From Thermoplasmata archaeon (lineage in GTDB: Archaea > Thermoplasmatota > Thermoplasmata > Lutacidiplasmatales > UBA184), in the NCBI GenBank assembly GCA_021798195.1, contig JAJZYH010000001.1, positions 4,351 through 68,350 on the forward strand: a stretch of 64,000 nt of DNA, in the 5' to 3' direction. How positions within the stretch are numbered: position 1 is the first letter of the stretch; the number at the start of each line of letters is the position of its first letter. Made by a program: the position numbers and the translations under genes. Below are positions 1 to 64,000 of the stretch, one piece after another. Under the pieces are notes generated by a model. That model was given only the letters and a program-made list of their open reading frames with translations, was not told the origin of the DNA and ran no database searches.

Positions 1-342
1 GGGTGGACCACCCTCAACGTCTCGGGATCGACGATCGATCTCGAGGCGCTGAACGGGACCGCCATGGCCAAGGTCCTGGGACTGGACCAGCTCTCCGCGG
101 GCCAGTACACGCAGGTACGGCTTGCGGTAACCCACGTGGCCGTGGTGTTCACCAACGGGTCCAACGTGACCGCGATGCTCACCTCCGCGAACAGCGCGGA
201 TGTGAATGTTGCGTTCACGGTCCACCCGGGGATGACCACGGTGCTGGACATCGACGTCAACCTGGCCACCAGCGTGCATGTGACCGGGGGCGTCGTGATG
301 TTCACGCCCAACATCGGCTCCGTGGTGGTCTCGGGATCGTAA
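1..342 (+). CDS. Secreted/surface protein, C-terminal fragment (DUF4382-like beta-rich domain); 5' end lies outside the window
   Basis: Frame 1 is open from base 1 (GWTTLNVSGSTIDLEALNGTAMAKVLGLDQ...VVSGS*). The sequence is Thr/Val/Asn-rich with repeated beta-strand-like pattern and N-x-S/T sequons. The family assignment is from memory only. Confidence 0.5.
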   Translation, partial: GWTTLNVSGSTIDLEALNGTAMAKVLGLDQLSAGQYTQVRLAVTHVAVVFTNGSNVTAMLTSANSADVNVAFTVHPGMTTVLDIDVNLATSVHVTGGVVMFTPNIGSVVVSGS

Positions 343-498
343 GCGCCTGGAACCGAAGAGAGCCAACCCTTTCCCCCTCTCCTTTTGTCCTGTCCCCGGG
401 CACCGACACCGTGCCTTGGGGACTTCTTCACTACCGGAAGAGAGATCCTTGGGGGACCGCCCGGATCCGTGCGTCCGGGAGATCCGGGCGCCGCGGGC

Positions 499-861
499 TC
501 ATCGCGGCTGCGACGTGGCCACCTTGCCCAGGCTCCCCAGATACTCCACGAGGACATCGCGGATGAGGTCGAAGGCCCGCATGAGCCGCTCGTCCCGGAG
601 ACGATAGTAGACCTGCGTCCCGGCCCGTCGGTCCACGACGACGCCCCACTGGCGCATGGCGGCGAGATGTTTCGATACGCTGGGCTGGGACTGCCCGGTC
701 GCCTTCACGAGGTCCCCCACGGAGCGTTCCCCCTTCCGGAGGAGGTCCAAGATGGCAAGGCGCGTCGGGTGCGTGAACGCCTGGCAGAAATCCGCATGGA
801 GCTGCGCGAGACGCCGGACATCGGGCGTCCCAGAGGGGGATCCCCGGGGCACGGGTATCAC
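499..861 (-). CDS. ArsR/SmtB family metalloregulatory transcription factor
   Basis: It has the HTH motif PTRLAILDLLRKGERSVGDLVKATGQSQPSVSKHLAAMRQWGVV and the wing YYRL. Its start overlaps the stop of the upstream DUF302 gene. Confidence 0.85.
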   Translation of the reverse strand: MIPVPRGSPSGTPDVRRLAQLHADFCQAFTHPTRLAILDLLRKGERSVGDLVKATGQSQPSVSKHLAAMRQWGVVVDRRAGTQVYYRLRDERLMRAFDLIRDVLVEYLGSLGKVATSQPR

Positions 862-1310
862 CCTGTGACGGCCGATGGGGAAGGAACGTGCGTGGGGAGG
901 GTAGGCCCCCCCGCGGCCTCATCCACCGCTTCCATGAGAAGCTGTTCCACCTCCCACGCGATGCCCCGCAATCCGGAGGGCGGGTTCAGCACGCCGATCA
1001 ATTCCGTGGGACGCGGGAGATCGATCCGCGTCCGACCCTCATGATGCGAGAGCACGATCTTGCACGGGAGGAGCCAGGCGGCCTCCGGATGCACGGCGAG
1101 GATCCGGTGGGCATGGCGCGGAGAGCATACGTCCAGGATGACGAGGTCTTCCTGGGAGGTTCCCAGCTTTTCCCGGAGCTGCCGGGCGACGTCCAGGGTC
1201 GCGAGGATACCGAAACCCCGGATCTTGAGGGCGGGCTCCAGGCGGTGGAGGATCCCCGAGAGATCCTCCGGAACTTCTCGCCGGTAGACGAAGTCCCCCA
1301 CGAGTATCAC
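858..1310 (-). CDS. DUF302 domain protein
   Basis: C-terminal 150 aa of the 858..2138 ORF: GFGILATLDV...DLVILDVCSPRHAHRIL...AAWLLPCKIVLSHHEG matches the DUF302 pattern. A GTG start at 1308-1310 overlaps the trx stop (GTGA). Confidence 0.7.
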   Translation of the reverse strand: MILVGDFVYRREVPEDLSGILHRLEPALKIRGFGILATLDVARQLREKLGTSQEDLVILDVCSPRHAHRILAVHPEAAWLLPCKIVLSHHEGRTRIDLPRPTELIGVLNPPSGLRGIAWEVEQLLMEAVDEAAGGPTLPTHVPSPSAVTG

Positions 1311-1804
1311 TCCGCACCCACAGGGCCCAGGGACCGCTGGATCTGCGCAAGGAGCGTGCCCTTGGGCTGGAGACCCACGGACCTGCCCGCGAGCTTCCCA
1401 CCGCGGAAGAATAGGAGGGTGGGGATCCCTTGCACGCCGAACTGAGCGGAGAGGACCGGCTCGTCGTCCGCATTCACCTTGGCGAACCGGACCTTCCCCC
1501 GGAGCTCCCGCGCCAGGGAATCCAGGATCGGAGCGAGTTGCCGGCACGGGCCGCACCAGGGAGCCCAGACATCCACCACCACGCGCTCGTTCTGGCGCAC
1601 GAACTCCGGGAACGTCGCCTGGGTCAGGTGCACCGTGAGAGGTTCCGGGGCCCCGCGGGGGGCACCGGACACGTCCCCGGGCCCCTTCTGGGTCCGGAGG
1701 ATCTCCTTGACGACGCGCGCACGAGCCTCCATGAGCGCGTCCAGGTCCTCGGTAGGTGTCGAAGCTCCAGGGGTGGGGTCGGGGTTCGAAACGTCGGTGG
1801 GCAT
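1307..1804 (-). CDS. Thioredoxin
   Basis: WCGPC active-site motif (VVVDVWAPWCGPCRQLAP) within a thioredoxin fold. An AT-rich TATA-like element (tatataactataat, about 1843-1856) lies about 40 bp upstream. Confidence 0.9.
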   Translation of the reverse strand: MPTDVSNPDPTPGASTPTEDLDALMEARARVVKEILRTQKGPGDVSGAPRGAPEPLTVHLTQATFPEFVRQNERVVVDVWAPWCGPCRQLAPILDSLARELRGKVRFAKVNADDEPVLSAQFGVQGIPTLLFFRGGKLAGRSVGLQPKGTLLAQIQRSLGPVGAE

Positions 1805-1840
1805 ACCAATTCCTCCAGTGAGGAAGAAGAGGGGAACATG

Positions 1841-1858
1841 CGTATATAACTATAATGG
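1841..1858 (-). promoter_or_regulatory. AT-rich TATA-box-like element upstream of the trx-DUF302-arsR operon
   Basis: An isolated AT-rich block (cgtatataactataatgg) sits in an otherwise roughly 70% GC context, 35-50 bp upstream of the trx start codon. Confidence 0.45.
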
Positions 1859-1882
1859 AATAATGTGCCCCAGCGCCCGGGC

Positions 1883-2302
1883 TCAACCGATCCAGTTCCA
1901 GAAGTCGTCCTGCCAGAGATCCGGGGTCTCCCGGACATGGCGCAGGCGGACCGGGACAAGTCCGTTGCGTTGGGCCCGGTGGAACGCGGCCCGGAGTTCG
2001 TCCTGGCTCTGCTGTGAGAGGCGGTCCAGCATGTCCCGGAGGTCGTGGGCGAGGCCGAGGTCGAGGATCCGGTCCGGATGTCGGATCACCAGGCGGAAAT
2101 GATGGCGGCCGGACTCTTCCACCCGCAGGACCTGCCACTGGAGCGTTTCCCCCCGTCGCGATTCCAGCTGGTAGGCGGCAAGGTTCCCCAGCGCTTCGGC
2201 CACGAAGTTCTCATCGGGGATACCGGGCGTCAGATGGATGTCGATGTCCACTCCCCGGGGCATGCGTGCGTGAACCTCCCACCTTTCCGGAACGCGCGCC
2301 AT
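1883..2302 (-). CDS. Hypothetical protein (139 aa)
   Basis: Coherent, non-low-complexity ORF (MARVPERWEVHARMPRGVDIDIHLTPGIPDENFVAEALGNL...). I do not recognise a family. Confidence 0.45.
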   Translation of the reverse strand: MARVPERWEVHARMPRGVDIDIHLTPGIPDENFVAEALGNLAAYQLESRRGETLQWQVLRVEESGRHHFRLVIRHPDRILDLGLAHDLRDMLDRLSQQSQDELRAAFHRAQRNGLVPVRLRHVRETPDLWQDDFWNWIG

Positions 2303-2435
2303 ACCATAAGGCTCCCGGAGGGGTCTTCCGCGAAGCTACGGGAGAAGCGAGGGTACGGTGCCCACCGGCATTCGGGAGACGCGGGAGAGCCCGCCTCGGG
2401 TGGTCGGGGAGGCTCATTAAAAGGGATTCCTGCCA

Positions 2436-2806
2436 TGCCTTTCACGGGCGGAGAGGGGGGCACGATGGTCGCGGCGTCCGTGATAGTCGGCGTCATCCTC
2501 CTCCTCGTGGGAGTCGTTCTGATCGTCACGATCGTGGGGGCCGTGCTGGGAGTCGTGCTCCTCATCGCCGGGATCACCGTGATCGTGCTGGGACTGTGGA
2601 CCGCTCCGCACGCGTCCCCTCCCGCAATCTACATGGTCCCCCCCATGACCCACACCCCCCCTCCCCCCGTTGTCGTCAACGTCCACCAACCCGGGCCTCC
2701 CCATCCTGCGCCCCCTCCCCCTCAGGTAATGTTCCGTTGCCGGTACTGCCAATCGGTCTACCCGGAGACCCTGGGACGCTGCCCCCGATGTGGCGCGGGA
2801 TTCTGA
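2436..2806 (+). CDS. Small membrane protein with proline-rich linker and C-terminal zinc-ribbon (CxxC...CxxC)
   Basis: Internal ATG at 2436 lies downstream of the convergent minus-strand gene. Two predicted TM helices (VIVGVILLLVGVVLIVTIVGAVLGVVLLIAGITVIVLGLW) are followed by a P-rich segment and RCRYCQSVYPETLGRCPRCG. Confidence 0.6.
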
Positions 2807-3114
2807 GGAGGGGAGACGAATCCCCCGGCAGTTTCTGCGACGTGGGCGACAAAGCTCAGCCAGGATGGGTTGCCGCACGCCTTCCAATGGACGCGTCGCA
2901 TCGGATCCTTCCCGACTCTCCGGGGTCCTGATCACAGAGATGCACACGTGATCCGGCCCATTCCGGGATAGATTGCTATCACGGGATCGCATCCGCTTTC
3001 ACCGAAATGCCAAGGCAACGCGATGAGTCCGTTCCCACCGGGATGTCCTTCTCCGGCGATCTTTCGCCGCTGTGGTGTTGCGGCTCCAATCCCTGAGGTA
3101 GGTTCCACTTGGCG

Positions 3115-3124
3115 CATTATATGG
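3115..3124 (+). promoter_or_regulatory. TATA-box (cattatatgg) about 25 bp upstream of ATG 3146
   Basis: The spacing is that of a classical archaeal leaderless promoter. This supports 3146 rather than 3023 as the start. Confidence 0.5.
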
Positions 3125-3145
3125 TTGGATAACGTAGGGGAAGTC

Positions 3146-4126
3146 ATGGACGTTCCTCCGTCGGTGCGGAGGTGGCTGACCGGTGCCCGGGCGGATCCGA
3201 GCGTCCGTTTCCGTTATTGGACGGAGGTAGAAGGCCGTTCTCCGGGAGATGCGCGGGTGCGCCGGTCGCGGGAGGCGATCGGCCGCACCGGGTGGGCGGC
3301 GAAGCTCCTCGCATCGCAGTTCCGGGATGGGCACTGGGCCACCCCCGGGAACTCGGCCGAGGAACTCTACTACCCCAAGTACACCACGACCAACTGGATG
3401 GTCATCGTCCTGGCGGACCTGGGCATGACCCGCTCCGACCCGCGCGTCCGGCGCGCGGCGGAACTTCTCATGGACCGATGGAGCCGGCGCGGCCGAGACC
3501 TATCCGGTCGGACCGGCGAGATCTGTGCCACCGGGAACGCGGTGCGGTCCCTCATTCGGATCGGCTACCGGGACCACCCCGTGGTCCAGCGGGCGATCGA
3601 CTGGATCCTCCGGACCCAGAAGCCCGATGGGGGCTGGCACTGCTTTCCCTCGAAGTCCGGGACCCTCGATGGTTGGGAAGGCCTGGCCGCCCTGGCAGAG
3701 ATCCCCGTGGCGGACCGGGGCGAGGCGGTGCACACTGCCATCCAGCGAGGGGCCGAGTTCTACCTCTCCCGTCACCTCATGGAGGAGGGCCGGGTCCGCT
3801 ACCCTCCCTGGTTCCGGATCCACTACCCCACCCACTACTACTATGACGTCCTGGTCGGGCTCCGGATCCTCACGCGGCTCGGGTACGGTTCGGATCCCCG
3901 CCTCCAGCCCGCTCTTCGCTGGTTACTGGGAAAGCGGCGCCCCGACGGGATATGGGCTCTCGACGCGGACCATCCCGATCTGGACCCGGAAAGGGGCGGG
4001 TACGCCTTCCGGGGTCCGGTGTTCCCCCTTCGTCTGGAGCCTCCGGGTCCACCCAGCCAATGGGCGACGGTGGAGGCGTTGAGCGTTCTTGCTCGGGTAG
4101 GCCGACCGGATATACCACCGGGTTGA
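3146..4126 (+). CDS. Prenyltransferase/squalene-cyclase-repeat (alpha/alpha-toroid) protein
   Basis: Repeated QW-like motifs: QFRDGHWATPG, RTQKPDGGWHCF, GKRRPDGIWALD. About 326 aa, a single toroid domain. Confidence 0.7.
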   Translation: MDVPPSVRRWLTGARADPSVRFRYWTEVEGRSPGDARVRRSREAIGRTGWAAKLLASQFRDGHWATPGNSAEELYYPKYTTTNWMVIVLADLGMTRSDPRVRRAAELLMDRWSRRGRDLSGRTGEICATGNAVRSLIRIGYRDHPVVQRAIDWILRTQKPDGGWHCFPSKSGTLDGWEGLAALAEIPVADRGEAVHTAIQRGAEFYLSRHLMEEGRVRYPPWFRIHYPTHYYYDVLVGLRILTRLGYGSDPRLQPALRWLLGKRRPDGIWALDADHPDLDPERGGYAFRGPVFPLRLEPPGPPSQWATVEALSVLARVGRPDIPPG

Positions 4127-4597
4127 TGGGGAGATGCATCTCATCAGTCGTGCCATGAATGAATCACGCCGCGCACGAGATTCTGGCACATGGTCGAAGA
4201 AGAGCTGCAGCACTGTGGCGAGATGAACGCTCTCTTGTGGCACCGCGGATGGGAGGCACCGGGCGTGGGGTACCACGAATGGACCTGGGAGTGGGGGGCG
4301 ACTAAGGAACGGGTGCGCGGCTCAGCTGTTACCTCTTTGCCTCAAGATAGAATGGGTACGGACCCTCAGGTCTCCGACCGTTCTCCACTGCGCTCGGACG
4401 AACTGAAGGATGGCCTCTCGCTGTGGTTGGGTCAGCCTTAGACTTCCACCCCGGGGGCTTGGGAGGCGATTTGCGCCTTGCGGCGCTCGGTGTAGCCCCG
4501 GACCCCGTGGGGGTAGGCGAAGGGGTACCTGGTGGTCTCCCTCCGGCGAGCCATCCCGCTGAGAGAAGGGAGTGCAAGGATAGGAACTGAAGTGAAG

Positions 4598-4682
4598 TGC
4601 AGGGGGAGGGATTTGAACCCACGAACTCCTACGAGACCAGACCCTGAATCTGGCGCCTTTGACCAAGCTAGGCTACCCCTGC
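4598..4682 (-). tRNA. tRNA-Leu (anticodon CAG), long variable arm
   Basis: The reverse complement reads GCAGGGGTAGCCTAGCTTGGTCAAAGGCGCCAGATTCAGGGTCTGGTCTCGTAGGAGTTCGTGGGTTCAAATCCCTCCCCCTGC. The 7-bp acceptor stem pairs, the anticodon loop is TTCAGGG, the T-loop is GGTTCAAATCC, and a 14-nt variable arm gives about 85 nt. There is one T-stem mispair (T-T) in my hand-fold. CCA is not encoded. A TATA-like ataaaag lies about 30 bp upstream (4712-4718). Confidence 0.75.
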
Positions 4683-4748
4683 GAGCGCCGCAGGCCACGA
4701 ACCACTGCCGCATAAAAGGACTGGCCCGGAACCCCGGTCCATTCCCGC

Positions 4749-6326
4749 CTAGGAGAACAGGGAAGGGACCTCCGGGTCGATCTCGACGTTCAGGAGGCGG
4801 GGGCCGGGGGAATCCCGGAGCTCCCGGAGGGCCGGAGCGAGTTCTCCGGGCTCCTTCACGGTTTCCGCGGGGACCCCCATGGATCGCGATACGCCCACGA
4901 CATCCAAGCCGGGAATCTGGAGGAAGGGGGCATCCGTGAGAGCCGGATGGAAGCTCTTGGAGTAGCTCCGCAGGATGGAGTACCCGTGGTTGTTGAGCAC
5001 GAGAACCTTCGCGGGAATCCCCTCCCGGGCCAGTGTCCAGAGCGCCTGCGGAGAATAGAGCAAGGCGCCGTCGCCCACCACCGCAAGGGTCCGGGGCCGG
5101 GCCAGACCCGCCCCCACGGCGGCGGCGAGGGCCCAGCCCATCTGGCCGCTGCGCGATGCGAGGTAGCTATCCTTCCCCCGGTAAAAGCCAACCCGTTTCA
5201 GCACCGGGGTATTGGAGACCGCCTCGTCGAGCACCAGGTGCTCCTCGAAGAGGGATGCCACCGAATCCAGGACGAACTCGGCCCCCATGGTGGCCCGGGA
5301 CCGGGCCACCCGACCGGCCCGTCCGAGGTCCCGGGGACGGCGGAAGGTCCCCGATCGCGGGGGCAGTTTGGCGAGAAGCGCGGCGAGACCCTCCCGGCAG
5401 GGGCCCACCAGGGATTCCCGGATCCCCAGCAGCCGCGGTACCTCCGCGTCCGTTCCCAGGTACAAGACCCGCTTCCCCTGGAGGAGGGGCGACGCCGTGT
5501 ACGGGTAGAGCGTGAGCGCCCCTCCCACGAGGAGCACCACGTCATGGAGTGCGAGGGACGCATTGATCATGGCCGACGCGGGGAGGAGGTCTCCCATGAA
5601 GTGGGCGGAGTCCGCGGCCACGGGGGCCCGGGAAGCGAGAGGCTCCGCGTAGATGGGACACTGCAAACGGTCCGCGAGCGCTTCCAGCTCCCCGAATGCG
5701 TCGTCGATGTCCACCTCGTACCCGGCGACGATCACCGGATTCGTTGCCGACCTCAGTGCCTCCACCACCGGAGCCACATCACCGGACACTGCAATCGGAG
5801 GCTGCGAAGGTGGGAGCGGATCTCGTCCCTCATAAGGGGTTTCCATGAGGTCCATGGGTAGGCCCACCACGACGGGCCCCCAGGGACGCGACGAGGCGAT
5901 CTCCCACGCACGGGTCAGGACCGGGACCACGTCCCGTCCCTCGTCCACGGTGAGATATCCCTTGGAGACCGGCCGCACCATGGCCCCGATGTCGCCGGAG
6001 AGCAGGGGGTGCAGGGCCCGATGCCTCCGATCCTGCTCTCCCACCGTGACCACCAGCGGGGACCGGTTCCGGAGCGCGGTATCCAGGAAGGCCATGGAGT
6101 TCCCCACCCCCGGGGCCGCGTGCAGGTTCACGAGCGCCGGTCGACGCAGGACCTGGGCGTACGCGTCCGCGGCCCCCACGGCGAGTCCGTCGTGAAGCGA
6201 CAGCACGTACCGCTGAACGATGTCCGCAAGGAACGGGAGCTCGGTGTTCCCGGGGTTTCCGAAGATCAACTCCATTCCCATGGCGCGCAGCGCCCGGGAA
6301 ATTTCTCCGGCCACTGTGGATGCCAT
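4749..6326 (-). CDS. Thiamine-pyrophosphate-dependent enzyme (acetolactate synthase large-subunit / sulfoacetaldehyde acetyltransferase-like)
   Basis: 525 aa with an N-terminal Pyr domain (GNPGNTELPF), a central domain, and a C-terminal TPP-binding domain with the GDGALLYSPQAL...NNHGY motif. Confidence 0.85.
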   Translation of the reverse strand: MASTVAGEISRALRAMGMELIFGNPGNTELPFLADIVQRYVLSLHDGLAVGAADAYAQVLRRPALVNLHAAPGVGNSMAFLDTALRNRSPLVVTVGEQDRRHRALHPLLSGDIGAMVRPVSKGYLTVDEGRDVVPVLTRAWEIASSRPWGPVVVGLPMDLMETPYEGRDPLPPSQPPIAVSGDVAPVVEALRSATNPVIVAGYEVDIDDAFGELEALADRLQCPIYAEPLASRAPVAADSAHFMGDLLPASAMINASLALHDVVLLVGGALTLYPYTASPLLQGKRVLYLGTDAEVPRLLGIRESLVGPCREGLAALLAKLPPRSGTFRRPRDLGRAGRVARSRATMGAEFVLDSVASLFEEHLVLDEAVSNTPVLKRVGFYRGKDSYLASRSGQMGWALAAAVGAGLARPRTLAVVGDGALLYSPQALWTLAREGIPAKVLVLNNHGYSILRSYSKSFHPALTDAPFLQIPGLDVVGVSRSMGVPAETVKEPGELAPALRELRDSPGPRLLNVEIDPEVPSLFS

Positions 6327-6354
6327 GCCCCGTTCCTCCTGTCCCGAAGGGGGC

Positions 6355-7248
6355 TCACTGGGGGTCGGGGAGGTGGTCCACCCGATAGAGGGGATCCTTT
6401 CCCTGGAGGAAGCGCAGGACGTTCTTCACCGTCTCCGCCACGAAGCGTTCCTGGGCCTCCCGGGTGGCACCGGCCACGTGCGGCGTGTAGAAGGTGCCGG
6501 GCGCCTGGAAGAGGGAGTCGGAGAAATCCGGAGGTTCCTCCGGGTACACGTCCAGCGCGAGGTGGATCTTCCCCTCGGCCACCAGCGGTCGGACCGCGCC
6601 GAGATCCACCACCTCCGCCCGGGCGGTATTGACCAGGATGGCTCCCGGTTTCATCCGACCCAGGAGCGACGCGTTCACCATGCCCTGCGTGGCGGGGACG
6701 AGAGGCACGTGCAGGGAGACGATGTCGGCGCTCTCGAAGAGGGTCGGGAGGTCCACATAGGTGAGGCCCAGCCGCCGCTCCTCCTCCGGAGAAGGACGCA
6801 CCGTGTCGTAGTAGATGGTGGAGGTCTCGAACGGGAGGAGGCGCGTGGCGAGGGCCCGGCCGATCCGTCCCATCCCCACGATCCCGAACACCTTCCCGCC
6901 CAGATCATGGGCGTCGGTGAGGAGGGGCCACTCACCCTTCCGGATCTGGCTGTCCAGCTGGTGGGCCCGCCGGAGGAGGATGAGAGCGCTCAGGATCACG
7001 TGCTCCGCCACCGAGGCCGAGTTCGCCACGGGGACGTTGGCGACGCGGATCCCCCGGGACCGGCACGCCGCGAGGTCCACGGCGTCATACCCCGTGCTGG
7101 CCACCTGGATGAACTTCAGGGCCGGCAGGCGCTCAATGACGTCGCCGGGTAAGAGCGTGAAGGTGGTGAGGATGAGGACGTCGATCTGGTCCAGGGGGAA
7201 CTTCCCCGGGTCCAGGGGCTCCTCCACGATGTCCAGATCCGGAAGCAC
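6355..7248 (-). CDS. D-isomer-specific 2-hydroxyacid dehydrogenase (glyoxylate reductase/PGDH-like)
   Basis: C-terminal about 300 aa of the 6355..8322 ORF: NAD-binding GIVGMGRIGRALA, catalytic region ...NTARAEVVDL..., C-terminal HVAGATREA. The N-terminal 355 aa of that ORF is antisense to the arginase-like gene and is rejected. The GTG start at 7246-7248 is a guess; the true start may be slightly upstream. Confidence 0.75.
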   Translation of the reverse strand: MLPDLDIVEEPLDPGKFPLDQIDVLILTTFTLLPGDVIERLPALKFIQVASTGYDAVDLAACRSRGIRVANVPVANSASVAEHVILSALILLRRAHQLDSQIRKGEWPLLTDAHDLGGKVFGIVGMGRIGRALATRLLPFETSTIYYDTVRPSPEEERRLGLTYVDLPTLFESADIVSLHVPLVPATQGMVNASLLGRMKPGAILVNTARAEVVDLGAVRPLVAEGKIHLALDVYPEEPPDFSDSLFQAPGTFYTPHVAGATREAQERFVAETVKNVLRFLQGKDPLYRVDHLPDPQ

Positions 7249-7407
7249 CGGGAGGACCCGCTGTCGGATCTCCTCGACGGGAAGGAAGGGGGGGGAGGAC
7301 CGCCCGGACCGCCATGGCCTTCCCGAACATCGCCGGAGCCATAGCCCTTCTCCCCCACCGACCCACGCATCACCCAGATAATCCCCGATGGAGTTCCCTC
7401 CCGCAGC

Positions 7408-8271
7408 ATGCCGGTGCACGTGGTGGGGGTGCCCTGGGACCAGAGCTCCCTGGGCCGGAGGGGGAGCCGGTTCGCCCCGGAGGCGATCCGCCGGGAGATG
7501 CTCTCCCTTTCCCCCTACGATCTCGCCCGGGGAGCCCCCCTGGAGTGGGTCCAGGCCCGGGAGCTCTCCCTGGGGGAGGACCGGTCCGACCTCCGTCGGA
7601 CCCTGGGACGTACCCTGGACTCGCTCCGGACCAAGGAACCGCAGTGGCCCGTCTTCCTCGTGGGCGGGGACCAGGGGGTGACCCACGAGGCGGTCCGCCA
7701 TCTGGGGAAGGAGCTGGATCTCGGGCTCGTCGTCCTCGACGGGCGATTGGACATGGCCGCCGAAGGGGGGGAACCGAACCACGGGAACTGGCTCCGGCTC
7801 CTCCTGGAGGAGCGCTTCCTTCCCACGGAAGTCCTCGGGATCGGGCGCTTCGCCACATCCCCCACCGCGGTGGCGGCGGCCCACCGGTTGGACGTGGATT
7901 GGGTTCCCGCGGAGTCCATCCATCGAGAGGGAAAGGGCTCCCCTCGTCGCCGGTCCGGCCGCCTTCGCGACCGGCCCCTCTACGTCTCGGTGGACATGTC
8001 CGTCTTCGCCAACCCATGGGTGCCCGGGATCCCCATCGCGGAACCGGGGGGCCTGAGCTTCCCCGAGGTGATTGCCCTCCTCACGGGGTGGCTCCGAACG
8101 GGACGGGTGGTGGCCCTGGACGTCACGGAGGTGAATCCGACCCTCGATCCCACGGGGACCTCGGTCCGGACCGCCACCCACACGCTCCTCTCCGCCCTGG
8201 CCGCTCTTCCGGGTCCCCCTGTCGGACCCTCCCGCCTCAAATACCCGTCCCCCGGTACGGACCGGGGATGA
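7408..8271 (+). CDS. Arginase/agmatinase (ureohydrolase) family protein with degenerate metal-binding motifs
   Basis: N-terminal VVGVPWD...RFAPEAIR and C-terminal ...PGIPIAEPGGLSFPEVIAL match the family. However GGDHS is GGDQGVTH here, DAHxD is DGRLDM, and SxDxDxxDP is SVDMSVFANP. Confidence 0.8.
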   Translation: MPVHVVGVPWDQSSLGRRGSRFAPEAIRREMLSLSPYDLARGAPLEWVQARELSLGEDRSDLRRTLGRTLDSLRTKEPQWPVFLVGGDQGVTHEAVRHLGKELDLGLVVLDGRLDMAAEGGEPNHGNWLRLLLEERFLPTEVLGIGRFATSPTAVAAAHRLDVDWVPAESIHREGKGSPRRRSGRLRDRPLYVSVDMSVFANPWVPGIPIAEPGGLSFPEVIALLTGWLRTGRVVALDVTEVNPTLDPTGTSVRTATHTLLSALAALPGPPVGPSRLKYPSPGTDRG

Positions 8272-8345
8272 CGCAGCGGGGACGCCGGCGGGCCACCCCC
8301 GCCGTCCGGAAGCGCCCCGCATCCCCGCGTCCTGCGCGCACCCCT

Positions 8346-8777
8346 GTGGACCCGGCCCGGGTCCCGCCCGCGATCCTGCGATACCTCAAGGAGTGCCACG
8401 GGCGCCGGACCGCGGCGGAGATCGCGGCGGGGATCGCCCCATCCTTCCCCGGGGCGAACCTCCCCGGATCCGTCGTGGCCCGGGCGCTGGGCCACCTCCT
8501 CGAGGCCGGTGCCATCGTGCAGATCCCCCACCCTTCGGGCCGCTCGTTCCAGTTGGGGGCGGACCTGGGAGAGCCTCCCACGGTCCACCTGATCTGCCAG
8601 CGGTGCGGGCGCCTGGGAAGGGCCCCCCTCACGTCGGAGTGGGAGAAGGACCTCACCGAACTCCCCTCGCTACGGACCGATGGATGGACGGTCTCGGGGG
8701 TCTCGGTGAGCCTGGTGGGCCGGTGCCCGTCCTGCTTGTCCCAGGAGCAAGAGGTCCCCTCCCAGGGTCCCCCCTAG
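8346..8777 (+). CDS. Fur-family (ferric/zinc uptake regulator-like) transcriptional regulator
   Basis: Putative GTG start. It has a winged-helix N-terminus (PAILRYLKECHGRRTAAEIAAGIA) and a C-terminal HLICQRCG...GRCPSC metal-binding motif. Confidence 0.65.
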   Translation: MDPARVPPAILRYLKECHGRRTAAEIAAGIAPSFPGANLPGSVVARALGHLLEAGAIVQIPHPSGRSFQLGADLGEPPTVHLICQRCGRLGRAPLTSEWEKDLTELPSLRTDGWTVSGVSVSLVGRCPSCLSQEQEVPSQGPP

Positions 8778-8848
8778 GAAACCCCGCACCCGGGACTCCC
8801 ATCCCCCCGATCCTGCCCTCGTCCCGGGAGACGGACCCCGGGGCGAGT

Positions 8849-10654
8849 TCAGGCGGAGGGGAGATGGCGGTCGAAGAACTCCACGAGGCGCTGGAACGCG
8901 TCCTCCTGGTTCTTCCGACGCACGATCCCATGCCCCTCATCTTCGTAGATGACGAGCTCCACCGGTATTCCCTGCTCCTGGAGGACCCGGGCGAGCGCTT
9001 CCGCCTCGGAGACGGGGACCCGAGGGTCGTTGCGCCCGTGGAGGACGAGGAGGGGGCTCCGGATGCGGCGGGCGTGGGTGAGCGGCGAGATCTCCCGGAG
9101 CATCTCCCGATCGGTGGCGAGGCTCCCGTACTCCACCTCCCGGATGTGACGGCGCCAGGGGCTCGTGTTCTCCAGGAAGGTCACCAGGTCCGCGATGCCC
9201 ACCACGTCCACCGCGGCCTGGAAGAGCTCGGGGTCCCGGGTGATGCTGGCGAGGGTGAGGTACCCGCCGTAGCTCGCCCCGTAGACGCCCCAGGGCCCCC
9301 CGGTTCCCTTGTCCCGGCGGCGGATCGCTTCCACCACCTCCCGCACGTCGCGGGCCGCCCCGGGGCGGAGCGCCCCGTCGTCGAGGTGCAGATAGGTCTT
9401 CCCGTACCCCCGGCTCCCTCGGACATTGGGCTCGATGATCCGAAAGCCTTCCTCGAGGAGAATGGATCGGAGGCGGTCGAAGGCCGGACGGGCCTGCGAC
9501 TCGGGCCCCCCGTGGAGCTCCACCAGGGTCCCGCGCATGGGCCGCCCCACGGGCCGGTACTCCCACCACGGGATCGTGGTCCCGTCGGAGGCCTTCATCT
9601 CGCCGCGCTTGGGAGGGAGGATGCGGGAGGGAGGCTCCCGGGACGTTCCCATGAGCCGGCGCTCCTTCCCGGACTCCACAGAACGCAGGTAGATCTCGTG
9701 CCCGTCGGTGGCCGAGGAGATGGCGAACGCGAAGGAGCTCCCGTCCGGGAACCATTGAAGTTCGGTCACCACGCCCCGGGGGCCCGAGGTGAAGGTCCGG
9801 TCCTCCCCGGTGTCGGGATCCACGAGATGGGTCTCGCTCCAGCCGTCCCGGTTCACCACCACCGCGAGACGCCCCTCCTTGGGATCGGCCCGGACCATCT
9901 CCACGTCCCCCGGATAGGCGCGGAGGATCTCGGGGCCGGCCCGTCCCGGCCGGTACCGGACGAGGGCCTGGAACTCCCGATGGGGGTTCGCCGCGGCGTA
10001 CACCTCCCCCCGGCGCAGGGCGGCATCGTTCACGCCCTCCTCTTCGTCGTGGGGGTTGAGATGGAGGATCCGTTCCCCCTGGATGAGGTAAAGGTCCTGG
10101 TCCAGGTTGCTCCGGGAAGCCAGTACCAGGACGGAATCCGCATCGGCATCGACCACCTGGTTCCATCCGTCGTTGGCGAAGAGAGTCCGCGGAGGGTCCC
10201 TCCGGTCCACGTCGAGCTCCACGACGTCGAAGTACCGCGGATCCCGCATCGTCGAGGAGAAGGCGTAGCGTGTTCCGTCCCTCCATCGACCGGGGAGGTT
10301 CTTCGTGCGGGGCACACCGGGAAGGGGCGGGGGATCCCCATCCCCCGGGGAGCCCTCCCGGGCGAGGTCCACGAGGTGGAAGGTCCAGTTTTCGTCCCCA
10401 CCCCGGTCCAGCGCGAGGAGGGCACGGGTCCCCTCGGGGGCGGCCTGGACCGCGCCGGTCCGCTGGAGCGTACCGACCAGGGGGATCACCCGCGGGGAAC
10501 CGGGGCGCACCCCGTAGGCCCGCGGGATCCCGTCCCGGTTGGAGAGGAAGAGAACCCACCGGGCATCCGACGAGATCGACGGCGCGTCATCAAAGGGGAA
10601 CGCGAGCCAGCGCCGGATGCGCTCCGTCCGGGAAGGTTCCTTGGTGGGCTCCAT
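8849..10654 (-). CDS. S9 family serine peptidase (prolyl oligopeptidase/acylaminoacyl-peptidase-like) with N-terminal beta-propeller
   Basis: C-terminal alpha/beta-hydrolase with GASYGGY (nucleophile Ser), later D and H. N-terminal TolB/WD40-like repeats. 601 aa. Confidence 0.9.
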   Translation of the reverse strand: MEPTKEPSRTERIRRWLAFPFDDAPSISSDARWVLFLSNRDGIPRAYGVRPGSPRVIPLVGTLQRTGAVQAAPEGTRALLALDRGGDENWTFHLVDLAREGSPGDGDPPPLPGVPRTKNLPGRWRDGTRYAFSSTMRDPRYFDVVELDVDRRDPPRTLFANDGWNQVVDADADSVLVLASRSNLDQDLYLIQGERILHLNPHDEEEGVNDAALRRGEVYAAANPHREFQALVRYRPGRAGPEILRAYPGDVEMVRADPKEGRLAVVVNRDGWSETHLVDPDTGEDRTFTSGPRGVVTELQWFPDGSSFAFAISSATDGHEIYLRSVESGKERRLMGTSREPPSRILPPKRGEMKASDGTTIPWWEYRPVGRPMRGTLVELHGGPESQARPAFDRLRSILLEEGFRIIEPNVRGSRGYGKTYLHLDDGALRPGAARDVREVVEAIRRRDKGTGGPWGVYGASYGGYLTLASITRDPELFQAAVDVVGIADLVTFLENTSPWRRHIREVEYGSLATDREMLREISPLTHARRIRSPLLVLHGRNDPRVPVSEAEALARVLQEQGIPVELVIYEDEGHGIVRRKNQEDAFQRLVEFFDRHLPSA

Positions 10655-10724
10655 TCCCCCTTCCTGCGCCCCCCGAGGGCACCACGGGTCTGATATGCAT
10701 TTGGGCCGACCCCGGGCGGACGCC

Positions 10725-11801
10725 TCAGGAGGTGGGCGCGGGTGGCTCCGCCCGGGCGGGCGGCGCAGTGGCCGCCATGGCCTGCGTGCTCACCGAGTGG
10801 TTGATGGCGATCTCCGCGAGGTCGCTGGCGTAGAGCCCCGTCCGTTCGAGGCTCTCCAGGACGTACGCGAGGGCCACGGCGACGCGACCGGGGCGGGCAA
10901 GGAACTCGTCGAGGAGCTTCCGGCGCTGGGCCACGAGACGCTCCATGGCGTCGAGGACCTCGTTGGCCCGCTGGGTATCCCCCGAGTAGAGGGTGTCCAC
11001 CGCCGCCCGGAGGCCCTCGAGGGCGCTCGCGGAGAGGCGCGAGAACTCCGCGAGGGAATCCGGCGGGAGCTTGGACCCCTTGGTGAGCTCGGTCACCTCG
11101 GCGATGCGCACCGCGTGGTCCGCGATCCGCTCCAGGACGCGGGAGGCCAGGAGGAAGGTGGCGCACTCCGGGAAGGTGAGCCCCAGCGCGGTGAGGGCGC
11201 GCTGGTCCCGGAGCGCGGTGGTCACCTGCTTCTGGACGAACCAGTGGAGCCGGTCCACCTCCCAGTCCCTCTCCCGCACGTCCTCGGCGATGGCCATGTC
11301 CTGGTGCAGGAAGGCCGCCATGGCATCGGTCTGCATGGTCTCCACCATGTGATGCATGCGCCGGACCACCGAGGTGAGCGGGAGTGGATTGGCGCCCACC
11401 ACGTCCTGGAGGATCACGGCGTCCCCCGATTCCTCCAGGATCTCGGGCCCGATGACGCGCTGGGCGAACTCCCGGATCACCTCCCGCGTCCGGGCGCTCA
11501 TGCGCCCGTTGGTCCGGATCTCGAGGAGGGGACCCCCGGCGATGTACTCCGCCACGAGCTGCCGGAAGAGGTGGTCCTTGGGGAGGGAGTTGGTGACGGT
11601 CACCACGCGCCGATGCCGCTCGGATCGGGGCGTCTCCTCCGTGTAGATGGTGAGAGATCCATCCGCCCCGGGGGAGAACAGGAGGAGGTCGCCGGCCCGG
11701 AGCCCTCGCGACGTGGCCCACGTCTTGGGCAGCGAGACGATGAACGTGCTGCCGCCTGTGCGCTGGATCCTCCGACCCTCGAAGCCCCCCTGCGTCCGCA
11801 T
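10725..11801 (-). CDS. Phosphate-uptake-regulator-like protein (N-terminal AbrB/SpoVT swapped-hairpin domain + tandem PhoU domains)
   Basis: N-terminal IVSLPKTWATSRGLRAGDLLLF, then two PhoU-like helical repeats (ERIADHAVRIAE). Confidence 0.8.
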   Translation of the reverse strand: MRTQGGFEGRRIQRTGGSTFIVSLPKTWATSRGLRAGDLLLFSPGADGSLTIYTEETPRSERHRRVVTVTNSLPKDHLFRQLVAEYIAGGPLLEIRTNGRMSARTREVIREFAQRVIGPEILEESGDAVILQDVVGANPLPLTSVVRRMHHMVETMQTDAMAAFLHQDMAIAEDVRERDWEVDRLHWFVQKQVTTALRDQRALTALGLTFPECATFLLASRVLERIADHAVRIAEVTELTKGSKLPPDSLAEFSRLSASALEGLRAAVDTLYSGDTQRANEVLDAMERLVAQRRKLLDEFLARPGRVAVALAYVLESLERTGLYASDLAEIAINHSVSTQAMAATAPPARAEPPAPTS

Positions 11802-12008
11802 AGGACCCCATATTCATGGGGCCACCTATATAGCCACCCGGGGCAACAATGTAGGGGGCGCTCCGGCGGGGGGGAAAGCGTCTCCCACCCAACGGGTCGG
11901 GCGCCGCGAGGGAGTTCCCGAAGTGTGCTCCTCACTGGCTGACGGTGCCCTTCCCCGGGCGGATCGCCCACTGGACTCCCCGGGGCGAATGTAAGCTCGG
12001 GCAGGCGA

Positions 12009-13625
12009 TCAAAGGGTGGGATCCTCCTCGTCCGGGGGGGCGTCCTCCCTGCGAGGGCGCCGGTGAGGCTCCTCCTCGTCCTCCTCCGGAGCCGATGCCT
12101 CTTCGCCCCCTGGCGCGTCCCGCCGGGTTCCGTTGGGGTGGAGAAGGCCGCTCCGTTCCGGATCCCCCCGGTGGGGGGGCCCCGTCACGCTCCGTGGAAG
12201 CGGATGGGGGGCATCGGGATCCTCGTCTTCCTTCCCCTCCAGGGATCTCAGAGGGATGCGGTGCAACCGTGGGAGGTCCTCCTCCTCCTCGCTCTCCCAG
12301 GGCGCTGGCGCCCCACGACCGGGAGGGACGGAGCGGTTCTCCCCCTTCCGGTGGGAGGCGACCGCCGAGGTCTCCTCCTCAGGACCCGGCTTCGTCCGGC
12401 GGCGGAGCCACCGCGAGCCGGCGGAGGGTCCCTTCCGCCCGCGCCCGCCCTTCTCCGGGTGCGGATGCGCCTTGCCCTCCGGACTTGCCGAGGGAGGAGC
12501 GGGGTCCCAGGGAACTGGCATCCCCTGGCGGCGGGGGTCCGAGGAGCGCTCCCGGACGTAAAGCCCCGCCATGAGGACGAGGAGGGCGGCCAGGGTGAGG
12601 AGCGTCAGCCAGAGCCAGACCGGTGCCGGACCCACCACGAATTGGTACCAGGGGACCGCGGGGGACGCCGGGGACGCTGTGAGGGTGCGCAGCACGGGAG
12701 GGGAAGCGAGGACGAACCCATTGGCCCCGTGCGCCACCACCTGGAAGGAGTAGGTCCCGACGGAGGGGAGGATGAGGACCGCGGAGGACCTGTTGAGCGG
12801 GAGGGGTCCGGTGCAATGGGGCGTGTTCCCTCCCAGGTAGGTCCAGCAAGCCACCACCGAGGAAAGGTCGGGGAGCACGATGGGGCTCCAGGAGAGGGTC
12901 ACGTTGGTCCCGCTCCCGCTCACCTGGAGATCCGGCGGCTCCCAGGAAGGAGTGAAGGGAACCCACGGGCTGGTGGCGTTCCCGCCCGACATGAGCTGGA
13001 CCTCCACCGCGAACTCCACGGTGGCCAGGTCCGTCACCACCGGGCTCAATGCGCTTCGGATGCTCCCGTTGGTGGAGAGGACGTACGACACGGGATACCC
13101 GCCTCCCGGTGCGAGGACCCGCAGGAGGAACTCCTCGAAGTGGTCCACCGGGGGAAGCGTCCAGTTCAACCAGGCCTGGCCGGGGAGCGCGGGGTCCGGT
13201 GTCACCGTGAGGAGGGGAGGTACCAACGGGACCGTGTACGGGACGGGGGCCGACGTGTTGGATCCGGCCGCGGCGATCACCGTCACGGCGAGGGAAAGGT
13301 GGGAATCCAGGGAGAGGTTCTCCACCGCCCAGGAGGTTTCCGACGCGTTGGTGATGTTGGCGATGACGTGGATCGGAGCTCCATCCACGCCCATGGAGAC
13401 CTGGTACACCCCGAACCCCGGCCCCGTGAACGGGCTCCACTGGACCAGGACGGCCCCCGGGCCATCCGGGCCCACCGTGACGAACGGAGCGGGAGGGGAA
13501 GACACCGGATGTACCGCCCCCGAGGCGAACACGGCTCGCGGTGGCGCGGACCCGTGCGCGTAGAGGGCCCCCGCCGAAGGCATCAGGAAGGTCCCCACGA
13601 CGACAAACAGGAGGATCCATCGCAT
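12009..13625 (-). CDS. Surface glycoprotein-like membrane protein (signal peptide, Ig/FN3-like beta domains, many N-x-S/T sequons, C-terminal TM anchor and acidic cytoplasmic tail)
   Basis: Start at internal ATG (MRWILLFVVVGTFLMPSAGALYA, a signal peptide). Sequons NITNAS, NLS, NTS, NWT, NGS, NAT, NVT, NRS. TM VWLWLTLLTLAALLVLMAGLYV, then an E/D/P-rich tail. Confidence 0.7.
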   Translation of the reverse strand: MRWILLFVVVGTFLMPSAGALYAHGSAPPRAVFASGAVHPVSSPPAPFVTVGPDGPGAVLVQWSPFTGPGFGVYQVSMGVDGAPIHVIANITNASETSWAVENLSLDSHLSLAVTVIAAAGSNTSAPVPYTVPLVPPLLTVTPDPALPGQAWLNWTLPPVDHFEEFLLRVLAPGGGYPVSYVLSTNGSIRSALSPVVTDLATVEFAVEVQLMSGGNATSPWVPFTPSWEPPDLQVSGSGTNVTLSWSPIVLPDLSSVVACWTYLGGNTPHCTGPLPLNRSSAVLILPSVGTYSFQVVAHGANGFVLASPPVLRTLTASPASPAVPWYQFVVGPAPVWLWLTLLTLAALLVLMAGLYVRERSSDPRRQGMPVPWDPAPPSASPEGKAHPHPEKGGRGRKGPSAGSRWLRRRTKPGPEEETSAVASHRKGENRSVPPGRGAPAPWESEEEEDLPRLHRIPLRSLEGKEDEDPDAPHPLPRSVTGPPHRGDPERSGLLHPNGTRRDAPGGEEASAPEEDEEEPHRRPRREDAPPDEEDPTL

Positions 13626-13851
13626 CGCCGCGAACGCCCGGGGACGGTCCCTTTCCCCCTTCCTCCGGGTCCAGGGACAGGGGATCACGGACATCTCCCG
13701 AGAACCGGTCCTCCCTGGCTCATGAGCCTTCGGGTGGACGGGAAACCGGGGCGACGGCCCTCCGCGACCCCCCGGGAGGCCCGCCTCGCGCGTTCCCCGG
13801 GGACGGAGGCGCAACGCATATGGGCTTCCCGGGAAGAGGGAGAACGACGTC

Positions 13852-15585
13852 ATGGCCCGCTCGAAGCTGCCTCCCCCGGTGCGCTTCCGCCTGGATGGCT
13901 CCCCGACGTCGGCCCTCCCGGGGGACACGCTCCTCCAGGCCATGTCCCGCCAGGAACGGGCCCCCCTCCTCACCCGTTCCGTGAGGTATCATCGGCCCCG
14001 GGGAGCGCTCTGCGGGCTGGGCCAGTGTACCGGCTGCCTCGTCCGGGTGAACGGGGTGCCCAATGTCCGAGCCTGCCGGTACGTCCCCACCGAGGGGGAC
14101 GTGGTGTCCCGGGAGAATGCATGGCCCTCGGTGCGCTGGGACCTCTTCGCCCTCCTGGATACGCTCTTCCCCGGCCACGTGGACACCCTCCACGGGTTCC
14201 GCCGGCCCGGGTTCCTCCGCCCGCTCTACCACTCGGTGATCCGCCGCCTCGCGGGATACGGCCGGCTGCCGGATCGGGTTCCGGCCCCGCCCCATCTTCG
14301 GGAGTCCCCCCCGGACCTCGCGGAAATCTTCGACCTCCTCCTCGTGGGGGCCGGCCCCGTGGGGCAGGGCGTGATGGACGCGCTGTCCCGGGGCGATGTC
14401 CCCCCTCGAAAGGTCATCTGGGTGGGGCGCCGGCGACCGGGGGATCCCCCCGTTCCGGAGGGTAAGGGAGCCCGGGAGGGAGAGGTGATCCACCTCCCTC
14501 CCCCGGGAGCCGACGGGACCTTCTCCGCCCTGGTGACGTGGGCCTCGGGAGGGACATCCATCCTCCGGGCCCGTGGCGTGATCCTCGCGGTGGGGGGGTA
14601 CGACGGCTCTCTCGTCTTCGGACAGAACGATCGGCCCGGCATCATGACCGGGGACGGCGCTCTGGCGTCAGTGGCTCCGGAGGGGACCCCCCCCTTCCGT
14701 CGTGCGCTCCTCTTCGGGGGAGGGGAACGGAGCCGCGAGCTCCTGGAGCGCTGGGGTTCCCGGGTGCACGCGGTGGCCGCCCCCGGAAAGATCTCCCCCG
14801 CCCTCACCCGGGCCGCGAGCGACCTGGGCGTGTCGCTCTGGCCGTTCCAGCTCCTGGTGGCGGCCCGAGGGCGCCGGAGGGTGCGCCGGGCGATCCTGCG
14901 GGACCGCACCCGGGACGTGGGGACGCACCTCGACGTGGACGCGATCATCCTGAGTCACCGGAGGCTCCCCAACGTCCCGCTCCTCTTCCAGGCGGGGGCA
15001 AAGATGCGGTGGGATTCCCGCGGCTCCTTCTACCTGCCGGAGGTCGGCCCCGACCAGACCACCTCGGTGCCGGGCCTCTTTGTGGTGGGCCGCGTGGCCG
15101 GCGAGGTGAGCCCGATCCGGATCCAGGAAGGCATCCAACGGATGGTCCGGGCCATCCCGGGGACGGAGGACGTTCCGGTGTGGGACGAGGACCTTCCGAC
15201 ATCCTCCGGAGAGGTTCCCGTCCCGGACGAAGGGGAGGACGAGGAGGTGGACTGGCGCCAGTATTACCTCGAGAGCCTCGCGCTCCCTCTCCTCGGGAAG
15301 AGGATGGTCTGCCCCTGCGAGGACGTGGTCATGGAGGAGCTCGACGAGGCGGTCCACGAGGGGTTCTCGGGGATGGAGGTGGTGAAGCGGGTGACGGGGA
15401 CCGGGACCGGTCTCTGCCAGGGCCGCTACTGCCTGCCGGAGGCGCTCCTCCTCCTCTCCCTCTTCGAGGGTCGCCCCCCCGCGGAGCTGGGCTTCATCAC
15501 CCAGAGGCCACCGGTGTGGCCCACTCCCTTGGGGGATCTGGCCCAGATCCCCCCCGCACCATCGGGCCCCCCCGGAGGAGGCTGA
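13852..15585 (+). CDS. Sarcosine-oxidase-alpha-like flavoprotein subunit (N-terminal 2Fe-2S-binding domain, FAD/NAD domain, C-terminal BFD-like [2Fe-2S] domain)
   Basis: N-terminus RFRLDGSPTSALPGDTLLQA...CGLGQCTGCLVRVNG; LLLVGAGPVGQG dinucleotide-binding motif; C-terminal CPCEDVV...GTGLCQGRYC. Confidence 0.8.
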   Translation: MARSKLPPPVRFRLDGSPTSALPGDTLLQAMSRQERAPLLTRSVRYHRPRGALCGLGQCTGCLVRVNGVPNVRACRYVPTEGDVVSRENAWPSVRWDLFALLDTLFPGHVDTLHGFRRPGFLRPLYHSVIRRLAGYGRLPDRVPAPPHLRESPPDLAEIFDLLLVGAGPVGQGVMDALSRGDVPPRKVIWVGRRRPGDPPVPEGKGAREGEVIHLPPPGADGTFSALVTWASGGTSILRARGVILAVGGYDGSLVFGQNDRPGIMTGDGALASVAPEGTPPFRRALLFGGGERSRELLERWGSRVHAVAAPGKISPALTRAASDLGVSLWPFQLLVAARGRRRVRRAILRDRTRDVGTHLDVDAIILSHRRLPNVPLLFQAGAKMRWDSRGSFYLPEVGPDQTTSVPGLFVVGRVAGEVSPIRIQEGIQRMVRAIPGTEDVPVWDEDLPTSSGEVPVPDEGEDEEVDWRQYYLESLALPLLGKRMVCPCEDVVMEELDEAVHEGFSGMEVVKRVTGTGTGLCQGRYCLPEALLLLSLFEGRPPAELGFITQRPPVWPTPLGDLAQIPPAPSGPPGGG

Positions 15586-15589
15586 TCCC

Positions 15590-16765
15590 ATGGCCCCTCC
15601 GGTCCCCCGGCGGCGGGAATACGAAGTCATCATCGTGGGTGCCGGTGTGCTGGGCCTTTACACCGCGCACTACCTTTCCCAGCGGATGGACCCGGGGCGC
15701 ATCCTGATCCTGGAGAAGGGGTACCTCTCCGCGGGGGCTTCGGGGCGGAACGGGGGCGGAGTGCGGCAGCAGTGGGAGACGGTCCCCACGATCCGCCTGG
15801 CGCAGGAGTCCGTGGCCTCCTACCGCAGGTTTCCCAGGGAGTTCGGGTACAACCCCTGGTTCCGCCAGGGGGGGTACCTCTTCCTCGCGCTCGACGAGAA
15901 CGAGGAGGCGATCCTGGGGAGGACCCGCTCCGTGCTCCGCCGGGAAGGTCTCCCGGTGGAATGGCTGGAGCCCCGGGAGCTGGGCCGGCTGGTGCCGGCC
16001 CTGTCCCGGGAAGGGATCCGGGGCGGGAACTACCTACGCTCCGACGGGGTCATCTTCCCGTTCCCGGTCCTCTGGGGGCTCTACCAGGACCTCCGTCGGA
16101 GGGGGGTGGAGATCCTCCTGGGGACCGAGGCCCAGGAGATCCTTCGCTCGGGCGGGCACGTGGCGGGCGTCCGCCTGCCGCAGGGTCGCGTGGACGTCCC
16201 CACCGTGGTGAATGCGGCGGGGGGATGGTCCCGCGAGGTGAGCCTCCGGGCGGGGCTCACGGTGGTGAACCAACCCAGCCGGCACGAGATCCTGGCCACC
16301 GAACCCCTCAAGCCGTTCCTGGATCCCATGGTGGTGACCCTGCGCCGGGGGCTCTACTTCTCCCAGTCCATGCGGGGGGAGATCATCGGGGGGCTCACCC
16401 TCTCCGAGCCCGCGGGAGGGGATCACGGGATGCCCTCGAGCTCCCGCTTCCTGGGGGAGATGGCGCGGGAGCTGGTGCGCTACCTCCCCGCCCTCACGTC
16501 GGTGCGCGTGCTGCGCGCCTGGGCGGGGTTCTACGACGACACCCCGGACGGCCTCCCGGTGATGGGGGAAGACCCGCGCCTCGCCGGCTTCATCCAGGCC
16601 AACGGGTTCGGGGGGCACGGGTTCATGCTGGCTCCGGCGGCGGGGCGCCGCGTGGCGCAGATCGCCCTGGGGGAGCCCACGGACCTCGCGCCCGGGGTAT
16701 TCTCTCCGGACCGCTTCCAGACCGGCGGCCCTCCGCCGGTCCGGGAAGGGCTCCAGCTGGGATAG
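15590..16765 (+). CDS. FAD-dependent oxidoreductase, sarcosine-oxidase-beta / archaeal L-proline-dehydrogenase-beta-like
   Basis: YEVIIVGAGVLGLYTAHYL, GRNGGGV, and C-terminal ANGFGGHGFMLAPAAGRRVAQ. The TGA stop of the upstream gene overlaps its ATG (operon). Confidence 0.9.
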   Translation: MAPPVPRRREYEVIIVGAGVLGLYTAHYLSQRMDPGRILILEKGYLSAGASGRNGGGVRQQWETVPTIRLAQESVASYRRFPREFGYNPWFRQGGYLFLALDENEEAILGRTRSVLRREGLPVEWLEPRELGRLVPALSREGIRGGNYLRSDGVIFPFPVLWGLYQDLRRRGVEILLGTEAQEILRSGGHVAGVRLPQGRVDVPTVVNAAGGWSREVSLRAGLTVVNQPSRHEILATEPLKPFLDPMVVTLRRGLYFSQSMRGEIIGGLTLSEPAGGDHGMPSSSRFLGEMARELVRYLPALTSVRVLRAWAGFYDDTPDGLPVMGEDPRLAGFIQANGFGGHGFMLAPAAGRRVAQIALGEPTDLAPGVFSPDRFQTGGPPPVREGLQLG

Positions 16766-16859
16766 ACCGCTTCCGACCCTCCTGGCGATCCGGGATATGC
16801 CGGCCGCTCCATGCCACGGGGGGACCACGGGGGTCGGGTCCACTGGACCGGGGGCCCGT

Positions 16860-17387
16860 TCAATGGGGCGGTGGCGGGAGTTGAACGCGGAAGAGCATCT
16901 CGTGCCGGGCGCCCGAAGGATGGAGATGGCTCTCCATGAGGAGCACCGAACCCACCGGAGCCGAGGCGAAGGTGGTCTGGCCATGGCGCGAGAGGAGGTC
17001 CATCGCCCAGCGTTCGTCCCGAGGGCCCCGGACACGGCGCACCGTCACGTGGGGATGGAATGGCCGATCCTCCCGGGGGAATCCCAGCCCGGCGAGCGCG
17101 TCCTCCACGCGGCGCGCGAGCTGCTGGATCTCTTCGGCGCCCTGAGAAATGGCCACCCAGACGACCCGGGGTCGGCGGGAGGAGGGGAAGGCTCCCAGGC
17201 CCGCGTAGGTGACGGGGAATGCGAAGGCCCCCTGGAGGGCCCGCTCCAGGGCCCGGCCAATGTCCCCCACCCGGTCGGGAGGGACCTCCCCCAGGAACTT
17301 CAGGGTGAGGTGCCGGGGCGCTCCGGTGTCCGCGGGCAGGCCCGGGACCACGAAATCGGGGACCGGGGTCGCGATGAAGAGGCGCAT
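16860..17387 (-). CDS. thpR: RNA 2',3'-cyclic phosphodiesterase (2H phosphoesterase, ThpR/LigT family)
   Basis: MRLFIATPVP...HLTLKFLGEV...PHVTVRRV. Two H-x-T/S-x motifs; 175 aa. Confidence 0.85.
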   Translation of the reverse strand: MRLFIATPVPDFVVPGLPADTGAPRHLTLKFLGEVPPDRVGDIGRALERALQGAFAFPVTYAGLGAFPSSRRPRVVWVAISQGAEEIQQLARRVEDALAGLGFPREDRPFHPHVTVRRVRGPRDERWAMDLLSRHGQTTFASAPVGSVLLMESHLHPSGARHEMLFRVQLPPPPH

Positions 17388-17428
17388 GGTGCCCGAGGGA
17401 TCCCTTACACTCAGCGCTTCCTCGCATT

Positions 17429-20338
17429 TCAATTCCCGGAGGCAACCCCTCTTTCCTCGGCAGGGGGTGATCCTTCCCGGGAGGCGAGGAAGGGGACCTC
17501 CCTCCTGGGACGCAGGACCCATACCGTGGCATCCCGGGGGGTGGCCCCCATGGTCCGCAGGAAGCGGCGGAGCCGCTTCCCTCCCGCGGAGGTCCCCGTG
17601 AGGAGGAGGAGGTGCGCACCGGCGCGCTGGGCCTTCTGCCAGGTCCGGGCGAGCCGCCGGGGATCCCGGAGGCTGGACACCTCGGCCTCCACGAAGATGG
17701 GTCGCCCGTGCCCCAACCGGAGGAGCCACCGGAGACCCTCTCCCGCGGAACCGCTGGACGGATCACCTCCTCCCTCCGGGGTGGGGGGCAGGGGGATCCA
17801 GGCATCGGGCTGGGTCCGTTCGAAACCCCCCTGCCGCGGCAGGATGAGCCGCAAGGCGTGACGGGCGAAGATCCGGAATGCGATCGCCACCAGTTGCCGG
17901 TGCTCCTCGGATTCCCGGGGAGCCCCCGAGTCCGGAGAGAGGCCCAGCCGGGCCCACCCCGCCTCGGTGAGGTCCCAGGAGCCGGTTTGCGTCCGGTGGA
18001 TCCAACCGCGCCGGAGCGCCCCCTCGGCACCCGGGAGCTCCCTTCCATGGGGGTTCCCCCCGGATGCGGCGATCTTTAGGAGGAGAGATTCGGGTGAGGC
18101 GGTGCCTTCGCCGCGGGAGGGACAGAACTCCTGGGCGGAGCGATCCGAGAGCTCCTGCCATGACACCGAGGAGACGGGTTCCGGTGGAGGGAACATCCAC
18201 AGCTGGGGCTGGGTCATCCCTTCTCCTCGCACCCATGCCATGTGGGTGGGGAGGATGGTGAGGTCCTCCTCCATTCTCATGGGGGGTATCGGACCCCCCC
18301 GCGCCACGAGACCCAGGAGGGTGGAGAGGCGGGGGGCCTCCTCGGCGGGTGTCCGCAGGACAAAGAGCGTCTGGACATTGGCGAGGGTCCCCCGCCCCAG
18401 CCCTTCTTCGAGGTGGGAGAGCGATTGCGTGGCCATCACCACCCCCACCCCGAACTTCCGGCCCTCTTCCACCAGGGTCCGCAGGAGGGACGGGGCGTAG
18501 GATTGCGCCTCATCGAGGACGAGGAGGGCCCGGACCTCCGCTCCCCGGGAGGTGGGGCCCCTTCGCAGGAGGCTCAGGAAGACGCGCATCAGGAGAAGGT
18601 TGGCCAGGGACCGGCCCGCCGCCGCCCCCCAAAACTCCCGGGGAAGGTGGATGATGAGGCTCCGGCCCATGCGGAGAAGGTCCGCGGGGTCGATGCCGCC
18701 GTCCCCCGGAGCCACCACGCGTCGGAACCGCGGGGAGAGGGCGGCCCGGGCGAGCCGGTTCTGCGCCGAGGAGAGGAACTCCGGCTGACGCCGTGCGAGT
18801 GCCGGGAGACCTTCGAGGAACTCCCGGAGATTGGGCTCCCGGACCGATGCGAGGAGGGGCGCCGTGGAGGACGCGGGCCGGAACAGGAGGTCTGCCACCT
18901 CCGCGAGATCCCCTCCCGCTCCCACAACGGACCGGATGGCCCCGTCGAGGATGCGTTCCAGTCGCGGTCCCCAGTACTCTTCCCCCCGCCCGGGGAGCGG
19001 GCGCAGGGCCTCGAGAACCTCCGAAGTGAGAAGCTCGATCCACTCCTCGCTGGGTCGTGGGGTCCCTCGGGAGGACCCCCCGCCGGATCCCAGGACATCG
19101 ATGCCCACGAGCCCATCCTCCAGTCCCCGGGTCCCGTCGAGGAGCACCAGACCCATCCGGCGGGGAGGAGGGAGCCGGCTCACGACTCCCGGTCCCAGGT
19201 CCCCATGGAGGTCCCACAGGACCACGGGAATGCCGGCGAGGATGGCGGTGGTGGCCAGGTGGATCAGGAATTGCGTCTTCCCGCTCCCGGAGGATCCCAG
19301 GACCGCCGCGTGACGGAGGAACTGGGACCACGGGAACGAACCTCCGGGATCCCCGTTCCAGCGGGCGCCCAGGTGGGCCCGGGCGCGGGAGTCCCCGACG
19401 GGAAGGATGGAGCCGGTCCGGGGAAGGCGGAGGGCTCCGGAGCCCTCTCCGGGAACGAACCAGGGACGCGCCAGGAGTTCCGCAGGCGGGCATGGGTTCC
19501 GCCCGCTGTGGAACCGGAAGACGCTCCGCTGGGTCCATTCTTCCTTCCATCCGGGGGGTAATCCCCCGGTGGTCCTCAGCACCAGGGGGCGACCCCCGGT
19601 GAGGATGGCCCAATGGTGTGCCAGTCGCCCGCTCCCGGAGGTGCCTCGGGGGCCGCTCATCCACCGGATGTGTCCGAAGAGACGAGGAGGGCGGTCCCCC
19701 CGGGGGACATCCCAGACGAAGAGGGCCTGCACGGCCCAGGGGGGCGGGACGCGGGGGATGTCCGGGGGAGATTCCGATCCCTGCGTGTCCCAGATGCTCC
19801 GGATGGGGGGCCGGGGCGGATATCCCGAAACTTCACCGCCGCTCCCGGGTGGGCTCCACACCACGCAACCGGCCTCACCCACTCCGTCCCATGGAGAGGG
19901 TAGTGCTTCCGGGGGTGCGACCGGGACGGCCCGCAGACATTCCCGGGCCCAGGCGTCCTGGATCCCCGCCAGGGGAGGGAATGGGGAACGCATCTGGAAC
20001 ACCTCCCGCTCTGTACCGGTACCCAGCTCGAGGACGAGCGGTTCTCCGGGGAATCGGAGCAAATGGGAGAGCCAGGCGCGGACGAGGGCGGGGATGGGCC
20101 GGGGAACCCCCGGGTGGCTCAGCGACCACCAGGAACCGGAGGTCACGGGACCTCCCAATGGGGAGAGGGCTCCGCCAGAGTGAACCGTCTCAAGATGGGA
20201 TCTCTCCCCTGGATCCAGAGGAGGAGGCCTTCCCCTCGGGTCCAGGTGATGAGCAGGGGGGTACCCGGAAGGCGCCAGGAACTGGCGGGCCACTCCGGGA
20301 GGTGAGGAGGGGAGGAGACCGTCATTCCCTCCCTCCAT
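17429..20338 (-). CDS. HerA/FtsK-like (DUF87) P-loop ATPase with a long N-terminal proline-rich region and a C-terminal winged-helix + restriction-endonuclease-like (PD-(D/E)xK-like) module
   Basis: Walker A VLGSSGSGKTQFLIHL followed by VVLWDLHGD (the HerA hGEY-like strand). Walker B LLVLDEAQSYAP; EGRKFGVGVVMATQSLSHL (HerA/FtsK RKxG...Q motif); TLFVLRT. C-terminus: a wHTH-like segment (SPESLLLKIAASGG...LTEAGWARLGL), then ...TQPDAWIPLP...GRPIFVEAEVSS...TWQKAQ, which I read as the PD/ExK-like motifs of a PD-(D/E)xK nuclease-like domain. The first 340 aa are Pro/Gly-rich with no domain I recognise. The start is uncertain (alternative internal Met codons). Confidence 0.65.
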   Translation of the reverse strand: MEGGNDGLLPSSPPGVARQFLAPSGYPPAHHLDPRGRPPPLDPGERSHLETVHSGGALSPLGGPVTSGSWWSLSHPGVPRPIPALVRAWLSHLLRFPGEPLVLELGTGTEREVFQMRSPFPPLAGIQDAWARECLRAVPVAPPEALPSPWDGVGEAGCVVWSPPGSGGEVSGYPPRPPIRSIWDTQGSESPPDIPRVPPPWAVQALFVWDVPRGDRPPRLFGHIRWMSGPRGTSGSGRLAHHWAILTGGRPLVLRTTGGLPPGWKEEWTQRSVFRFHSGRNPCPPAELLARPWFVPGEGSGALRLPRTGSILPVGDSRARAHLGARWNGDPGGSFPWSQFLRHAAVLGSSGSGKTQFLIHLATTAILAGIPVVLWDLHGDLGPGVVSRLPPPRRMGLVLLDGTRGLEDGLVGIDVLGSGGGSSRGTPRPSEEWIELLTSEVLEALRPLPGRGEEYWGPRLERILDGAIRSVVGAGGDLAEVADLLFRPASSTAPLLASVREPNLREFLEGLPALARRQPEFLSSAQNRLARAALSPRFRRVVAPGDGGIDPADLLRMGRSLIIHLPREFWGAAAGRSLANLLLMRVFLSLLRRGPTSRGAEVRALLVLDEAQSYAPSLLRTLVEEGRKFGVGVVMATQSLSHLEEGLGRGTLANVQTLFVLRTPAEEAPRLSTLLGLVARGGPIPPMRMEEDLTILPTHMAWVRGEGMTQPQLWMFPPPEPVSSVSWQELSDRSAQEFCPSRGEGTASPESLLLKIAASGGNPHGRELPGAEGALRRGWIHRTQTGSWDLTEAGWARLGLSPDSGAPRESEEHRQLVAIAFRIFARHALRLILPRQGGFERTQPDAWIPLPPTPEGGGDPSSGSAGEGLRWLLRLGHGRPIFVEAEVSSLRDPRRLARTWQKAQRAGAHLLLLTGTSAGGKRLRRFLRTMGATPRDATVWVLRPRREVPFLASREGSPPAEERGVASGN

Positions 20339-20687
20339 TTGCCCCCGCGACGCGCTCCTCGATCTCCCGGATCGCCGTGGCCAAGGGGAGCAGGTGCGAG
20401 GCCTCGGCCCATGCGAGGAGGACGGGAGCCGGGAGGTCGCGCCATTGGGGCCGACCGGAGGGATCCGGGAGACGCAGGCGCCAGACGTGGAGCCCCGCGG
20501 GGGTCCGGATCCGATGCGCCAGGGGCCGTACGCTGAGGGTCAGGGGGACCCGGACGGATCCGAACCAGAGGGTACCCGCAGGGAGGTGCGGTCCCTCCGG
20601 ACCCTGGGCGGGGTGGTTCTCTCGGAGGGTGGCTCGAACGGGTTCCGGGCGGGTGCGTTCGCCCGCCAGATTTTCCACTGCGCTCAT
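20322..20687 (-). CDS. Hypothetical small protein (about 121 aa), possibly co-transcribed with the HerA-like gene
   Basis: ORF MSAVENLAGERTRPEPV...LLAWAEASHLLPLATAIREIEERVAG. Its stop overlaps the start of the HerA-like gene by 16 nt. No family recognised. High GC makes this call weak. Confidence 0.3.
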   Translation of the reverse strand: MSAVENLAGERTRPEPVRATLRENHPAQGPEGPHLPAGTLWFGSVRVPLTLSVRPLAHRIRTPAGLHVWRLRLPDPSGRPQWRDLPAPVLLAWAEASHLLPLATAIREIEERVAGANGGRE

Positions 20688-21468
20688 AGAGGGCCTTGAG
20701 GGAGACCCCCTTCCGTGGGCGGAGGGGAACTCCCACGGGACCCCTGGGACCGACCTCACCACGCGTCCCGGGAATCTTCGGGACGGCGGAGGGGGGAGCC
20801 TTCCAGGGTCGGGAAGGGCTCGAGACGGAGTGGGCGACTCCCAGGACGGAGTCCGGGGTCGTCTGCGAGGTCAGCCTCCCACTGCTCCGGGGGGATCCGG
20901 AAGGCCGACGCACGTCCGTCCAGGTCCGGGCGACGAGGTCGAGCGGTCAGGAACTGACCGGAAAGGGCCTCGAGGGATCCCCGGTCGGGAATCCAGTGGC
21001 GGAGACGGGACGACCGATCCCCCGGTCCAGCTCCCGCTCCCCGACGGGTGCAGCCGTCCGCGGCCGACTCGGGCGAGAGCCGACTGCGGCGGACACCTTC
21101 CGAGGCGTTGGCGACCACGGAGGGGGCAGAGGGAGGGGCGGCGCAGGAAGCGGGGTCCCCCACAGTGCGGGCTCCACGGGTCGTCGGCGATCTGCCCACG
21201 GGATGGAACCGGTTCGCAGCGAGGTTCGGGGCCCTTGGGCGTCCAAGATCCCGGAAGGTCGCTGGCGTACGGAATTCGTTCCCGCAGATGCGTGTTGGTT
21301 GGAGACGGGAGAAGGGAAGGACCAAGTGAGTCGATTCCACCGGGCGGGACGGTGAACGATGCCTGCCCGCCGGGCGGTGCAGGGCGTGCCGTATGACCGT
21401 CCCATCGTTCCCGTGGACCGCGTCGTTTAAGAAACGAGACCGAGAACCAGCGGGACGGGAGAGAAGGG

Positions 21469-22389
21469 ATGGCCCTCGCGAGCGACTACTACGAGGTGCT
21501 GGGGATTCCCCGGGGGGCGGACCCCGAGACCATCCATCGGGCCTACCGGAGGCTCGCGCAGCGCTGGCATCCGGACCGGAACCCGCACGATCCCCGGGCG
21601 TCGGAGATGTTCCGGCGCCTCAATGAGGCGTACCACGTCCTCGCCGATCCGGCCCAGAGGAGGACGTACGACGCCCGGTTCTCCTGGGCGGTCTCCACCC
21701 GGGCCGACGTGGAGGCCCGGGTCACCCTCGGCCTCCGGGACGCCTACCGGGGGACCACGCTCCGGTTCTCCGTCCCCCACGCCATGGTCTGCCTGGATTG
21801 TGGCGGGCTCGGGCACCGGCCCGAAGGCGTCCCGGTGACCTGCCCCCGCTGCCATGGGTCCGGGTTCGAGGAGGCGCAGAGCCTCTACCGGACGGAGGTG
21901 CGATCGGTCTGTCCGTCCTGCGGAGGGCGCGGGGGCCGCATCGACCGTTCCCACGAGGGCCCCTGCCCCACCTGCCGGGGTCTGGGAATGGTGCTGGGAG
22001 AGACCAGCATCGAGGTGAAGGTGCCCCCGGGGGTCGACGAGGGGATGCGGCTCAAGGTGCGGGGGCAGGGACGCCCCCTCCTTCGGGGAGGCCGGGGGGA
22101 CCTGTACCTGGTGGTGCATCTGCGCCCCGGACCCTGGCAACGCGACGGACAGGACCTCACGGTACCGGTGGATGTGCCGGCCCAGACCCTCCTCGCCGGG
22201 GGACGGGTCCCGGTGGCGCTGCCCGACGAGACGATCTGGGTCACGATCCCCGAGGGGGCGGAGGAGGGGAGCCGGATCCTCCTCAAGGGACGCGGGTTCC
22301 CCGCGTTCGCGGGGCGCCCTCCGGGGGACCTCACCCTCATCCTGCACCGGCGGGATGGCCCGTCGCAAGGACCCGATCCAGGTCCCTGA
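21469..22389 (+). CDS. DnaJ-class chaperone (J-domain + four CxxCxGxG zinc-finger repeats + C-terminal substrate-binding domain; no G/F-rich region)
   Basis: DYYEVLGIPRGADPETIHRAYRRLAQRWHPDRN (HPD motif). Zinc-finger repeats CLDCGGLG, CPRCHGSG, CPSCGGRG, CPTCRGLG. 306 aa. Confidence 0.85.
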   Translation: MALASDYYEVLGIPRGADPETIHRAYRRLAQRWHPDRNPHDPRASEMFRRLNEAYHVLADPAQRRTYDARFSWAVSTRADVEARVTLGLRDAYRGTTLRFSVPHAMVCLDCGGLGHRPEGVPVTCPRCHGSGFEEAQSLYRTEVRSVCPSCGGRGGRIDRSHEGPCPTCRGLGMVLGETSIEVKVPPGVDEGMRLKVRGQGRPLLRGGRGDLYLVVHLRPGPWQRDGQDLTVPVDVPAQTLLAGGRVPVALPDETIWVTIPEGAEEGSRILLKGRGFPAFAGRPPGDLTLILHRRDGPSQGPDPGP

Positions 22390-22453
22390 GCGGTCCATCC
22401 AAAGGGAGGATGGGAGGGACCGGGGGCTAAAACCACAGAGGCGGCGGGGGGTC

Positions 22454-23317
22454 TCACGGGGGCTCATCCAGAGATCTCCAGTCGTAGGCACCTCTCGGGT
22501 CGGATGGGGGTGCCCCCTCCACGGGAGAGCCCGGGGCGTATTCCACGGGGGGAAGGCCCATCCCGGCCCGGAACCGGTTCACCGACGCCGGAGCGAACCC
22601 CTCGAAATGGTTGTTGAAGTAGACGAACACTCCCAGGCTCCGCTCCTGGATGCTTTCCCGCAACCGCTCCGACCAGGTACGGAGCTCCGGCGTCCGATCC
22701 ACCCGGACCTCCCCGTGACGTTGCGCGGGGATCGTCTCGTGATCCCCGATGAAGCGCAGGTAGACGAAATCTCCGGTGATCTCGGGCGGGATCTCCACGT
22801 AGGTGAGAGAGGACCAGGCGAGGGAGATCCGCCGGTCGCCGAGGGTCCGCGTGAGCCTCTGGAACACCTCTCCCTGGAACCACCCCTTCTCCCGGAGCTC
22901 CACCGCGTAGCGGACGCCGCGTTCCAGCTCCCCCAGGAGTTCCTCGAGGAAACGGGTGGCGCGCCCGGGCCGCACCCAGGGGGGGAACTGCAGGAGCACC
23001 GGTCCGAGTTTGGGTCCCAGCTCCCGGATGTGGGAGAGGAATCCATGCACCTTGTCCCGGTCCACGGGTGCGCGCGGGTCCAGAAGATCCCGGGGGAACT
23101 TCAGGGCAAAGACGAACCGGTCCGGCGTCGCCGACGCCCACCGCCGGAAGAGAAGGCTCCCCGGATCCCGGTAGTAGGTGGAGTCCACCTCCACGGTGTC
23201 GTAGAGTGAGGCGTACCAGGAGAGCCGATCCCGCTCCGGTAATTTCTCGGGATAGACCCGGCCCCACCAGGAATCCGCGGTCCACGAGCAGCATCCGATC
23301 CTCAGGTCGGGGGCCAT
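22454..23317 (-). CDS. DUF72 (YecE-like) family protein
   Basis: Start at internal ATG (MAPDLRIGCCSWTADSWWGRVYP...YASLYDTVEVDSTYYR...FRF...YVYFNNHFEG). The N-terminal 151 aa of the long ORF is P/G-rich and is rejected. Confidence 0.8.
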   Translation of the reverse strand: MAPDLRIGCCSWTADSWWGRVYPEKLPERDRLSWYASLYDTVEVDSTYYRDPGSLLFRRWASATPDRFVFALKFPRDLLDPRAPVDRDKVHGFLSHIRELGPKLGPVLLQFPPWVRPGRATRFLEELLGELERGVRYAVELREKGWFQGEVFQRLTRTLGDRRISLAWSSLTYVEIPPEITGDFVYLRFIGDHETIPAQRHGEVRVDRTPELRTWSERLRESIQERSLGVFVYFNNHFEGFAPASVNRFRAGMGLPPVEYAPGSPVEGAPPSDPRGAYDWRSLDEPP

Positions 23318-23496
23318 GGAATGGCGAGGGAGCCCCCCGCTTTCGGGCTTTCGCATCCGGGGCACCTGCGCGGCGCCCCGCAAGGAAGGGCGCCCGGGCA
23401 CATCGGGAACACCGGGAGCGCGGAGGGAGCGCGGGAAGACCCGGGAGCCCTCTCCCCCACTCCCGTGCGCGGGAGTTCCCCTCGGCGCTCCTCCGG

Positions 23497-25101
23497 TCAG
23501 AGCGAGATGGGCACCCCGGGCACCGGATGCACCACTTGGATGCGGGTCCCCTGGAGCAGGCGGTCGTACGCGCGGGGGGTCTCCGTGTGGATGGGGATCA
23601 ACCGGTGGGGGTTCGCCCTCCGAACGAGTTCCACGAGGTCCCTCTCGGGCGCATGACCGGAGGCGTGGTAGCCCCGATCCTCGGGATGGTCGAAGCGGGG
23701 TCGCAACGTACCCTCCCGGTCCCGCTCCAGCCGGAACCCCACCACCTTCATGCGAGCCCACTGGGTCCATGCTTGCAGGCGGACGAAATCGAACTCCTGC
23801 TCCTCGCCGTGGGCCTCGCTGGAGGAGTAGAGCCAGAGCCCCCCCGGTGTCGCCTTCCGGAGATCCACGAGGTCATTGGCGTCGAAGAAGCTGAAGCAGA
23901 GGATCCAGTTCCCGGGAGTCGCCGCGATGTCCTCCGGGTCCAGGAAGGCATCGGAGTACCGTTCCTCGATGCGCTGGAGGGGAGCCCGCGATTGGAGGGT
24001 GGGTTCCCGGAGGATCCGCATCCCTCCGGGATCCATGTCGTGGGGGATGGCGGGGTCCACCCGGCTCAGGAGGTCCAGGATGTGGGCGTCCTTGGGGACG
24101 AGGACCAGTTGGCGCCCCGTCTCCTGTGCGACCTCCCGGAACGTCTTCAACCTCTCCACGTTGCGGGGCCCGAAATCCGCCACCACGAGGCGTCCCTCGT
24201 ACTCTCGGACCTTGGACAGAGACCTCCCCTTCACCGTGGCCTCGCTGGGGGAGGGTCCGAGTGGCTCCTCCGGGGAGGATCCGAGACGCGTGCCCTCCAC
24301 GACGAGCACGTCGGGGTTCCGATCCTCCAGTCGGCGCATCAAAGCCTCGGTATCGCTCCCGTGCTCCCCGTGGAACCGAAGGTCCCCGCTGTAGGCCACG
24401 CGGCTTCCGTCCAGGTCGAGGATGTAGGCGACGCCCCCGTACACCGAATGGTCCACGGGACGCGCATCGAGCCCGATGGAGCCCACGCGGAGGGGGGCGG
24501 GACACGGGTCCCTGGGTTCGAAGGAACCTCTCTTCGGGTTGGCGTAGGGACTTTCCCGCAGGCGCTCCACAAACGGATCCGGGGCGTCCCCCAAGGACCA
24601 GATGACGCGGGTCTCCCGGTTCTCGGAACTCTTGAGCAGGCGCGGGTCCTTGGCCTCGCGACGGGTGAGATAGGTGACCTCGGTCTCCGGCCCTCCCGTT
24701 GCCGTCTCCTGCCACGAGCGCAGGAGGGCCAGGGTCATGGGCGTCATCACCACCGGGAGTTCCGGCCGCAGGAACCCGACCGCGCCCGCGTGGTCCAGGT
24801 GGCCATGGGTCACCAGGACCGCATCGGGGGGAACCCCGTCCCACTCCTCGTCCTTGTGGGGGAAATCCTGCTGGGGGAAGAGATCCTCCCGGTAGAAGCC
24901 CCGGAGCGGGGGCAGAAGGCCCAATGCCAGGTAGTCCACGAGGCCCCGGGAGGGCCGGGGTTTCACGAACTCCTCGTAGTACTGTCCCATGCGGCGATAG
25001 TTGGTCCCGAAGTCCAGGAGGAGCCGGGTCGCTCCATCGGTGAGGAGCATCTTCGTTCCTCCGATGGAGTCGTGGCCGTCGAAGACCGTGAGCGCGCCCA
25101 T
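23497..25101 (-). CDS. Metallo-beta-lactamase-fold hydrolase, beta-CASP/RNase J-like
   Basis: VLVTHGHLDHAG (HxHxDH), later D and H motifs. 534 aa, consistent with beta-CASP ribonuclease-like proteins. Confidence 0.75.
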   Translation of the reverse strand: MGALTVFDGHDSIGGTKMLLTDGATRLLLDFGTNYRRMGQYYEEFVKPRPSRGLVDYLALGLLPPLRGFYREDLFPQQDFPHKDEEWDGVPPDAVLVTHGHLDHAGAVGFLRPELPVVMTPMTLALLRSWQETATGGPETEVTYLTRREAKDPRLLKSSENRETRVIWSLGDAPDPFVERLRESPYANPKRGSFEPRDPCPAPLRVGSIGLDARPVDHSVYGGVAYILDLDGSRVAYSGDLRFHGEHGSDTEALMRRLEDRNPDVLVVEGTRLGSSPEEPLGPSPSEATVKGRSLSKVREYEGRLVVADFGPRNVERLKTFREVAQETGRQLVLVPKDAHILDLLSRVDPAIPHDMDPGGMRILREPTLQSRAPLQRIEERYSDAFLDPEDIAATPGNWILCFSFFDANDLVDLRKATPGGLWLYSSSEAHGEEQEFDFVRLQAWTQWARMKVVGFRLERDREGTLRPRFDHPEDRGYHASGHAPERDLVELVRRANPHRLIPIHTETPRAYDRLLQGTRIQVVHPVPGVPISL

Positions 25102-25167
25102 GACGAACCCTTCCCCGGCAGAGGGGGAGAAGGGAGGCCACGGAAGAACCCTGCGACGGGTCCGACC

Positions 25168-25665
25168 TCAACGGGTGGGCGGGGCGGGGGACTCGCCCGT
25201 CATGAGGTAGTCCTTGAACCGATGGAGCACGTCGTCCCAGAAGTGGAAGTGCCAGGACCGTGCCTCTTCCCATTCGGGCCCCGCCTTCCATCCCCGATGC
25301 TCCAGCGTGACATCGATCCCTTCCGGGCAGGGGGAGACCCGGATCTGGACCTCCGTGAGGTCTCCGGGACCATTCATCAACCGGGCGAACGCGGGAGGTC
25401 CCTTCCAGGTGAAGGCAAGCTCATCCTCCGGCCGGAAGCGCAGGATGCGGCACCCTTCGGTGGAGTTCTGCGAGGGGGAGGCGGAATCCCAGAAGAGTTC
25501 GAAGGCTCCCCCCTCCTCCGGCTCCACGTGGACCCGGGGCGCGAGCCACTTCTCCAGGTGCTGCGGCTCCACGAGCCCCTGCCAGACGTCGGAGATGGGG
25601 AGGGCGGGGGTCACCTGGATCAGGATATCGTCGGGGGGAATCTCCGTGGTACCCCGGGAATGCAT
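25168..25665 (-). CDS. SRPBCC-superfamily protein (AHSA1/activator-of-Hsp90-ATPase-like)
   Basis: 165 aa. The pattern ...ILRFRPEDELAFTWKG...VTLEHRGW... is typical of the AHSA1/polyketide-cyclase-like fold. Confidence 0.65.
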   Translation of the reverse strand: MHSRGTTEIPPDDILIQVTPALPISDVWQGLVEPQHLEKWLAPRVHVEPEEGGAFELFWDSASPSQNSTEGCRILRFRPEDELAFTWKGPPAFARLMNGPGDLTEVQIRVSPCPEGIDVTLEHRGWKAGPEWEEARSWHFHFWDDVLHRFKDYLMTGESPAPPTR

Positions 25666-25856
25666 GGGGCATCGGTGACCCCATCCCTTACATGAAAATT
25701 GCGCGACGCGGCATCGTTCCGTTCCCGAAGCTCCTCCACTGTCCCGGGCTCATCACCACCCGGACCCCTAGGGAACGGGGCCTGTCCGGAATCCACGCCC
25801 ACCCCGAGGGAACCCGGAACGCCTCGTCCGGAACTCCCGGAGATCCAGCAGATCCC

Positions 25857-25865
25857 GCCCTATCC
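25857..25865. repeat. Left copy of 9-bp direct repeat gccctatcc (putative target-site duplication or conserved flank)
   Basis: Identical 9-mer immediately outside both inverted repeats of the tnpB element. Confidence 0.55.
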
Positions 25866-27110
25866 GGCTTTGGCACGAAACCTCATCAAATACCCCCGTA
25901 GGTTACCCATCTTGCCGACACATGCGGGCTATTTCCTTCCAACATCAAAGTCCGGACGGGCTGGAACGGACTCTTTCCGACACCCGGTCGATGGTACGCC
26001 ATCTGCTCGCCGTCGCATTGAAGGAGCGAGTCACATCGGCCATCGCCCTTCGGAAGCGGACCAAGGAGTGGTTTCGCACGTCGTGGCGTCACCGATACGC
26101 CGCGTCCTACCACGAGTCGGCCTGTTCGACGGCGATGGGAATCGCCCGCTCCTACCTTCGCCTGAAACGAACCGGGGTCCGGGTCGGAGAACCCCGTGCG
26201 AACCGGCTCCGCATCACCCTCCACCAGAGCCTCTCCCGCATCAAGGACGGGGCACTCCGGGTCACGGTGCGGCCCGGGGTGTACCTCTACTTCCCTCTTG
26301 CCGATGCGGTGAGACACAAACACAAGCGCTGGCCGGAATGGTCGGTTCACAAGCTCGGAGAGGTCACGCTCACCAAACGGTCGGTCGTCCTGCCGTTCCA
26401 AGTGCCCGAGGAACCCAAGCGAACGGCGGAGGCCACCGTCGGCATCGACCTCAACCTTCGGCACGCGGATATGCTTTCGGATGCGATGTCCGAGCGAGTT
26501 CCCTTGGACCGACTGGCAAATGCCCAGTCCCGATTCCAGCGGCTCCGCGAATCCGTGCAACGGAGAATGCCGAAGAACCTCCAACGGCAACGCCGCGTGC
26601 TTCGCCATCATCGAAACCGTCAGCGGAACGTCGTGACCGACATGGTGCGGAAGGACGTCGCTCCGGAAATCGTGAAACTCGCCGGCGGGCGCAATATCGC
26701 TTTCGAGGACCTCTCGAAGATGCCGAGAGGGAATGGGCCGAGCCGAGACCTGAGACGAAAGCTCTCCCGTTGGACCTGCGGGCTCCTCCAACGGGAAGTC
26801 GAACGAAGGAGCCCGGCGCGTATCGTGTACGTGAACCCGAAGGGGACCTCCCAGGAGTGTCCCCGGTGCGGTGGGAAAGTGAGCCACCCTGCGTGGAGAA
26901 AAGCACGATGCGCGAACTGCGGAGACTTCGACCGCGACCGCATGGCGTCGGCAAACATCATGTCGCGCGGTCATCGTCTCCTTTGGGGACAACCGCTTGC
27001 CCCGAGTGCCCGAGCCTCTGCGGCGGAGCTGGCCCGGTGGACTCCCGAAAGGGACTCCGAAGGGCCGACGCGACCGAAGCCGTACGACGGGTAGGTTTTG
27101 TGCCAAAGCG
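25866..27110 (+). mobile_element. IS200/IS605-family (IS1341-like, tnpB-only) insertion sequence, about 1.25 kb
   Basis: A single intact tnpB is flanked by about 17-bp imperfect inverted repeats (ggctttggcacgaaacc at about 25866-25882; ggttttgtgccaaagcg at about 27094-27110; 15/17 match). These are bracketed by an identical 9-bp direct repeat gccctatcc (about 25857-25865 and 27111-27119). The left end has locally lower GC. Coordinates are +/-1-2 nt. Confidence 0.65.
25922..27094 (+). CDS. tnpB: TnpB (IS605 OrfB family RuvC-like RNA-guided endonuclease/transposase accessory protein)
   Basis: RuvC-I TVGIDLNLRH (D); RuvC-II IAFEDLSKMP (E); zinc finger CPRCGG...CANCG; RuvC-III GDFDRDRMASANIM (D). 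390 aa, apparently intact. Confidence 0.9.
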   Translation: MRAISFQHQSPDGLERTLSDTRSMVRHLLAVALKERVTSAIALRKRTKEWFRTSWRHRYAASYHESACSTAMGIARSYLRLKRTGVRVGEPRANRLRITLHQSLSRIKDGALRVTVRPGVYLYFPLADAVRHKHKRWPEWSVHKLGEVTLTKRSVVLPFQVPEEPKRTAEATVGIDLNLRHADMLSDAMSERVPLDRLANAQSRFQRLRESVQRRMPKNLQRQRRVLRHHRNRQRNVVTDMVRKDVAPEIVKLAGGRNIAFEDLSKMPRGNGPSRDLRRKLSRWTCGLLQREVERRSPARIVYVNPKGTSQECPRCGGKVSHPAWRKARCANCGDFDRDRMASANIMSRGHRLLWGQPLAPSARASAAELARWTPERDSEGPTRPKPYDG

Positions 27111-27119
27111 GCCCTATCC
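27111..27119. repeat. Right copy of 9-bp direct repeat gccctatcc; contains the TAG stop codon (minus strand) of the ClC gene
   Basis: Identical 9-mer. ClC ends ...PEDPKG* with the stop at 27114-27116. Confidence 0.55.
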
Positions 27120-29099
27120 CTTGGGGTCCTCAGGGGCCGGAGCCGGCGCCACCGGGGCTCCCGAGCTCCCCGGCGCATCGGGCGGCGACGCGGAGGCAGG
27201 TCTTGCCGAGGCCGTGGGCTTTTCGGATCCGGGGCTCGGTGCCGGCGTGGGGGAGGACCGTGGGGGTCGGGACGGCCGGTGGGCCCACCACCCGCGGAGC
27301 CGGGCGAGTCCGGAGCCCTCCTGGAGGACGAAATCCTCCTCCGCTTTGCGGCGGGTCGCCTCCAGGAGGTCGGTGCGGGAAACGTACCCCAGGAGGGACC
27401 CGTGGGCATCCATCACGAGGAGGTAGGGGACCTTCCGGAGCACCAGGGTCGAATACGCCGCGTAGGCGGTGGCGTCGGGCGGTATGGTGACGAAGTTCGG
27501 GTCCGCGATCTCCCGGATGGGCCGTTCGGGGTGCCCCTGGTCCACCAGCTCCCGGTAGATCCTCTCGCGGTCCACCATCCCCATGACCCTCGACCCGTCG
27601 AGGACGGGGAGGCGCTTCAGGCGGAAGGCGGGGTCCCCGGGACGCTGAAAGCGGCGATAGAGCTCCAGAACCGTCGCATCGGCGCTCACGGTGACGACGC
27701 GGTCGCTCATGATCTCCCGGACGCGCCGCAATCGGAGGGGATTGTACTCGTAGATGTGGCGGATGGCGTAGCCCCGTTCCTTCAAGCGCTCGGTCATGAT
27801 GGTCTCCGGGAGCATGTACTCCGCCAGCAACTCGGCCACGAAGACGGTCACGAAGATGGGGACCACCACGTCGAAGTCCCGGGTGACCTCCAGCGCGAAG
27901 ACGCTGGAGGCCATGGGAGCCCGGGCCGCCGCCCCGAACACCGCCGCCATCGCCGCCACGGCGAAGACCTCCGGCAGGGGAGACCCCGGGGCGAACAGGT
28001 CGAACCCGTAGCCGATCCCGTATCCGAAGGCTCCCCCCACCAGGAAGAGGGGAGCGAGGGTGCCCCCGGAGGTCTGGGAGCCCATGGCGAGGAGCCACGC
28101 GAGGAGCTTCGCCCCGATGAGGAGGAGGACGAGGGTGATGGCCAGCCGGCCCACGAGCACATCGTCGATGACGTTGTAGCCCACGCCCAGGATGTCCGGC
28201 ACGAGGAACCCCAGGATCCCCACGGCGAGCCCGCCCAGGACGGGCAGCCAGGGCTGCCCCATGGGCAGCCGGAGGAACGCCCTCTCCGACGCGTACAGGG
28301 CCCGGGTCACGCCCACCGCGAGCAATCCGCAGGCGATGCCCAACAGGATGAACAGGGGGAGGGCCGCGAGGCTTCCCACCGGATAGGATGGGGTGGGGAA
28401 CAGGGGCTGGGGGCTGATGAGGAGGAAATGCATCCCCGCCCCCACGGCGGATCCCAGGGCGATGGGGATCAGCGATCGCACGCGGAACTCGAACAGGAGG
28501 AGTTCCACCACGAGGAGCACCGCCGAGATGGGCGTCCCGAAGATGGCCGCCATCCCGGCCGCGGCACCGGTGGCCACGAGGATCCGCCTCTCGGAGGGAG
28601 TGACGGTCAGGAGCTGCCCCACGTAGGAGCCGAACGCCCCTCCGGTCTGGATGATGGGGCCCTCCACACCGAAGGGCTGCCCCAGGCCGATGGTGAACAC
28701 GCTGGCGACGGCCTTGAGGATCCCCACCTTGGGCGCGATGCGGCTTTCCCGGGTGACCACCGCCTCCATGGTCTCGGGGATCCCGTGCCCCACGATCTTC
28801 GGGGAACCGTACCGGATGAGGAGGCCCGCCACGAGCCCGCCCAGGGCGGGGATCAGGATCACGTAGAGGCCCAGATGGTTCCCGGCGGGGGAGACGAAGG
28901 CCGCCGAGAGGACCCCGTAGAAGGCGGCGTTGGTGAGGAGGCCGATGGCGTGGTACAGGACGAAGGCGATGAGGCCGGCCAATCCCCCGATGGCGAGGGC
29001 GCTCACCGAGAGACGGGTGATCCGAGGGTCCCCCGTGGTGTAGCCCCGAGGGTGGGGACCCTCTCGCTGGGGAGATCCCGTCACAGGGTGCTCCGGCAC
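27114..29099 (-). CDS. ClC-family chloride channel/transporter with C-terminal tandem CBS domains and a P/S/A-rich tail
   Basis: GSGIP-like GHGIPE; GREGP-like GVEGP; multiple TM helices; CBS pair (VVTVSADATVLEL... and FVTIPPDATAYAA...). The start codon is probably GTG. Confidence 0.9.
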   Translation of the reverse strand: MPEHPVTGSPQREGPHPRGYTTGDPRITRLSVSALAIGGLAGLIAFVLYHAIGLLTNAAFYGVLSAAFVSPAGNHLGLYVILIPALGGLVAGLLIRYGSPKIVGHGIPETMEAVVTRESRIAPKVGILKAVASVFTIGLGQPFGVEGPIIQTGGAFGSYVGQLLTVTPSERRILVATGAAAGMAAIFGTPISAVLLVVELLLFEFRVRSLIPIALGSAVGAGMHFLLISPQPLFPTPSYPVGSLAALPLFILLGIACGLLAVGVTRALYASERAFLRLPMGQPWLPVLGGLAVGILGFLVPDILGVGYNVIDDVLVGRLAITLVLLLIGAKLLAWLLAMGSQTSGGTLAPLFLVGGAFGYGIGYGFDLFAPGSPLPEVFAVAAMAAVFGAAARAPMASSVFALEVTRDFDVVVPIFVTVFVAELLAEYMLPETIMTERLKERGYAIRHIYEYNPLRLRRVREIMSDRVVTVSADATVLELYRRFQRPGDPAFRLKRLPVLDGSRVMGMVDRERIYRELVDQGHPERPIREIADPNFVTIPPDATAYAAYSTLVLRKVPYLLVMDAHGSLLGYVSRTDLLEATRRKAEEDFVLQEGSGLARLRGWWAHRPSRPPRSSPTPAPSPGSEKPTASARPASASPPDAPGSSGAPVAPAPAPEDPKG

Positions 29100-29263
29100 G
29101 GCGGGAGGACCATCCGCAGGGTCACCATCGGGACCGGCACACCATGAGCTCGCCCATCGGGGGCGGTTGGGCCCGGGGGGTCTGCATGGAGGTCCTCGCG
29201 AGGGCCTGTCTCCGGTTCATGCTCTCCGAAAGACCGAGGAGGGTCGCAAGGAAAATCCTCCCA

Positions 29264-29275
29264 TCGAAACGTTTC
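29264..29275. promoter_or_regulatory. Perfect 12-bp palindrome cgaaacgtttcg in the divergent ClC / HPS-RraA intergenic region
   Basis: Self-complementary 12-mer about 215 bp upstream of the HPS-RraA ATG. Candidate operator. Confidence 0.3.
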
Positions 29276-29487
29276 GGCAGGTATGCGACGTCTGCCCCAT
29301 GGCCGCGGGAACCTGCCCGGGCTTGGATCCGTCGAGTGCGGGACGGCCGCCCGGCACCCGGCGGGTCGTGGAGGGTGGGCGAGGTTCCCCGAAAGCCCCT
29401 CCCGGGGTGGGAGCTCCTCGGGGACGTGGTAGCTCGACGCCGGACCCTCCCGGAAACCCTTTGTCCTCCCACGGGTCCTTGGCGGCG

Positions 29488-30792
29488 ATGAAACTGGACC
29501 GCCCGGTGCTCCAGGTGGCGCTGGACTTCGAGAACCTCCCCCGGGCGTTGCAGGCCGCCAAGGAGGCGGTGGAGGGGGGGGCCGACTGGGTGGAGGCCGG
29601 GACGCCCCTCATCAAGAGCGAGGGCCTCGACGCGGTCCGCGAGCTCAAGAAGGCCTTCCCGGACCGCCGGATCGTGGCGGACATGAAGGTCATGGACACG
29701 GGTGCCTTCGAGGTGGAGATCGCGGCGAAGGCGGGCGCCGACATCGTTTCGGTGCTGGGGGCGAGCGACGACGACACCATCGCCGACGCGGTCCGGGCGG
29801 GCGAGAAGTACGGCGCCGAGGTGATGGTGGACCTCCTGGCCGTGGGGGATAAAGTGGCCCGCTCCCGCCGCGCCCACGAACTGGGCGCCGGACTGGTCTG
29901 CCTCCACATCGGGATCGATCAGCAGATGCGGGGCGCGAACCCGTTCGAGGAGCTCCGCCAGCTGGCCGCGGCCTCCCCCATTCCCGTGGCGGTGGCGGGG
30001 GGCCTCAACTCGGAGACGGTGGCGGACGCCGTCCGGGCCGGCGGCCAGGTCCTCATCGTGGGGGGGGCCATCACCAAGTCGCCCCAGATCGCCGACGCCA
30101 CGCGGGCCATCCAGGAGGCGATCCGGACCCGGACCGGCATCTCCACCGAGCTCTTCCACCGGTACGGGGAGACCGAGATCCGCGAGGCGTTGCTCAAGGT
30201 GAGCTCCCCCAACGTCACCGACGCGCTCCAGCGGAAGGGGGCCATGCATGGGATCCTCCCCCGCCTCCGGGACAGTACCGTGAAGATGGTGGGGACCGCG
30301 GTCACCGTCCGGGCGATGGACGGGGACTGGTCCAAGCCCGTGGAGGCCATCGACCGGGCCGGCCCGGGGGACGTGATCGTGGTGGACGCGGGAGGGGGCC
30401 CCACCGGGCTCTGGGGAGAGCTCGCCAGCTGGTCCGCGCACGTGAAGGGGGTGGCCGGCGTGGTCATCGACGGAGCCGCCCGCGATATCGACGCCATCCT
30501 GGAACTGGGCTTTCCCCTGTTCTCCCGGCACATCTCCTCCGACGCGGGGGAACCCAAGGGGCTGGGGGAGATCGGGGTGGAGGTCACCTGCGGCGGGCAA
30601 CGGGTCCGGCCGGGGGACTGGCTCATCGGGGACATGAGCGGCGTGGTGGTGATCCCCCGGGAACGGGCCCAGGAGATCGCGAACCGCGCGCTCGACGTCC
30701 TGGAGCACGAGAACCGCGTCCGGGAAGAGATCCGACGCGGGTCCACGCTGGGGAAGGTCCAGAACCTGGAGCGCTGGGAGCGGGTGGGATAA
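29488..30792 (+). CDS. Bifunctional 3-hexulose-6-phosphate synthase (OMP-decarboxylase-fold HPS) / RraA-like (ribonuclease-regulator/DlpA family) fusion protein
   Basis: N-terminus MKLDRPVLQVALDF...ADWVEAGTPLIK...VADMKVMDTG (HPS/KGPDC family). C-terminal about 220 aa ...NVTDALQRKG...GDVIVVDAGG...VVIDGAARDIDAI... (RraA/MenG-like). Confidence 0.85.
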   Translation: MKLDRPVLQVALDFENLPRALQAAKEAVEGGADWVEAGTPLIKSEGLDAVRELKKAFPDRRIVADMKVMDTGAFEVEIAAKAGADIVSVLGASDDDTIADAVRAGEKYGAEVMVDLLAVGDKVARSRRAHELGAGLVCLHIGIDQQMRGANPFEELRQLAAASPIPVAVAGGLNSETVADAVRAGGQVLIVGGAITKSPQIADATRAIQEAIRTRTGISTELFHRYGETEIREALLKVSSPNVTDALQRKGAMHGILPRLRDSTVKMVGTAVTVRAMDGDWSKPVEAIDRAGPGDVIVVDAGGGPTGLWGELASWSAHVKGVAGVVIDGAARDIDAILELGFPLFSRHISSDAGEPKGLGEIGVEVTCGGQRVRPGDWLIGDMSGVVVIPRERAQEIANRALDVLEHENRVREEIRRGSTLGKVQNLERWERVG

Positions 30793-30969
30793 CCGGGGGG
30801 GATCGCCCCAGGGCCACGTGCCTGGGCTCAGGGCAGTGCGCGCGGTGGGAGTCTCTCCGCTTCAATGCACGGAGACAAAGCAACGGCAGGATACCTTTAC
30901 TGAACCTCAACCGAAATCGAGGAGGGCCCAGAAGCCGGACACTTCCCTGGACCTCCGTTTGGCAATCCC

Positions 30970-31233
30970 ATGAGGGGGGATCTCAACCCGATCCTGGAAC
31001 GGTTCCGGCGCCCGTCCCCCCACTCCGTCCTCCGATGGGTGCTGGAAGGTTCCGGTGCGTGGTTCCACCGCCGGGACGTTCCCAATCCCCGAAGGTTGAG
31101 CGGCCCGGCGCTGTGGGCGGCCTTCCCGGAATTGGTGAGATCCGGGATCCTGGAGGCACGGGGCGAAGCAAAGGGACGAGAATACCGCCTCCGATCCGAC
31201 CTTCTCACCAAGATCTACCGAGGGATATCCTGA
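30970..31233 (+). CDS. Hypothetical small protein (87 aa), possibly DNA-binding
   Basis: ORF MRGDLNPILERFRRPSPHSVLRWVLEGSGAWFHRRDV...RSGILEARGEAKGREYRLRSDLLTKIYRGIS, preceded by a lower-GC stretch. No family recognised. Confidence 0.35.
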   Translation: MRGDLNPILERFRRPSPHSVLRWVLEGSGAWFHRRDVPNPRRLSGPALWAAFPELVRSGILEARGEAKGREYRLRSDLLTKIYRGIS

Positions 31234-31477
31234 GAACCCACGCTACCCCTTGCGGGGAGGCACGAACCTCTGGAACGATTCCCGCAGGGGCGGGCCGTCC
31301 TTCCGGTCCCGCCTTCCGTCCCAGAGGGGGCAATGTGGGTCGGAAGAGCGGAACTCGCGAGGGGGAGCGGGGGGGATGGAAGGGACGCGAGGCCGACCCT
31401 CGAGGGGAACCCCAGGAGGAAGCAGATCTCTTCCTCGGGGGGAGTGCGGTGGGATCCGTCGTTGCCCCCCGTGGGTC

Positions 31478-31485
31478 TTTATATA
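31478..31485 (+). promoter_or_regulatory. TATA box (tttatata) about 33 bp upstream of the atpK start codon
   Basis: Isolated AT-rich octamer in GC-rich context. The spacing is consistent with an archaeal promoter and a short leader. Confidence 0.5.
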
Positions 31486-31517
31486 CAGGTGGCAGTTGCG
31501 CGCGCGAGGACACGACC

Positions 31518-31748
31518 ATGGCGTATGACATCGGGAGTGCCATCCTGGCCCTGGCAGCCTCCATCGCCATCGCGGGTGGACTGATCGGAACCGGCATGGC
31601 CCAGTCGGGGATCGGGGCGGCGGGCATGGGGATCATCGCGGAGAAGCAGGAGAAGTTCGGGCAGGTGCTGTTCTTCTTCGTGATCCCGGAGACGCTCTGG
31701 ATCATCGGGTTCGTTCTGGGGATCATCCTGCTCCTCCACATCCTCTAG
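31518..31748 (+). CDS. atpK: A/V-type ATP synthase subunit K (proteolipid, single hairpin)
   Basis: 76 aa. AILALAASIAIAGGLIGTGMAQSGIGAAGMGIIAEK...FFFVIPETLWIIGFVLGIILLL, with the conserved carboxylate E in helix 2 (PETL). Confidence 0.85.
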   Translation: MAYDIGSAILALAASIAIAGGLIGTGMAQSGIGAAGMGIIAEKQEKFGQVLFFFVIPETLWIIGFVLGIILLLHIL

Positions 31749-31804
31749 AGCCCACCCCAGGAGATCGGGGCCCCACCGGAATCCGTCCCGCAGGACGCGC
31801 GAAC

Positions 31805-32365
31805 ATGACCTTGGAGAACCTCATCCGGGAGATCGAGGAGCACTCGCGCCGGGAGATCGCGGACCTCGAGGCCCGGGATGCCCAGGAGGCCGCCGCCGTG
31901 GGCGAACGGACCCGGGCGGAGATGGAGACGATCCGTTCCGAATGGTCCCGACGGGCCGAACAGGAGTCCCAGCGGGAAAGGGCCCGGATCCTGGCGGCCG
32001 CCAAGCTCCAGGGGAAACGGGAGTCCTTTGAAGCCCGGGAGAGGAGGACCGCGGCGGCCCTGGCCCGGGTCCGTGCCCTCCTGGAGGAGTTCACCCGCTC
32101 CCCCCAGTACGCGCCGCTCCTCACGAAGATGGCCGAGGCGAGCCGGGCCGCGCTGGGGGAGGACACCCGGTTCTACCTGAGGTCCCAGGACCTTCCCCTC
32201 CTGCCCGGCTCCTACTGGAGGTCGGTGGACTCGGAGCATCCCCTGGAACACGTGATGGGGGGGCTCGTGGCGGAGACCCGGGACGGACGCCGGCGGCTGA
32301 ACCTCACCTTCGACGAGATCCTCCGGCTCAAGGAGGACCAGGTCCGGGAAGTCCTGGACCGCTGA
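31805..32365 (+). CDS. atpE: A/V-type ATP synthase subunit E
   Basis: 186 aa. N-terminal charged coiled-coil (EIADLEARDAQEAAAVGERTRAEMET...) and a globular C-terminal domain. Positioned between K and C. Confidence 0.8.
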   Translation: MTLENLIREIEEHSRREIADLEARDAQEAAAVGERTRAEMETIRSEWSRRAEQESQRERARILAAAKLQGKRESFEARERRTAAALARVRALLEEFTRSPQYAPLLTKMAEASRAALGEDTRFYLRSQDLPLLPGSYWRSVDSEHPLEHVMGGLVAETRDGRRRLNLTFDEILRLKEDQVREVLDR

Positions 32366-32390
32366 GGCGGAAGCCGGAAGGGGGGACGGC

Positions 32391-33470
32391 ATGTCCATCA
32401 CTGCCACCTACGCGTCGTCCCTGGGCCGCATCAAGGCCACCGTGAATTCCTTCCTGGGACGGGAGGCGATCCAGTCCATCCTCCACGCGCGCGACGTGGC
32501 GGAGGTGGCCAAGATGCTGGAGCCCACATGGTACGGCCCCTCCATCGCCCAGGCCATGGCCACCTATCGGGGCGTGGAGGCTCTGGAGGTGGGGATCAAC
32601 CGGAAGTTCGTGGAGGTCTGCCGGTTCGCCTACGCCGTGGCCCCCTTCGCGGGCCGCCCCGTGGTGGCGAGCTACCTCAAGCGGTGGGACCTCCAGAACC
32701 TGGCCCTCATCCTTTCCGCCAAGGCCTATGGCCGCCTCGTCTCGGAGACCGACTCCTTCCTGGTCTCCGATCGCCAGACCCCCGCGTCGCTCGCGGCGGG
32801 GGTCCTTTCCCTCGACGAACTCCGGGGGCTCTTGAGCCTCCCCTCCCTCGAGGCCGTGGTGCAGCAGCTGGTGCGGTACGGCTACGGCGCCGTCCTCCTG
32901 CCCCTCCTCGACGAGTTCCAGAAGACGCACAACATGTTCCCCCTCCTCCAGGCCCTGGAACGGTACTACTACGGCCAGGTCCGGGAGGCGGCCCGCTTCT
33001 TCCAGGGGGACGAGTGGGTCGTCCGGACCTTCCTCGCGGCCGAGATCGACGCGAAGAACATCCTGGCCACGCTCAAGGGACGCGTCGCGGACCTGCGGCC
33101 GGAGGATCTCCTGGGTCTCCTGGTGGAGGGAGGTACCCTTCCCCCCCGCGTCCTGGCGGACGCCATGAACCTTCCCTCGGTGGAGGACGTGGTGAACTCC
33201 CTGGGATCCACCTATCCCGTGGCCCGGGGCCTCGACGAGTACCGGTCCGAGAAGAGCCTCGTGGGGTTCGACGTGGCCCTGCGCCGGTACCTGGTGGAGT
33301 CCAGCATGGGCCGGATGCGGCAATACCCCCTCTCGCTGGGCGGGATCTTCGCGTTCCTCCTGCGGGCCGAGGCGGAGCGGAGCGACCTGCGCCAGATCCT
33401 CTACGGGAAGGTGTACGGGTGGCCCGAGGACCGGATCGGCCGCGACCTCTGCCTCTGGGGAGCTCCCTGA
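32391..33470 (+). CDS. atpC: A/V-type ATP synthase subunit C (eukaryotic d homolog)
   Basis: 359 aa, all-helical. Matches the AtpC family pattern (SITATYASSLGRIKA...YGKVYGW). Confidence 0.85.
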   Translation: MSITATYASSLGRIKATVNSFLGREAIQSILHARDVAEVAKMLEPTWYGPSIAQAMATYRGVEALEVGINRKFVEVCRFAYAVAPFAGRPVVASYLKRWDLQNLALILSAKAYGRLVSETDSFLVSDRQTPASLAAGVLSLDELRGLLSLPSLEAVVQQLVRYGYGAVLLPLLDEFQKTHNMFPLLQALERYYYGQVREAARFFQGDEWVVRTFLAAEIDAKNILATLKGRVADLRPEDLLGLLVEGGTLPPRVLADAMNLPSVEDVVNSLGSTYPVARGLDEYRSEKSLVGFDVALRRYLVESSMGRMRQYPLSLGGIFAFLLRAEAERSDLRQILYGKVYGWPEDRIGRDLCLWGAP

Positions 33471-33621
33471 CCCATCCCCCTCGCGCGCGTCCGGGATTCT
33501 TCCCCCATCCCCCGCACGGAGAATCGCTCCGGAGCGCGCCCCAGGATGCCCCGGAATGCCTCGGGGACCGTGGAGGGGTCATCCGCAACCCCCATAAGGG
33601 CGTTTGACTGGCTCCTGCATC

Positions 33622-33912
33622 ATGGCCCCCATCGCAAGCCTCAAAGCCAACTCCAACGCCAACCTGGAAGCCAAGATCACGGCCATCTCTCCCGTGCGCC
33701 AGGTGACCACCATGCGGGGACCCTCCCAGGTGGCCGATGCGACCCTCGAGGATGAGAGCGGGACCGTGACGCTCACCCTGTGGGGGCCCGACGCCACCCG
33801 CTTCAAGGAAGGGCAGAAGGTGCGCATCGTGGATGGCTGGGTGAAGGAGTACAAGGGGAAGCTCCAGGTCTCCCCCGGCCGATCCGGCCGGATCGAGGTC
33901 CTCTCCGAGTAG
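33622..33912 (+). CDS. OB-fold nucleic-acid-binding protein (RPA/SSB-like single OB domain)
   Basis: MAPIASLKANSNANLEAKITAISPVRQVTTMRGPSQVADATLEDESGTVTLTLWGPDATRFKEGQKVRIVDGWVKEYKGKLQVS. Classic OB-fold anticodon-binding-domain-like pattern. ATG at 33622 is preferred over TTG at 33604. Confidence 0.6.
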   Translation: MAPIASLKANSNANLEAKITAISPVRQVTTMRGPSQVADATLEDESGTVTLTLWGPDATRFKEGQKVRIVDGWVKEYKGKLQVSPGRSGRIEVLSE

Positions 33913-33988
33913 TCCTTCGGAGATCCCGCCGGGGGGACGCTGCCCCCGCTCCGCACCCTTAATCGGGACGGCGCGGCTCCCGCCCGTC

Positions 33989-35404
33989 GTGAAGGAATAC
34001 GACTGGGTGGTGATCGGGAGCGGCTCGGCGCTCTCCGTGGTGGATGCCCTCCTCCGGAAGGACCCCTCCCTCCGGGTGGCGGTGATCGACAAGGATGCGC
34101 CGGGGGGCATCTGCCTCACGAGGGGGTGCATCCCCTCGAAGATCCTCCTCGCGTCCGCCGACGTGGCCCGGACCGTGGAACGGGCCCGCGCGTTCGGAGT
34201 GGAGGTCCCCAAGGCGCGCGTGCACTTCGACGAGGTCATGGCCCGGATGCACCGGCTCATCGACGGCGAGATCGATGCCATCCGGGAGGGGCTCTCCCAC
34301 GCCCCAGGGATCGACTACTATCCCCAGGCGGCCGAGTTCGTGGCTCCGAAGACGCTCCGGGTGGGTTCCCAGACCATCCGCGGCCGACGGATCCTCCTGG
34401 GAGCCGGCTCCCGCCCCCGCATCCCGCCCATCCCGGGCCTCGTGGAGTCCGGCTTCCTCACCAGCGACACCGTCCTGTCCCTCACCCGGATGCCCTCCCG
34501 GCTCGCCATCCTGGGGGGCGGGTACATCGCCGCCGAGTACACGCATTTCTTCTCCGCCATGGGATGCGAAGTCACCGTCATCGGCCGGAACCCCTCCTTC
34601 CTCCCCCGGGAAGACCCGGAGGTGAGTTCCCTCGTGGCGAAATCCCTCGGGACCCGGGCCCGCCTCCTCCTGGGACACGAGGTGACGGAGATCCGGCGAT
34701 CCCGCGGGCAAAGGACGCTCCGGATCTCCCCGCGCCACGGGGACCACCCGGTGGACCTCTCCGTCGAGGAGATCCTGGTGGCCACGGGCCGGACCTCGCT
34801 GAGCGACCTTCTCCACCCGGAACGGGCGGGGATCGACACCGACGGGGAGGGATGGATCCGGGTGAATGAATTCCTCGAGACGAGCCAGCCCGACGTCTGG
34901 GCGCTGGGGGACGCCACGGGGCATGCCCTCTTCAAGCACCGGGCCAACCACGATGCCAGCGTCCTGGCGCACAACCTGCTCTCCGGGACGCGCCACCCCG
35001 TGGATTACCACGCCATCCCGCACGCGGTCTTCACGGAACCGGAGGTGGGGAGCGTGGGGCTCACCGAGCCCGAGGCCCGGAACCTTCTGGGCCCCGAGCA
35101 CCTATTGGTCGGCCGCTACGAATACCGTCATACCGCGAAAGGGGAGGCCCTGGGGGTGGAGGTGGGAATGGTCAAGGTGATCGTGGAACGGGAGACCCTC
35201 TCCCTCCGGGGGGCCCACGTGGTGGGGCCCGAGGCCTCCGTGCTGGTCCAGGAACTGGTGAACCTCATGTACACCCCCGGCCAGACCGTGCGGCCCATCC
35301 TCGACGCGATGTACATCCACCCGGCCCTCAGCGAGGTGGTCCAGCGCGCCGTCCTTTCCCTGAGACCCCTCGAAGGCACTCCCTCCCATTCTCGCCCCCC
35401 GTGA
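33989..35404 (+). CDS. Pyridine-nucleotide-disulfide oxidoreductase, dihydrolipoamide-dehydrogenase / mercuric-reductase-like
   Basis: GTG start. YDWVVIGSGSA; redox-active CLTRGCIPSK; second dinucleotide fold LAILGGGYIAAEY; C-terminal dimerisation HPALSE. Confidence 0.85.
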   Translation: MKEYDWVVIGSGSALSVVDALLRKDPSLRVAVIDKDAPGGICLTRGCIPSKILLASADVARTVERARAFGVEVPKARVHFDEVMARMHRLIDGEIDAIREGLSHAPGIDYYPQAAEFVAPKTLRVGSQTIRGRRILLGAGSRPRIPPIPGLVESGFLTSDTVLSLTRMPSRLAILGGGYIAAEYTHFFSAMGCEVTVIGRNPSFLPREDPEVSSLVAKSLGTRARLLLGHEVTEIRRSRGQRTLRISPRHGDHPVDLSVEEILVATGRTSLSDLLHPERAGIDTDGEGWIRVNEFLETSQPDVWALGDATGHALFKHRANHDASVLAHNLLSGTRHPVDYHAIPHAVFTEPEVGSVGLTEPEARNLLGPEHLLVGRYEYRHTAKGEALGVEVGMVKVIVERETLSLRGAHVVGPEASVLVQELVNLMYTPGQTVRPILDAMYIHPALSEVVQRAVLSLRPLEGTPSHSRPP

Positions 35405-35856
35405 GACCTCCCCGTTCCGGCGAAGGCTCCCGAGGGTACGGAGGGATCTGATCCACACCGGGCATCCCCCCGGCACCGACCCGGGAGCCAGCCGGACGGG
35501 GGATTCCAAGGGCTTCTTGGTTTGCTCCGGTGGTGGGAGGTGATGGGTGCCCCCTCCCTTGGGACGTCATCCCCCCAGTTCACACCCCTCTCCTCAGTTC
35601 CCCCCCGTGTCCCCGACAACTGGCCCCGGCACCGTTTTCGGTCCCCCTTCCCGCACAGTGGAGTGTGGCCGGGGATAGGTCCCGGGAAGACGTTCCGGAG
35701 AGGCCATCGAACTCCACGCCCGGGAACCGGGAAGCAAGAAAGGGAGCAGGCCCGCCGATGAGGAGGGGTTCCCGGAGAGATCACGGGTGGGGACCCCAAG
35801 GCCGTGACCGGCGCCTCCGGAGGTCCCCTTCCCCCCCGTCCCGGGGAAGGACCTCC

Positions 35857-37863
35857 TCACGGGGTTCGGGGGCCTGCGGCGGAAGGGGTGGGGGGCGTCC
35901 CCGGGACCTGGGTCGTGGGGAGCGTGAACCGGCGGGGGGCACCGAACGGCTGGAAGGGGCGTCCGCTGCCCCGGTAGAACTTGGAGAAATATTCCACGTA
36001 GAGCAACCGCGCCCCCTGGATGCCCGGTTCGAAGACGCCCAGCACGATGTTGAAGGTCTGCCCCACGAGGAGGATCGCGATCCCCGCCACCGCGAAGATC
36101 GCGCCCCCGTAGATGAGCTGCCCGAAGATGGTGTCGATCACCAGGGCGAGGATCACCGAGGCCATGAGGATCCCCACGAGCCGGGTGAAGGAGAGGATGT
36201 GGCTCACGATGCTGGGGAGCTCGATGGCGGCCTGGCCCCCTTCCGTGAGGACGATGCCCACGATGCCCGCCAGCGCGAGACCCACGTAGGGGAAGATCCC
36301 CGGACCGATCCCGCCGTGGAGCACGCCGAGCCCCGCGAACGCGATCCCCCAGGCGAGGACCACCCAGGAGATCTTCCCCGCGACGCCCTTCCGGCTCCGG
36401 TGCACGTACCACTCGTTGAGGGCCCCGAAGGCGAGGCCCAGGGTGACCATCCCGAGGCCCACGTACCCGGAGACCACGAGGAGCGTCCCCAATCCCCGGA
36501 TGGGGTCGAAGAGCTGGAAATTGACCGCCCCGTGGGTGATCTGCGCGAGGGTGAACCCGAAGTACTCGTCGAAGGCCACTCCCAGCCCGATGGCGATGAG
36601 GCAGCCCGGGACGAGCGCCTTCGCCAGGTTCTTCATGGCCCGGGGAGGCATGATCATGGTGGTGAACCGGATGAGGGCCCGGGGCACCAGGGTGGGGCCC
36701 GCCCGCGGATTGTCCACCCGCCAGATGATCCACAGGCACACCGCCAGGATGAAGGTCCCGTACCCCACGTCGCCCAGCATGAGGCCGAAGAAGACCGGGA
36801 AGACCAGGGCGTAGATGAATGTGGGATCGATCTCGTTGCTCTGCGGGAGGGAATAGAACCGGATGAAGAACTCGAACACCCGGAGCGGGCGGGGATTGCG
36901 CAGCAGGGTGGGCCCGGGATCGTGGGTGGGGATCACCGAGAGGGTGGTCCGGCCCCCGCCCACCCGTTCCAGTTCCCGCTCCAGCCGGGGGAGATCGTCC
37001 GCCGGGACCCACCCCTCCAGCGCGAAGCTGGAGCGGATCCCTCCCAGCCGCCCCATGACCTCCGCCTTCCGCGCTTCCACGGTGAGCTCCTCCTCGATGG
37101 GGAGGATGCGGGGATACCATTCCCGGGAGATCTCGAGGAGCCTCGCGCGGAGGGCGTCCACGCGCTGGTCCAGGCCCTGGATCTCCTTCGTGAGGTTCCG
37201 CACGGCCTCCGGGGGGGTCCCCGAAAGCTGCGGAGGCACGGCGGCGAGCCGGACGGCGTGCTGCTGGGCGAGGCGCCCGAACTCCTCGGCGCTCGTCCGG
37301 GGCACGCTCAGGATGAACCGGATCTCGCGGGGGAAATTTCGCGCCAGGAAGTAGACGTCCGGGGAGAGCCTCGTGACCTCCGCGCGGAACCTCTCCACAT
37401 CCTCCGGAAGGCCCTCGCCGAAGTAGGAGAGTGCGCTCCGGGTCTGGAGGACCGAGAGATCGTCCGGGAAGAAGTCGTGGTCCCGCACCAGCCGGAGGGC
37501 GTCCTCCGTGGAGCGCCGGCGGGTGAGGAGGGAATCCTCCTCCCGCTTGAGCTCCCGGACCTCCTCGTCGATGGGGATGGAGCGCGCCGCCGCGAGGACC
37601 TCCGCGACGCTGGAGAATCGGGCGGGGGTACCCACCGGGACCGGGGGAAGCGCCGCCACCAGGGACCGGAAGCGCAGGAGCTCGTCCGCCAGGGCCCGGG
37701 CCTCCTCCCCGGGGCGGTCCGGGGCGAAGACCTCCGCATTGGGGGGGCTCAGCGGCTCGATCTGCACCACGCCCATGTCGTGGAGCAGGGAGAGGACCCG
37801 ATCCTTGTCCTCCCGCAGTCCCGCCACCAATATCCGCCGCATGGGGGCGGGCTTCAGCACCAT
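35857..37863 (-). CDS. atpI: A/V-type ATP synthase subunit I (membrane a-subunit homolog)
   Basis: Start at internal ATG (MVLKPAPMRRILVAGL...). A soluble N-terminal half is followed by about 8 TM helices, including the conserved R in ...SFTRLVGILMASV. Confidence 0.9.
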   Translation of the reverse strand: MVLKPAPMRRILVAGLREDKDRVLSLLHDMGVVQIEPLSPPNAEVFAPDRPGEEARALADELLRFRSLVAALPPVPVGTPARFSSVAEVLAAARSIPIDEEVRELKREEDSLLTRRRSTEDALRLVRDHDFFPDDLSVLQTRSALSYFGEGLPEDVERFRAEVTRLSPDVYFLARNFPREIRFILSVPRTSAEEFGRLAQQHAVRLAAVPPQLSGTPPEAVRNLTKEIQGLDQRVDALRARLLEISREWYPRILPIEEELTVEARKAEVMGRLGGIRSSFALEGWVPADDLPRLERELERVGGGRTTLSVIPTHDPGPTLLRNPRPLRVFEFFIRFYSLPQSNEIDPTFIYALVFPVFFGLMLGDVGYGTFILAVCLWIIWRVDNPRAGPTLVPRALIRFTTMIMPPRAMKNLAKALVPGCLIAIGLGVAFDEYFGFTLAQITHGAVNFQLFDPIRGLGTLLVVSGYVGLGMVTLGLAFGALNEWYVHRSRKGVAGKISWVVLAWGIAFAGLGVLHGGIGPGIFPYVGLALAGIVGIVLTEGGQAAIELPSIVSHILSFTRLVGILMASVILALVIDTIFGQLIYGGAIFAVAGIAILLVGQTFNIVLGVFEPGIQGARLLYVEYFSKFYRGSGRPFQPFGAPRRFTLPTTQVPGTPPTPSAAGPRTP

Positions 37864-37882
37864 GGCGATCCGGTCCCTCCGT

Positions 37883-38293
37883 TCACGGCCTCGTGGGGGC
37901 CCTCGCGTTCGCTCCGCGGGTACCCGGCGCATCCGGCACCCAATCTCCGAAGAGGATGCGGAGGATGGCGGGGAAGCGCGCCTCCACCTCTCCGGGGGGG
38001 AGCGTCTCGATCTTCGATGCCTCGAAGCGGGCCAGCTCCAGGATCTTCTTCGCCTCCGCCTCGGCAGCGGCCACGGCGCTCTGGACCTCCTCGGCGTAGG
38101 CCCTCTCCGCCTCGCTCCGGGCCGCGGCGAGCGCCTCTTGGGACTCCGCCCGGAGCTGCCTCTGGTGCGCCTCCATGCGCTCCTTCGCCTCCCGGAGGCG
38201 GGATTCCCACGCCGCCTCGGCCTCCTTGAGCTGGCGCAGGGGGTTCACCGAGGGCTCCGGGGTCTCATTCGCGTGCGTTGTGATGGCCGACAT
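37883..38293 (-). CDS. atpH: A/V-type ATP synthase subunit H (coiled-coil stator subunit)
   Basis: 136 aa, Ala/Glu-rich coiled-coil (LRQLKEAEAAWESRLREAKERMEAHQRQLRAESQEAL...). Positioned between atpD and atpI. Confidence 0.65.
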   Translation of the reverse strand: MSAITTHANETPEPSVNPLRQLKEAEAAWESRLREAKERMEAHQRQLRAESQEALAAARSEAERAYAEEVQSAVAAAEAEAKKILELARFEASKIETLPPGEVEARFPAILRILFGDWVPDAPGTRGANARAPTRP

Positions 38294-38416
38294 GTTGCCT
38301 ATCGCCCTCCCAGGACATAGATGACGAGGCCGAGGAAGATCCCCAGCATGGCGAGGTTGAGGTAGGTGAGGAGGCGCCGGATCTGCCAGAACCTGCGCAC
38401 CGCCGGGTTGGGGAAC

Positions 38417-39085
38417 TCACGCCGGAACACCCTCCCTCCCGGGGGGCAGGGACTCGGCCTGGGCCTCCCGTTCCATCTTCCGTTTCACGGTCTTCAGCAT
38501 GGCGAAGCTGTCCCGCTCCAGCTCATCGAACCGGAACTTGATGTAGCGCGCCGTCTGGTCCAGGCGCGGGATGAGGACGTTCTCGATGGCGCTCGCCCGA
38601 CGCTTGGTCTTCTCGATCTCCTTCAGGAGACGGCGCATGGCGTTCTCCTTCTCCGCCACGTCCCGGACCACCCGGTAGACCTCCTGGAAGGCCCGGAGGG
38701 CCTCCTCCACGGAGGTGGGCAGGTGCACCAGGGTCCGGGGATCCGCGAGCTGGTAGGCCTCCCCTTCCACCGCCGGGGTCCGTACCCCCATGATGTTGCG
38801 GGTACGGATCCGGAGCTCCGACAGGTTGGGGAGCACCATGGAGATGTTCTCCAGGACGATGGGTCCCTCCAGCATCTCGGCGCGCCGGATGGCCGCGTAC
38901 CCCCGCTCGATCCGCCGGGCGAGGTCCCCCCGGAGCTCGGCGGTCTGCCGGGAGATCTTGAAGAACTCCACGATGAGGGCGGACCGCTTGAGCTTGAGCA
39001 GCGTGAGCCCGCGTTTGGCGAGGGCGATCCGCCGCTTCGTCCGGAGGAGCTCCAGCCGGGTGGGCCGCACCGTCTCCTGCGCCAT
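38417..39085 (-). CDS. atpD: A/V-type ATP synthase subunit D (central stalk)
   Basis: MAQETVRPTRLELLRTKRRIALAKRGLTLLKLKR...; 222 aa. Confidence 0.9.
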   Translation of the reverse strand: MAQETVRPTRLELLRTKRRIALAKRGLTLLKLKRSALIVEFFKISRQTAELRGDLARRIERGYAAIRRAEMLEGPIVLENISMVLPNLSELRIRTRNIMGVRTPAVEGEAYQLADPRTLVHLPTSVEEALRAFQEVYRVVRDVAEKENAMRRLLKEIEKTKRRASAIENVLIPRLDQTARYIKFRFDELERDSFAMLKTVKRKMEREAQAESLPPGREGVPA

Positions 39086-39106
39086 GTCGCACCTCCCCGT
39101 GAATGC

Positions 39107-40528
39107 CTAGGCCGGGGTCCCCGTGCGGGTCCGGGCGGCTCCCCGGTACCGGGCGATGAACTCGGGCTTGATCCGCTTGAGCTCCCGCTCCGGGAGATCC
39201 GCGAGGATCCTCCAGCCGATGTCCAGGGTGTCCTCGATGGAGCGGTCCTCCTCGTACCCCTGGTTCACGAAGTCGCTCTCGAACCGGTCGGCGATCCGCA
39301 GGTAGATGCGATCCACCTCGCTGAGCGCCTCCTCCCCCACGATGGCCGACAGGGCCCTCTGGTCCTTCCCCGTGGCGTACCCGGCGAAGAGCTGATCGGC
39401 GACGCCCCGGTGATCCTCCCGGGTGCGCCCCTTCCCGATCCCCTGGTTCATCAGGCGGGAGAGGGAGAGGAGCACGTCGACCGGGGGATAGACGCCCCGC
39501 CGCTGGAGGTCCCGGGCCATCACCACCTGCCCCTCGGTGATGTAGCCGGTGAGGTCCGGGATGGGGTGGGTGATGTCGTCGGCCGGCATGGTGAGGATGG
39601 GGAGCTGCGTGATGGACCCGGAACGGCCTTTGATCTTCCCCGCCCTCTCGTAGATGGTGGCGAGGTCCGTGTAGAGGTATCCCGGATAGCCCCGGCGCCC
39701 CGGCACCTCCTCCCGGGCGGCGGAGATCTCCCGGAGCGCCTCGCAGTAGTTGGTCATGTCGGTGAGCACCACCAGGACGTGCATGTTCCGCTCATAGGCG
39801 AGGAACTCCGCGGTGGTGAGGGCCATCCGGGGCGTGATCACGCGCTCCATGGAGGGATCGGAGGAGAGGTTCAGGAACACCACGGTGCGCTCCAGGGCCC
39901 CGGTCCGCTCGAATTCGCGGATGAAGTAATTCGCCTCCTCGCTGGTGATCCCCATGGCGGCGAAGATGACGGCGAAGCTCTCCGAGGAGTTCCGCACCTT
40001 CGCCTGGCGGACGATCTGGGCCGCCAGCTGGTTGTGGGGAAGGCCCGCTGCGGAGAAGATGGGGAGCTTCTGTCCCCGGACGAGCGTGTTCATCCCGTCG
40101 ATGTTGCTCATCCCGGTCTGGATGAACTCCGACGGTTGCTCCCGGGAGTACGGGTTCATGGCGTTCCCCACGATGTCGAACTTCTCCTGGCTCACGATGC
40201 GCGGACCCCCGTCGCGGGGTTGTCCCAGCCCGTCGAAGACCCGGCCCAGCATCTCGTCGGAGCAGGCCAGCCGGGCCACCTCCCCCGAGAACATGACGCG
40301 GGTCCCCGTGGCGTTCATGCCCAGGGTGGGCCCGAAGACCTGGACGATGGCGAGGCCGCGCCGGGACTCCAGCACCTGGCCCTTCCGCGTGGTCCCGTCG
40401 GGGAGGGAGATCTCCACGATCTCGCCGTAGGCGGCGTTGTCCACCCCCTCCACGAAGAGAAGGGGGCCGGCGATGCGCTCGATGGTCCGGTAGTCCACCG
40501 GTACGGGAAGCGCTCCGGCGCCGCTCAT
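39107..40528 (-). CDS. atpB: A/V-type ATP synthase subunit B (regulatory)
   Basis: 473 aa. Matches the AtpB family (FSGEVARL...[18 protein letters not shown]...). Its start overlaps the atpA stop. Confidence 0.95.
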
Positions 40529-42342
40529 GCGGCCTCCTTGAGGAGCGCCTGGAACTGTTCCGCCATCTCCCGGTCCACGGCCTCGAAGGGAGCCATTCCT
40601 CCCTGCTCGCTCGTGGTCTTCATCCGGGAGATCTTCACCCGGACGGGCAGCTCCGTGATCCGGGCGAGGGGGACCCCCTTTCCGATGGCCTCTTCCTCCA
40701 GTCGCCCGAAGGTGAGGATGGTCCGGAGCATGCGGTACTGCTTCTCGATGGACGTGTAGGTATCCACGTCATCGTAGGCGCTCTGCTGGAGGTAGTCCTC
40801 CCGGATCATCCGGGCGGTGTCCAGGATCCCCTTCTCCCGCTCGGGCAGGGCGTCGGACCCCACGAGCTGGACGATCTCCTGGAGCTCGGCCTCCTTCTGC
40901 AGGAGTTCCAGGGCCCTGCGCCGGAGGGAGACCCAGTCCTTGGCCACCTTCTCCCCGTAGTACGGGGCGAGGTCGTCGCCGTAGAGGGAGTAGCTCGAGA
41001 GCCAGTTGATGGACGGGAAGTGCCGGCGGTTGGCCAGGGAGGCGTCGAGCGCCCAGAAGACCCGGGTCACCCGGAGCGTGTTCTGGCTCACCGGCTCGGA
41101 GATGTCCCCGCCGGGGGGACTCACCGCCCCGATCACCGTGACGGACCCCTGCCGGTCGTCGGGACCCAGGACCACCACCTTCCCGGCCCGTTCGTAGAAC
41201 TCGGCGAGCCGGCGTCCCAGGTAGGCGGGGTATCCCTCCTCTCCCGGCATCTCCTCGAGGCGGCCGGAGATCTCCCGGAGCGCCTCCGCCCAGCGGCTGG
41301 TGGAGTCGGCCATGAGCGCCACGTCGTACCCCATGTCCCGGTAGTACTCGGCGATGGTGATCCCCGTGTACACGCTGGCCTCCCGGGCCGCCACGGGCAT
41401 GTTGGAGGTGTTGGCGATGAGGATGGTCCGCTCCATGAGGGGCCGATGGCTCTTGGGATCCTCGAGGTGCGGGAACTCGGTGAGCACCTCGGTCATCTCG
41501 TTGCCCCGCTCCCCGCACCCCACGTAGACCACCACGTCCGCCTCGGCCCACTTGGCCAGCTGCTGCTGCGTGACGGTCTTCCCGCTTCCGAAGGGGCCGG
41601 GGATGGCGGCCGTGCCGCCCTTGGCCACCGGGAAGAACGTGTCGATGACCCGCTGCCCCGTGACCAGCGGGGTGAGGGGAGGAAGCTTCCGCACCACGGG
41701 GCGTGGGACCCGGACCTGCCAGGTCTGGACGAGGAAGAGCTCCCGGGTCCCGCCATCCGGCGTCCGGAGCTTCCCGATGGGTTGCCGGATGGTGTAGGGC
41801 CCCGTCTTGAGGTCCAGGAGGGTCCCGCTCCAGCCCGGAGGCACCAGGATCTTGTGCAGGAGGAGCGGCGTCTCCTGGACCGTTCCCAGGACGTCCCCGG
41901 CCGTCACGGTGTCGCCGGGCTTCTTGAGGGCGGAGAACTCCCAGACCACCTTCTCATCGAGGGGGCTCGTCACGAACCCACGGGTGATGAAGTCCCCCGC
42001 CATGGTCTTCAGCACCTCGAGGGGGCGCTGCACGCCGTCGTAGATCGACTTGAGGAGGCCGGGTCCCAGCTCCACGCTGAGCGCACGGCCGGTGTTCTCC
42101 ACGCGGTCTCCCGGGCGCACCCCTGTGGTGTCCTCGTACACCTGGATGGTGGCATCGCCGCCCACGATCCGGATGATCTCGCCCAGGAGCCCCAATTCCC
42201 CCACGCGGACCACGTCGAACATCTTGGCCCCGGTGAGGCCTTCGGCGATGACCACGGGTCCCGAGACCTTGATGACCTGGGCCGAGGGACGTTCCGCGGA
42301 CAGGGAGACCTTCGGAGGAGACGCGCTCACCATGGGGATCAC
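40525..42342 (-). CDS. atpA: A/V-type ATP synthase subunit A (catalytic)
   Basis: 605 aa. P-loop GPFGSGKT; the non-homologous insert region typical of the A subunit; [16 protein letters not shown]. Confidence 0.95.
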
Positions 42343-42698
42343 CGAACTTGGTTGGGCGAGAGGGACGCTTCCAGGGAGATGCCGAGGATGCGCTTCGCGA
42401 GAGCGGCGAGGCTCTCCGGCTCCTCTCCCGCTCCGGGGGTGGGCAGGAAGACCACGAGGGGGTCGAGGGAACCCTCCAGCTGCCTCCGGAACTTCTCGGA
42501 AAGGGCGCCCTGGACCTTCTGACCCGCGAGGATGAGGCTGTACTTCCCGCTGGTCACGAGCTCCTGGAGCGCGGCTTCCGCACCCCGCTCGGGGGCGATG
42601 ACCGCATCGCGCACGCCGATGAGGCGGAAGCCGATCACGAGCTCGCGCTCACCGATCACGGCGATGGGTCGGACGGGGTCGGTGGTACCGGCGGGCAA
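42339..42698 (-). CDS. atpF: A/V-type ATP synthase subunit F
   Basis: [18 protein letters not shown]... is typical of subunit F. The annotated TTG start is uncertain; a GTG about 39 nt downstream would give about 106 aa. Confidence 0.8.
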
Positions 42699-43028
42699 GG
42701 CGGCCCTCCCGGGCGCATGGAGTATTTAGCCTTGCCGTTCCGCGGCGGCGGTTGTGGGGTACGGGAATGAGTTCCGTGCCGCGACGGGAGGAAAGGAACG
42801 CCCCCGTGGCGCGGAACGGCGGGGCACCGGGACTGGATGTCCGGAGAGATCTCGGACGGGGAGAGGGAGATTTCGGCGGTACCCGTCCCCAGAGCCCCGG
42901 GGCGCCGAAGTGCATCGCAACCCCCGGTCCCTCAACCCTCGGGGAGGAGAAGAACGGATCGAAGGGGGATGCCGAGGTGAAGAAGTTGGCCCCCGGGGGA
43001 ATGTCGCCCCCGGGGGTGTCGTGACCCC

Positions 43029-43673
43029 TCAGAGGACGGTGAGCGTCCCCGTCATGAAGCCCGGGGTGCTCATGGGGCCGCTCCCACAGGGCGCCATGCA
43101 GTTCCAGGTGAACGTCCCGGTCTGGTTGAAGTAGGCCTGGAAGGTCACCACGGTGGGGGACCCACCCGCTCCCGCCGCGACGGGGATGGGAACGTTGAAT
43201 CCGGCGTACGCGCCCGACATGAACGTGAACGTGTGGGCCACCACGTTGGGGTTCACCGAGTGCACCGTCTGGGTCCCGTTGAGGGTCATGGTGTTCCCCA
43301 CGGTGCCGTTGACCTGCGCGTACTGCGCAGCCACGGGGCTGGAGCCATTGTCGTAGTTCGTGATCACGAACTCCACCAGCGTTCCCGACGGGACGCTGAA
43401 GTTCGCGGGGGTGTACTGCGGCCACCCGTTGGCCGGGTTCGCGTTGATGGTGAGGTAGATCTGGTACGCCTGGTGGACCGGGGCGGCGGGGGCTGCGGGA
43501 GATGTGGAAGCACCCGGAGAGGTCCCCGACCCGGTGCCGATGGGCGTGCTCGTGACGATCCCGAAGGCAAACCAGGCGACGGCCACCGTGATCACCACGA
43601 GGACGAGGGAACTCGCGATCCAGGAGGCATTGGAGCGTGCGGGACGGTTTCGGACGTTGGTCATTTTTCTCAC
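43029..43673 (-). CDS. Membrane-anchored, S/T/P-linker-containing cupredoxin-like domain protein (non-canonical ligand motif)
   Basis: N-terminal TM (WIASSLVLVVITVAVAWFAFGIV), a S/T/P/A linker, then a beta domain with ...NFSVPSGTLVEFVITNYD...VVAHTFTF...FTWNCMAPCGSGPMSTPGFMTGTLTV. It resembles cupredoxin/CuA-like topology, but the His after the Cys pair is missing. Several N-x-S/T sequons. Confidence 0.45.
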   Translation of the reverse strand: MRKMTNVRNRPARSNASWIASSLVLVVITVAVAWFAFGIVTSTPIGTGSGTSPGASTSPAAPAAPVHQAYQIYLTINANPANGWPQYTPANFSVPSGTLVEFVITNYDNGSSPVAAQYAQVNGTVGNTMTLNGTQTVHSVNPNVVAHTFTFMSGAYAGFNVPIPVAAGAGGSPTVVTFQAYFNQTGTFTWNCMAPCGSGPMSTPGFMTGTLTVL

Positions 43674-43692
43674 CGTCCCGGGGAGTCCCGTC

Positions 43693-43707
43693 GGGGGGTA
43701 TACCCCC
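43693..43707. promoter_or_regulatory. Perfect palindrome gggggtataccccc (self-complementary 14-mer centred on tata)
   Basis: Lies in the 200-bp divergent intergenic region between the cupredoxin-like gene and the wHTH regulator gene. Possible TATA/operator overlap. Confidence 0.35.
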
Positions 43708-43725
43708 TACGTCGAATCCAAGGGG

Positions 43726-43747
43726 TGAGTCCCAGGGTTGGGACTCA
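43726..43747. promoter_or_regulatory. Inverted repeat tgagtccca-gggt-tgggactca (9-bp perfect arms)
   Basis: Second palindrome in the same intergenic region, about 125 bp upstream of the regulator ATG. Confidence 0.35.
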
Positions 43748-43872
43748 TGGGTGGCCCGGAGCCATCCGGGAGAGAGTTCCCCCAGGGGCCCGGGAACGTT
43801 CCCAGAGTATATGCGGTTCGGGTTTTCATCCTCCCCCTGGAGGGAAGAACCCGTCAGGCCTGGGGCTCCATC

Positions 43873-44280
43873 ATGACCATGGCCGAGTCCGCACCGGCTC
43901 CCTCCGATGCGTCCCCCGTGCTTCCCCGTTCCCGGGAGGAACGGATCCTCCTCGCCCTGGGGGATCCCATCGACCGGGCCCTCCTCCTGGCCCTCAACGA
44001 AAGGGCCCGGACCGCCCCGGACCTCATGGCCGAGCTCCGCCTCCCCCACAGCTCCGTGTACCGGAAACTCCATGAGCTCCAGGAACTGGGCCTCGTGGGG
44101 ATCCAGCGGCTCGCCATCACTCCCCAGGGGAAGCGCGTGGAGTACTACCGAAGTCTCGTCTCCGGGTTCCGGGTGGAGCTGGAGGGCGGCAGGCTCAAGG
44201 TGAACGTCTCCCTGCGGGATCTCACGGCCGAGAGGGCGAAGACCCTGTGGGATTCCATGCGGGAAGAGGTGCGGCCATGA
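43873..44280 (+). CDS. Winged-helix (ArsR/TrmB-like) transcriptional regulator
   Basis: Internal ATG (MTMAESAPAP...). The HTH is RILLALGDPIDRALLLALNERARTAPDLMAELRLPHSSVYRKLHELQELGLV. Its TGA stop overlaps the ATG of the downstream membrane protein. Confidence 0.65.
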   Translation: MTMAESAPAPSDASPVLPRSREERILLALGDPIDRALLLALNERARTAPDLMAELRLPHSSVYRKLHELQELGLVGIQRLAITPQGKRVEYYRSLVSGFRVELEGGRLKVNVSLRDLTAERAKTLWDSMREEVRP

Positions 44281-44645
44281 CCACGTTCTTCACCAACATC
44301 TGGGTCCTCCGGGGCCTCATGGGGGTCATCCTCGTGGTGGGGACCCTCACCGCCTTCTACGGGTTCCGCGCCTGGCACCGGACCGGCTCCCGCCCCCTCT
44401 TCTACATGGGGGTCGGGTTCACGCTCATCTCCCTGGCCGCCGCGCTCTCCGGAGTGATCTACGAGATCCTCACCCACGATCTCCTCACGGCCTGGATCGT
44501 GACCGCCGCGTTCTCCGCCGCGGGGTTCCTGGTGATCTTCTACTCCCTGGTGGCCCGGGAGCCCGTCTCTCCGCAGCCTCCGGAGACCTCCCGGGACCCG
44601 GGAGTGGAGGCGACGGGCGGAGAGCCCCGGGATGAACAGGGATGA
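44277..44645 (+). CDS. Small integral membrane protein (3-4 TM), co-transcribed with the wHTH regulator
   Basis: MTTFFTNIWVLRGLMGVILVVGTLTAFYGF...LFYMGVGFTLISLAAALSGVIYEIL...AWIVTAAFSAAGFLVIFYSLV. Confidence 0.55.
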   Translation: MTTFFTNIWVLRGLMGVILVVGTLTAFYGFRAWHRTGSRPLFYMGVGFTLISLAAALSGVIYEILTHDLLTAWIVTAAFSAAGFLVIFYSLVAREPVSPQPPETSRDPGVEATGGEPRDEQG

Positions 44646-44723
44646 GGGGGCTCCCCGGGGGCCATCCGGGCACGGACCCGCCGGGTCAGGGATGACAGAG
44701 TCCCCCCGGGGCGGGAACTGGGA

Positions 44724-45002
44724 TCACTTGTAGGTGGAGTGGTGGGTGTTCCCTTCGTCGTCCACGATGGTGATGCACTCCCCCTCGCACTCGAAGAGGC
44801 AGGCCTCGCAGACGATGCATTCGGGCCCGTTCACGGCCACCGATTTCTCGCCCCGGAACTGGAACTTGGCCCCCACCTCGGGGTCGTCCACGTTGTCCGG
44901 AAAGCTCGAGGAGGGACGCAGCTCGAACACGTTGACCGGGCAGACATCGCGGCAGTGGGCGCAACCGGTGCACTTGGGAAGGGCGATATCGACGGTGACC
45001 AT
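44724..45002 (-). CDS. 2x[4Fe-4S] ferredoxin
   Basis: Two CxxCxxCxxxCP motifs (CTGCAHCRDVCP and CIVCEACLFECEGEC). Confidence 0.9.
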   Translation of the reverse strand: MVTVDIALPKCTGCAHCRDVCPVNVFELRPSSSFPDNVDDPEVGAKFQFRGEKSVAVNGPECIVCEACLFECEGECITIVDDEGNTHHSTYK

Positions 45003-45187
45003 GTTCTTCGCCTCGGGGACCGGAGCGCCGACTGTGGAGGCGTATTTATCAATTGCCCCGAAACGGGTCGGCGGACCGAGGCGGGACGTGGCGGGTCCCC
45101 CCCTCCGCCCCGGGAGGATTCCTTATTCCCGTTCCGCCCCTCCCGCCCCAGGAGGCTCGGAGGGGCCACCCCTCCCGAGGCCCGTCC

Positions 45188-46765
45188 ATGATCGAAGCCC
45201 CCTGCCGCACCATCTCCCCGGGAGAGCTGGAAACGCTCCGGAGCGGCTCCATTCCCCAGAGGATGGAGGTCCTCCGGAAGCTCTCCGAAGGCCCGTGCCT
45301 CGAGAACCTCGACCCGGTCCTCGAGTCGCTCCGGTCGGACCGGCCGGTCATCCGGGCCGCGGCGGCCTACGTCCTCCGGGAGTGGCATCGCCCCGAGTCC
45401 ATCCCGCGGCTCCGCGAAGCGCTGAGAGACCCCGAGGCGGCGGTCCGGGCGGTGGCCGTGGAGTCCCTTGCCCGCCTCCTGGGCACGGGGGAGCTGGAGG
45501 AGCTCCTCGCACCGCTCCTCAAGGACCCGGCCCCCGAGGTGCGGGCCCAGGCCTCCTGGGCCCTGGGCACCCGGCTGGGGTCCCGGGGGCGGGAGATCCT
45601 CCTGGAAAGCCTTGCCGACCCGGACGCCGGCGTCCGGCAGAACGCGGTCCTGGCCCTGGGGCATTCGGGAGATCCCGATGCGTGGGAACGGATCCTCCCG
45701 GCGCTCCGGGACGAATCCGACCGGGTGCGCCGCGCCGCGGTCCTGGCCCTGCGCCGATTCCGGAGGGACACCGTCCTGGGACACATCCGGGCCTGCCTCG
45801 AGGATCCGGCCGAGAGGGTCCGCATCGCGGCCGCGGTGGCGCTGGGGGAGATGGGGGACCGGTCGTGCGTCCCCCTTCTCCTCGCCCGATATCCCCAGGA
45901 GCGCACCTGGGTGCGGCCCGCCACCCTGGTGGCCCTGGGCCGGCTGGGCGACCCGAGGGCCTTCCCGCTCCTCCAGTCCACCCTCGACGACCCCACCCCA
46001 TGGACCGTGGTCTGCGCCCTCTGGTCCCTCTCCCGCTGCCGGGTCCGTGGGGCCGCCCCCCGGGTGCGGAGCCTCCTCCGATCCCCCCACCGGACCGTCC
46101 GGGGGGCCGCGGCCGAGGCCCTGGGACGGCTGGGGAACCGGAGCGATGCCCCGCTCCTCGTGGGAGCCCTCGGGGACCCGGATCCCTGGGTCCGGCGGGG
46201 AGCCGCCTATAGCCTGGGGGCCCTGCGGGCTCGCCGGACCGCGGGCGCCCTTCGGGCGCGGCTCTCGGACCCCGACCCCGACGTCCGCCTCGCCGCGGTG
46301 TGGGCCCTGGGGGAGATCCGGGACCTCCGGAGCCTTCCCCACCTGATCCGTCTCCTGGAGAGGTCGGATCCCCCCCGGACTCCCTCGCCGGACCGGATCG
46401 CCCAAGCCCTGTCCGGGCGCCCGGACCTCCCGCAGGAGAGGTCGGAGAGCCTGCGCATCGTGGCGGAGGGAGAGGGTGCCGTGCGCCTGGTGAGCGATGC
46501 CGGGGCCACGGTCTTCGACGTGCTGCTCCTCACCCTGGCGAAGTATGCGGGAGGGCTTCCTCCCCAGGACGCGCGCCGGATCCAGGAGGCGTGTGCGGGA
46601 GCCATGGGCCGACTCCCCCCCGAGGAAAGGACCCGGCCCATCTGGCTCCCCACCATCGAGAGGTGGCGGGGACGGAAACCCCTCCCCCGGGAGCGCGTGG
46701 CCCGGGGCGATATCGGTGAGGGAAGGCGCGGGCCGGCCCCCCGCGGGCGTCGGTCCGGGCGATGA
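45188..46765 (+). CDS. HEAT-repeat (PBS-lyase HEAT-like) protein
   Basis: More than 10 tandem approximately 31-aa repeats of the form DPDxxVRxxAxxALGxxGdxRAvpxLxxaL (for example DPEAAVRAVAVESLARL, DPAPEVRAQASWALGTR, DPDAGVRQNAVLALGHSGDPDA). Internal ATG start. Confidence 0.8.
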   Translation: MIEAPCRTISPGELETLRSGSIPQRMEVLRKLSEGPCLENLDPVLESLRSDRPVIRAAAAYVLREWHRPESIPRLREALRDPEAAVRAVAVESLARLLGTGELEELLAPLLKDPAPEVRAQASWALGTRLGSRGREILLESLADPDAGVRQNAVLALGHSGDPDAWERILPALRDESDRVRRAAVLALRRFRRDTVLGHIRACLEDPAERVRIAAAVALGEMGDRSCVPLLLARYPQERTWVRPATLVALGRLGDPRAFPLLQSTLDDPTPWTVVCALWSLSRCRVRGAAPRVRSLLRSPHRTVRGAAAEALGRLGNRSDAPLLVGALGDPDPWVRRGAAYSLGALRARRTAGALRARLSDPDPDVRLAAVWALGEIRDLRSLPHLIRLLERSDPPRTPSPDRIAQALSGRPDLPQERSESLRIVAEGEGAVRLVSDAGATVFDVLLLTLAKYAGGLPPQDARRIQEACAGAMGRLPPEERTRPIWLPTIERWRGRKPLPRERVARGDIGEGRRGPAPRGRRSGR

Positions 46766-47715
46766 TCTACCGGTCGGTGCGCCGGAGCGATCTACCGGCC
46801 CTCGAGCGGGAGATCCGCCGGAACTTCGCGGAGGAAGACGATCGCTCGGGATACGACTCGGTGGAGCTGGTCCGGGGCCTCAACCGTTCCCTGCGCTTCC
46901 CGGGGGCGCTCCTCTGGGCGATCCGGCGGGGCCTCCATGCCTCCTCGGCGTACTTCCTCGTGGCCCAGGAGGGAGGGGAACTCGCGGGCACCACCCTCCT
47001 CACGCTGGCCTCCACCCACGCATACGTCTCCGTGGTGATGACCTCCCCGCCGTACCGGCGAAGGGGAGTGGCCCGCCATCTGCTCGCGTGGGCGGAGGAG
47101 ATCGCGAGGCGCCGGGGACGGCCCTACGTGGTCCTCGACGTGCAGACGACCAATCTTCCGGCGCGGAAGCTCTACCAGAGCCGGGGGTATCTCCCGCTCC
47201 GGAGCCTCCGATGGTTCCTCCATGACGGCCCCATCGGGGAGGGGCGGGACGAGGACATGGGCGCCCGCGCGGCCCAGGAGGAGGACCTCCTTCCGCTCTG
47301 GCGCCTCTGGCTCGCCTCCCATCCCGAGGAGGTCCGGCGGGCGCTCTTCGGGGACGGGGACCGCCTCCCTCGCTCCACCGCCTCCGAGCCGTTCCAGAGG
47401 GCAGAGTCCGTCTCCTGGTGCCTCGGCCCCGTGGGCCGGCCCACGGGGTATGTCCAGTCCATCTGGCTGCCCCCTCTCCGCGTGGGCCGGATCTCCAGCC
47501 CCGTCTTCGCTCCGGAAGCCTCCCCCGGAGCGCGCAGGGGCCTCATCCGCCAGGCCATGGCCTGGCTGGGGGAGCACGGAGCCCAGAAGGTGGCGGCGGA
47601 GGTCCCCCGCTACCACGAGGACTCCGTCCGGGAATTGACCTCCCTGGGATTCCATCCCACGGGGGAGATCGAGACGCTCTGCCGCCCCCTTCTCCGAGGA
47701 GGAGGGAGCCCATGA
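46762..47715 (+). CDS. GNAT-family N-acetyltransferase (tandem GNAT-like halves)
   Basis: YRRRGVARHLLAWAEEIARRRG (acetyl-CoA-binding motif A, Q/RxxGxG/A-like), with a second partial GNAT-like half. The ATGA overlap couples it to the downstream gene. Confidence 0.75.
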   Translation: MIYRSVRRSDLPALEREIRRNFAEEDDRSGYDSVELVRGLNRSLRFPGALLWAIRRGLHASSAYFLVAQEGGELAGTTLLTLASTHAYVSVVMTSPPYRRRGVARHLLAWAEEIARRRGRPYVVLDVQTTNLPARKLYQSRGYLPLRSLRWFLHDGPIGEGRDEDMGARAAQEEDLLPLWRLWLASHPEEVRRALFGDGDRLPRSTASEPFQRAESVSWCLGPVGRPTGYVQSIWLPPLRVGRISSPVFAPEASPGARRGLIRQAMAWLGEHGAQKVAAEVPRYHEDSVRELTSLGFHPTGEIETLCRPLLRGGGSP

Positions 47716-49088
47716 AGCGGGACGGGTTCCCCCGGGCCCGTCCCCCCGTGTACCTCTTCCCGTGCCGGATCCAGGAGGGCTGGGGCGATGTGGCGGAGTT
47801 CTCCCGGGTCGCGTGGGCCCTATACAGGGCAGGATTCCCGCTGGTGGGCGAGGATCCCGGAAGGGGGCGGGGGCGGATGGACCCCCGGGTCGTCCCCCTG
47901 GACCCGCGGGAAGCGGGGCCGGTGGTCCCGTTCCCTCCCCTCCACCCACCCCGGGATGTCCCCTTCCGCGGACGGGCCATCCTCCTCGCCACCTGGTGGG
48001 GGCTCTCGTGCCGCACGGAGGATGACGAGGGGGACCCGGTCCCCGGTCCCTGGGCATCCTCCGTGACCTCCGTCATCCGCCATCGCACCCCCGAGGAGGT
48101 GCTCACCGTGAGCCTCGAGGAGTTCGGCTCCGCGGTCCCTTCGAGGACCTTCCTCTCCCGGCAACTGGCCACAGCAGGTTGGAGCCCCGGGCGGGTGCTC
48201 CGGTACATGGGCTCCCCGCAGGGGAAGGAGCACCTCTTCCGGTACGTCTCGGCGTTCCGGAGGTATCGGGGCGCTTCCTCTCCCACCACCCTCCACGTGG
48301 TCTCCCAGTTCGCCCCCGATCCCGAGGCGGCCCGGGAGTTCCCGTTCCTGGTCCAGACCGGGCCGGCGGAGGGAAGTCCACGACACAAGGAGCCGGCGAG
48401 GGTGCCGGAGAGCGGTCCACTGCGGGTGCTGTGGTACGCAAGCCCCCCATCCTCCCGGGACTTTGCGCCTCCCCTCTTCGCCGCCTTGTCCTCCCTGGGA
48501 CGTCCGGTGGACCTGGTGCTCCGCACCCGGGATCCGGAGCTCACGGAGGGGGATCCCGGACCTTCCCGGGGATCTCTCCGGGTGATCCCGGCTCCCGAGC
48601 TTCCCCCGGAGGCCTGGGATCGGCTGGAGGCCGAAGCGCACCTTCGCATCGTCTCGGGGAGTCAGAGCCTCGTGGAGGCGCTCGAGGACCGGGCCCCCTT
48701 CCTCTATTTCAACGGGTGGGTGCGGACCCCTTCCGGGAAGGGGCGCCCCTTCCGCACCGAGAAGCTCCTCTCCCTCCTCTCCGCCCGGGGTCGCTCCCCC
48801 GCGGCCCGGAGCGTGAACCGGGACCTCTGGTCCTTTGCGGGGGGGAGGGATCTCCGGGCCATCCTGCGTCGGGCCCTTCTGAGCCCCGCCTGGCGCGCGG
48901 AGGTGGTGCGCCGAGCCCCCTCCCGCTTCCCGCCCCGGTACCGGGACATGGGGGCGTACGTGGTGGAGGTCGCCCGCTCCTTCTCCCGGGAAGCGATCCC
49001 TTCCCCGACCCTCGTGGCCCGGGAGAGGGCGCACGCCTCGGGGAGGATCCGGTCCCTTCGGCCGCCGGTCTCCCGCACCCTCATGTAG
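47712..49088 (+). CDS. Hypothetical protein (459 aa) with local resemblance to EarP (EF-P arginine rhamnosyltransferase, GT-B fold)
   Basis: N-terminal VYLFPCRIQEGWGDVAEFSRVAWALYRAGFPL resembles the EarP N-terminal motif DIFCSVVDNYGDIGVTWRLAR. Later SGSQSLVEALEDRAPFLYFNGW resembles EarP's DSFVRAQWAGRPLLWHIY. Both comparisons are to sequences recalled from memory; I did not run an alignment. Confidence 0.55.
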   Translation: MKRDGFPRARPPVYLFPCRIQEGWGDVAEFSRVAWALYRAGFPLVGEDPGRGRGRMDPRVVPLDPREAGPVVPFPPLHPPRDVPFRGRAILLATWWGLSCRTEDDEGDPVPGPWASSVTSVIRHRTPEEVLTVSLEEFGSAVPSRTFLSRQLATAGWSPGRVLRYMGSPQGKEHLFRYVSAFRRYRGASSPTTLHVVSQFAPDPEAAREFPFLVQTGPAEGSPRHKEPARVPESGPLRVLWYASPPSSRDFAPPLFAALSSLGRPVDLVLRTRDPELTEGDPGPSRGSLRVIPAPELPPEAWDRLEAEAHLRIVSGSQSLVEALEDRAPFLYFNGWVRTPSGKGRPFRTEKLLSLLSARGRSPAARSVNRDLWSFAGGRDLRAILRRALLSPAWRAEVVRRAPSRFPPRYRDMGAYVVEVARSFSREAIPSPTLVARERAHASGRIRSLRPPVSRTLM

Positions 49089-49097
49089 CCTCCGGGG

Positions 49098-50225
49098 ATG
49101 GAAGGCCCCATGTCCCAAGTTGGCGACGACACGGCGGTCCAGACGGAACCGCTGGCGCGACAGATCCTCGAGAGATCGCTCCACGTGCGACGGGGAGAGA
49201 ACGTGGTGGTGGAGAGCTGGACGCACACCCTCCCCTGGGCCCTCGCGTGCATCCGCGCGGCGCGCCGGATGGGGGCCCACGCCACGCTCCTCTACGAGGA
49301 TGAGGCCACCTACTGGGCCTCGGTGGAGTCGGCCGACCCGAAGGTCCTGGGGACGCTCTCCGAGGTGGAGAAGGCCGCCCTCTCCAAGACCCATGCCTAC
49401 GTCCACTTCTGGGGGCCGGCCGACCGCCCCCGTCTGTACGACCTCCCCGACAAGACCCGCCAGGCGCTCCTCGCGTTCAACCCCACCTGGTACCAGGTCG
49501 CGGAGAAGGCGGGGGTCCGGGGCTGCCGGGTGGGGCTGGGGATCGTGAGCCCCGAGAGGGCCCACCGGCTGGAGCGCGACTTCGCCGATTGGCGCCGGCA
49601 GGTCATCGAGGCATCCCTGGTGGACCCGGCCACGTTGCTCGCGGAGGGCCGGAAGATCGGCTCCCGCCTGGAGCGGGGGCGGGAGCTCCACATCACCCAC
49701 CCCAACGGGACCGACCTCACGCTCCGCCTGCGCCGGCGCAAGACGGTGGTGGAGGCGGGGACCCTGACCCCCCAGCTTCGGAAGATGGGGAACCTCATGG
49801 TGAACCTCCCCGCCGGGGTCGCTACCGTGGCGGTGGACGAGTCCCACGGGGAGGGTACGTTCGTGGCGAACCGCGGGTCCTGGACCATGCGGGACGTCTA
49901 TCGGGGAGGCACGTGGGAGCTCCGGGGAGGGCGCCTCGTCTCCTACCAGTACGAATCGGGGGGTGCAGAGTTCGAGGCCGCCTACCGGAAGGCGCCCAAG
50001 GGGCGGGACCGGGTGGGCCTCCTCTCGGTGGGGCTCAACCCCGCCATCCACGATCTTCCCAACCTCGAGGACGCCGAGCGGGGGAACCTCTGCCTCGCCG
50101 TGGGGGGAAACGCCGATTACGGAGGGACGAACCGGGCGCCGTACCTTGCCTGGCTCACCCTCGCGGGCGCCACGGTGACCGTGGACGGCGTCCCTCTCGT
50201 GGAGGACGGCCGACCGGTGGCCTGA
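49098..50225 (+). CDS. M29-family aminopeptidase (AmpS/aminopeptidase T-like)
   Basis: 375 aa. The pattern (LARQILERSLHVRRGENVVVESW... HITHPNGTDLT... LNPAIHDLPN) matches the thermophilic aminopeptidase family. Confidence 0.8.
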   Translation: MEGPMSQVGDDTAVQTEPLARQILERSLHVRRGENVVVESWTHTLPWALACIRAARRMGAHATLLYEDEATYWASVESADPKVLGTLSEVEKAALSKTHAYVHFWGPADRPRLYDLPDKTRQALLAFNPTWYQVAEKAGVRGCRVGLGIVSPERAHRLERDFADWRRQVIEASLVDPATLLAEGRKIGSRLERGRELHITHPNGTDLTLRLRRRKTVVEAGTLTPQLRKMGNLMVNLPAGVATVAVDESHGEGTFVANRGSWTMRDVYRGGTWELRGGRLVSYQYESGGAEFEAAYRKAPKGRDRVGLLSVGLNPAIHDLPNLEDAERGNLCLAVGGNADYGGTNRAPYLAWLTLAGATVTVDGVPLVEDGRPVA

Positions 50226-50270
50226 GAGGAAAGAGCGCCCCTGGGTCCCACGCGGGAGGGGAGGCACGAA

Positions 50271-50888
50271 GTGGCGGGCCCCGACGGACGCACGGACCCC
50301 ACGGACCGTTCCCCCCTGCCCCGGTCGTTCTACGACCGGCCCACCCGTGAGGTGGCCCGGGACCTCCTGGGCACCTACCTCGTGCACGCGCCGGAGGGGG
50401 CGCACCCTCCCCGCGTGGTGCGCCTCGTGGAGACCGAGGCGTACGTGGCCGGGGATCCGGCGAACCACGCCTATCGAGGCCCCACCCCACGGAACCGCAC
50501 CATGTTCCGGGGCCCGGGCCATCTCTACGTGTACCGGATCCACCAGGTGGTCTGCGCCAACGTGACCACGAGGCCGGGAGAGGCCGTGCTCCTCCGGGCG
50601 GGGGAACCCGTCCAGGGGATCGGTTCCTCTCCCCAGGGGCCCGGCCGGCTCTGCCGGGCCATGGGGATCCTCCACGTCCACGACGGGATGGACCTTGTGG
50701 ACGGGCGCATCACGCTGCGGCCCCGGATCGGTGCGCCTCCTCCCATCCAGTCCACCCCGCGGGTGGGGATCCGCCGGGCCGCCCGCCGCCCCCTGCGTTT
50801 CCTCGTGCCGGGGAGCCCATGGGTCTCCCGGAGGCCCCGCCCGCGGCGATCCTCCCCGCTCCCTCCCCAACCCGGGTCGCGATCATGA
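50271..50888 (+). CDS. 3-methyladenine DNA glycosylase (Mpg/AAG family)
   Basis: FYDRPTREVARDLLGTYLVH...VRLVETEAYVAGDPANHAYRGPTPRNRTMFRGPGHLYVYRIHQVVCANVT. GTG start; the true start may be internal. Confidence 0.85.
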   Translation: MAGPDGRTDPTDRSPLPRSFYDRPTREVARDLLGTYLVHAPEGAHPPRVVRLVETEAYVAGDPANHAYRGPTPRNRTMFRGPGHLYVYRIHQVVCANVTTRPGEAVLLRAGEPVQGIGSSPQGPGRLCRAMGILHVHDGMDLVDGRITLRPRIGAPPPIQSTPRVGIRRAARRPLRFLVPGSPWVSRRPRPRRSSPLPPQPGSRS

Positions 50889-51694
50889 GCGCCGTTCCCC
50901 CGGGTCCCCCCATCCAGATCGGCTGCTCCGGCTGGGAATATCCCGAGTGGGTGGGTCCCTTCTATCCCCGGGGGACCCGGTCCGACCACCTGAGGACCTA
51001 CGCGGCCTCCTTTCCCATCGTGGAGATCAACACGAGCTTCTACCAGATCCCCTCCCCCCGCGTGGTGGGCACCTGGGCCCGCCGGACTCCCCGGGGCTTC
51101 GGGTTCACGGCCAAGCTGCCCCAGGAGATCACCCACGTCCGGCGCCTTGAGCACATCGAGGAACCCCTCGCACGCTTTCTCGAAGCCATGGCCCCCCTGC
51201 GGATGGCGGAGAAGCTCCGGGCCCTCCTGGTGCAGCTCCCTCCTTCCCTTCCCTTCGACGCGCCGAAGGTCCGGGACTTCTACGAACGCCTTCCGGAGGA
51301 CGTCCCCGTGGCCGTGGAGTTCCGGGAACCCGGCTGGCGGGATCCCGCCTCCTGGGATCTCCTGCGGGAGTTCGGCTTCGCCTCCACCATCGTCGATGAA
51401 CCGCTCCTTCCGGTGGACCTCACCCGGACGGCCCCCTGGGTCTACGTGCGCTGGCACGGTCATGGCCAGCCGGTCTGGTACGACTACCGGTATTCCCGGG
51501 CGGAGCTCCAGGCATGGGTCCCCCGGATCCGTGGGGTGGTGGAAGGGGGGACCAAGGCCCTCGGCTTCTTCAACAACCACTTCCGGGGGGACGCGCCCCG
51601 GAACGCCCGGGAGTTCCAGGACCTCTTGGGATTGCTCCCTCCCCCGTGGACCCCCCGGCTGGACCGGGAGGGTCCCCCCTCCTCCCCACCGTGA
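50885..51694 (+). CDS. DUF72 (YecE-like) family protein, second paralog
   Basis: MSAVPPGPPIQIGCSGWEYPEWVGPFYPRG...YAASFPIVEINTSFYQ...VRWHGHG...LGFFNNHFRG. ATGA overlap with the Mpg stop. Confidence 0.85.
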   Translation: MSAVPPGPPIQIGCSGWEYPEWVGPFYPRGTRSDHLRTYAASFPIVEINTSFYQIPSPRVVGTWARRTPRGFGFTAKLPQEITHVRRLEHIEEPLARFLEAMAPLRMAEKLRALLVQLPPSLPFDAPKVRDFYERLPEDVPVAVEFREPGWRDPASWDLLREFGFASTIVDEPLLPVDLTRTAPWVYVRWHGHGQPVWYDYRYSRAELQAWVPRIRGVVEGGTKALGFFNNHFRGDAPRNAREFQDLLGLLPPPWTPRLDREGPPSSPP

Positions 51695-51718
51695 ACCCAG
51701 AGGGGAGGAGCGGGTGGT

Positions 51719-52399
51719 TCAGGCCTCCCGGGGAACCTTCGAGCCGGCCCGGGAACGTTGCCTTCGGAGCCGGAGGTACGCCTCGCTGTAGGCGAGGGCC
51801 AGGAGAACGTAGCTCAGGAAGTAGAGGGCGAGGGGGTAGGACCAGCCCGCCGAATAGGCGGCGAGGGAGAACGGGCTCGCCCGGATGGAGAGGAGCAGCG
51901 TGGGGAGGAGGGAGGAGACCAGGGGGGCCACCAGCGCCGAGACCAGGGCGGCCCAGACCGCGGAGGCCACGAGGAACCCCTTCCCGATGGGGCCGGTGAG
52001 ATGGAGCCCCACGAAGGTGTACCACAGGAACCCCGAGACGAGGCCCAGGGCCACGAGGATCGCCAGGACCGCGAACACCCAGGGGGGGAGCACCGAGGGG
52101 CCGAACGGGGCGAACACGATGAGGAAGAGGATGAGCCCCGCGGCGCCCAGGAGGGCGGCGGCGATGGCGAGGAAGCGGTGCGCTTCCCGGATGTGGGTCC
52201 AGTGGCTCTCCGCCCAGACCTTCTGGCCCCGCCAGATGATCACGAAGCCCACGGCCGTGGTGAGGATGCTCACCCAGGAGACCAGGATGCCGGGGCCCCC
52301 CAGGAGGCTCCGCGTGGCGAACTCGTAGGTCTCGGCGGCCGCCTCCACCACGAATCCCACCAGGAGGGCGAAGATCGCATCCCGTGCCGACGTCCTCAT
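51719..52399 (-). CDS. Integral membrane protein (about 6 TM), hypothetical
   Basis: 226 aa, hydrophobic throughout (AIFALLVGFVVEAAA..., LILFLIVFAPFGPSVLPPWVFAVLAILVALGLVSGFLWY...). Confidence 0.55.
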   Translation of the reverse strand: MRTSARDAIFALLVGFVVEAAAETYEFATRSLLGGPGILVSWVSILTTAVGFVIIWRGQKVWAESHWTHIREAHRFLAIAAALLGAAGLILFLIVFAPFGPSVLPPWVFAVLAILVALGLVSGFLWYTFVGLHLTGPIGKGFLVASAVWAALVSALVAPLVSSLLPTLLLSIRASPFSLAAYSAGWSYPLALYFLSYVLLALAYSEAYLRLRRQRSRAGSKVPREA

Positions 52400-52463
52400 G
52401 GCGCCTCGATCCCTCCCGCCTCGTGGGAACGGGTCCCGGGCTCCCCGTCTCCCCCGGGCGCCT

Positions 52464-52664
52464 TCAGTGCTTCCGCAGGATGGACTTCATGTGGACGTGG
52501 CCGCTGCGCGGCTTCGCCCATTCGTAGCCCCGCCGGCGGGCGGTGTCCCCGAACCCGCACGACGCGCAGACCTTCTTCTGGACATGGTAGGAATGCTTGC
52601 CGCACCGGCGGCAGATGATGTGCACGATCTTGCCGCCGCGCTGTGAGGGGGTTCCCTTGGACAT
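52464..52664 (-). CDS. rpl37e: Ribosomal protein L37e
   Basis: [39 protein letters not shown]4 zinc-ribbon r-protein found only in archaea and eukaryotes. Confidence 0.95.
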
Positions 52665-52689
52665 GATCGCCTCGCTCCGGACCCGTCCC

Positions 52690-52902
52690 CTACGGGGAGA
52701 TATAGATGACGCTGTCGCCCCGGACCAGGGTGCGGCCCGGGTGGGGGGTGGTCCCTTCCCGCCCCACCTCCTCCGCCTGGGCGAGGACGAGGTTCATGTG
52801 CTGGTCGAACCCTTCGAGGGTCCCCCGGTACGACCGCCCCCCCTTGATCTCCACCAGCACCCTCTGACGGAGCGTGGCCTGGAGCACCTCGAGAGGTTTC
52901 AT
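52690..52902 (-). CDS. Sm-like archaeal protein (SmAP/LSm)
   Basis: 70 aa. Sm1/Sm2 motifs: [35 protein letters not shown]...[14 protein letters not shown]. Sm-L37e adjacency is typical of archaea. Confidence 0.9.
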
Positions 52903-53002
52903 GATGGGGAAGAGGGAGCCGGTCCCCGCCTTAAGCTTAGGCTCCCTCCGCGAGGGGTCCACGGGGTCCGGACGGAGCGGGCCGCGTCCGGGATCGGGAC
53001 CG

Positions 53003-54163
53003 TCAAAGGTGCGCCAGGAGGACCAGGGCGATCCCCAGGAGGAGGAAGGGGGCCAGGAGCGCCACCCAGGACACGGGGTGGCCGAAGTTGAAGGTCCAAC
53101 CCACCCCGAAACGCTTGGCCACGAGGATGGAGCTGTCGTCCGGGTTGTAGTAGAGGATCCCTCCCTTCCAGAACCGGTCGTCGTCCCGTTCGGGCCCGTA
53201 CGCCCGGACCGACGGGCCGGAGGACGGACCACCGGCCGGGCCCGCGGGGGCCGGGATTCGGGCTCCCAATTGTCCCGTCCGGACGCTCACCGTCAGGACG
53301 AGGGCCACCACCAGGAGCGCGGGGGCCAATGCCACGGCCAAGACCCAACCGGACGCAGGCGGGGCGATCGCCCCCCACAGGAGGAGCGAGAGGAAGGCGA
53401 GCTGGGCCTCCACGATGGCGGCCACCCCAAGGAGAAGGGCCGCCATGCGTTCCCGGAAGATCCCCTGCCGCCGGTGCTCCGAGGCCCAATCCTCCCGGGG
53501 GCCCAGCTCGGTCCGCGTCCTCGTGATCACCCAGGAAAGGAGCGCGAAGAGGGTGAGGATCGCGGCTCCCACCAGAGGGAGGGAGAACGCCACGAGGAAG
53601 GACTTGGGAGCCCATGCGTTGACGCTCCCGGAAAGGGTGTAGTGCACGGGGATCTCCGCGGGGAGGCCCGGGTAGAGGAAGAGGCCGGCCCCCCAGACGG
53701 CGCCGAGGAGGAGGAGGGAGGGAAGGATCCAGAGGCCCAGATGACGGGCGGACGGCTTTGGGGCGGACCACCCCGCAGCCACCGACATCCCCGCCCGGCC
53801 CTGCATCCAATGCTCTTCCTCCTTGACGTGCAGGAGCTGGCCCCGGAACACCACGTAGGAGACCAGGGAACCGGCCACGAGGAGGAAGATCCCGGCCACG
53901 GGCACCAGCCGGTCGGCGATCCCCCCGATGCCGGTGGCCGGGATCCCGACGATGGCGAGGAGAGCGAGGGCGAGGGAGAGGAGGGCGCCGGCCCGGAACC
54001 TCCGGATGGACCGGAGGACCGCGGGGTCATCCGTCCGCTCCGGGGGGACCCGGACCCCGAGACGGATGGTGCGGGGGGTGAGGTCCGGGAGCCAGTAGAG
54101 GAAGACCCCCAGGAGGATCGCAAGGGTGGCGATGTACCCTTCCAGGAACGACACGGGGGTCAT
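53003..54163 (-). CDS. DUF1648-like polytopic membrane protein
   Basis: Internal ATG (MTPVSFLEGYIATLAILLGVFLYWLP...). Multiple TM helices and conserved W/Y-rich loops. Adjacent to a GntR regulator. Confidence 0.6.
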   Translation of the reverse strand: MTPVSFLEGYIATLAILLGVFLYWLPDLTPRTIRLGVRVPPERTDDPAVLRSIRRFRAGALLSLALALLAIVGIPATGIGGIADRLVPVAGIFLLVAGSLVSYVVFRGQLLHVKEEEHWMQGRAGMSVAAGWSAPKPSARHLGLWILPSLLLLGAVWGAGLFLYPGLPAEIPVHYTLSGSVNAWAPKSFLVAFSLPLVGAAILTLFALLSWVITRTRTELGPREDWASEHRRQGIFRERMAALLLGVAAIVEAQLAFLSLLLWGAIAPPASGWVLAVALAPALLVVALVLTVSVRTGQLGARIPAPAGPAGGPSSGPSVRAYGPERDDDRFWKGGILYYNPDDSSILVAKRFGVGWTFNFGHPVSWVALLAPFLLLGIALVLLAHL

Positions 54164-54167
54164 GGGG

Positions 54168-54623
54168 TCAAGCTCCCGACCGCGCGGTCCCGGGGTGTCG
54201 GGCTCCCCGGCGGACGAGGAGTTCCCGGAGACGGCTCTCCACCTCCGGCGGCGTGAGACCATGCGCCAGGGCCTCGGAAAGGAGGGTCTCCTGCCGGCCG
54301 GACCAGTCCCGGAGGAACCCTTCCCGGTCTCCCACGTGAGGACGGAGGACGCGCAGCTCCTTCCGTCGGGTGAGGGCGAGGAAGCCTTCCCGGCGGAGGA
54401 GGTCGTAGGCCTTGTTCACGGTGTGATAGTGGATGGCGAGGTCCGAGGCAAGCCTCCGGGAGGAGGGGAGGCGAGCCCCCTCGGGGAGCCGGCCATCCGC
54501 GATCCCCTCCACCACCGCCTGGTGGATCTGGCGGTACACCGGCACGGGGGAGTCGAAGTCCACCACAAAACGGAAGGAGGGTGGTTCCCGGGTTTCCGAA
54601 CCAACGGTCATGATCCACTCCAT
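54168..54623 (-). CDS. GntR-family transcriptional regulator
   Basis: VYRQIHQAVVEGIADGRLPEGARLPSSRRLASDLAIHYHTVNKAYDLLRREGFL (GntR HTH). Confidence 0.75.
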   Translation of the reverse strand: MEWIMTVGSETREPPSFRFVVDFDSPVPVYRQIHQAVVEGIADGRLPEGARLPSSRRLASDLAIHYHTVNKAYDLLRREGFLALTRRKELRVLRPHVGDREGFLRDWSGRQETLLSEALAHGLTPPEVESRLRELLVRRGARHPGTARSGA

Positions 54624-54632
54624 GTATCACGT

Positions 54633-54650
54633 GATATATATGATTTATAA
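54633..54650. promoter_or_regulatory. AT-rich bidirectional promoter element (gtgatatatatgatttataa) between gntR-like and folP
   Basis: This is the only strongly AT-rich 18-mer in the region. It contains tttataa and atatata, so it can serve as a TATA box for either divergent gene. Confidence 0.45.
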
Positions 54651-54702
54651 CACGTGGCTATACCTCCTCAGGACCTTAAGCCGGGGGTCTTTCCCGGCAC
54701 AG

Positions 54703-55908
54703 ATGGCCGGGGATCGATCGGGGGGTGTACCCCGAGGGCACGCCCCATCCAGCCGCGTCCTCTGCCCGGACTGGGTGGAGGACAGATTCGGGAGGCGATG
54801 GTCTCCATTCGCCCACGCGTGGGAGATCACGGGCCTTTCCCGAGGGGTGGCGCTCCGGATGGCGAGGGAGCTCCGCTCCCTGGGGGGGCAGGCACGGATC
54901 CTTCCCGGGGCAGGGGGGTCCCGGGTCGCTCCTCTGCGCCGGATCACCCTGGTGGCCACGGAAGACCAGTATGGGCGATGGGTCCGGCGAGCCCGCGCAC
55001 GTGGCGATTCCCTCACCGGGATGATCCTCTCCCTGGGACAAGTGCTGGACTCGACCCGCCGCAGAGGTCCCCGGACGGTCCTCCTGGCCCATGGCCGTCG
55101 ACTCGTGGTGGGACGTGGGACCCTGGTGATGGGCGTCCTCAACGTCACCCCGGATTCCTTCTCCGACGGGGGCCGTTTCCGTGACCCCGGGGAGGCGATC
55201 CAGGCGGGGCTGCGCCTCGTCGATGAGGGGGCGGACATCCTCGACGTGGGAGGGGAGTCCACCCGACCCGGCGCCTCGCCCGTCCCGCCGGGGGTGGAGC
55301 TCCGAAGGGTCCTCCCCGTCCTGGAAGGGCTCGCCCGGCGGACCGAGTCCATCCTCTCGGTGGATACCCGGAGGCCCTCCGTGGCCCGCGCGGCGCTCCG
55401 CGCGGGGGCCCACCTCATCAACGACGTGGAAGGATTGCGGCGGGCCGACCTCCGCCGGGAGGTCGCCCGGGCCGAGGCAGGAGCGGTGATCATGCACATG
55501 CGGGGGCGGCCCGCCACGATGCAGGCCGACACCCGGTACGTGGACATGATGGGAGAGATCTATGCCTTCCTCGATGCCCGGCTTCGGCGTGCTGAGGCGT
55601 CGGGGATCCCCCGGGAGCGGCTCATCGTGGACCCCGGGATCGGGTTCGGGAAGTCCCTCGCGGGGAACCTGGAGATCCTCCGACGGGTGGGGGAGTTCCG
55701 GGGCCTGGGCGTCCCGGTCCTCGTGGGAGCTTCCCGGAAATCGTTCCTGGGGACCCTCCTCAAGGGCGCCCCGGTGGGCGAGCGATTGGAGGCTTCGGTG
55801 GCCGCCGCGGTGGTGGCGGCCTTGCGGGGCGCCCACATCGTGCGGGTCCACGACGTGGCTCCCACGGTGAAGGCTTTGCGTCTCGCGGATGCGCTGCGCA
55901 GGCCCTGA
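54703..55908 (+). CDS. folP: Dihydropteroate synthase (pterin-binding domain), with a possible 106-aa N-terminal extension
   Basis: Core VMGVLNVTPDSFSDGG...DILDVGGESTRPGA...INDV...DPGIGFGK...GASRKSF. An alternative start at ATG 55021 gives a canonical approximately 296-aa DHPS. Confidence 0.85.
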   Translation: MAGDRSGGVPRGHAPSSRVLCPDWVEDRFGRRWSPFAHAWEITGLSRGVALRMARELRSLGGQARILPGAGGSRVAPLRRITLVATEDQYGRWVRRARARGDSLTGMILSLGQVLDSTRRRGPRTVLLAHGRRLVVGRGTLVMGVLNVTPDSFSDGGRFRDPGEAIQAGLRLVDEGADILDVGGESTRPGASPVPPGVELRRVLPVLEGLARRTESILSVDTRRPSVARAALRAGAHLINDVEGLRRADLRREVARAEAGAVIMHMRGRPATMQADTRYVDMMGEIYAFLDARLRRAEASGIPRERLIVDPGIGFGKSLAGNLEILRRVGEFRGLGVPVLVGASRKSFLGTLLKGAPVGERLEASVAAAVVAALRGAHIVRVHDVAPTVKALRLADALRRP

Positions 55909-55925
55909 AGGTCGCCCCGGGGCCT

Positions 55926-56336
55926 CTACCTTCCCTTCCCCGAAGCCCTTTGTGTCCCCCCCGCACGCCCTCTCCTCGGGGGAGGACGGGAGGCGGGTTC
56001 GCGGCGCACCGGCACCGTGATGACCCGGGAGGGAGGGGGAGGAGGAGGCGCCTCCAGCTCCTCGTCGAGCCGGCGGACCACCACCTCGATCCCCTGGAAG
56101 AGCGCATGGAGGAGTTCCCGGGTCTCCCGTGGGGGGAGGGCGCCCGGGGAAGCCCGGGCACCCGCGAACCAGGCCCGCCCCCGGGTGCCCACCTCCTGGA
56201 TGGCGAAGAGCACCTCCGGGGAGAATAGGACCCTCCGTACCCGCCGCTGGGAGGTCCGGGCGATCTCCGTCCAGGCGCGGAGGAGTTCCCCCGGAGGGGG
56301 GACCGGGGGGGCCCGTGCGGCCCTACGCCGGGGCAC
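55926..56336 (-). CDS. Hypothetical small protein (136 aa) immediately downstream of, and overlapping, the ArsA-like gene
   Basis: ORF ...GELLRAWTEIARTSQRRVRRVLFSPEVLFAIQEVGTRG...LHALFQGIEVVVRRLDEELE. It overlaps the ArsA stop by about 14 nt. Weak call. Confidence 0.3.
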   Translation of the reverse strand: MPRRRAARAPPVPPPGELLRAWTEIARTSQRRVRRVLFSPEVLFAIQEVGTRGRAWFAGARASPGALPPRETRELLHALFQGIEVVVRRLDEELEAPPPPPPSRVITVPVRREPASRPPPRRGRAGGTQRASGKGR

Positions 56337-57522
56337 GGGACCTCCGGGGCTCGGTGGGGCTCTGGAACTCCACCGTGAGGCGCCCGTCCCGGAACGTGGC
56401 GCCCGTCACGCGGGAGTCCAGGAATGCGTAGGGAAGGAGAAGGGCCCGCTTGTACCAACCCACACGGACGTAGAGCGAGTCCCCGCGCATGTCCACCTCG
56501 ATCTTCTCCTGGGAGGCGAAGGGGAGGTCGATGCTGACGAACTTGGACCTCCCGCGGGAGGAGAAGCGGATGGGGATCTGGCTCGCGAAGACGCGCGTGG
56601 GGTCCTCGTCCCGGAAGACGTCCTGGGCCAGACGGCGGAGGCGCTCCTCCCCGATCACCTCCTCGGGGTAGCGCGGCACCTCCCGCCGGGGGATCTCCCC
56701 GAACACCTCCTGGATGGTGCCCAGGTTCTTCGCCTGCTGGGAGAGCACGGTCTGGAGGTAGCCCGAGTTCTCCGCGTTGGGGGGGAACACCCGGTTCACC
56801 ACCAGCATCTCCACCGGGAACCCGAAGAGGCAGAGGTAGGTGAAGGCCCGCTGGGTCTCGGCGATGACCATGCGCTCCGGGTTCAGCACCAGGCGGACGG
56901 ACGAGTTCTTGGGATCGGTGAGGATCTCCCGCACGCGCCGGAAGCGGGTGTAGAGCTCCTCCAGGCTCGCGAAGAAGCCGTCGGTGGGGAGGGGGGTCTT
57001 CATCATCTTCCCCACGGTGGGCCGGGCCACCTTCACCAGGCGGCGCTGCATCCGGAACACGTGCGTGAAGTACCACTCCATGGCGTCCGGGAAGGAGAGG
57101 AGACGCAGGGTGTCCGCCGTGGGCGCGGTGTCCAGGACCACGACGTCGAAGGCGCGGGACCTCTCGTAGGATTCGAGGAGGAGGAGCGAGGTGATGAGCT
57201 CCATCCCCGGGAGGATCACCACCTCCTTCGCGGTGATCTCCTCCACGCCCTGGGAGGCGAGGAGGCTCACCAGGTAGCCGTACACCTGCTGCCAGTGGCG
57301 CTCCATCTCGGTGAGGACGTCGATCTCCTGGGCGAAGAGGTTGGGGCGCACCTGCTTCGCGTCGGGCCCCAGCGGGACGTCGAGGGCATCCCCCAGGGAG
57401 TGGGCGTTGTCGGTGGAGACCACGAGGGTCTTGTGCCCCCGGGCGGCCGAGGCGAGTCCCGTGGCCGCGGAGAGGGAGGTCTTCCCCACCCCTCCCTTCC
57501 CCGTGTAGATGATGGTCCTCAT
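56323..57522 (-). CDS. ArsA/Get3-family P-loop ATPase with C-terminal HSP20/CS-like beta domain
   Basis: Internal ATG ([22 protein letters not shown], the deviant Walker A), DTAPTAD switch II. C-terminal about 100 aa (...KIEVDMRGDSLYVRVGWYKRALLLPYAFLDSRVTGATFRDGRLTVEF) looks like an alpha-crystallin/CS fold. Confidence 0.85.
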   Translation of the reverse strand: MRTIIYTGKGGVGKTSLSAATGLASAARGHKTLVVSTDNAHSLGDALDVPLGPDAKQVRPNLFAQEIDVLTEMERHWQQVYGYLVSLLASQGVEEITAKEVVILPGMELITSLLLLESYERSRAFDVVVLDTAPTADTLRLLSFPDAMEWYFTHVFRMQRRLVKVARPTVGKMMKTPLPTDGFFASLEELYTRFRRVREILTDPKNSSVRLVLNPERMVIAETQRAFTYLCLFGFPVEMLVVNRVFPPNAENSGYLQTVLSQQAKNLGTIQEVFGEIPRREVPRYPEEVIGEERLRRLAQDVFRDEDPTRVFASQIPIRFSSRGRSKFVSIDLPFASQEKIEVDMRGDSLYVRVGWYKRALLLPYAFLDSRVTGATFRDGRLTVEFQSPTEPRRSRAPA

Positions 57523-57725
57523 GGGAGGTCCTCCGACGATCCCTCCGGGAGGGGCGGGGGTTGGCTGGGAACGTCCTCCTCGAGGATGAACGGTCCCTTG
57601 TACCCGCACTGCTTGCACGTGTAGAGCGCCCCGCTGAACATGGTCACATCGGTGAACACGTCGGTGGACCGGCACTGGGGGCAGCGGAGGATCCGTTCAG
57701 GGGTCGGGCGGTGCCGGCGCACCAT
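57519..57725 (-). CDS. Small zinc-ribbon protein (68 aa)
   Basis: CPQCRST...CKQCGY (C4 ribbon), with an acidic/proline C-terminal tail. The ATGA overlap couples it to the ArsA-like gene. Confidence 0.5.
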
Positions 57726-60285
57726 CGGGTCCCTCCTCCGGTCCCTCCGGTCCGTCGGATCCGCCGGGGGGGGCGGGGGTCCCCGGCTCCCCGTCCGAGG
57801 ACGGGGTCTCCCCCGGGGCCACGAGCCGCACCGCCGACTGCACCGCGTCCCCCTCGGCGAGGCGCATCACGATGACCCCGAGGGTGTTCCTCCCCTGCTC
57901 CCGGATCTGGCGGACCGGGCTGCGCAGCGTGAGCCCGTTCTGGGTGGTCACCAGGATCTCGTCCTCGTCCCGGACCGGGATCACCGCCACCACGTGCCCG
58001 TTGCGCCCCCCGGTCTTGATGGTGATGACGCCGTGGGCGCCCCGGTGCGTGAGGCGGTACTCCGCCACCGGGGTACGCTTCCCGAACCCCGTGGAGGTGA
58101 GGGTGAGGAGGCTCGGGAACTCGCGGCTCACCACGTTCATGGCCACCACGCGGTCCTCCGCGCCCGAGAGGCGCAGGCCCCGGACCCCGAAGGTGGCCCG
58201 GCCCGTGGGCCGGACGTCCTCCTCCCGGAACCGTACCAGCTGGCCCTCCCGGGTGGCCAGGATCACCTCGTCGTGGCCGGTGGTCACCGCCACGTCCACG
58301 AGCTCGTCCCCCTCCTCGAGGAGGACGGCCTGGATGCCGTTGGTCCGGATGTTCTGGAAGAGCGCGAGCGCGGTCTTCTTCACGAGCCCCCGGCGCGTGG
58401 CGAAGAGCAGGTGGCCGGTCCCCGCGAGGTCCCGCACGGGCAGCTCGGTCTGGATCCGCTCCCCCTCCTGGAGCTTGGGAAGGAGGTTCACGATGGCCTT
58501 CCCCTTGGAGTGCCGGCCCATCTCGGGGATCTCGTAGGCCTTGAGGCGGTAGACGCGGCCCAGGTTGGTGAAGAAGAGCACGTAGTCATGGGTCCGGGTG
58601 AGGAAGGCCCGCGTGACGAAGTCCTGCTCCTTGGTGGCCATCTGGACGAGCCCCTTCCCGCCCCGCCGCTGCCGGCGGTAGGTGTCCAGGGGGAGCCGCT
58701 TGATGTAGCCGTCGTTGGAGATCAGCATCACCACGTCGATGTCGGGGATGAGGTCCTCGAGGGACCTCTCCGTGAACGCGTCCACGATCTGGGTCCGGCG
58801 GGGATCCCCGTAGTTCGCCCGGAGGGTCTTGAGCTCCTCCCCGATGAGGTGGTCCAGCACCTTGGGATTGGCGAGGATCTCCTTGAGCTCCTTGATCTCC
58901 GCATCCTTCGCCGCGAGCTCCGCCTCCACCGATTCCCGCTCCATGGCGGTGAGCCGGGAGAGGCGCATGTCCAGGATCGCCTTCGCCTGCTCCTCGGAGA
59001 GGAGGAACTTCCCCATGAGGGAGGTCTGGGCGGCCGGGACGTCCCGGGACCTGCGGATGATCCGGATGACCTCGTCGATGTGGTCGATGGCGATGAGGAA
59101 CCCCTCCAGGAGGTGCCGGCGTTCCTGGGCCTTGCGCAGGTCGAAGGTGGCGCGGCGGGTGAGGACGCTGCGCCGGTACTCCAGGTGGAGGCGGAGCAGG
59201 TCCAGGAGGGGGAGGGTCCGGGGCTTGCCCTCCACGAGGGCGAGGTTGATCACGCCGAACGTGGACTCGAGGGGGGTGTGCGCGTAGAGCTGGTTCAGCA
59301 CGATCTCCGGCGGGGCGTCCCGCCGGATCTCGAAGACCATGGAGATGCCCTCCTTGTCGGACTCGTCCCGGAGGTCGGTGATGCCGTCGATGGCCTTCCG
59401 CTTCACCAGGTCCGCCACCAGGGCGAGGAGCTGCGCCTTGTTCACCTCGTAGGGGAGCTCGGTGACCACGATCTCGGTGCGTCCGTCCCGTTCCCGGATC
59501 TCCGCCTTGGCCCGGAGGCGGAGCATGCCCCGCCCGGTGGCGTAGGCCTCCCGGATCCCCTCCGCGCGGGAGATGAGCCCCCCCGTGGGGAAATCGGGGG
59601 CCGGCAGGACCTTCATCACCTCGTCCAGGGTCGCCGTGGGGTTCTCCAGGAGGAGGAGGAGCGCGTCCACCACCTCCCCCAGGTTGTGGGGCGCCATGTT
59701 GGTGGCCATCCCCACCGCGATCCCCGCCGAGCCGTTCACCAGGAGCTGGGGGAGGCGGGAGGGGACCACCAGGGGTTCCTTGAGGGTCCCGTCGAAGTTG
59801 TCCCGCCAGTCCACGGTCTCCTTCTCGATGTCGGCGAGCATCTCCTCGGCGAGAGGGCTCAGGCGGGCCTCGGTGTACCGCATGGCCGCGGGGCTGTCCC
59901 CGTCGATGGAGCCGAAGTTCCCCTGGCCCTCCACCAGCGGATAGCGCAGGGAGAAGTCCTGGGCCATCCGGACCAGGGCATCGTAGACCGCGAGATCCCC
60001 GTGGGGGTGATACTTCCCCAGGACGTCGCCCACGGTCCGCGCCGACTTGCGGAAGGCGTGGTCGTGGGTGGCCCCCGACTCCCACATGGACCACAGGATC
60101 CGGCGGTGCACGGGCTTGAGGCCGTCCCGGACGTCGGGAAGGGCGCGGCCCACGATGACGCTCATGGCGTAGTCGATGTAGGAGCGGTGCATCTCCCGCT
60201 CCAGCGGCTGGGGCCGGATCCTGCCCGCGTTCTCGGGCGGCCGGGGAGGTTCCTCCCCGGGCGCCGCGGCTCCCCCCTCGGTCAT
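57697..60285 (-). CDS. gyrA: DNA gyrase subunit A
   Basis: Internal ATG ([12 protein letters not shown]...). [28 protein letters not shown]; active-site region [10 protein letters not shown]; GyrA-box QRRGGKG; C-terminal beta-pinwheel repeats; acidic tail. Confidence 0.95.
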
Positions 60286-60313
60286 CCGGACCCCCTCATG
60301 CCGTCCCGGAGCA

Positions 60314-61699
60314 TCAAGCCACCTTCGCCGCCTCGATCCGCGTGAGCTGGTCCCCCACCCGCCGATCCGCTTCGGAAAGGAACCTCTCCTGGCTCCCCGC
60401 GGGGAGCGTGGCCCCGCTCGCCACCCGGTGCCCGCCTCCCTCCCCCCCCACCGCCTTCGCCGCCTCCCGGCAGACGGCGGCCAGGTCCAGCCCGCGGCCG
60501 GTGAGCCAGAGCGTGCCCCGCGCGGAGACCTTGATCCGCCCCTCGGACTCGGAGAAGCTGAAGACGGGTCGCGTGGGGTCCAGGAAGTAGGTGAGGCCCA
60601 GGCCCGCGATGGTCCCGGCAAGGGGGACGTCCGGGGTGGCGAACCACTGGATCGCGCCCCGCCGGGTGACCCCCTGGGGGCCCTCCAGCCGCTTGAGCCC
60701 CTGGAGGATCCCCTGCCTCCAGGCCGCCTCGAGGCGCACGGCCCGTTCCCAGGCCGACCGGTCCCCCAGCGCCAGGGCGACCCCGACGGACGCCTCCCCC
60801 TCCCGGGCCGCGGCGTTCTGGAGGCGGGAGACCTCGAGGGCCTCTCCGGGGACCCGGGGGAGAAGGAAGCGCTCCTCGCTCACCCGCTCGCAGAATTCCG
60901 GCCGGGCCCCCTGGTCCATGAGCCGCAGGAGGAGGGCGCTCCCCAACCGTTCGGATTCCTCCGGCGAGAGGCTCGAGGGGGGGGCGCGGGGGGAAAGACC
61001 CAGCCGGGCGAGGAACGCGCGGGTCCCGTCCGGGTCCCCGCTCAGGCCCACGTAGTAGGGGTCCACCGAACGGGTGATCGCCTCGAGGAGGCTCTCCCCC
61101 GCGAGGGAAAGGGACCGGAGGCGCCGGACCACCCCGGCCCGCTCCCCCTCCTCGAGGAGCCGGCCGTTGAGGCCCCGGAATCCTCCCACGTGCTGCCGGT
61201 CGGCGATGGCGCCGGAGAGGCCCCAGGCCAGGAGGTCCAGGTTCTCCTCCGAGAGGGAACGGGCGAAGACGTAGGAGAGCATGCTCGCCGAGAGCTCCGA
61301 CATGCCGTCCACGTCCCAATGGTGCGGATTCACGAAGGCCACGTGCGGGCTCTCCCAGGGTCCCTCCGGGGGGATGTGGTGGTCCAGGACCACCACGGGA
61401 TGGGGGTGCTCCGCGAAGAGGGGAAGGAAGCTGGACCCCGTGTCCGCGACCAGGACCGGTCCCCGGGTGGCCCGGAGGAGGTCCCGGAGGCGCGTCTCCT
61501 CGATGCCCACGAGAGGGGTGAGCTGGAAGGGGCGACCCAGCCTCGCGAGAGCGTGGGCGAGGACGCTCGCGGAGGCGATGCCGTCCCCGTCGTTGTGGTA
61601 GATGACCCGCCACCGGGAGGGAACGGAGAGCAGGAGGTCCCGGGCCCGCCCGATCTCCTGGATCCCTCGGGGGTCCGTGAGGGCTCCCGGGACCATCAC
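60314..61699 (-). CDS. DHH-family phosphoesterase, archaeal RecJ/GAN (Cdc45-like) homolog
   Basis: DHH motifs ([16 protein letters not shown]; VVVLDHH), DHHA1-like C-terminus ([10 protein letters not shown]). Its start overlaps the S15 stop. Confidence 0.85.
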
Positions 61700-62151
61700 T
61701 CGACCTGGAGCGCCGCCGTGGCGGCGGTGTAGTGCCAGTCCGCCGGCAGGACCTTCCGTTGCCGGTAGTAGCGGGCCAGGCGCCGGATGCGGGCCTCGAT
61801 GAGGGTGAGACCCCGGCGGTTGGACAGGTCCGCGGGGTGCTTCTCCAGATGCTGCTGCAGGTGGACCACCCGCCGCAGGAGGGCGGCGAGGTCTTCGGGA
61901 AGCTGGGGGGCGACTCCGCGTTCCCGGAGGACCGGGGTGAGCTTCTTTCCCGTGAGCAGGCGGGTGGAAGGAACTCCGAAGGAGTCCCGGAGCGCCATGC
62001 CGGCCTGGGCCACGGACGCACCCCCCTTCACGAGCTTGAGCGCCTCCTCCACCACCTCATCCTTGTCCAGGGGGACCCAGGAGGGGAGGACGGCCGGATA
62101 CGGCCGGTGGCTCGCGGCCCGGCCCCGGTGCCCGGAATGGATGCGGCTCAT
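61696..62151 (-). CDS. rps15: Ribosomal protein S15 (uS15; S13e-like archaeal form)
   Basis: MSRIHSGHRGRAASHRPY...ALKLVKGG...LRRVVHLQQHLEKHPADLSNRRGLTLIEARIRRLARYY. Confidence 0.9.
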   Translation of the reverse strand: MSRIHSGHRGRAASHRPYPAVLPSWVPLDKDEVVEEALKLVKGGASVAQAGMALRDSFGVPSTRLLTGKKLTPVLRERGVAPQLPEDLAALLRRVVHLQQHLEKHPADLSNRRGLTLIEARIRRLARYYRQRKVLPADWHYTAATAALQVE

Positions 62152-62215
62152 GGGGTTGGGGCTCACCGGACATTCCTACTTAAACCTGATGTGGCGGGCC
62201 CCTCGGGACCCCCTC

Positions 62216-62944
62216 TCACCGGCGCTCATCCACCACGTAGAGCACGCGGATGGGGAACTCCTTTCCTCCCTGCCGGACCTCCCGGATCACCCGGTTCCGG
62301 AACCCCGAGGACCCCAGCGACCGCGCGTACTCCGGGGAGAAGAAATGCATCACCGACCCGCGGGGGGAGAGATCGTAGGTGTCCGGGGCCACCTTTCGTC
62401 CCTTCCCGTACCACGGGTCGTGGGAGGAACGGACCGAGTAGGCGTGGAACCCACCGGGGCGGAGGACGCGTCGCACCTCGCCGAAGAAGGCTCGATGCTC
62501 TCTCTCCCGGAAGTCCATGTTCAGCACCAGGTTCGAGTACACCACCGAGACGGATGCGGACCGGATCCCCTGGAGGAACGGGAGGAGGGCCCCTTGGGTG
62601 AACCGGGGAGGATCGACCCGGGCATCGGTGCGGGAGCGGGCCTGGCGGAGCCCCACTCCGGCGCAGTCCACGGCCTCTACCGCATACCCCTGCGCGGCCC
62701 AGAACCACGCGTCGCGGCCGTACCCGCAGCCGAGCTCCACGAGGAGATTCCCGCGGTGGGGCTCCCCCGGGAGCCACCGGTGGAACCAGCGGGCGAACGC
62801 GCTGGGACCTGCCCCGAGGATCGCGGGGTCCGACCGGTAGAGGCGGTTCCAGAACCGCTCCTGCCGCCGGACCCTCCCCCATCGGCCCGCGCCCGTGGGC
62901 CGGGCCGGGAGTGGACCGCCGGAAGAACGGACGCCCCCCCTCAT
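62216..62944 (-). CDS. Class I SAM-dependent methyltransferase
   Basis: Internal ATG. Motif I LVELGCGYGRDAWFWAAQGYAVEAVD; motif post-I/II; 242 aa. Confidence 0.75.
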   Translation of the reverse strand: MRGGVRSSGGPLPARPTGAGRWGRVRRQERFWNRLYRSDPAILGAGPSAFARWFHRWLPGEPHRGNLLVELGCGYGRDAWFWAAQGYAVEAVDCAGVGLRQARSRTDARVDPPRFTQGALLPFLQGIRSASVSVVYSNLVLNMDFREREHRAFFGEVRRVLRPGGFHAYSVRSSHDPWYGKGRKVAPDTYDLSPRGSVMHFFSPEYARSLGSSGFRNRVIREVRQGGKEFPIRVLYVVDERR

Positions 62945-63789
62945 CGATTCGGGCGGAGGTCGAAACAGACTAAATAGGCGCCCGCCCGGCGGGGGAGCCC
63001 CCGCAGCACCCTCCCCACCTCTCCCGGACTCCGGTGGGCGGGGGCATCCCGGACCCGCATCGCATGGAACGGTCCCTCCCGGACCCCCCACCGGAGGAGG
63101 TCCTCGGGGGCGAGGATCGCATGCCGTTCCACCTCCGCGAAGAGGGCGGAGGGCCTTCCCTTGAGTTCCTGGACCATCCTTCCCACTTCCCACCGCTGCC
63201 GGAGGGGGCCATGGGCCCTCCCCCAGGATCGCCATTCCACCCGGAGGCGGCCCGCGGGACGCAGGTGGACGGTCCAGCGGTGCCGGAATCGGGGTGCCGG
63301 GTCCCCGGGGGGAACGAGGGAGAGGTCCAGGAGAAGGCACCCGTCCGGGGAAAGGGCCTCCGCCACGCCCTGGAAGAAGGAACGAAATTCCTCCTCCCGG
63401 GTCAGATAGGTGAGCCCGTCCATGGGGACCACTGCGACGTCCACGGGGTTCGGGAGTGCAAGGTCCGCGAGGTCCCCCAGGACCCACTCCACGGGAAGCG
63501 CCTCCCGCCGAGCTTCTCCCTCCGCGTACATGAGGTAGCGCGGATTGCGGTCCAGCCCCACCGTGGGGATGCCGGCCCGCGCCCAGTGCCGGGCCAGGAC
63601 CCCCGTCCCGCACGCAAGCTCCGCCATGGCGCGGGGGGGACGGTGGAGCGAGGCCCGGGCGACCCGGAGGAAATCGCGCGCCTCGGGGACCCGGTCCCAC
63701 CCGAACGCCGCCTCGTAGACGTTGGGGTAGGCCGAGAGAGGGTGCGCCGGGGAGTCCAGGAACCGGGAGGGATCAGGGGACCCGGTCAT
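62941..63789 (-). CDS. Class I SAM-dependent methyltransferase (second, tandem)
   Basis: AMAELACGTGVLARHWARAGIPTVGLD (motif I), VAVVPMDGLTYL. ATGA overlap with the downstream methyltransferase. Confidence 0.75.
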   Translation of the reverse strand: MTGSPDPSRFLDSPAHPLSAYPNVYEAAFGWDRVPEARDFLRVARASLHRPPRAMAELACGTGVLARHWARAGIPTVGLDRNPRYLMYAEGEARREALPVEWVLGDLADLALPNPVDVAVVPMDGLTYLTREEEFRSFFQGVAEALSPDGCLLLDLSLVPPGDPAPRFRHRWTVHLRPAGRLRVEWRSWGRAHGPLRQRWEVGRMVQELKGRPSALFAEVERHAILAPEDLLRWGVREGPFHAMRVRDAPAHRSPGEVGRVLRGLPRRAGAYLVCFDLRPNR

Positions 63790-64000
63790 CCTTGTCCAGG
63801 GCTGTCATGAGGAAGGCCTTTCCCTGGGCGGTCACCCGGTAGCGGTTGGACACGTTCCTCTGGCGCGTCCAGGAATAGACCACGGGGGGGAACCGACGCA
63901 CCATCTGGTTCCGTTCCAGGAGGGCCACCAGGGGCGGGACCCTCACCCGCCCCTCCCGGACGGTCCAGTGCCCCTGCATCCGGAAGGCGATCTCGGGAAG
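63773..64000 (-). CDS. PadR-like winged-helix regulator, C-terminal part (5' end beyond the window)
   Basis: ...VSNRYRVTAQGKAFL... is the wing/recognition pattern of PadR-type proteins. The ORF is open to the window edge. Confidence 0.4.
   Translation of the reverse strand, partial: LPEIAFRMQGHWTVREGRVRVPPLVALLERNQMVRRFPPVVYSWTRQRNVSNRYRVTAQGKAFLMTALDKDDRVP

What the first reader, a model, noticed from the sequence alone, without database searches (positions are those of the whole stretch)
7408..8777. Arginase-fold protein with substituted Mn-binding residues, adjacent to a Fur-like regulator
The ureohydrolase fold is clear at both termini, but three motifs that supply the binuclear-Mn ligands appear altered. 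GGDHS is GGDQGVTH here, DAHxD is DGRLDM, and SxDxD is SVDMS. If my alignment is right, the canonical His and Asp ligands are replaced by Gln, Arg and Ser, predicting a non-catalytic or differently metallated pseudo-enzyme. A Fur-family metal regulator is encoded 75 bp downstream on the same strand, suggesting metal-linked regulation or a sensor role.
Basis: partly seen in the sequence, partly recalled or inferred. Interest (0 to 1): 0.5.

Follow-up and report, generated by a model that had tools for sequence, protein, structure and literature searches.

The report
Archaeal arginase-fold protein lacking metal ligands
An archaeal (Thermoplasmata-like) gene encodes an arginase-family protein that has lost three of the six residues holding the family's two-metal catalytic centre yet is kept by selection, so it is probably one more non-catalytic or re-purposed "pseudo-arginase", a kind of protein already known elsewhere.

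Summary
The core observation holds. ORF 7408-8271 (+, 287 aa) is a clear arginase/ureohydrolase-fold protein (PF00491 E=8e-38; AlphaFold model TM 0.82 to B. subtilis formimidoylglutamase 3m1r). Sequence alignments (HMMER to three solved structures, MAFFT of 153 relatives) agree that three of six metal ligands are replaced: His to Gln89, His to Arg113, Asp to Ser198. Asp111, Asp115 and Asp196 are kept. Both lost His/Asp ligands of metal site B are gone, so the canonical two-metal chemistry is unlikely.

It is not a decaying gene. All nine near-identical variants are intact, pN/pS is about 0.15-0.2, and a second small Thermoplasmata clade (37-41% identical) has Gln/Ser/Ser at the same positions. 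That clade shares a tRNA-Leu(CAG) neighbour with the window locus. Closest canonical relatives (37-40% identical) keep all six ligands.

The downstream gene overlaps the stop codon (ATGA at 8268), rather than lying 75 bp away. It is only a sub-threshold Fur/PerR look-alike: the Cys4 zinc site is kept, but 3 of 5 regulatory metal ligands are missing. The sister clade has only its zinc-ribbon half nearby.

Ligand-depleted arginase-fold pseudoenzymes are already known (MetCb/MfmB, T. brucei TbARG), so this is a new archaeal member of a known kind. Its function is untested. Interest is moderate to low.

The parts
7408..8271 (+). Arginase/ureohydrolase-fold CDS (287 aa) with ligand pattern Q89-D111-R113-D115-D196-S198 in place of H-D-H-D-D-D
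   Evidence: ORF; PF00491 at 130.9 bits; alignments; AF2 model pLDDT 80.9 and Foldseek TM 0.82 to 3m1r; pN/pS 0.14-0.21
7672..7674 (+). Codon CAG = Gln89, at the position of the first His ligand (GGDH motif; metal A)
   Evidence: same codon CAG in the sister depleted clade, CAY (His) in canonical sisters
7738..7752 (+). D111-G112-R113-L114-D115, replacing the D-A-H-x-D motif. Arg113 (CGA) sits at the His ligand of metal B; both Asp are kept
7993..8001 (+). D196-M197-S198, replacing D-x-D. Ser198 (TCC) sits at the Asp ligand of metal B
   Evidence: the sister clade has Ser encoded by AGC
8268..8777 (+). Downstream CDS (169 aa): basic Arg/Pro-rich tail, winged-helix-like domain, then C-terminal CxxC...CxxC domain (C110, C113, C153, C156). 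A weak Fur/PerR look-alike whose start overlaps the upstream stop codon (ATGA)
   Evidence: gene calls in six MAG loci; sequence; weak family hits
7376..7382 (+). AGATAAT, the only AT-rich element in the 70% GC intergenic region, 26-32 nt before the ATG. Candidate archaeal TATA box for a leaderless or short-leader transcript (inference only)
   Evidence: sequence; conserved in the divergent strain L029
4597..4682 (-). tRNA-Leu(CAG), a synteny marker. The same tRNA lies about 100 bp upstream of the ligand-depleted homologues in five Thermoplasmata loci and is absent from the canonical loci
6355..7248 (-). Divergently transcribed D-2-hydroxyacid dehydrogenase (neighbour; not shown to be functionally linked)

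Best explanation
The gene encodes a ureohydrolase-fold protein that can no longer assemble the family's binuclear metal centre.

Both ligands unique to metal site B are replaced (His to Arg113, Asp to Ser198), and the His ligand of site A is now Gln89. The two bridging Asp, the third site-A Asp, and the Glu241 and His125 positions are kept. Mapping those last two to the guanidinium-binding Glu and the proton-shuttle His of arginase is my own reading, not a tool result.

Without two metals there is no metal-bridging hydroxide, so the canonical amidino/guanidino hydrolysis should be lost. This step is inferred from established arginase chemistry and was not tested here.

The protein is nevertheless kept by purifying selection and shares this remodelling with a second Thermoplasmata clade. 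It therefore most likely acts as a non-catalytic binding or scaffold protein (a pseudoenzyme). The retained Asp triad plus Gln could still hold one cation or a cationic ligand.

It is translated from a two-gene unit together with a small basic protein carrying a winged-helix-like domain and a Cys4 zinc-ribbon domain, so a partnership between the two is plausible but unproven.
For: - Fold and family: PF00491 E=8.1e-38; AF2 pLDDT 80.9, pTM 0.84; Foldseek TM 0.81-0.82 to 3m1r, with all top hits ureohydrolases.
- Ligand map Q-D-R-D-D-S from HMMER alignments to three solved structures and from a 153-sequence alignment in which the ligand columns are almost invariant.
- Below every functional equivalog cutoff: hutG 84.8 against 229, agmatinase 69 against 174.
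- Not a relic: nine variants at 96-100% identity are all intact and keep Q/R/S. Window versus L029 shows 19 synonymous and 8 non-synonymous differences, pN/pS 0.16.
- A second clade (P0025, P0173-P0176; loci L007, L011, L014, L015), 71-100% identical within itself and 37-41% identical to the window, has Q-D-S-D-D-S. Its dN/dS is about 0.33 at dS 0.49.
- The two clades share tRNA-Leu(CAG) synteny, which is absent from canonical loci. They use identical codons at Q12, S14, Q89 and G112.
- Ser198 is TCC in the window and AGC in the sister clade. These Ser codon families cannot interconvert in one step, which argues that Ser itself is selected.
- Of 113 positions invariant in 7 canonical sisters, those changed in both depleted lineages cluster in the catalytic motifs: 12, 14, 89, 90, 95, 112, 113, 117, 125, 150, 198, 202, 209.
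- The 4-nt ATGA overlap with the downstream gene is called in all MAG copies.
- Precedent: MetCb-clade proteins carry 3-5 mutated ligands, and recombinant MetCb had no detectable metal by ICP-MS (PMC11271267).
Against: - No biochemical data exist.
- Three Asp ligands are invariant in both depleted clades. Asn at ligand 1 occurs in 27 of 153 otherwise canonical relatives, including 3m1r. A site-A-like single-metal centre, and some activity, therefore cannot be excluded.
- The model's coordinates could not be inspected, so whether Arg113 fills site B is unknown.
- dN/dS in the depleted clade (0.33) is higher than in the canonical sisters (about 0.2, near saturation), which indicates some relaxation.
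- The sequence tree does not resolve whether the two depleted lineages are sisters: bootstrap 0.29, or 0.10 without the ligand columns.
- The partnership with the downstream protein rests on gene overlap alone.
Confidence: 0.55

Rival explanations
1. It is still an enzyme. A single metal is held by Gln89, Asp111, Asp115 and Asp196 (a site-A-like centre), possibly with the Arg113 guanidinium standing in for the second cation. This centre catalyses hydrolysis of some amidino, guanidino or other substrate by a modified mechanism.
For: - The three Asp ligands, Glu241 and a His at position 125 are retained.
- Asn at ligand 1 is common in otherwise canonical relatives (27 of 153; 3m1r alignment).
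- Purifying selection acts on the gene.
- Ser198 appears specifically selected.
Against: - Arg113 is not conserved; it is Ser in the sister clade.
- The catalytic-loop motif SNGNW, invariant in the canonical sisters, is degenerate in the depleted proteins (NHGNW, DARNW, THHNW, NPRNW).
- From established knowledge, single first-shell ligand substitutions in rat arginase already lower activity by orders of magnitude. Such variants appear among the PDB hits (3rla, 1p8m).
Confidence: 0.25
2. It is the non-catalytic subunit of a hetero-oligomeric ureohydrolase. It pairs with a catalytic paralogue encoded elsewhere in the genome, as MetCb/MfmB pairs with MetCa/MfmA.
For: - The MetCb clade has 3-5 mutated ligands and is required for activity of its partner (PMC11271267).
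- Metformin hydrolase chains are among the structural matches, TM 0.76-0.79.
- One MAG (DBS1-1.bin134) holds both a canonical copy (L012) and a depleted copy (L015).
Against: - No second arginase-fold gene occurs in the 64-kb window or within +/-6 kb in six MAG loci, whereas the MetCa/MetCb pairs surveyed in that study were chosen as adjacent genes (less than 2 kb apart).
- No canonical close relative from the window's NCBI MAGs appeared in the homologue search.
- The DBS1-1 contigs are short with about 1.2-1.3x coverage, so the binning is uncertain.
Confidence: 0.1
3. It is a decaying former enzyme gene with no function, still intact only by chance.
For: - Three catalytic ligands are lost.
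- dN/dS is somewhat higher than in the canonical sisters.
- The neighbouring 2-hydroxyacid dehydrogenase is called as two pieces in five of six MAG loci.
Against: - The ORF is intact in all nine variants.
- pN/pS is 0.14-0.21.
- The same remodelled pattern persists across a clade whose members are only 71% identical to each other, with dN/dS 0.33.
- 48 of 113 canonical-invariant positions are still kept in all depleted proteins.
Confidence: 0.04
4. The ligand substitutions are an alignment artefact, and the true ligands are conserved but shifted.
For: None found.
Against: The GGD, DxxxD and DxD motif columns align without gaps in three HMMER pairwise alignments and four MAFFT alignments. The flanking invariant residues G86, G87, D88, D111, D115 and D196 fix the register.
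Confidence: 0.01

Closest known systems
Canonical Thermoplasmata short ureohydrolases (P0024, P0002-P0005; loci L009, L010, L013), an uncharacterised subfamily nearest to formimidoylglutamase/agmatinase
   Same: Same length class (272-287 aa, starting directly at strand 1) and 37-40% identity. Shared motifs include GVPWD, GNW, GRF and EVNPTxDPxG. Same taxon, Thermoplasmata MAGs.
   Different: They keep all six ligands (H-D-H-D-D-D) and an invariant SNGNW loop. They lack the tRNA-Leu(CAG) neighbour.
Bacillus subtilis formimidoylglutamase HutG (PDB 3m1r)
   Same: Best sequence match (E=1.8e-21) and best structural match (TM 0.82) among solved structures. It also has a non-His residue (Asn) at ligand 1.
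   Different: About 25% identity. HutG keeps the other five ligands. The window protein scores 84.8 bits against the hutG equivalog cutoff of 229, and no hut genes lie nearby.
MetCb / MfmB, the metal-free pseudoenzyme subunit of Ni-dependent metformin hydrolase (PDB 8x3g, 8ryi, 8snk; PMC11271267)
   Same: An arginase-fold protein from a prokaryote with 3-5 of 6 ligands mutated, retained by selection for a non-catalytic role. Structural match TM 0.76-0.79.
   Different: MetCb is bacterial, is encoded next to its catalytic partner and to Ni chaperones, and has five ligands changed. Here three are changed, and neither an adjacent paralogue nor a chaperone was seen.
Trypanosoma brucei arginase-like protein TbARG (PDB 4rhi, 4rhq; Hai et al. 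2015, cited in PMC11271267)
   Same: A stand-alone arginase-fold protein that evolved without the binuclear cluster and has no known function. It appears among the sequence hits.
   Different: It is eukaryotic and only distantly related (E about 1e-5 to 1e-4). I could not read the paper here, so its ligand pattern was not compared.
Fur/PerR family regulators (for example C. jejuni Fur 4ets/6d57, B. subtilis PerR 2fe3), compared with the downstream gene
   Same: Colinear weak alignment over the whole protein. Both have a winged-helix region followed by a domain with two CxxC pairs at matching positions.
   Different: All scores are far below family cutoffs. Only 2 of the 5 PerR regulatory-site positions are kept (H37 to R, H91 to T, D104 to R), and there is an extra basic 30-residue tail.

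Membership tests
Arginase/ureohydrolase superfamily (Pfam PF00491) | Significant full-length match to the family profile | tested here: met
   130.9 bits against a cutoff of 22, residues 3-263 on profile positions 3-277 of 280
Arginase/ureohydrolase superfamily (Pfam PF00491) | Three-layer alpha/beta/alpha arginase fold | tested here: met
   AF2 model pLDDT 80.9, pTM 0.84; Foldseek TM 0.81-0.82 to 3m1r, with all 50 top hits ureohydrolases
Arginase/ureohydrolase superfamily (catalytically competent members) | Six metal ligands H, D, H, D, D, D in the GGDH, DAHxD and DxD motifs | tested here: not met
   Q89, D111, R113, D115, D196, S198: only 3 of 6 are kept
Formimidoylglutamase HutG (TIGR01227 equivalog) | Score above the curated equivalog cutoff | tested here: not met
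   84.8 bits against 229.15
Formimidoylglutamase HutG (TIGR01227 equivalog) | Histidine-utilisation gene context (hutU, hutI, hutH) | tested here: not met
   Pfam labels of all called genes within +/-6 kb in six MAG loci show none
Agmatinase SpeB (TIGR01230 / PRK02190) | Score above the curated cutoff | tested here: not met
   69.2 against 174.3, and 62.4 against 302
Ligand-depleted ureohydrolase pseudoenzymes (MetCb/MfmB type) | Three to five of the six coordinating residues mutated | tested here: met
   3 of 6 mutated; criterion taken from PMC11271267
Ligand-depleted ureohydrolase pseudoenzymes (MetCb/MfmB type) | Adjacent gene for a catalytic paralogue (MetCa-like), often with Ni-chaperone genes | tested here: not met
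   No second arginase-fold gene in the 64 kb window; none, and no HypA/HypB-type genes, within +/-6 kb
Ligand-depleted ureohydrolase pseudoenzymes (MetCb/MfmB type) | Absence of bound metal and of hydrolase activity | not testable with these tools
   Needs ICP-MS and enzyme assays on recombinant protein
Fur family (PF01475; NCBIfam Fur/Zur/PerR equivalogs), downstream gene | Profile match above the curated cutoff | tested here: not met
   No PF01475 hit at E<=1; best NCBIfam hit PerR at 22.1 bits against 200
Fur family, downstream gene | Winged-helix DNA-binding domain followed by a dimerisation domain with a structural Cys4 zinc site | tested here: inconclusive
   Two CxxC pairs align with those of Fur/PerR, and the alignment is colinear. 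The single-sequence AF2 model is unusable at pLDDT 43.
Fur family, downstream gene | Regulatory metal site (PerR H37, D85, H91, H93, D104 or equivalents) | tested here: not met
   The alignment to 2fe3 gives R, D, T, H, R, so 2 of 5 are kept (residue numbering from my knowledge of PerR). The alignment itself is weak.

The most novel reading that the evidence does not exclude
The arginase-fold protein is the ligand-sensing subunit of a two-protein transcriptional switch. Its remodelled pocket (Gln89, the Asp triad and a specifically selected Ser198, with Arg113 filling the former metal-B site) binds a cationic metabolite instead of a metal pair. It then controls the co-translated Fur-fold DNA-binding protein, which has itself lost its regulatory metal site. 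This would be a pseudoenzyme-plus-degenerate-metalloregulator pair unique to a Thermoplasmata lineage.
Probability: 0.1. Interest if true: 0.6.

Novelty: new member of a known kind. Interest (0 to 1): 0.33.

Why it matters
Pseudoenzymes of the arginase fold have a known function in only one case, MetCb/MfmB. A small archaeal clade that is under selection and has a defined, partial ligand loss (site B only) is a clean test case. It could show what such proteins do and whether a single-metal arginase-fold site can work.

In practical terms, it shows that automatic labels such as 'formimidoylglutamase' or 'arginase family protein' on these Thermoplasmata genes should not be read as enzyme function in metabolic reconstructions. 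It does not open or settle a long-standing question.

Tried and rejected
- Misalignment of ligands: rejected.
- Pseudogene decay: rejected by intact variants and pN/pS.
- Paralogous catalytic partner nearby: none in the window or flanks.
- Riboswitch or other RNA element upstream: none in Rfam at E<=1 of any relevance.
- Operator-like palindrome in the 7249-7407 intergenic region: only short, unremarkable inverted repeats.
- Relatives of the downstream protein: the word-index search found only itself. A metagenome pattern scan found none. tblastn on fetched loci found only the zinc-ribbon half in L014.
- Structure of the downstream protein: the single-sequence AF2 model had pLDDT 43, so no fold search was attempted.
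- Sequence phylogeny to decide between a single and a parallel ligand loss: NJ with 300 bootstraps was unresolved, and the polarised informative sites (3:1:2) were all in the active site. A first attempt timed out. Synteny and codon identity were used instead and favour a single origin, while Ser198 codons differ.
- afdb50 fold search: library unavailable.
- The TbARG paper (PMC4303290) is not held.
- An ungapped SNP histogram upstream of the gene was misleading because of indels; it was corrected by BLAST.

Full report
**What is there.** The window is about 70% G+C. ORF 7408..8271 (+) encodes 287 aa. It matches Pfam Arginase PF00491 end to end (E=8.1e-38, 130.9 bits, residues 3-263 on profile positions 3-277 of 280). 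It falls far below every NCBIfam functional cutoff: hutG 84.8 against 229, agmatinase 69.2 against 174, arginase 38 against 228. The best solved relative is B. subtilis formimidoylglutamase 3m1r (E=1.8e-21). An AlphaFold2 model built from a 16-sequence alignment (pLDDT 80.9, pTM 0.84) superposes on 3m1r with TM 0.81-0.82, and all 50 top Foldseek hits are ureohydrolases. No other arginase-fold gene is in the 64-kb window.

**Ligand map.** Three HMMER pairwise alignments and MAFFT alignments put the three metal-binding motifs in register without gaps.
- GGD-H becomes GGD-Q (Gln89).
- D-A-H-x-D becomes D-G-R-L-D (Asp111, Arg113, Asp115).
- D-x-D becomes D-M-S (Asp196, Ser198).

In rat arginase numbering (from my knowledge of the family) this reads H101 to Q, D124 kept, H126 to R, D128 kept, D232 kept, D234 to S. 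Both ligands unique to metal B are gone, and the His of metal A is an amide.

In an exhaustive search of 1.84 billion representatives there were 2106 hits at E<=1e-3 but only 4 at E<=1e-30. Among the 153 best relatives, ligand 1 is H in 124 and N in 27, and each of the other five positions is canonical in 151-153.

**Is it a dying gene?** No.
- Nine variants at 96-100% identity are all intact and keep Q/R/S.
- Window versus strain L029 differs by 19 synonymous and 8 non-synonymous changes (pN/pS 0.16). Other pairs give 0.14-0.33.
- A second group of proteins (P0025, P0173-P0176; loci L007, L008, L011, L014, L015), 71-100% identical to each other and 37-41% identical to the window protein, carries Gln / Ser / Ser at the same three positions, with the same Ala to Gly change beside the lost His. 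Its dN/dS is about 0.33 at dS about 0.5.
- The closest other relatives (P0024, P0002-P0005, L009, L010, L012, L013; 37-40% identical) have the full H-D-H-D-D-D set.
- All of these loci come from Thermoplasmata archaeon MAGs. The window's own MAGs are GCA_027378545.1 and relatives.

**One loss or two?** A neighbour-joining tree does not resolve this. Monophyly of the depleted proteins has bootstrap 0.29, or 0.10 without the ligand columns. The window protein as a basal long branch has 0.28-0.44. The only polarised sites uniting the two depleted groups are the active-site ones.

Independent evidence favours a single origin.
- A tRNA-Leu(CAG) gene lies on the opposite strand about 100 bp upstream of the depleted gene in all five sister loci. 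It lies 2.7 kb upstream in the window (4597-4682), where a TPP enzyme and a 2-hydroxyacid dehydrogenase sit in between. No tRNA is present in the five canonical loci.
- The two groups use identical codons at Q12 (CAG, two steps from the canonical GCG), S14, Q89 and G112.
- Arg113 (CGA) and Ser (AGC) can be linked through CGC.

Ser198, by contrast, is TCC in the window lineage and AGC in the sister clade. These codon families cannot interconvert in one step, which suggests that Ser itself is wanted at this position. Of 113 positions invariant in seven canonical sisters, those changed in both depleted lineages cluster in the catalytic motifs and neighbouring loops: 12, 14, 89, 90, 95, 112, 113, 117, 125, 150, 198, 202, 209. 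The canonical SNGNW loop is degenerate.

**Mechanistic reading.**
- Shown: the fold, the ligand pattern, its rarity, purifying selection, and a second clade with the same remodelling.
- Inferred from established arginase chemistry: without metal B there is no metal-bridged hydroxide, so canonical hydrolysis is lost.
- Also inferred: the invariant Asp111/Asp115/Asp196 triad with Gln89 probably still binds one cation or a cationic ligand. Asn at ligand 1 is tolerated in 27 otherwise canonical relatives.

I therefore rank a non-catalytic binding or scaffold role first (0.55) and a modified single-metal enzyme second (0.25). A MetCb-like subunit of a hetero-oligomer comes third (0.10), because no paralogue is nearby. 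The only MAG with both canonical and depleted types rests on short contigs with about 1.2-1.3x coverage.

**The neighbour.** Gene callers in all MAG copies start the next gene at window 8268, so its ATG overlaps the arginase-like TGA (GGGGATGACG). The 169-aa product has three parts: a basic Arg/Pro-rich tail, a winged-helix-like region, and a C-terminal domain with two CxxC pairs.

Pfam gives no FUR hit, only weak AlkZ-like, IclR-HTH and Zn-ribbon hits. NCBIfam PerR, Zur and Fur models hit at 12-22 bits against cutoffs of 167-220. Six PDB Fur/PerR chains hit at E=0.008-0.9, colinearly. In the alignment to PerR 2fe3 the Cys4 site is kept, but the regulatory positions read R, D, T, H, R instead of H, D, H, H, D.

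It has no detectable relatives apart from a 105-aa protein in sister locus L014. That protein lies 1.8 kb downstream of the depleted gene, beyond a Zn-ADH and a GNAT. It shares the basic tail and the zinc-ribbon domain (42% identity over 55 aa) but lacks the winged helix. A single-sequence AF2 model was unusable.

So this is a Fur-like architecture at best, and nothing supports metal sensing. The tight gene overlap suggests co-expression. An AT-rich AGATAAT at 7376-7382, conserved in a divergent strain, is a candidate archaeal TATA box for the pair (inference). No riboswitch or convincing operator was found.

**Comparison with what is known.** Arginase-fold proteins without a binuclear centre are already described.
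- The MetCb/MfmB subunit of metformin hydrolase: its clade carries 3-5 mutated ligands, the protein is metal-free by ICP-MS, and it is essential as a partner.
- T. brucei TbARG.
- The arginase domain of Fusobacterium ODC/arginase.

All three are reported or cited in PMC11271267. The present protein meets the ligand-depletion criterion but not the adjacent-partner criterion of the MetCb type. It is archaeal and stand-alone, and it has lost site B only. I file it as a new member of the known kind 'ureohydrolase-fold pseudoenzyme' with unknown function. Interest is moderate to low (0.33).

Noticed in passing
window 4597-4682 (-); L007 2181-2267, L008 201-285, L011 5807-5891, L014 5813-5898, L015 4991-5075: tRNA-Leu(CAG) is a conserved neighbour of the ligand-depleted arginase-like genes. 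It is absent from the canonical loci L009, L010, L012, L013 and L016. In the window, a TPP enzyme and a 2-hydroxyacid dehydrogenase lie between the tRNA and the gene.
   Followed up: yes
window 1-4596 compared with L001-L006: Beyond the tRNA-Leu the MAG copies of this species differ completely. L001 has transposase/HTH genes and DUF488. L002 and L005 have a large NHL/PKD protein. L003, L004, L006 and the window have thioredoxin, DUF2004 and a squalene-hopene-cyclase-like gene. This looks like a strain-variable region at a tRNA gene.
   Followed up: partly
window 7125-8130 compared with L029 and L030: Strain mosaic. The 5' part of the arginase-like gene and the region upstream are about 6% divergent between strains (pS 0.08-0.11 in the gene). 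The overlapping downstream gene and the S9 peptidase are nearly identical (pS 0-0.009). This suggests a recombination boundary inside the gene; both variant contigs also end about 280 bp upstream.
   Followed up: partly
window 7999-8001 compared with the same codon in L007, L011 and L014: Ser198 is encoded by TCC in the window lineage and by AGC in the sister clade. These are different serine codon families at the position of a lost Asp metal ligand.
   Followed up: yes
L014 8627-8944 (+): A 105-aa ORF has the same Arg/Pro-rich basic tail and CxxC...CxxC domain as the window's 169-aa protein but no winged-helix region. It lies downstream of the depleted arginase-like gene, a Zn-ADH and a GNAT.
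   Followed up: partly
L009 9152-10120, L013 9105-10070; L007 3242-4255, L011 6866-7834, L014 6873-7886: A Zn-dependent alcohol dehydrogenase family gene (52% identical between the two sets) lies 2.3 kb downstream of the canonical genes and directly downstream of the depleted genes in the sister clade. None is in the window.
   Followed up: partly
window 6355-7248 (-); L001, L002, L004, L005, L006 at 4949-5841: The D-2-hydroxyacid dehydrogenase next door is called as two pieces (108 + 190 aa) in five of six MAG loci. It is intact in L003 and reads through as one ORF in the window. This is either a frameshift polymorphism or an assembly error.
   Followed up: no
window 7289-7296 (intergenic): A run of eight G in the divergent promoter region is GGGTGGG (7 nt) in strain L029. 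This is a length and sequence polymorphism between the two divergently transcribed genes.
   Followed up: no
protein P0066 (314 aa): Another relative has a different depleted ligand pattern, N-D-N-G-D-D. It may be an independent pseudoenzyme lineage.
   Followed up: no
window 10725-11801 (-) and about 13.8 kb onward (+): An AbrB/MazE-like domain fused to PhoU (an archaeal-type arrangement) and a sarcosine-oxidase-alpha-like gene (Fer2_4, Fer2_BFD, SO_alpha_A3) lie a few kb downstream. No link to the finding was established.
   Followed up: no

What the first reader, a model, noticed from the sequence alone, without database searches (positions are those of the whole stretch)
16860..21460. Candidate uncharacterised module: 969-aa HerA/FtsK-like ATPase fused to wHTH + PD-(D/E)xK-like nuclease domain, with upstream small ORFs and downstream 2H phosphoesterase
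The central approximately 340 aa of the 17429..20338 protein carries the HerA/DUF87 signature set: GSSGSGKT, then WDLHGD, LLVLDEAQ, and EGRKFGVGVVMATQS. Most archaeal HerA homologs that I know of are about 500 aa and pair with NurA; none of this is visible here. This protein instead has an approximately 340-aa proline-rich N-terminal region and an approximately 290-aa C-terminal extension. By eye, the C-terminal extension looks like a winged helix followed by a restriction-endonuclease-like core (QPDAWI ... PIFVEAEVSS ... TWQKAQ). It sits in an apparent minus-strand operon. One or two small unknown ORFs (20756..21340? and 20322..20687) start near an AT-rich divergent promoter at about 21420. 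It is followed by a ThpR/LigT-type 2H phosphoesterase (16860..17387). ATPase-plus-nuclease single-chain architectures are common in anti-phage defence and mobile-element maintenance. From memory, HerA fusions are known for Sir2 and DUF4297, but I do not know this arrangement.
Basis: partly seen in the sequence, partly recalled or inferred. Interest (0 to 1): 0.7.

Follow-up and report, generated by a model that had tools for sequence, protein, structure and literature searches.

The report
Chromosomal conjugation-type DNA motor fused to nuclease
The gene encodes a conjugation-type (VirD4/TrwB-like) DNA-pumping ATPase fused to a DNA-binding winged helix and a restriction-endonuclease-fold domain; it is a fixed chromosomal gene of a soil/peat Thermoplasmata lineage, so it is a candidate for the still-unknown enzyme that processes DNA for transfer in archaea.

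Summary
The ORF and all quoted motifs are real, but the gene model needs correcting. The protein is 905 aa (GTG start at 20146), not 969 aa. Two conserved, translationally coupled small genes precede it: ORF-A (20322..20687/20762) and a missed 60-aa ORF-B (20143..20325).

Motor, wHTH and nuclease together are homologous to the coupling proteins of haloarchaeal conjugative plasmids. In Thermoplasmata the gene is single-copy, syntenic and apparently core, not an island gene. Three genomic links tie it to a chromosomal VirB4/pilin-like/polytopic-membrane cassette and to a DNA methyltransferase.

Best reading (about 0.5): it is the coupling and DNA-cutting subunit of a domesticated conjugation-like DNA-transfer system. 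The ThpR/LigT gene is a conserved downstream neighbour, probably not a mechanistic partner. Neither the cassette nor the methyltransferase lies in this 64-kb window.

The parts
20322..20762 (-). ORF-A, a small orphan protein. The start is uncertain: ATG 20687 gives 121 aa, GTG 20762 gives 146 aa. The conserved core of about 75 aa (G-VRVPL...LW-LRL...) is encoded by about 20334-20561.
   Evidence: Homologs lie at the same position upstream of the ATPase in 59 of 87 loci. GC3 periodicity supports this frame from about 20700 to 20322. There is no Pfam or PDB relative, and it is unrelated to DUF6015, DUF8128 or the haloarchaeal T4CP-adjacent proteins.
20143..20325 (-). It is translationally coupled on both sides.
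   Evidence: Its ATG overlaps the ORF-A stop (ATGA) and follows a GGAGG motif. Its stop overlaps the ATPase GTG (GTGA). GC3 supports this frame over 20338-20159. Weak homologs occur at the same position in L001 (63 aa) and L003 (72 aa), tblastn E about 0.006-0.008, and similar 73-78-aa ORFs occur in L009 and L010.
17429..20146 (-). Coupling-protein-like ATPase fused to wHTH and a restriction-endonuclease-fold domain; 905 aa, GTG start.
   Evidence: P0001 is 100% identical and 905 aa, and the other full-length members listed of its 33-member cluster are 905 aa. A GGAGG motif precedes the GTG. 87 orthologs share the architecture.
19544..20146 (-). N-terminal alpha+beta domain (residues 65-265 in 969-aa numbering), the most variable part. 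A disordered Pro/Gly-rich linker follows (19334-19543).
   Evidence: The AF2 model shows beta-alpha-beta-beta units with moderate confidence, and it does not look like a plain all-beta HAS barrel. Between the two clades tblastn matches begin only at about residue 343. There are no TM helices and no family match.
18239..19333 (-). P-loop motor of the FtsK/HerA superfamily, VirD4/VirB4/DptH branch. Walker A is at 19274-19297, Walker B at 18503-18526, and the Arg/Lys and sensor Gln at 18425-18466. An all-alpha insert is at 18713-19048.
17948..18094 (-). Winged helix-turn-helix (residues about 749-797), the most variable folded part of the C-terminal half.
17516..17923 (-). PD-(D/E)xK (restriction-endonuclease) fold domain with the motif set E809-x2-E812-H813-R814 (17897-17914), Q836, P844-D845 (17804-17809), E884-A-E886-V-S (17675-17689) and K902 (17633-17635).
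16860..17387 (-). ThpR/LigT RNA 2',3'-cyclic phosphodiesterase (2H phosphoesterase), 41 nt downstream. A conserved neighbour, probably co-transcribed.
   Evidence: TIGR02258 E 2e-33, above cutoff; Pfam LigT_PEase. HLTL and HVTV motifs are present. It lies directly downstream of the ATPase in 68 of 87 loci and after an inserted methyltransferase in 3 more. It is absent where the ATPase sits in other contexts.
21425..21435 (.). The only AT-rich box between the divergent DnaJ gene (21469..22389, +) and the minus-strand operon; a possible TATA-like element.
   Evidence: Sequence inspection. No run of 5 or more T or A occurs anywhere in 16500-21600. Function was not tested.

Best explanation
The gene 17429..20146 (-) encodes a soluble, ring-forming DNA translocase of the type IV coupling-protein kind (VirD4/TrwB-like P-loop motor with an all-alpha insert). 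At its C-terminus it carries a winged-helix DNA-binding domain and a metal-dependent restriction-endonuclease-fold nuclease with a PD...ExE active site plus a lysine on the following helix.

It descends from the coupling protein of archaeal conjugative elements, since haloarchaeal plasmids carry the same three-domain protein. It has become a fixed, vertically inherited chromosomal gene in a high-GC soil/peat Thermoplasmata lineage.

It is made from one operon together with two small orphan proteins, ORF-A and ORF-B, which are probably stoichiometric partners or regulators.

Proposed mechanism (inferred): the winged helix positions the enzyme on DNA, the nuclease nicks or cuts it, and the hexameric motor threads the DNA to or from a membrane channel. 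That channel would be built by a separately encoded chromosomal VirB4 / pilin-like / polytopic-membrane cassette. The whole would be a domesticated conjugation-like DNA-exchange system analogous to Ced/Ted of Crenarchaeota. In it, this protein would supply the coupling function and the DNA-processing function for which archaea have no known relaxase. An N6/N4 DNA methyltransferase linked to both modules may mark DNA for or against cutting.

Shown here: gene structure, folds, invariant residues, homology to plasmid coupling proteins, synteny and genomic links. Inferred: nuclease activity, hexamer formation, cooperation with the VirB4 cassette, and the direction and purpose of transport.

For: **Active sites under selection.** The Walker A/B, Arg/Lys and sensor-Gln residues and all seven nuclease-motif residues are invariant in 87 orthologs.

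**Origin.** The family profile aligns with the Halogranum T4CP over motor, wHTH and nuclease (probability 99.4%, E 2e-21). That protein lies in a TrbL/PrgI-TraC/DUF8128 cluster. Full-length homologs sit on at least 52 haloarchaeal plasmids, next to a VirB4-like gene on the one plasmid whose context was inspected (Halalkalicoccus jeotgali B3 plasmid 2).

**Domestication.** At least 123 species-level genomes carry it, all Thermoplasmata. It occupies the same syntenic slot. It was present in 10 of 10 informative loci sampled through a neighbouring gene. None was found in viral contigs. Within the main clade the motor and nuclease evolve at ordinary rates.

**Link to a T4SS-like apparatus.** In L018, L025 and L051 the gene is convergent and adjacent to a cassette with a VirB4 (NCBIfam conju_CD1110 E 7e-33), a 127-aa pilin-like protein (signal-like N-terminus plus two hydrophobic helices; Pfam T4SS_pilin E 0.008, below cutoff), and a polytopic membrane protein. 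The same cassette is on the same contigs, about 33 and about 72 kb away, in two other genomes. It has at least 197 homolog clusters; the named ones among the 120 listed are Thermoplasmata MAG proteins. The methyltransferase flanking the cassette is 45-47% identical to the one directly downstream of the ATPase-nuclease in L003 and L007.

**Literature.** Cuniculiplasma genomes are reported to encode a TraG/TraD/VirD4 ATPase (arCOG04816) separately from a VirB4 cluster (PMC5155288). Ced/Ted are domesticated conjugation machines, and no archaeal relaxase is known (PMC9905601, PMC12857230).

**Operon.** The ATGA and GTGA overlaps and the GGAGG motifs are shown.
Against: - The 64-kb window contains no VirB4-cassette gene and no methyltransferase of either type. 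Their presence elsewhere in this organism's genome was not testable.
- Direct adjacency to the cassette is seen in only one subclade of 3-4 species. In the other two verified genomes the modules are 33-72 kb apart, which alone is weak linkage.
- VirB6- and VirB2-likeness of the cassette proteins rests on topology and one sub-threshold Pfam hit. hhalign against a haloarchaeal TrbL_3 protein was negative.
- The protein has no TM anchor, unlike bacterial coupling proteins.
- Ced and Ted work without a VirD4 homolog.
- The best single structural match of the motor is DptH, a defence protein.
- No expression or functional data exist.
Confidence: 0.5

Rival explanations
1. Stand-alone restriction-like defence enzyme. 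In this reading a coupling-protein motor, captured from a conjugative element, now works on its own as an ATP-driven translocating endonuclease against incoming plasmid or viral DNA. This would be in the manner of DndH/DptH and the 'HerA-FtsK capture' systems, with a methyltransferase marking self DNA and ORF-A/ORF-B acting as regulators or inhibitors.
Against: The gene is core, single-copy and syntenic in more than 100 species, unlike patchy defence islands. None of the 76 loci of the main clade, nor the window itself, has an adjacent methyltransferase. There is no DndF/G, BREX or other partner and no system-level PADLOC hit. The motor and nuclease evolve at ordinary rates within the main clade. 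One of the two methyltransferase types is also the neighbour of the VirB4 cassette, so the methylase link fits the transfer-system reading equally well.
Confidence: 0.25
2. Lineage-specific genome-maintenance enzyme. In this reading the protein is a cytoplasmic translocase-nuclease that resects or resolves DNA ends or junctions, a functional analogue of HerA-NurA or FtsK-type machines. The co-transcribed ThpR would act in nucleic-acid end healing.
For: The gene shows core, vertically inherited, single-copy behaviour at ordinary evolutionary rates. It is soluble with no TM segment. ThpR directly follows it in 68 of 87 loci, and an HhH-GPD glycosylase gene is the next neighbour in the main clade. 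The ORF-A/ATPase/ThpR trio stays together although the SoxA-DAO block lies on opposite sides in the two clades.
Against: ThpR is lost from the neighbourhood whenever the gene sits elsewhere (MFS, Pus10 and VirB4-cassette contexts). Methyltransferases insert between the ATPase and ThpR. The closest relatives are plasmid conjugation proteins, not repair proteins. NCBIfam HerA equivalogs score far below their cutoffs. No Mre11, Rad50 or NurA was found among the immediate neighbours that were scanned. ThpR is an RNA-end enzyme with no known DNA-repair coupling (general knowledge of the family).
Confidence: 0.15
3. Decaying remnant of an integrated conjugative element, or an assembly or annotation artefact that fuses two genes.
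For: The gene is homologous to plasmid coupling proteins. A TnpB-like ORF lies about 6 kb away at 25922-27094 (by eye).
Against: All catalytic residues of both domains are invariant across 87 orthologs down to about 34% identity. The reading frame is intact in independent assemblies, and every full-length member listed of the 33-member cluster is 905 aa. The chromosomal position is conserved. None was found in viral contigs. The flanking genes identified by Pfam or synteny with L001/L089 are chromosomal, not integrases; the neighbourhood was not specifically scanned for integrases or attachment sites.
Confidence: 0.03

Closest known systems
Coupling proteins of haloarchaeal conjugative plasmids and ICE-like clusters, annotated 'type IV secretory system conjugative DNA transfer family protein / TraM recognition domain-containing protein' (e.g. 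Halogranum gelatinilyticum WP_089698588.1; Halalkalicoccus jeotgali B3 plasmid 2 WP_049934780.1)
   Same: They are homologous over the motor, wHTH and nuclease domains, with the EHR, Q, PD, EAE and K motifs shared (hhalign probability 99.4% and 94.9%). They are soluble with no TM segment and similar in size (about 900-950 aa).
   Different: They are plasmid- or island-borne and sit inside a T4SS-like cluster with VirB4-like, TrbL_3, PrgI/TraC-like and DUF8128 genes. Identity in the motor is only about 21-25%. They lack the approximately 275-aa N-terminal alpha+beta domain, and no ORF-A, ORF-B or ThpR was detected. They carry about 200 extra C-terminal residues.
Thermoplasmatales 'TraG/TraD/VirD4 family ATPase' arCOG04816 plus the VirB4 cluster (arCOG05340/04034/05369) noted in Cuniculiplasma genomes (PMC5155288)
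   Same: The layout is the same: a VirD4-family ATPase encoded separately from a chromosomal cluster of a membrane protein, VirB4, a multipass protein and a Thermoplasmatales-specific membrane protein.
   Different: Membership of the window protein in arCOG04816 could not be tested because no arCOG library is available. The passage of that paper read here only lists the genes; it mentions no nuclease domain, small partner ORFs, methyltransferase link or function.
Ced and Ted systems of Crenarchaeota, domesticated conjugation machinery for chromosomal DNA import (PMC9905601, PMC11868833)
   Same: Both are chromosomally encoded and vertically inherited sets of T4SS-derived genes: a VirB4-like ATPase, a polytopic VirB6-like channel and a small two-helix pilin. 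Components are sometimes dispersed over distal loci.
   Different: Ced and Ted have no VirD4-type coupling protein and no fused nuclease, and there HerA-NurA is proposed to make the substrate. The window protein gave only sub-cutoff NCBIfam CedB/CedD hits through its P-loop core. It comes from a different phylum of soil/peat MAGs, and no experimental DNA-exchange data exist.
TrwB/VirD4 bacterial type IV coupling proteins (PDB 1e9r)
   Different: There is no N-terminal TM anchor, no relaxase partner is known, and the protein carries C-terminal wHTH and nuclease domains and an N-terminal alpha+beta domain.
DndH/DptH of DndFGH and the 'HerA-FtsK capture' conflict systems (PMC10853773; PDB 7es4)
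   Different: The domain order is reversed: in DndH the REase precedes the motor. There are no SNF2-like, TRD or inactive-methylase domains and no DndF/G partners. The gene is core and syntenic, not mobile.
HerA-NurA, Sir2-HerA and DUF4297-HerA
   Same: An FtsK/HerA-superfamily ring ATPase is paired with a nuclease or effector (PDB sequence hits 8wiv, 8xau, 4d2i, 8j4u).

Membership tests
Type IV coupling protein (VirD4/TraG/TrwB) | P-loop nucleotide-binding domain of the FtsK/HerA superfamily with Walker A/B, arginine finger and sensor Gln | tested here: met
Type IV coupling protein (VirD4/TraG/TrwB) | All-alpha domain inserted into the nucleotide-binding domain | tested here: met
   The AF2 model has six to seven helices at model residues 367-478, between Walker A and Walker B. 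The Pfam match is to the TrwB AAD-containing model. This rests on a predicted structure only.
Type IV coupling protein (VirD4/TraG/TrwB) | N-terminal transmembrane anchor | tested here: not met
   A hydropathy scan finds no N-terminal TM segment. The haloarchaeal plasmid homologs lack one too.
Type IV coupling protein (VirD4/TraG/TrwB) | Encoded with or alongside a VirB4 ATPase and mating-channel genes | tested here: inconclusive
   Not in this window. Adjacent in L018, L025 and L051, and on the same contig at about 33 and about 72 kb in two genomes.
Canonical HerA (HerA-NurA end-resection helicase) | Match to HerA equivalog models; N-terminal HAS barrel; adjacent NurA/Mre11/Rad50 | tested here: not met
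   NCBIfam HerA models score 12-20 bits against cutoffs of 800-970. The N-terminal domain is predicted as alpha+beta, not an all-beta barrel (moderate confidence). The immediate neighbours scanned gave no NurA, Mre11 or Rad50 hit.
PD-(D/E)xK (restriction-endonuclease-like) nucleases | alpha-beta-beta-beta-alpha-beta core fold | tested here: met
PD-(D/E)xK (restriction-endonuclease-like) nucleases | Catalytic signature: acidic residue on helix 1, D at the start of strand 2, (D/E)xK on strand 3 | tested here: inconclusive
   E809 on helix 1, P844-D845 before a strand, and E884-A-E886 on the next strand are invariant. However, the canonical Lys position holds Glu (ExE; from memory as in BamHI), and the invariant K902 lies on the following helix.
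PD-(D/E)xK (restriction-endonuclease-like) nucleases | Metal-dependent DNA cleavage | not testable with these tools
   Needs biochemistry.
Ced/Ted-type domesticated conjugation apparatus | Chromosomal, vertically inherited VirB4 homolog | tested here: met
   Met for relatives, not for the window. The cassette ATPase hits conju_CD1110 at E 7e-33 and VirB4_CagE at 9e-15. It has at least 197 homolog clusters at 54-92% identity. It has the same fibrillarin-flanked position in L112, L113, L018, L025 and L051.
Ced/Ted-type domesticated conjugation apparatus | VirB6/CedA-like polytopic channel and VirB2/CedA1-like pilin | tested here: inconclusive
   The 383-aa protein has about 6-7 hydrophobic segments. 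The 127-aa protein has a signal-like N-terminus and two helices joined by a basic loop. Pfam T4SS_pilin scores E 0.008, below cutoff. hhalign against the haloarchaeal TrbL_3 protein is negative.
Ced/Ted-type domesticated conjugation apparatus | Mediates intercellular transfer of chromosomal DNA | not testable with these tools
   Needs genetics in a cultured relative.
Restriction-modification-like defence system | Cognate DNA methyltransferase encoded with the nuclease | tested here: not met
   There is no homolog of either methyltransferase type anywhere in the window. One is present directly downstream in 5 of 11 loci of the same clade and in 0 of 76 of the main clade.
DndFGH / Dpt restriction | DndF and DndG partners and the multi-domain DndH N-terminal region | tested here: not met
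   PADLOC DndH hits cover only about 45 residues around Walker B. The neighbouring genes scanned gave no PADLOC hit.
ThpR/LigT 2H phosphoesterase (gene 16860..17387) | Two HxT/S motifs and a match to TIGR02258 above cutoff | tested here: met
   TIGR02258 scores 115.8 bits against a 65.7 cutoff. HLTL and HVTV are present.

The most novel reading that the evidence does not exclude
This Thermoplasmata lineage would operate a third, independently domesticated conjugation-derived DNA-exchange machine, after Ced and Ted, and the first outside Crenarchaeota. The VirD4-like ATPase with its fused restriction-fold nuclease, shared with haloarchaeal conjugative plasmids, would be the long-sought functional substitute for the relaxase. 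It would cut or nick the DNA and feed it to the VirB4/VirB6-like channel, with a dedicated methyltransferase setting which DNA is processed.
Probability: 0.3. Interest if true: 0.85.

Novelty: new variant of a known kind. Interest (0 to 1): 0.66.

Why it matters
Archaeal conjugative plasmids and the Ced/Ted DNA-exchange systems have VirB4 and, in plasmids, VirD4 homologs. No relaxase is known for them, and how the transferred DNA substrate is generated is explicitly listed as open (PMC9905601, PMC12857230).

This locus points to a concrete, testable candidate: a coupling-protein motor that carries its own invariant winged-helix and nuclease module. The module is conserved from haloarchaeal plasmids to a chromosomal, core gene of soil/peat Thermoplasmata.

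It also suggests that domestication of conjugation machinery, so far reported only for hyperthermophilic Crenarchaeota, occurred in a second archaeal phylum. There it has a different parts list: a VirD4-nuclease, two small orphan partners and a linked DNA methyltransferase.

For annotation, the family is currently labelled 'ATP-binding protein' or 'hypothetical'. Its nuclease domain and the two upstream genes are matched by no Pfam or NCBIfam model.

Tried and rejected
1. **The 969-aa reading.** Rejected in favour of 905 aa.
2. **ORF 20756..21340 and ORF 20947..21405 as genes.** They have no family hits or homologs and the wrong GC3 pattern. The approximately 660-nt stretch 20763-21424 remains unexplained.
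3. **ORF-A as a relative of known proteins.** It is unrelated to DUF6015 (the protein at the same position in the Pus10-context loci), to DUF8128, and to the haloarchaeal 458-aa T4CP-adjacent protein. All hhalign probabilities were below 1%. Pfam and PDB profile searches were negative.
4. **The N-terminal domain as DUF8128.** Negative.
5. **Viral origin.** There are no relatives in IMG/VR contigs.
6. **Rfam.** Only a tRNA-Leu in the window.
7. **ThpR as an obligatory partner.** Rejected because it does not accompany the gene in the MFS, Pus10 or VirB4-cassette contexts, and methyltransferases insert between the two genes.
8. **'Fast-evolving conflict gene'.** Only partly true. The window protein is the most divergent of its neighbours between clades (34% against 42-59%). 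Within the main clade, however, the motor and nuclease are about 60% identical, like their neighbours. Only the wHTH and the N-terminal domain are fast.
9. **Homology of the cassette's polytopic protein to TrbL_3.** Not detected.
10. **The MADS preprint.** It gave no usable description of mad8.
11. **Locating the VirB4 cassette or methyltransferase in the window organism's genome.** I could not do this.
Full report

The gene model needs revision.

- The database holds an identical protein of 905 aa (P0001), and the other full-length members listed of its 33-member 90% cluster are 905 aa.
- Homologs align only from residue about 65.
- Codon-position GC content over 20338-20159 fits a different frame.
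- The GTG at 20146 follows a GGAGG motif and overlaps the stop codon of an upstream 60-aa ORF as GTGA. That ORF's own ATG (20325) follows another GGAGG and overlaps the stop of the next ORF upstream as ATGA.

The minus-strand operon therefore reads: ORF-A (20322..20687 or ..20762), ORF-B (20143..20325), ATPase-nuclease (17429..20146, 905 aa), a 41-nt spacer, then ThpR (16860..17387).

ORF-A is a real, conserved orphan family. It was found at the same position in 59 of 87 loci and has a core of about 75 aa. It has no Pfam or PDB relative. ORF-B has weak homologs in the closest relatives only.

About 660 nt between ORF-A and the only AT-rich box (21425-21435) remain unexplained.

ThpR is confirmed: TIGR02258 scores above its cutoff and both HxT motifs are present.

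**2. What is the protein?**

Sequence profiles hit only the P-loop core. Pfam TrwB_AAD_bind and TraG-D_C score above their cutoffs, and DUF87 also matches. NCBIfam CedD/CedB/TraD/HerA models score far below their cutoffs. PADLOC gives partial mad8, HerA and DndH hits. A profile search of PDB sequences finds HerA, TrwB, IcmO, DptH and TdpA.

I split the protein and modelled the parts with the family alignment.

'HerA-like' should be sharpened to 'coupling-protein/VirB4/DptH-like'.

Across 87 orthologs, two sets of residues are invariant:

- the Walker A lysine, the Walker B DE, R627/K628 and the sensor Q638;
- the nuclease set E809, H813, Q836, D845, E884, E886 and K902.

The nuclease signature is a variant, PD...ExE with the lysine on the next helix. 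I recall that BamHI uses ExE, but that is memory, not a test.

**3. Where does it occur, and in what context?**

A scan of one genome per GTDB species found at least 123 genomes. All are Thermoplasmata MAGs, largely from peat and acid soils, and one is labelled Ca. Lutacidiplasmatales. None was found in viral contigs.

Clustering gives two groups.

- **Main clade (76 loci).** The block is SoxA-like, DAO, DUF4147, HxlR, ORF-A, ATPase-nuclease, ThpR, then HhH-GPD on the opposite strand, then a surface protein of about 900 aa.
- **The window's clade (11 loci).** Most sit between DnaJ and ThpR/DAO/SoxA. Some sit next to an MFS transporter.

ThpR follows the gene directly in 68 of 87 loci, and after an inserted methyltransferase in 3 more.

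I also sampled metagenomic loci through the 900-aa neighbour instead of through the ATPase. All 10 informative loci carried the ATPase and ThpR. The gene therefore behaves as a core, vertically inherited gene, not an island gene.

Within the main clade the motor and nuclease are about 60% identical. That is similar to the neighbouring HhH-GPD (64%) and DUF4147 (56%) genes. The wHTH is at 38%, and the N-terminal domain is not alignable between clades.

**4. Evolutionary origin**

An exhaustive profile search with the C-terminal module against 1.84 billion representatives found the family itself (about 86 clusters below 1e-30). It also found a tail of larger proteins. Seven of the eight tail proteins scanned are again TraG/TrwB/DUF87 ATPases followed by the module.

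The named tail proteins are haloarchaeal 'type IV secretory system conjugative DNA transfer family' proteins. The family profile aligns with the Halogranum protein over 567 columns, from Walker A to the end of the nuclease. The EHR, PD, EAE and K motifs are shared (probability 99.4%, E 2e-21). A Halalkalicoccus plasmid protein behaves the same way.

The Halogranum gene lies in a TrbL_3 / PrgI-TraC-like / DUF8186 / DUF8128 cluster. Full-length homologs are on at least 52 haloarchaeal plasmids, and on the one plasmid whose context was inspected (Halalkalicoccus jeotgali B3 plasmid 2) the gene lies next to a VirB4-like gene.

The whole three-domain architecture is therefore that of an archaeal conjugative coupling protein. 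In Thermoplasmata it has been fixed in the chromosome.

**5. The link to a chromosomal T4SS-like apparatus**

I searched all held Thermoplasmata loci with the haloarchaeal cluster proteins. This hit one subclade: L018, L025 and L051.

There ThpR is absent, and the ATPase-nuclease is convergent with a cassette of five recognised genes. The cassette's ATPase is a clear VirB4: NCBIfam conju_CD1110 E 7e-33 and VirB4_CagE E 9e-15.

This VirB4 has at least 197 homolog clusters at 54-92% identity. The named ones among the 120 listed are Thermoplasmata MAG proteins, some called VirB4 or TraC by their sources.

On the contigs of L006 and L028, the same cassette lies about 72 kb and about 33 kb from the ATPase-nuclease gene. 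It is a seven-gene operon next to fibrillarin:

- a PKD-like protein of about 500-570 aa;
- a 127-aa protein with a signal-like N-terminus and two hydrophobic helices joined by a basic loop (Pfam T4SS_pilin E 0.008, below cutoff);
- a 383-aa polytopic membrane protein;
- 259-aa and 123-aa membrane proteins;
- the VirB4;
- a 173-aa protein.

A convergent N6/N4 methyltransferase flanks the cassette. It is 45-47% identical to the methyltransferase that directly follows the ATPase-nuclease in L003 and L007. A second methyltransferase, related only at motif level, occupies the same slot in L001, L011 and L089.

Three pairwise genomic links therefore connect the three parts:

- ATPase-nuclease with the cassette;
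- the cassette with the methyltransferase;
- the methyltransferase with the ATPase-nuclease.

The Cuniculiplasma genome paper already lists, for Thermoplasmatales, a TraG/TraD/VirD4 ATPase (arCOG04816) encoded apart from a VirB4 cluster (PMC5155288). That is the same layout, though the passage I read gives no domain or functional analysis.

**6. Mechanism, and how sure I am**

High confidence (about 0.9): the protein is a coupling-protein-type motor fused to a wHTH and a restriction-endonuclease-fold domain. Both catalytic centres are under purifying selection. It is homologous to plasmid coupling proteins. It is co-transcribed with ORF-A and ORF-B.

Moderate confidence (about 0.5): it works with the chromosomal VirB4 cassette as the coupling and DNA-processing subunit of a domesticated conjugation-like DNA-exchange system. 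That system would be analogous to Ced/Ted, which were shown to be domesticated T4SS and for which substrate generation is unknown (PMC9905601). No relaxase is known in archaeal conjugation (PMC12857230).

Main weaknesses:

- The window contains neither the cassette nor a methyltransferase, and I could not search the rest of this organism's genome.
- Adjacency to the cassette is limited to one subclade.
- VirB6- and VirB2-likeness is topological only; hhalign against TrbL_3 was negative.

Rivals:

- **Stand-alone restriction-like defence enzyme, 0.25.** Support: DptH is the best structural match, a methyltransferase was recruited twice in the window's clade, and Aravind-type 'HerA-FtsK capture' precedents exist (PMC10853773).
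- **Genome-maintenance enzyme coupled to ThpR, 0.15.**
- **Relic or artefact, 0.03.**

ThpR is best seen as a conserved operonic neighbour. It is left behind whenever the gene occupies another context, and methyltransferases insert between the two genes.

**7. Novelty and score**

The kinds are all known: coupling proteins, REase-motor fusions, and domesticated conjugation systems. T4SS components have also been noted in Thermoplasmatales annotations.

What appears undescribed in the library I could search:

- the conserved wHTH-nuclease module on archaeal coupling proteins;
- its fixation as a core chromosomal gene with two orphan partner genes;
- the three-way link with a VirB4 cassette and a methyltransferase.

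I rate it a new variant of a known kind, with interest 0.66. The interest rests mainly on making the question 'what replaces the relaxase in archaeal DNA transfer?' directly testable.

Noticed in passing
L112:5608-12244 (+), L113:5799-12224 (+), L018:9833-16502 (-): A conserved seven-gene chromosomal operon lies next to YjgF-fibrillarin in Thermoplasmata MAGs. It encodes a PKD-like surface protein, a 127-aa pilin-like protein, a 383-aa polytopic membrane protein, two further membrane proteins, a clear VirB4 ATPase and a 173-aa protein. It looks like a Ced/Ted-type domesticated T4SS outside Crenarchaeota.
   Followed up: partly
L090:10001-12847; L111:12193-14991; 52 or more PLSDB haloarchaeal plasmids: The standard coupling protein of haloarchaeal conjugative plasmids carries an unannotated C-terminal wHTH plus restriction-endonuclease-fold module with conserved EHR/PD/EAE/K motifs. 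This is a candidate DNA-processing nuclease in systems where no relaxase is known.
   Followed up: partly
L112:12150-12917 (-), L113:12221-13033 (-), L003:12633-13682, L007:9675-10733; L001:12904-13950, L089:10869-11987: Two N6/N4 DNA methyltransferase types related only at motif level occupy the slot directly downstream of the ATPase-nuclease in different genomes. One type is the ortholog of the methyltransferase that flanks the VirB4 cassette in other genomes.
   Followed up: partly
window 20763-21424: About 660 nt between ORF-A and the only AT-rich box hold no supported ORF and no Rfam match. This is either a long leader or an unrecognised small gene or RNA. Relatives L001 and L089 have a 118-123-aa membrane protein gene in the equivalent region, with no homolog here.
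   Followed up: partly
window 25922-27094 (+): A 390-aa ORF with CPRCG...CANCG cysteine pairs looks like a TnpB/OrfB (IS200/IS605-type) protein, about 6 kb from the operon. This is judged by eye only.
   Followed up: no
window 23497-25101 (-): A 534-aa ORF with a THGHLDH motif is probably a metallo-beta-lactamase-fold (beta-CASP-like) hydrolase. It was not scanned against profiles.
   Followed up: no
L087:7461-7916 (+) with L052 and L073: In three genomes the ATPase-nuclease sits in a different context (Pus10 / DUF6015 / ATPase / PrsW). A 151-aa DUF6015 protein occupies the place of ORF-A but is unrelated to it by hhalign.
   Followed up: partly
window 4597-4682 (-): A tRNA-Leu(CAG) is the only RNA gene detected in the 64-kb window.
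   Followed up: yes
L004:14179-16968, L005:13439-16210, L006:14380-17034: A lineage-specific protein of about 900 aa with a C-terminal hydrophobic segment and a conserved cytoplasmic tail lies two genes downstream of the ATPase in the main clade. It shares weak similarity with the first protein of the VirB4 cassette (tblastn E down to 2e-9).
   Followed up: no

What the first reader, a model, noticed from the sequence alone, without database searches (positions are those of the whole stretch)
25857..27119. tnpB-only insertion element with inverted-repeat ends and a 9-bp flanking direct repeat, inserted exactly at the 3' end of the ClC gene
IS200/IS605-type elements normally lack terminal inverted repeats and do not generate target duplications. 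Here the single tnpB gene (RuvC motifs and zinc finger intact) is bracketed by about 17-bp imperfect inverted repeats (ggctttggcacgaaacc / ggttttgtgccaaagcg). Outside these lies an identical 9-bp direct repeat, gccctatcc, and the right copy contains the ClC stop codon. Internal direct repeats cgtaggtt/ggtaggtt lie just inside each end. Either this is an unusual end architecture for a TnpB element, or it is a TnpB gene carried by a TIR-type element. A putative promoter (tcatcaaatacc) lies inside the left end. By analogy with known OMEGA systems, the omega-RNA scaffold should overlap the tnpB 3' end through the right end, with the guide being the roughly 16 nt following about 27110 (cctatcccttggggtc...).
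Basis: partly seen in the sequence, partly recalled or inferred. Interest (0 to 1): 0.55.

Follow-up and report, generated by a model that had tools for sequence, protein, structure and literature searches.

The report
TnpB gene riding a cut-and-paste-type transposon
A 1,245-bp mobile element in an archaeal genome carries only an RNA-guided nuclease gene (tnpB), yet has the inverted-repeat ends and 9-bp target duplications of a classic transposon. It is therefore probably a passenger moved by a transposase encoded elsewhere, which is a rare arrangement in prokaryotes but one already reported.

Summary
The element (25866-27110) has 17-bp terminal inverted repeats and an exact 9-bp flanking repeat. 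Its single intact tnpB gene has the RuvC residues D176/E262/D339 and a CxxC..CxxC zinc finger. The 9-bp repeat is a true target-site duplication: five independent insertions of this family, at unrelated sites, each carry their own 9-bp duplication directly against the same ends. That rules out IS200/IS605 or IS607 mechanics.

The best reading is a non-autonomous TIR/TSD transposon carrying a TnpB-omegaRNA module, mobilised in trans by a DDE-type transposase. The ends begin GGCTTTG like IS903, which also makes 9-bp duplications. No partner transposase was found, so that step is inferred.

The last ~190 nt of tnpB plus the right repeat show near-zero synonymous change and a covarying RNA structure. 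This fits an omegaRNA whose guide starts at 27111, within the duplication and the ClC gene's 3' end.

Inverted-repeat, DDE-associated TnpB elements and solo copies with the same ends were reported in 2023, so this is a new member of a known but rare kind. It sits in a small clade whose named relatives are Thermoplasmata.

The parts
25852..25856 (+). Candidate TAM (ATCCC), the left flank immediately 5' of the target duplication
   Evidence: Inference only. The three closely related copies have ATCCC, AACTC and ATTTC at this position, and the L214 copy has TGTCC. Four sites is too small a sample to define a motif.
25857..25865 (.). Left copy of the 9-bp target-site duplication, GCCCTATCC
   Evidence: It directly abuts the left end.
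25866..25882 (+). Left terminal inverted repeat, GGCTTTGGCACGAAACC
   Evidence: The same end is found in L001 and L002. L214 and L215 have recognisable variants. In L003 the left end is diverged, keeping only the TTTGGCAC core, while its right end keeps 13 nt.
25885..25893 (+). A/T box ATCAAATAC, a candidate archaeal TATA-like promoter element about 29 nt upstream of the tnpB ATG
   Evidence: The same 9-mer lies at the same distance in L003 (57% aa identity). L002 has TTTAAAT there. Function is inferred.
25922..27094 (+). tnpB, 390 aa, an intact RNA-guided-nuclease-type gene
   Evidence: AlphaFold model with pLDDT 85. Full-length Foldseek matches to Cas12f, TnpB and Fanzor2 at E 1e-11 to 3e-13. 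dN/dS is 0.21 against the 85% relative.
26917..27110 (+). Candidate omegaRNA scaffold, overlapping the last ~60 codons of tnpB and the right inverted repeat
   Evidence: dS is 0.02 here against 0.55 in the rest of the gene. The region is 100% identical to L002 from 26929 onward. The consensus structure has 51 pairs, 88.7% of cells paired against 36-48% in slid controls, and 21 pairs with compensatory changes against 4-11. No Rfam family matches.
27094..27110 (+). Right terminal inverted repeat, GGTTTTGTGCCAAAGCG. It overlaps the tnpB stop codon by 1 nt.
27111..27119 (.). Right copy of the 9-bp target-site duplication. It contains the ClC stop codon (cta, 27114-27116).
27111..27130 (+). Predicted guide segment of the omegaRNA (the duplication plus the ClC 3' end, GCCCTATCCCTTGGGGTCCT)
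   Evidence: Inferred by analogy with characterised TnpB systems, in which the guide is the flank immediately 3' of the right end. Not tested.

Best explanation
The element at 25866-27110 is a non-autonomous transposon with terminal inverted repeats and target-site duplications. Its only gene is tnpB, together with an omegaRNA.

Proposed steps, each marked as shown or inferred:
1. A transposase encoded elsewhere binds the two ~17-bp inverted repeats and makes cuts staggered by 9 bp in the target. Repair of those cuts produces the 9-bp duplication. The enzyme is most likely a DDE type, possibly IS5/IS903-like. The duplications are shown; the identity and location of the enzyme are inferred.
2. 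tnpB is transcribed from a TATA-like box inside the left end (inferred).
3. An omegaRNA is made from the last ~190 nt of tnpB plus the right repeat and reads out into the flank. Its guide is therefore the duplication plus the ClC 3' end. The conserved structure and synonymous constraint are shown; expression and guide length are inferred.
4. TnpB-omegaRNA would cut a restored empty site (left flank, one copy of the duplication, right flank), using the last bases of the left flank as TAM. Recombinational repair from a copy that still carries the element would then put it back. This is the homing role established for IS200/IS605 TnpB, inferred here.

The insertion lies 3 nt past the ClC stop codon and leaves the ClC ORF intact.
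For: - Five independent insertions each have a different 9-bp duplication abutting the same ends. They are: window GCCCTATCC; L001 GCTTGCCAT, next to an aEF-1alpha gene; L002 and L217-L221 plus L223 GCTTGGGAA (L222 shares only the left junction); L003/L129 GGTTTTGAC; and L214/L215 GGAAAACCT.
- The window and L001 copies are 99.6% identical over 1,245 bp but sit in different flanks, which indicates recent movement.
- The element has no room for a transposase: 1,245 bp, of which tnpB takes 1,173.
- Several metagenome contigs break inside the element, and one contig (L222) joins the flanks of two different insertion sites. This is what assemblers do with a repeat.
- The protein is a complete TnpB/Cas12f-type fold with an intact catalytic triad, and it is under purifying selection.
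- The 3' region shows an RNA signature.
- The terminal GGCTTTG equals the first 7 nt of the IS903 inverted repeat, which I verified on an annotated IS903 copy. That IS903 makes 9-bp duplications is established knowledge.
- Literature: DDE-associated TnpBs all have inverted terminal repeats, and solo TnpBs with the same ends are inferred to be mobilised in trans (PMC10691335). The families named are ISL2, IS630 and IS1031 (PMC13565253).
Against: - No partner transposase and no autonomous element with these ends was found. I looked in the window, in about 1.4 Mb of fetched loci and in the viral collection.
- No empty site was recovered. Every recovered contig that extends far enough past the AHSA1 gene to show it carries the element.
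- The IS903 resemblance is 7 terminal nt plus the duplication length, which is weak.
- The outermost base pair of the repeats is not complementary (G...G), unlike IS903.
- The zero divergence of the 3' ~180 nt between the window and L002 could come from recombination between copies rather than from RNA constraint.
- The consensus RNA structure was derived from the same 8-sequence alignment on which it was scored.
Confidence: 0.72

Rival explanations
1. The element is autonomous. The TnpB-lineage protein itself, a RuvC/RNase-H-fold nuclease, recognises the inverted repeats and carries out the staggered-cut insertion, alone or with host repair factors.
For: tnpB is the only gene in the element. 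It is intact and under purifying selection. No partner transposase was found anywhere I could look. The clade is small and divergent, with an N-terminal half that general TnpB models do not cover.
Against: The predicted fold matches RNA-guided nucleases over its full length and shows nothing transposase-specific. TnpB is dispensable for transposition in every family tested, according to literature summarised in PMC3627910. Relatives at 30-56% identity show no detectable inverted repeats, so the ends are not a property of the protein lineage. My search for a partner was very incomplete.
Confidence: 0.07
2. The element is mobilised in trans, but by a non-DDE enzyme that also produces duplications. 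Examples would be a Cas1-type integrase (casposase-like, as in the Asgard aCas1-TnpB loci) or an unknown archaeal integrase.
For: Repeat-flanked aCas1-TnpB loci are reported in archaea (PMC10691335). Inverted repeats plus a duplication do not by themselves identify the enzyme class.
Against: From my own knowledge, casposons make 14-15-bp duplications rather than 9. No cas1 gene lies next to any of the copies examined. The end sequence and duplication length match an IS5/IS903-type pattern.
Confidence: 0.1
3. It is an ordinary IS200/IS605 (IS1341-group) or IS607-type tnpB element, and the inverted and direct repeats are coincidental flank sequence.
For: The closest annotated relatives in plasmids and viruses are solitary or IS607-linked tnpB genes. 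A single 9-mer repeat within 64 kb is not improbable on its own.
Against: Five of five independent insertions show a different 9-bp duplication at exactly the same junctions. The 17-mer repeat is far beyond chance. No tnpA (Y1 or serine) gene is present in or next to the element.
Confidence: 0.02

Closest known systems
DDE-transposase-associated TnpB elements, and solo TnpBs with the same ends (Altae-Tran et al. 2023, PNAS, PMC10691335; the families are named as ISL2, IS630 and IS1031 in review PMC13565253)
   Same: TnpB lies inside a transposon with symmetrical inverted terminal repeats. The tnpB 3' end is close to the transposon end (here 16 bp; the paper reports under 250 bp). Solo copies are presumed to be moved in trans.
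   Different: No DDE gene was found next to any copy here. The duplication is 9 bp, whereas by established knowledge IS630 gives 2 bp (TA) and ISL2/IS1031 give 2-3 bp. The ends resemble IS903 instead. The host clade is Thermoplasmata-type archaea. I could not check whether this protein falls within one of the paper's six DDE branches, because its supplement is not held.
IS903 group of the IS5 family
   Same: 9-bp target duplication. The inverted repeat begins GGCTTTG (IS903: GGCTTTGTTGAATAAATC, verified).
   Different: Only 9 of 18 repeat positions match. The element has no DDE_Tnp_1 transposase. Its outermost base pair is not complementary. IS903 is bacterial.
IS200/IS605 family, IS1341 group (tnpB-only elements such as IS1341 and ISH-type tnpB copies)
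   Same: The single gene is tnpB. A candidate omegaRNA overlaps the gene's 3' end, with the guide in the right flank.
   Different: Those elements lack inverted repeats and duplications and insert 3' of a fixed 4-5-nt target (PMC3627910, PMC13565253). This element has both an inverted repeat and a variable 9-bp duplication.
Fanzor1 in eukaryotic DDE transposons (Mariner/Tc1, hAT, MuDR and others)
   Same: A TnpB-lineage nuclease rides as a passenger in a TIR/TSD transposon.
   Different: This case is prokaryotic and the protein is small (390 aa). In Fanzor1, the 5' duplication is part of the TAM and the 3' duplication is part of the scaffold (PMC13565253). Here the duplication is long and variable, so it is more likely part of the guide.
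MITE-like non-autonomous elements
   Same: Inverted repeats, a duplication and no transposase gene.
   Different: This element is 1.2 kb and carries a functional-looking protein gene and a structured RNA, rather than being non-coding.

Membership tests
TnpB / OMEGA RNA-guided nuclease | RuvC-I D, RuvC-II E and RuvC-III D catalytic triad | tested here: met
   D176, E262 and D339 are invariant in the 15-sequence alignment.
TnpB / OMEGA RNA-guided nuclease | C4 zinc finger (TNB domain) between RuvC-II and RuvC-III | tested here: met
   C313/C316/C330/C333 are invariant. Pfam PF07282 scores 1.9e-10, above its cut-off.
TnpB / OMEGA RNA-guided nuclease | Full-length WED/REC/RuvC fold | tested here: met
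   Model pLDDT 85. Foldseek matches Cas12f, ISDra2 TnpB and Fanzor2 over about 400-450 columns, E 3e-13 to 1e-7. The NCBIfam guided_TnpB score is below its curated cut-off (81.6 against 100) and covers only the C-terminal half, so this is a divergent member.
TnpB / OMEGA RNA-guided nuclease | omegaRNA encoded at the gene's 3' end and right end, with the guide in the flank | tested here: inconclusive
   Synonymous suppression and a covarying structure support a structured RNA at 26917-27110. There are no expression data and no Rfam match.
TnpB / OMEGA RNA-guided nuclease | RNA-guided, TAM-dependent DNA cleavage | not testable with these tools
   Needs biochemistry.
IS200/IS605 (including the IS1341 group) | No terminal inverted repeats; subterminal hairpins instead | tested here: not met
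   A 17-bp terminal inverted repeat is present.
IS200/IS605 (including the IS1341 group) | No target-site duplication; insertion 3' of a fixed 4-5-nt target | tested here: not met
   A variable 9-bp duplication is present at five of five sites.
IS607 | Serine-recombinase tnpA; no inverted repeats or duplications | tested here: not met
   No second gene is present in the element, and both an inverted repeat and a duplication are present.
DDE-associated TnpB transposons (PMC10691335) | Inverted terminal repeats around tnpB, with the tnpB 3' end near an element end | tested here: met
   The stop codon overlaps the right repeat.
DDE-associated TnpB transposons (PMC10691335) | A DDE transposase inside the same ends, or an autonomous relative with near-identical ends | tested here: inconclusive
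   None was found in the window, the fetched loci or the viral collection. The host genomes could not be searched.
IS5 family, IS903 group | 9-bp duplication and inverted repeats starting GGCTTTG | tested here: met
   Only the outer 7 nt are shared.
IS5 family, IS903 group | DDE_Tnp_1 transposase | tested here: not met
   The element encodes none. tblastn with the IS903 transposase found nothing in any fetched locus. The element cannot be filed as an IS903-group IS; at most it may be mobilised by one.

The most novel reading that the evidence does not exclude
These Thermoplasmata-type archaea contain no transposase that matches the element's ends, and the divergent TnpB itself, or TnpB with its RNA, performs the TIR-dependent, 9-bp-staggered insertion. 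That would make it a TnpB-lineage protein acting as a true transposase.
Probability: 0.06. Interest if true: 0.9.

Novelty: new member of a known kind. Interest (0 to 1): 0.42.

Why it matters
In prokaryotes, TnpB is almost always tied to transposons that excise without scars and make no duplication (IS200/IS605, IS607). This family is a clean natural case of the TnpB-omegaRNA module living in a TIR/TSD transposon, the arrangement typical of eukaryotic Fanzor1, and it has well-defined ends at five sites. It makes one question directly testable: how does guide and TAM selection work when every insertion creates a long, variable duplication? The flanks here suggest that the duplication becomes the first 9 nt of the guide and the TAM sits in the left flank. 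The family also offers a compact 390-aa archaeal nuclease whose scaffold RNA lies almost entirely inside its own gene.

Tried and rejected
- **Genome-collection scan for the repeat.** The 16-nt pattern was too short for 596 Gb.
- **Viral-collection scans.** The repeat pattern and the protein profile both gave only chance hits or distant relatives.
- **Search for an empty site.** I used the exact AHSA1 neighbour protein and reconstructed empty-site strings. Every recovered ClC-AHSA1 locus with enough flank to show it is occupied.
- **Search for an IS5-like transposase.** tblastn with the IS903 transposase against all fetched DNA found nothing.
- **Inverted repeats around more distant relatives, 30-56% identity.** None were found. 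One sub-family has asymmetric ends with a conserved 3' tail instead.
- **Methanocaldococcus plasmid relative.** I checked it because I recalled old reports of inverted-repeat tnpB elements in M. jannaschii. It is an IS607-type pair and so is not informative. No paper on 'ISAMJ1' is held.
- **Rfam.** No omegaRNA-type family matches.
- **Last contig look-up.** It returned nothing.
- **Internal 'gtaggtt' repeat.** Rejected as a feature, because the full motif is not conserved in the 85% relative.

Full report
**What is in the window**

The region 25857-27119 contains one long ORF, 25922-27094 on the + strand, encoding 390 aa.
- It matches Pfam Cas12f1-like_TNB (1.9e-10) and, weakly, OrfB_IS605.
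- It matches NCBIfam 'RNA-guided endonuclease TnpB family' (6.7e-23). That score is below the curated cut-off and covers only residues 154-349.
- In an alignment with 14 relatives, the RuvC residues D176, E262 and D339 and the four zinc-finger cysteines are invariant.
- An AlphaFold model (mean pLDDT 85) matches Cas12f, ISDra2 TnpB and mimivirus Fanzor2 structures over essentially its whole length (E 3e-13 to 1e-7).

So this is a complete, divergent TnpB and not a DDE transposase.

The gene is bracketed by GGCTTTGGCACGAAACC (25866-25882) and GGTTTTGTGCCAAAGCG (27094-27110), which pair at 16 of 17 positions from 25867/27109 inward. With up to three mismatches, the motif occurs only at these two places in the 64 kb, against 0.06 expected. 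Immediately outside both ends lies GCCCTATCC (25857-25865 and 27111-27119). The chloride-channel gene (27114-29099, minus strand; Voltage_CLC plus CBS domains) ends with a TAG that sits inside the right copy.

**Is the 9-bp repeat a target duplication?**

A single 9-mer pair is not improbable by itself, so I looked for other copies. Protein searches found a small family, and I fetched the surrounding DNA.

| Insertion | Identity to window | Flanking context | 9-bp duplication |
|---|---|---|---|
| Window | - | 3' end of ClC gene | GCCCTATCC |
| L001 | 99.6% (DNA) | Upstream of an archaeal EF-1alpha gene; flank GC like the window's | GCTTGCCAT |
| L002, and the same site in L217-L221 and L223 | 85% (protein) | Lower-GC region of small unannotated ORFs | GCTTGGGAA |
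| L003/L129 | 57% (protein) | Unrelated site; ends AATTTTGGCAC...GTGCCAAAGCC | GGTTTTGAC |
| L214/L215 | 69-72% (protein), tnpB a pseudogene | Unrelated site; ends GGCTTTGGAAC...GTTCCAAAGCG | GGAAAACCT |

In all five cases the duplication is 9 bp, differs in sequence, and abuts the element at exactly the same junction positions. Variable 9-bp duplications plus inverted-repeat ends are incompatible with IS200/IS605 mechanics (single-strand, Y1 transposase) and with IS607 mechanics (serine recombinase). Neither of those makes a duplication (PMC3627910, PMC13565253).

**Mobility and spread**

- The ClC-tnpB-AHSA1 arrangement recurs in several MAGs and metagenome assemblies. I found no empty site.
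- Several contigs stop a few hundred bases inside the element (L210-L213).
- One contig (L222) joins the left flank of the L002-type site to the right flank of the EF-1alpha site.
- Both behaviours are typical of a repeat that confuses assemblers.
- The L002-type copy sits in a 52-56% GC stretch of ORFans, a weak DUF932 hit, a weak glycosyltransferase hit and pentapeptide-repeat proteins. This may be a virus, a plasmid or an integrated element, and so a possible vehicle between hosts.
- Named relatives are from Thermoplasmata MAGs.
- An exhaustive search of 1.84 billion cluster representatives gives only 23 relatives at E <= 1e-30 and 130 at E <= 1e-10. The clade is small.

**Who moves it?**

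The element is 1,245 bp and tnpB fills 1,173 of them, so it cannot encode a separate transposase. The simplest mechanism for inverted repeats plus a fixed-length duplication is a DDE-type transposase acting in trans.
- The outer seven bases, GGCTTTG, are the same as those of the IS903 inverted repeat. I verified that repeat on an annotated IS903 copy (GGCTTTGTTGAATAAATC, perfect 18-bp repeats 1,057 bp apart).
- That IS903 makes 9-bp duplications is textbook knowledge.
- This resemblance is a lead, not proof.
- I did not find a partner. There is no second copy of the repeat in the window, no convincing inverted-repeat pairs elsewhere in it, no IS5-like transposase in any fetched DNA, and nothing in the viral collection.
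- My one genome-collection scan was wasted on a pattern too short to be specific.

The trans-mobilisation step is therefore inferred.

**The RNA**

Between the window copy and the 85% relative:
- Codons 1-330 have dS 0.55 and dN/dS 0.21.
- Codons 331-390 have one synonymous difference in about 45 synonymous sites, giving dS 0.02.
- From 26929 to the end of the element the two are identical.

Eight relatives, at 53-100% protein identity, give a consensus structure of 51 pairs spanning window positions 26917-27091 plus a terminal stem to 27108-27111.
- 88.7% of cells are paired, against 36-48% when partners are slid by 1-3 columns.
- 21 pairs show compensatory changes, against 4-11 in the slid controls.
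- 0 of 500 shuffles reach the observed values.

Two caveats apply. The structure was predicted from the same small alignment on which it was scored. The zero divergence could also reflect recombination, since chimeric contigs show that the copies co-occur. No Rfam family matches.

More distant relatives (30-38% identity) instead carry a conserved tail beyond the stop codon, with a covarying hairpin and ...GGTTTCCGGATAAGCAGTTA, and no inverted repeats. The TIR-bounded clade therefore looks derived.

**Guide and TAM logic**

If the guide starts right after the right end, its first 9 nt are the duplication. A restored empty site would read left flank, one copy of the duplication, right flank, and the TAM would be the last bases of the left flank.
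- These are ATCCC, AACTC and ATTTC for the three close copies, and TGTCC for L214. This hints at A-N-Y-Y-C, or at least Y-Y-C, but from too few sites.
- The alternative layout described for Fanzor1 treats the 5' duplication as the TAM (PMC13565253). It fits poorly here because the last bases of the duplications (TATCC, GCCAT, GGGAA) are unrelated.

**Promoter**

ATCAAATAC lies 29 nt upstream of the ATG in the window and recurs at the same distance in the 57% relative. The 85% relative has TTTAAAT there. This is consistent with an archaeal TATA box and a leaderless or short-leader mRNA.

**Comparison with what is known**

- Older literature states that tnpB-only elements lack inverted repeats and duplications (PMC3627910).
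- Altae-Tran et al. 2023 describe six TnpB branches associated with DDE transposases, all with inverted terminal repeats. They also describe solo TnpBs with near-identical ends, presumed to be mobilised in trans (PMC10691335).
- A 2026 review names ISL2, IS630 and IS1031 as the DDE families involved, and calls such associations rare in prokaryotes (PMC13565253).

The present element belongs to that kind. It differs in duplication length (9 bp), in its end sequence (IS903-like) and in its host group. It also stands out because every copy seen is transposase-less. I could not place it on the published tree.

**Verdict**

The element is a new member of a known but uncommon kind. The unidentified transposase is the main open point.

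Noticed in passing
L222 (whole contig, 2,322 bp): This metagenome contig carries the left flank and duplication of the L002-type site (GCTTGGGAA) but the right flank of the EF-1alpha site (GCTTGCCAT...). It is either an assembly chimera across the repeat or a real recombinant between two copies.
   Followed up: partly
L217 1-2700 and 3950-6761; L218 1-1225 and 2471-6454: The 85% relative is inserted in a 52-56% GC stretch of small ORFs with no family hits. The stretch also holds a weak DUF932 hit, a weak glycosyltransferase hit and three tandem pentapeptide-repeat proteins. This may be a virus, plasmid or integrated element that carries the transposon between hosts.
   Followed up: partly
L138 1590-1660; L139 1390-1460; L151 7240-7315; L135 7270-7340: Relatives at 30-38% identity share a conserved tail beyond the tnpB stop codon. 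It has a hairpin whose stem covaries (ctggaactcttggcgcaagccag / ctggtacacgccag / ccggcccttcgccgg), followed by GGTTTCCGG(A/G)TAAGCAGYTA. It looks like the 3' end of a conventional omegaRNA or right end. The start, GGTTT, resembles the start of the right inverted repeat in the window.
   Followed up: no
window 25762-25779 and 27112-27129: An 18-nt inverted repeat (15/18 complementary) links the AHSA1 upstream region and the ClC 3' end. In the uninterrupted site the arms would lie about 86 nt apart, so the insertion may have split a hairpin downstream of ClC. It may equally be chance in 70% GC DNA.
   Followed up: no
window 25756-25776 and 25793-25813: A 21-nt direct repeat (81% identical, CCACCCGGACCCCTAGGGAAC / CCACGCCCACCCCGAGGGAAC) is spaced 37 nt apart in the intergenic region upstream of the AHSA1-like gene.
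   Followed up: no
L210-L213 (contig ends 375-708 bp upstream of the AHSA1 gene): Several independent assemblies break inside the element rather than at its edge. This is consistent with more than one copy per population.
   Followed up: partly
L214 5001-5957 and L215 4413-5672: At this orthologous site tnpB is broken: truncated in one strain and split in two in the other. The stretch corresponding to window 26959-27019 nevertheless stays 88-95% identical to the window copy.
   Followed up: partly
window 4598-4682 (-): A tRNA gene is the only Rfam match in the 64-kb window.
   Followed up: no
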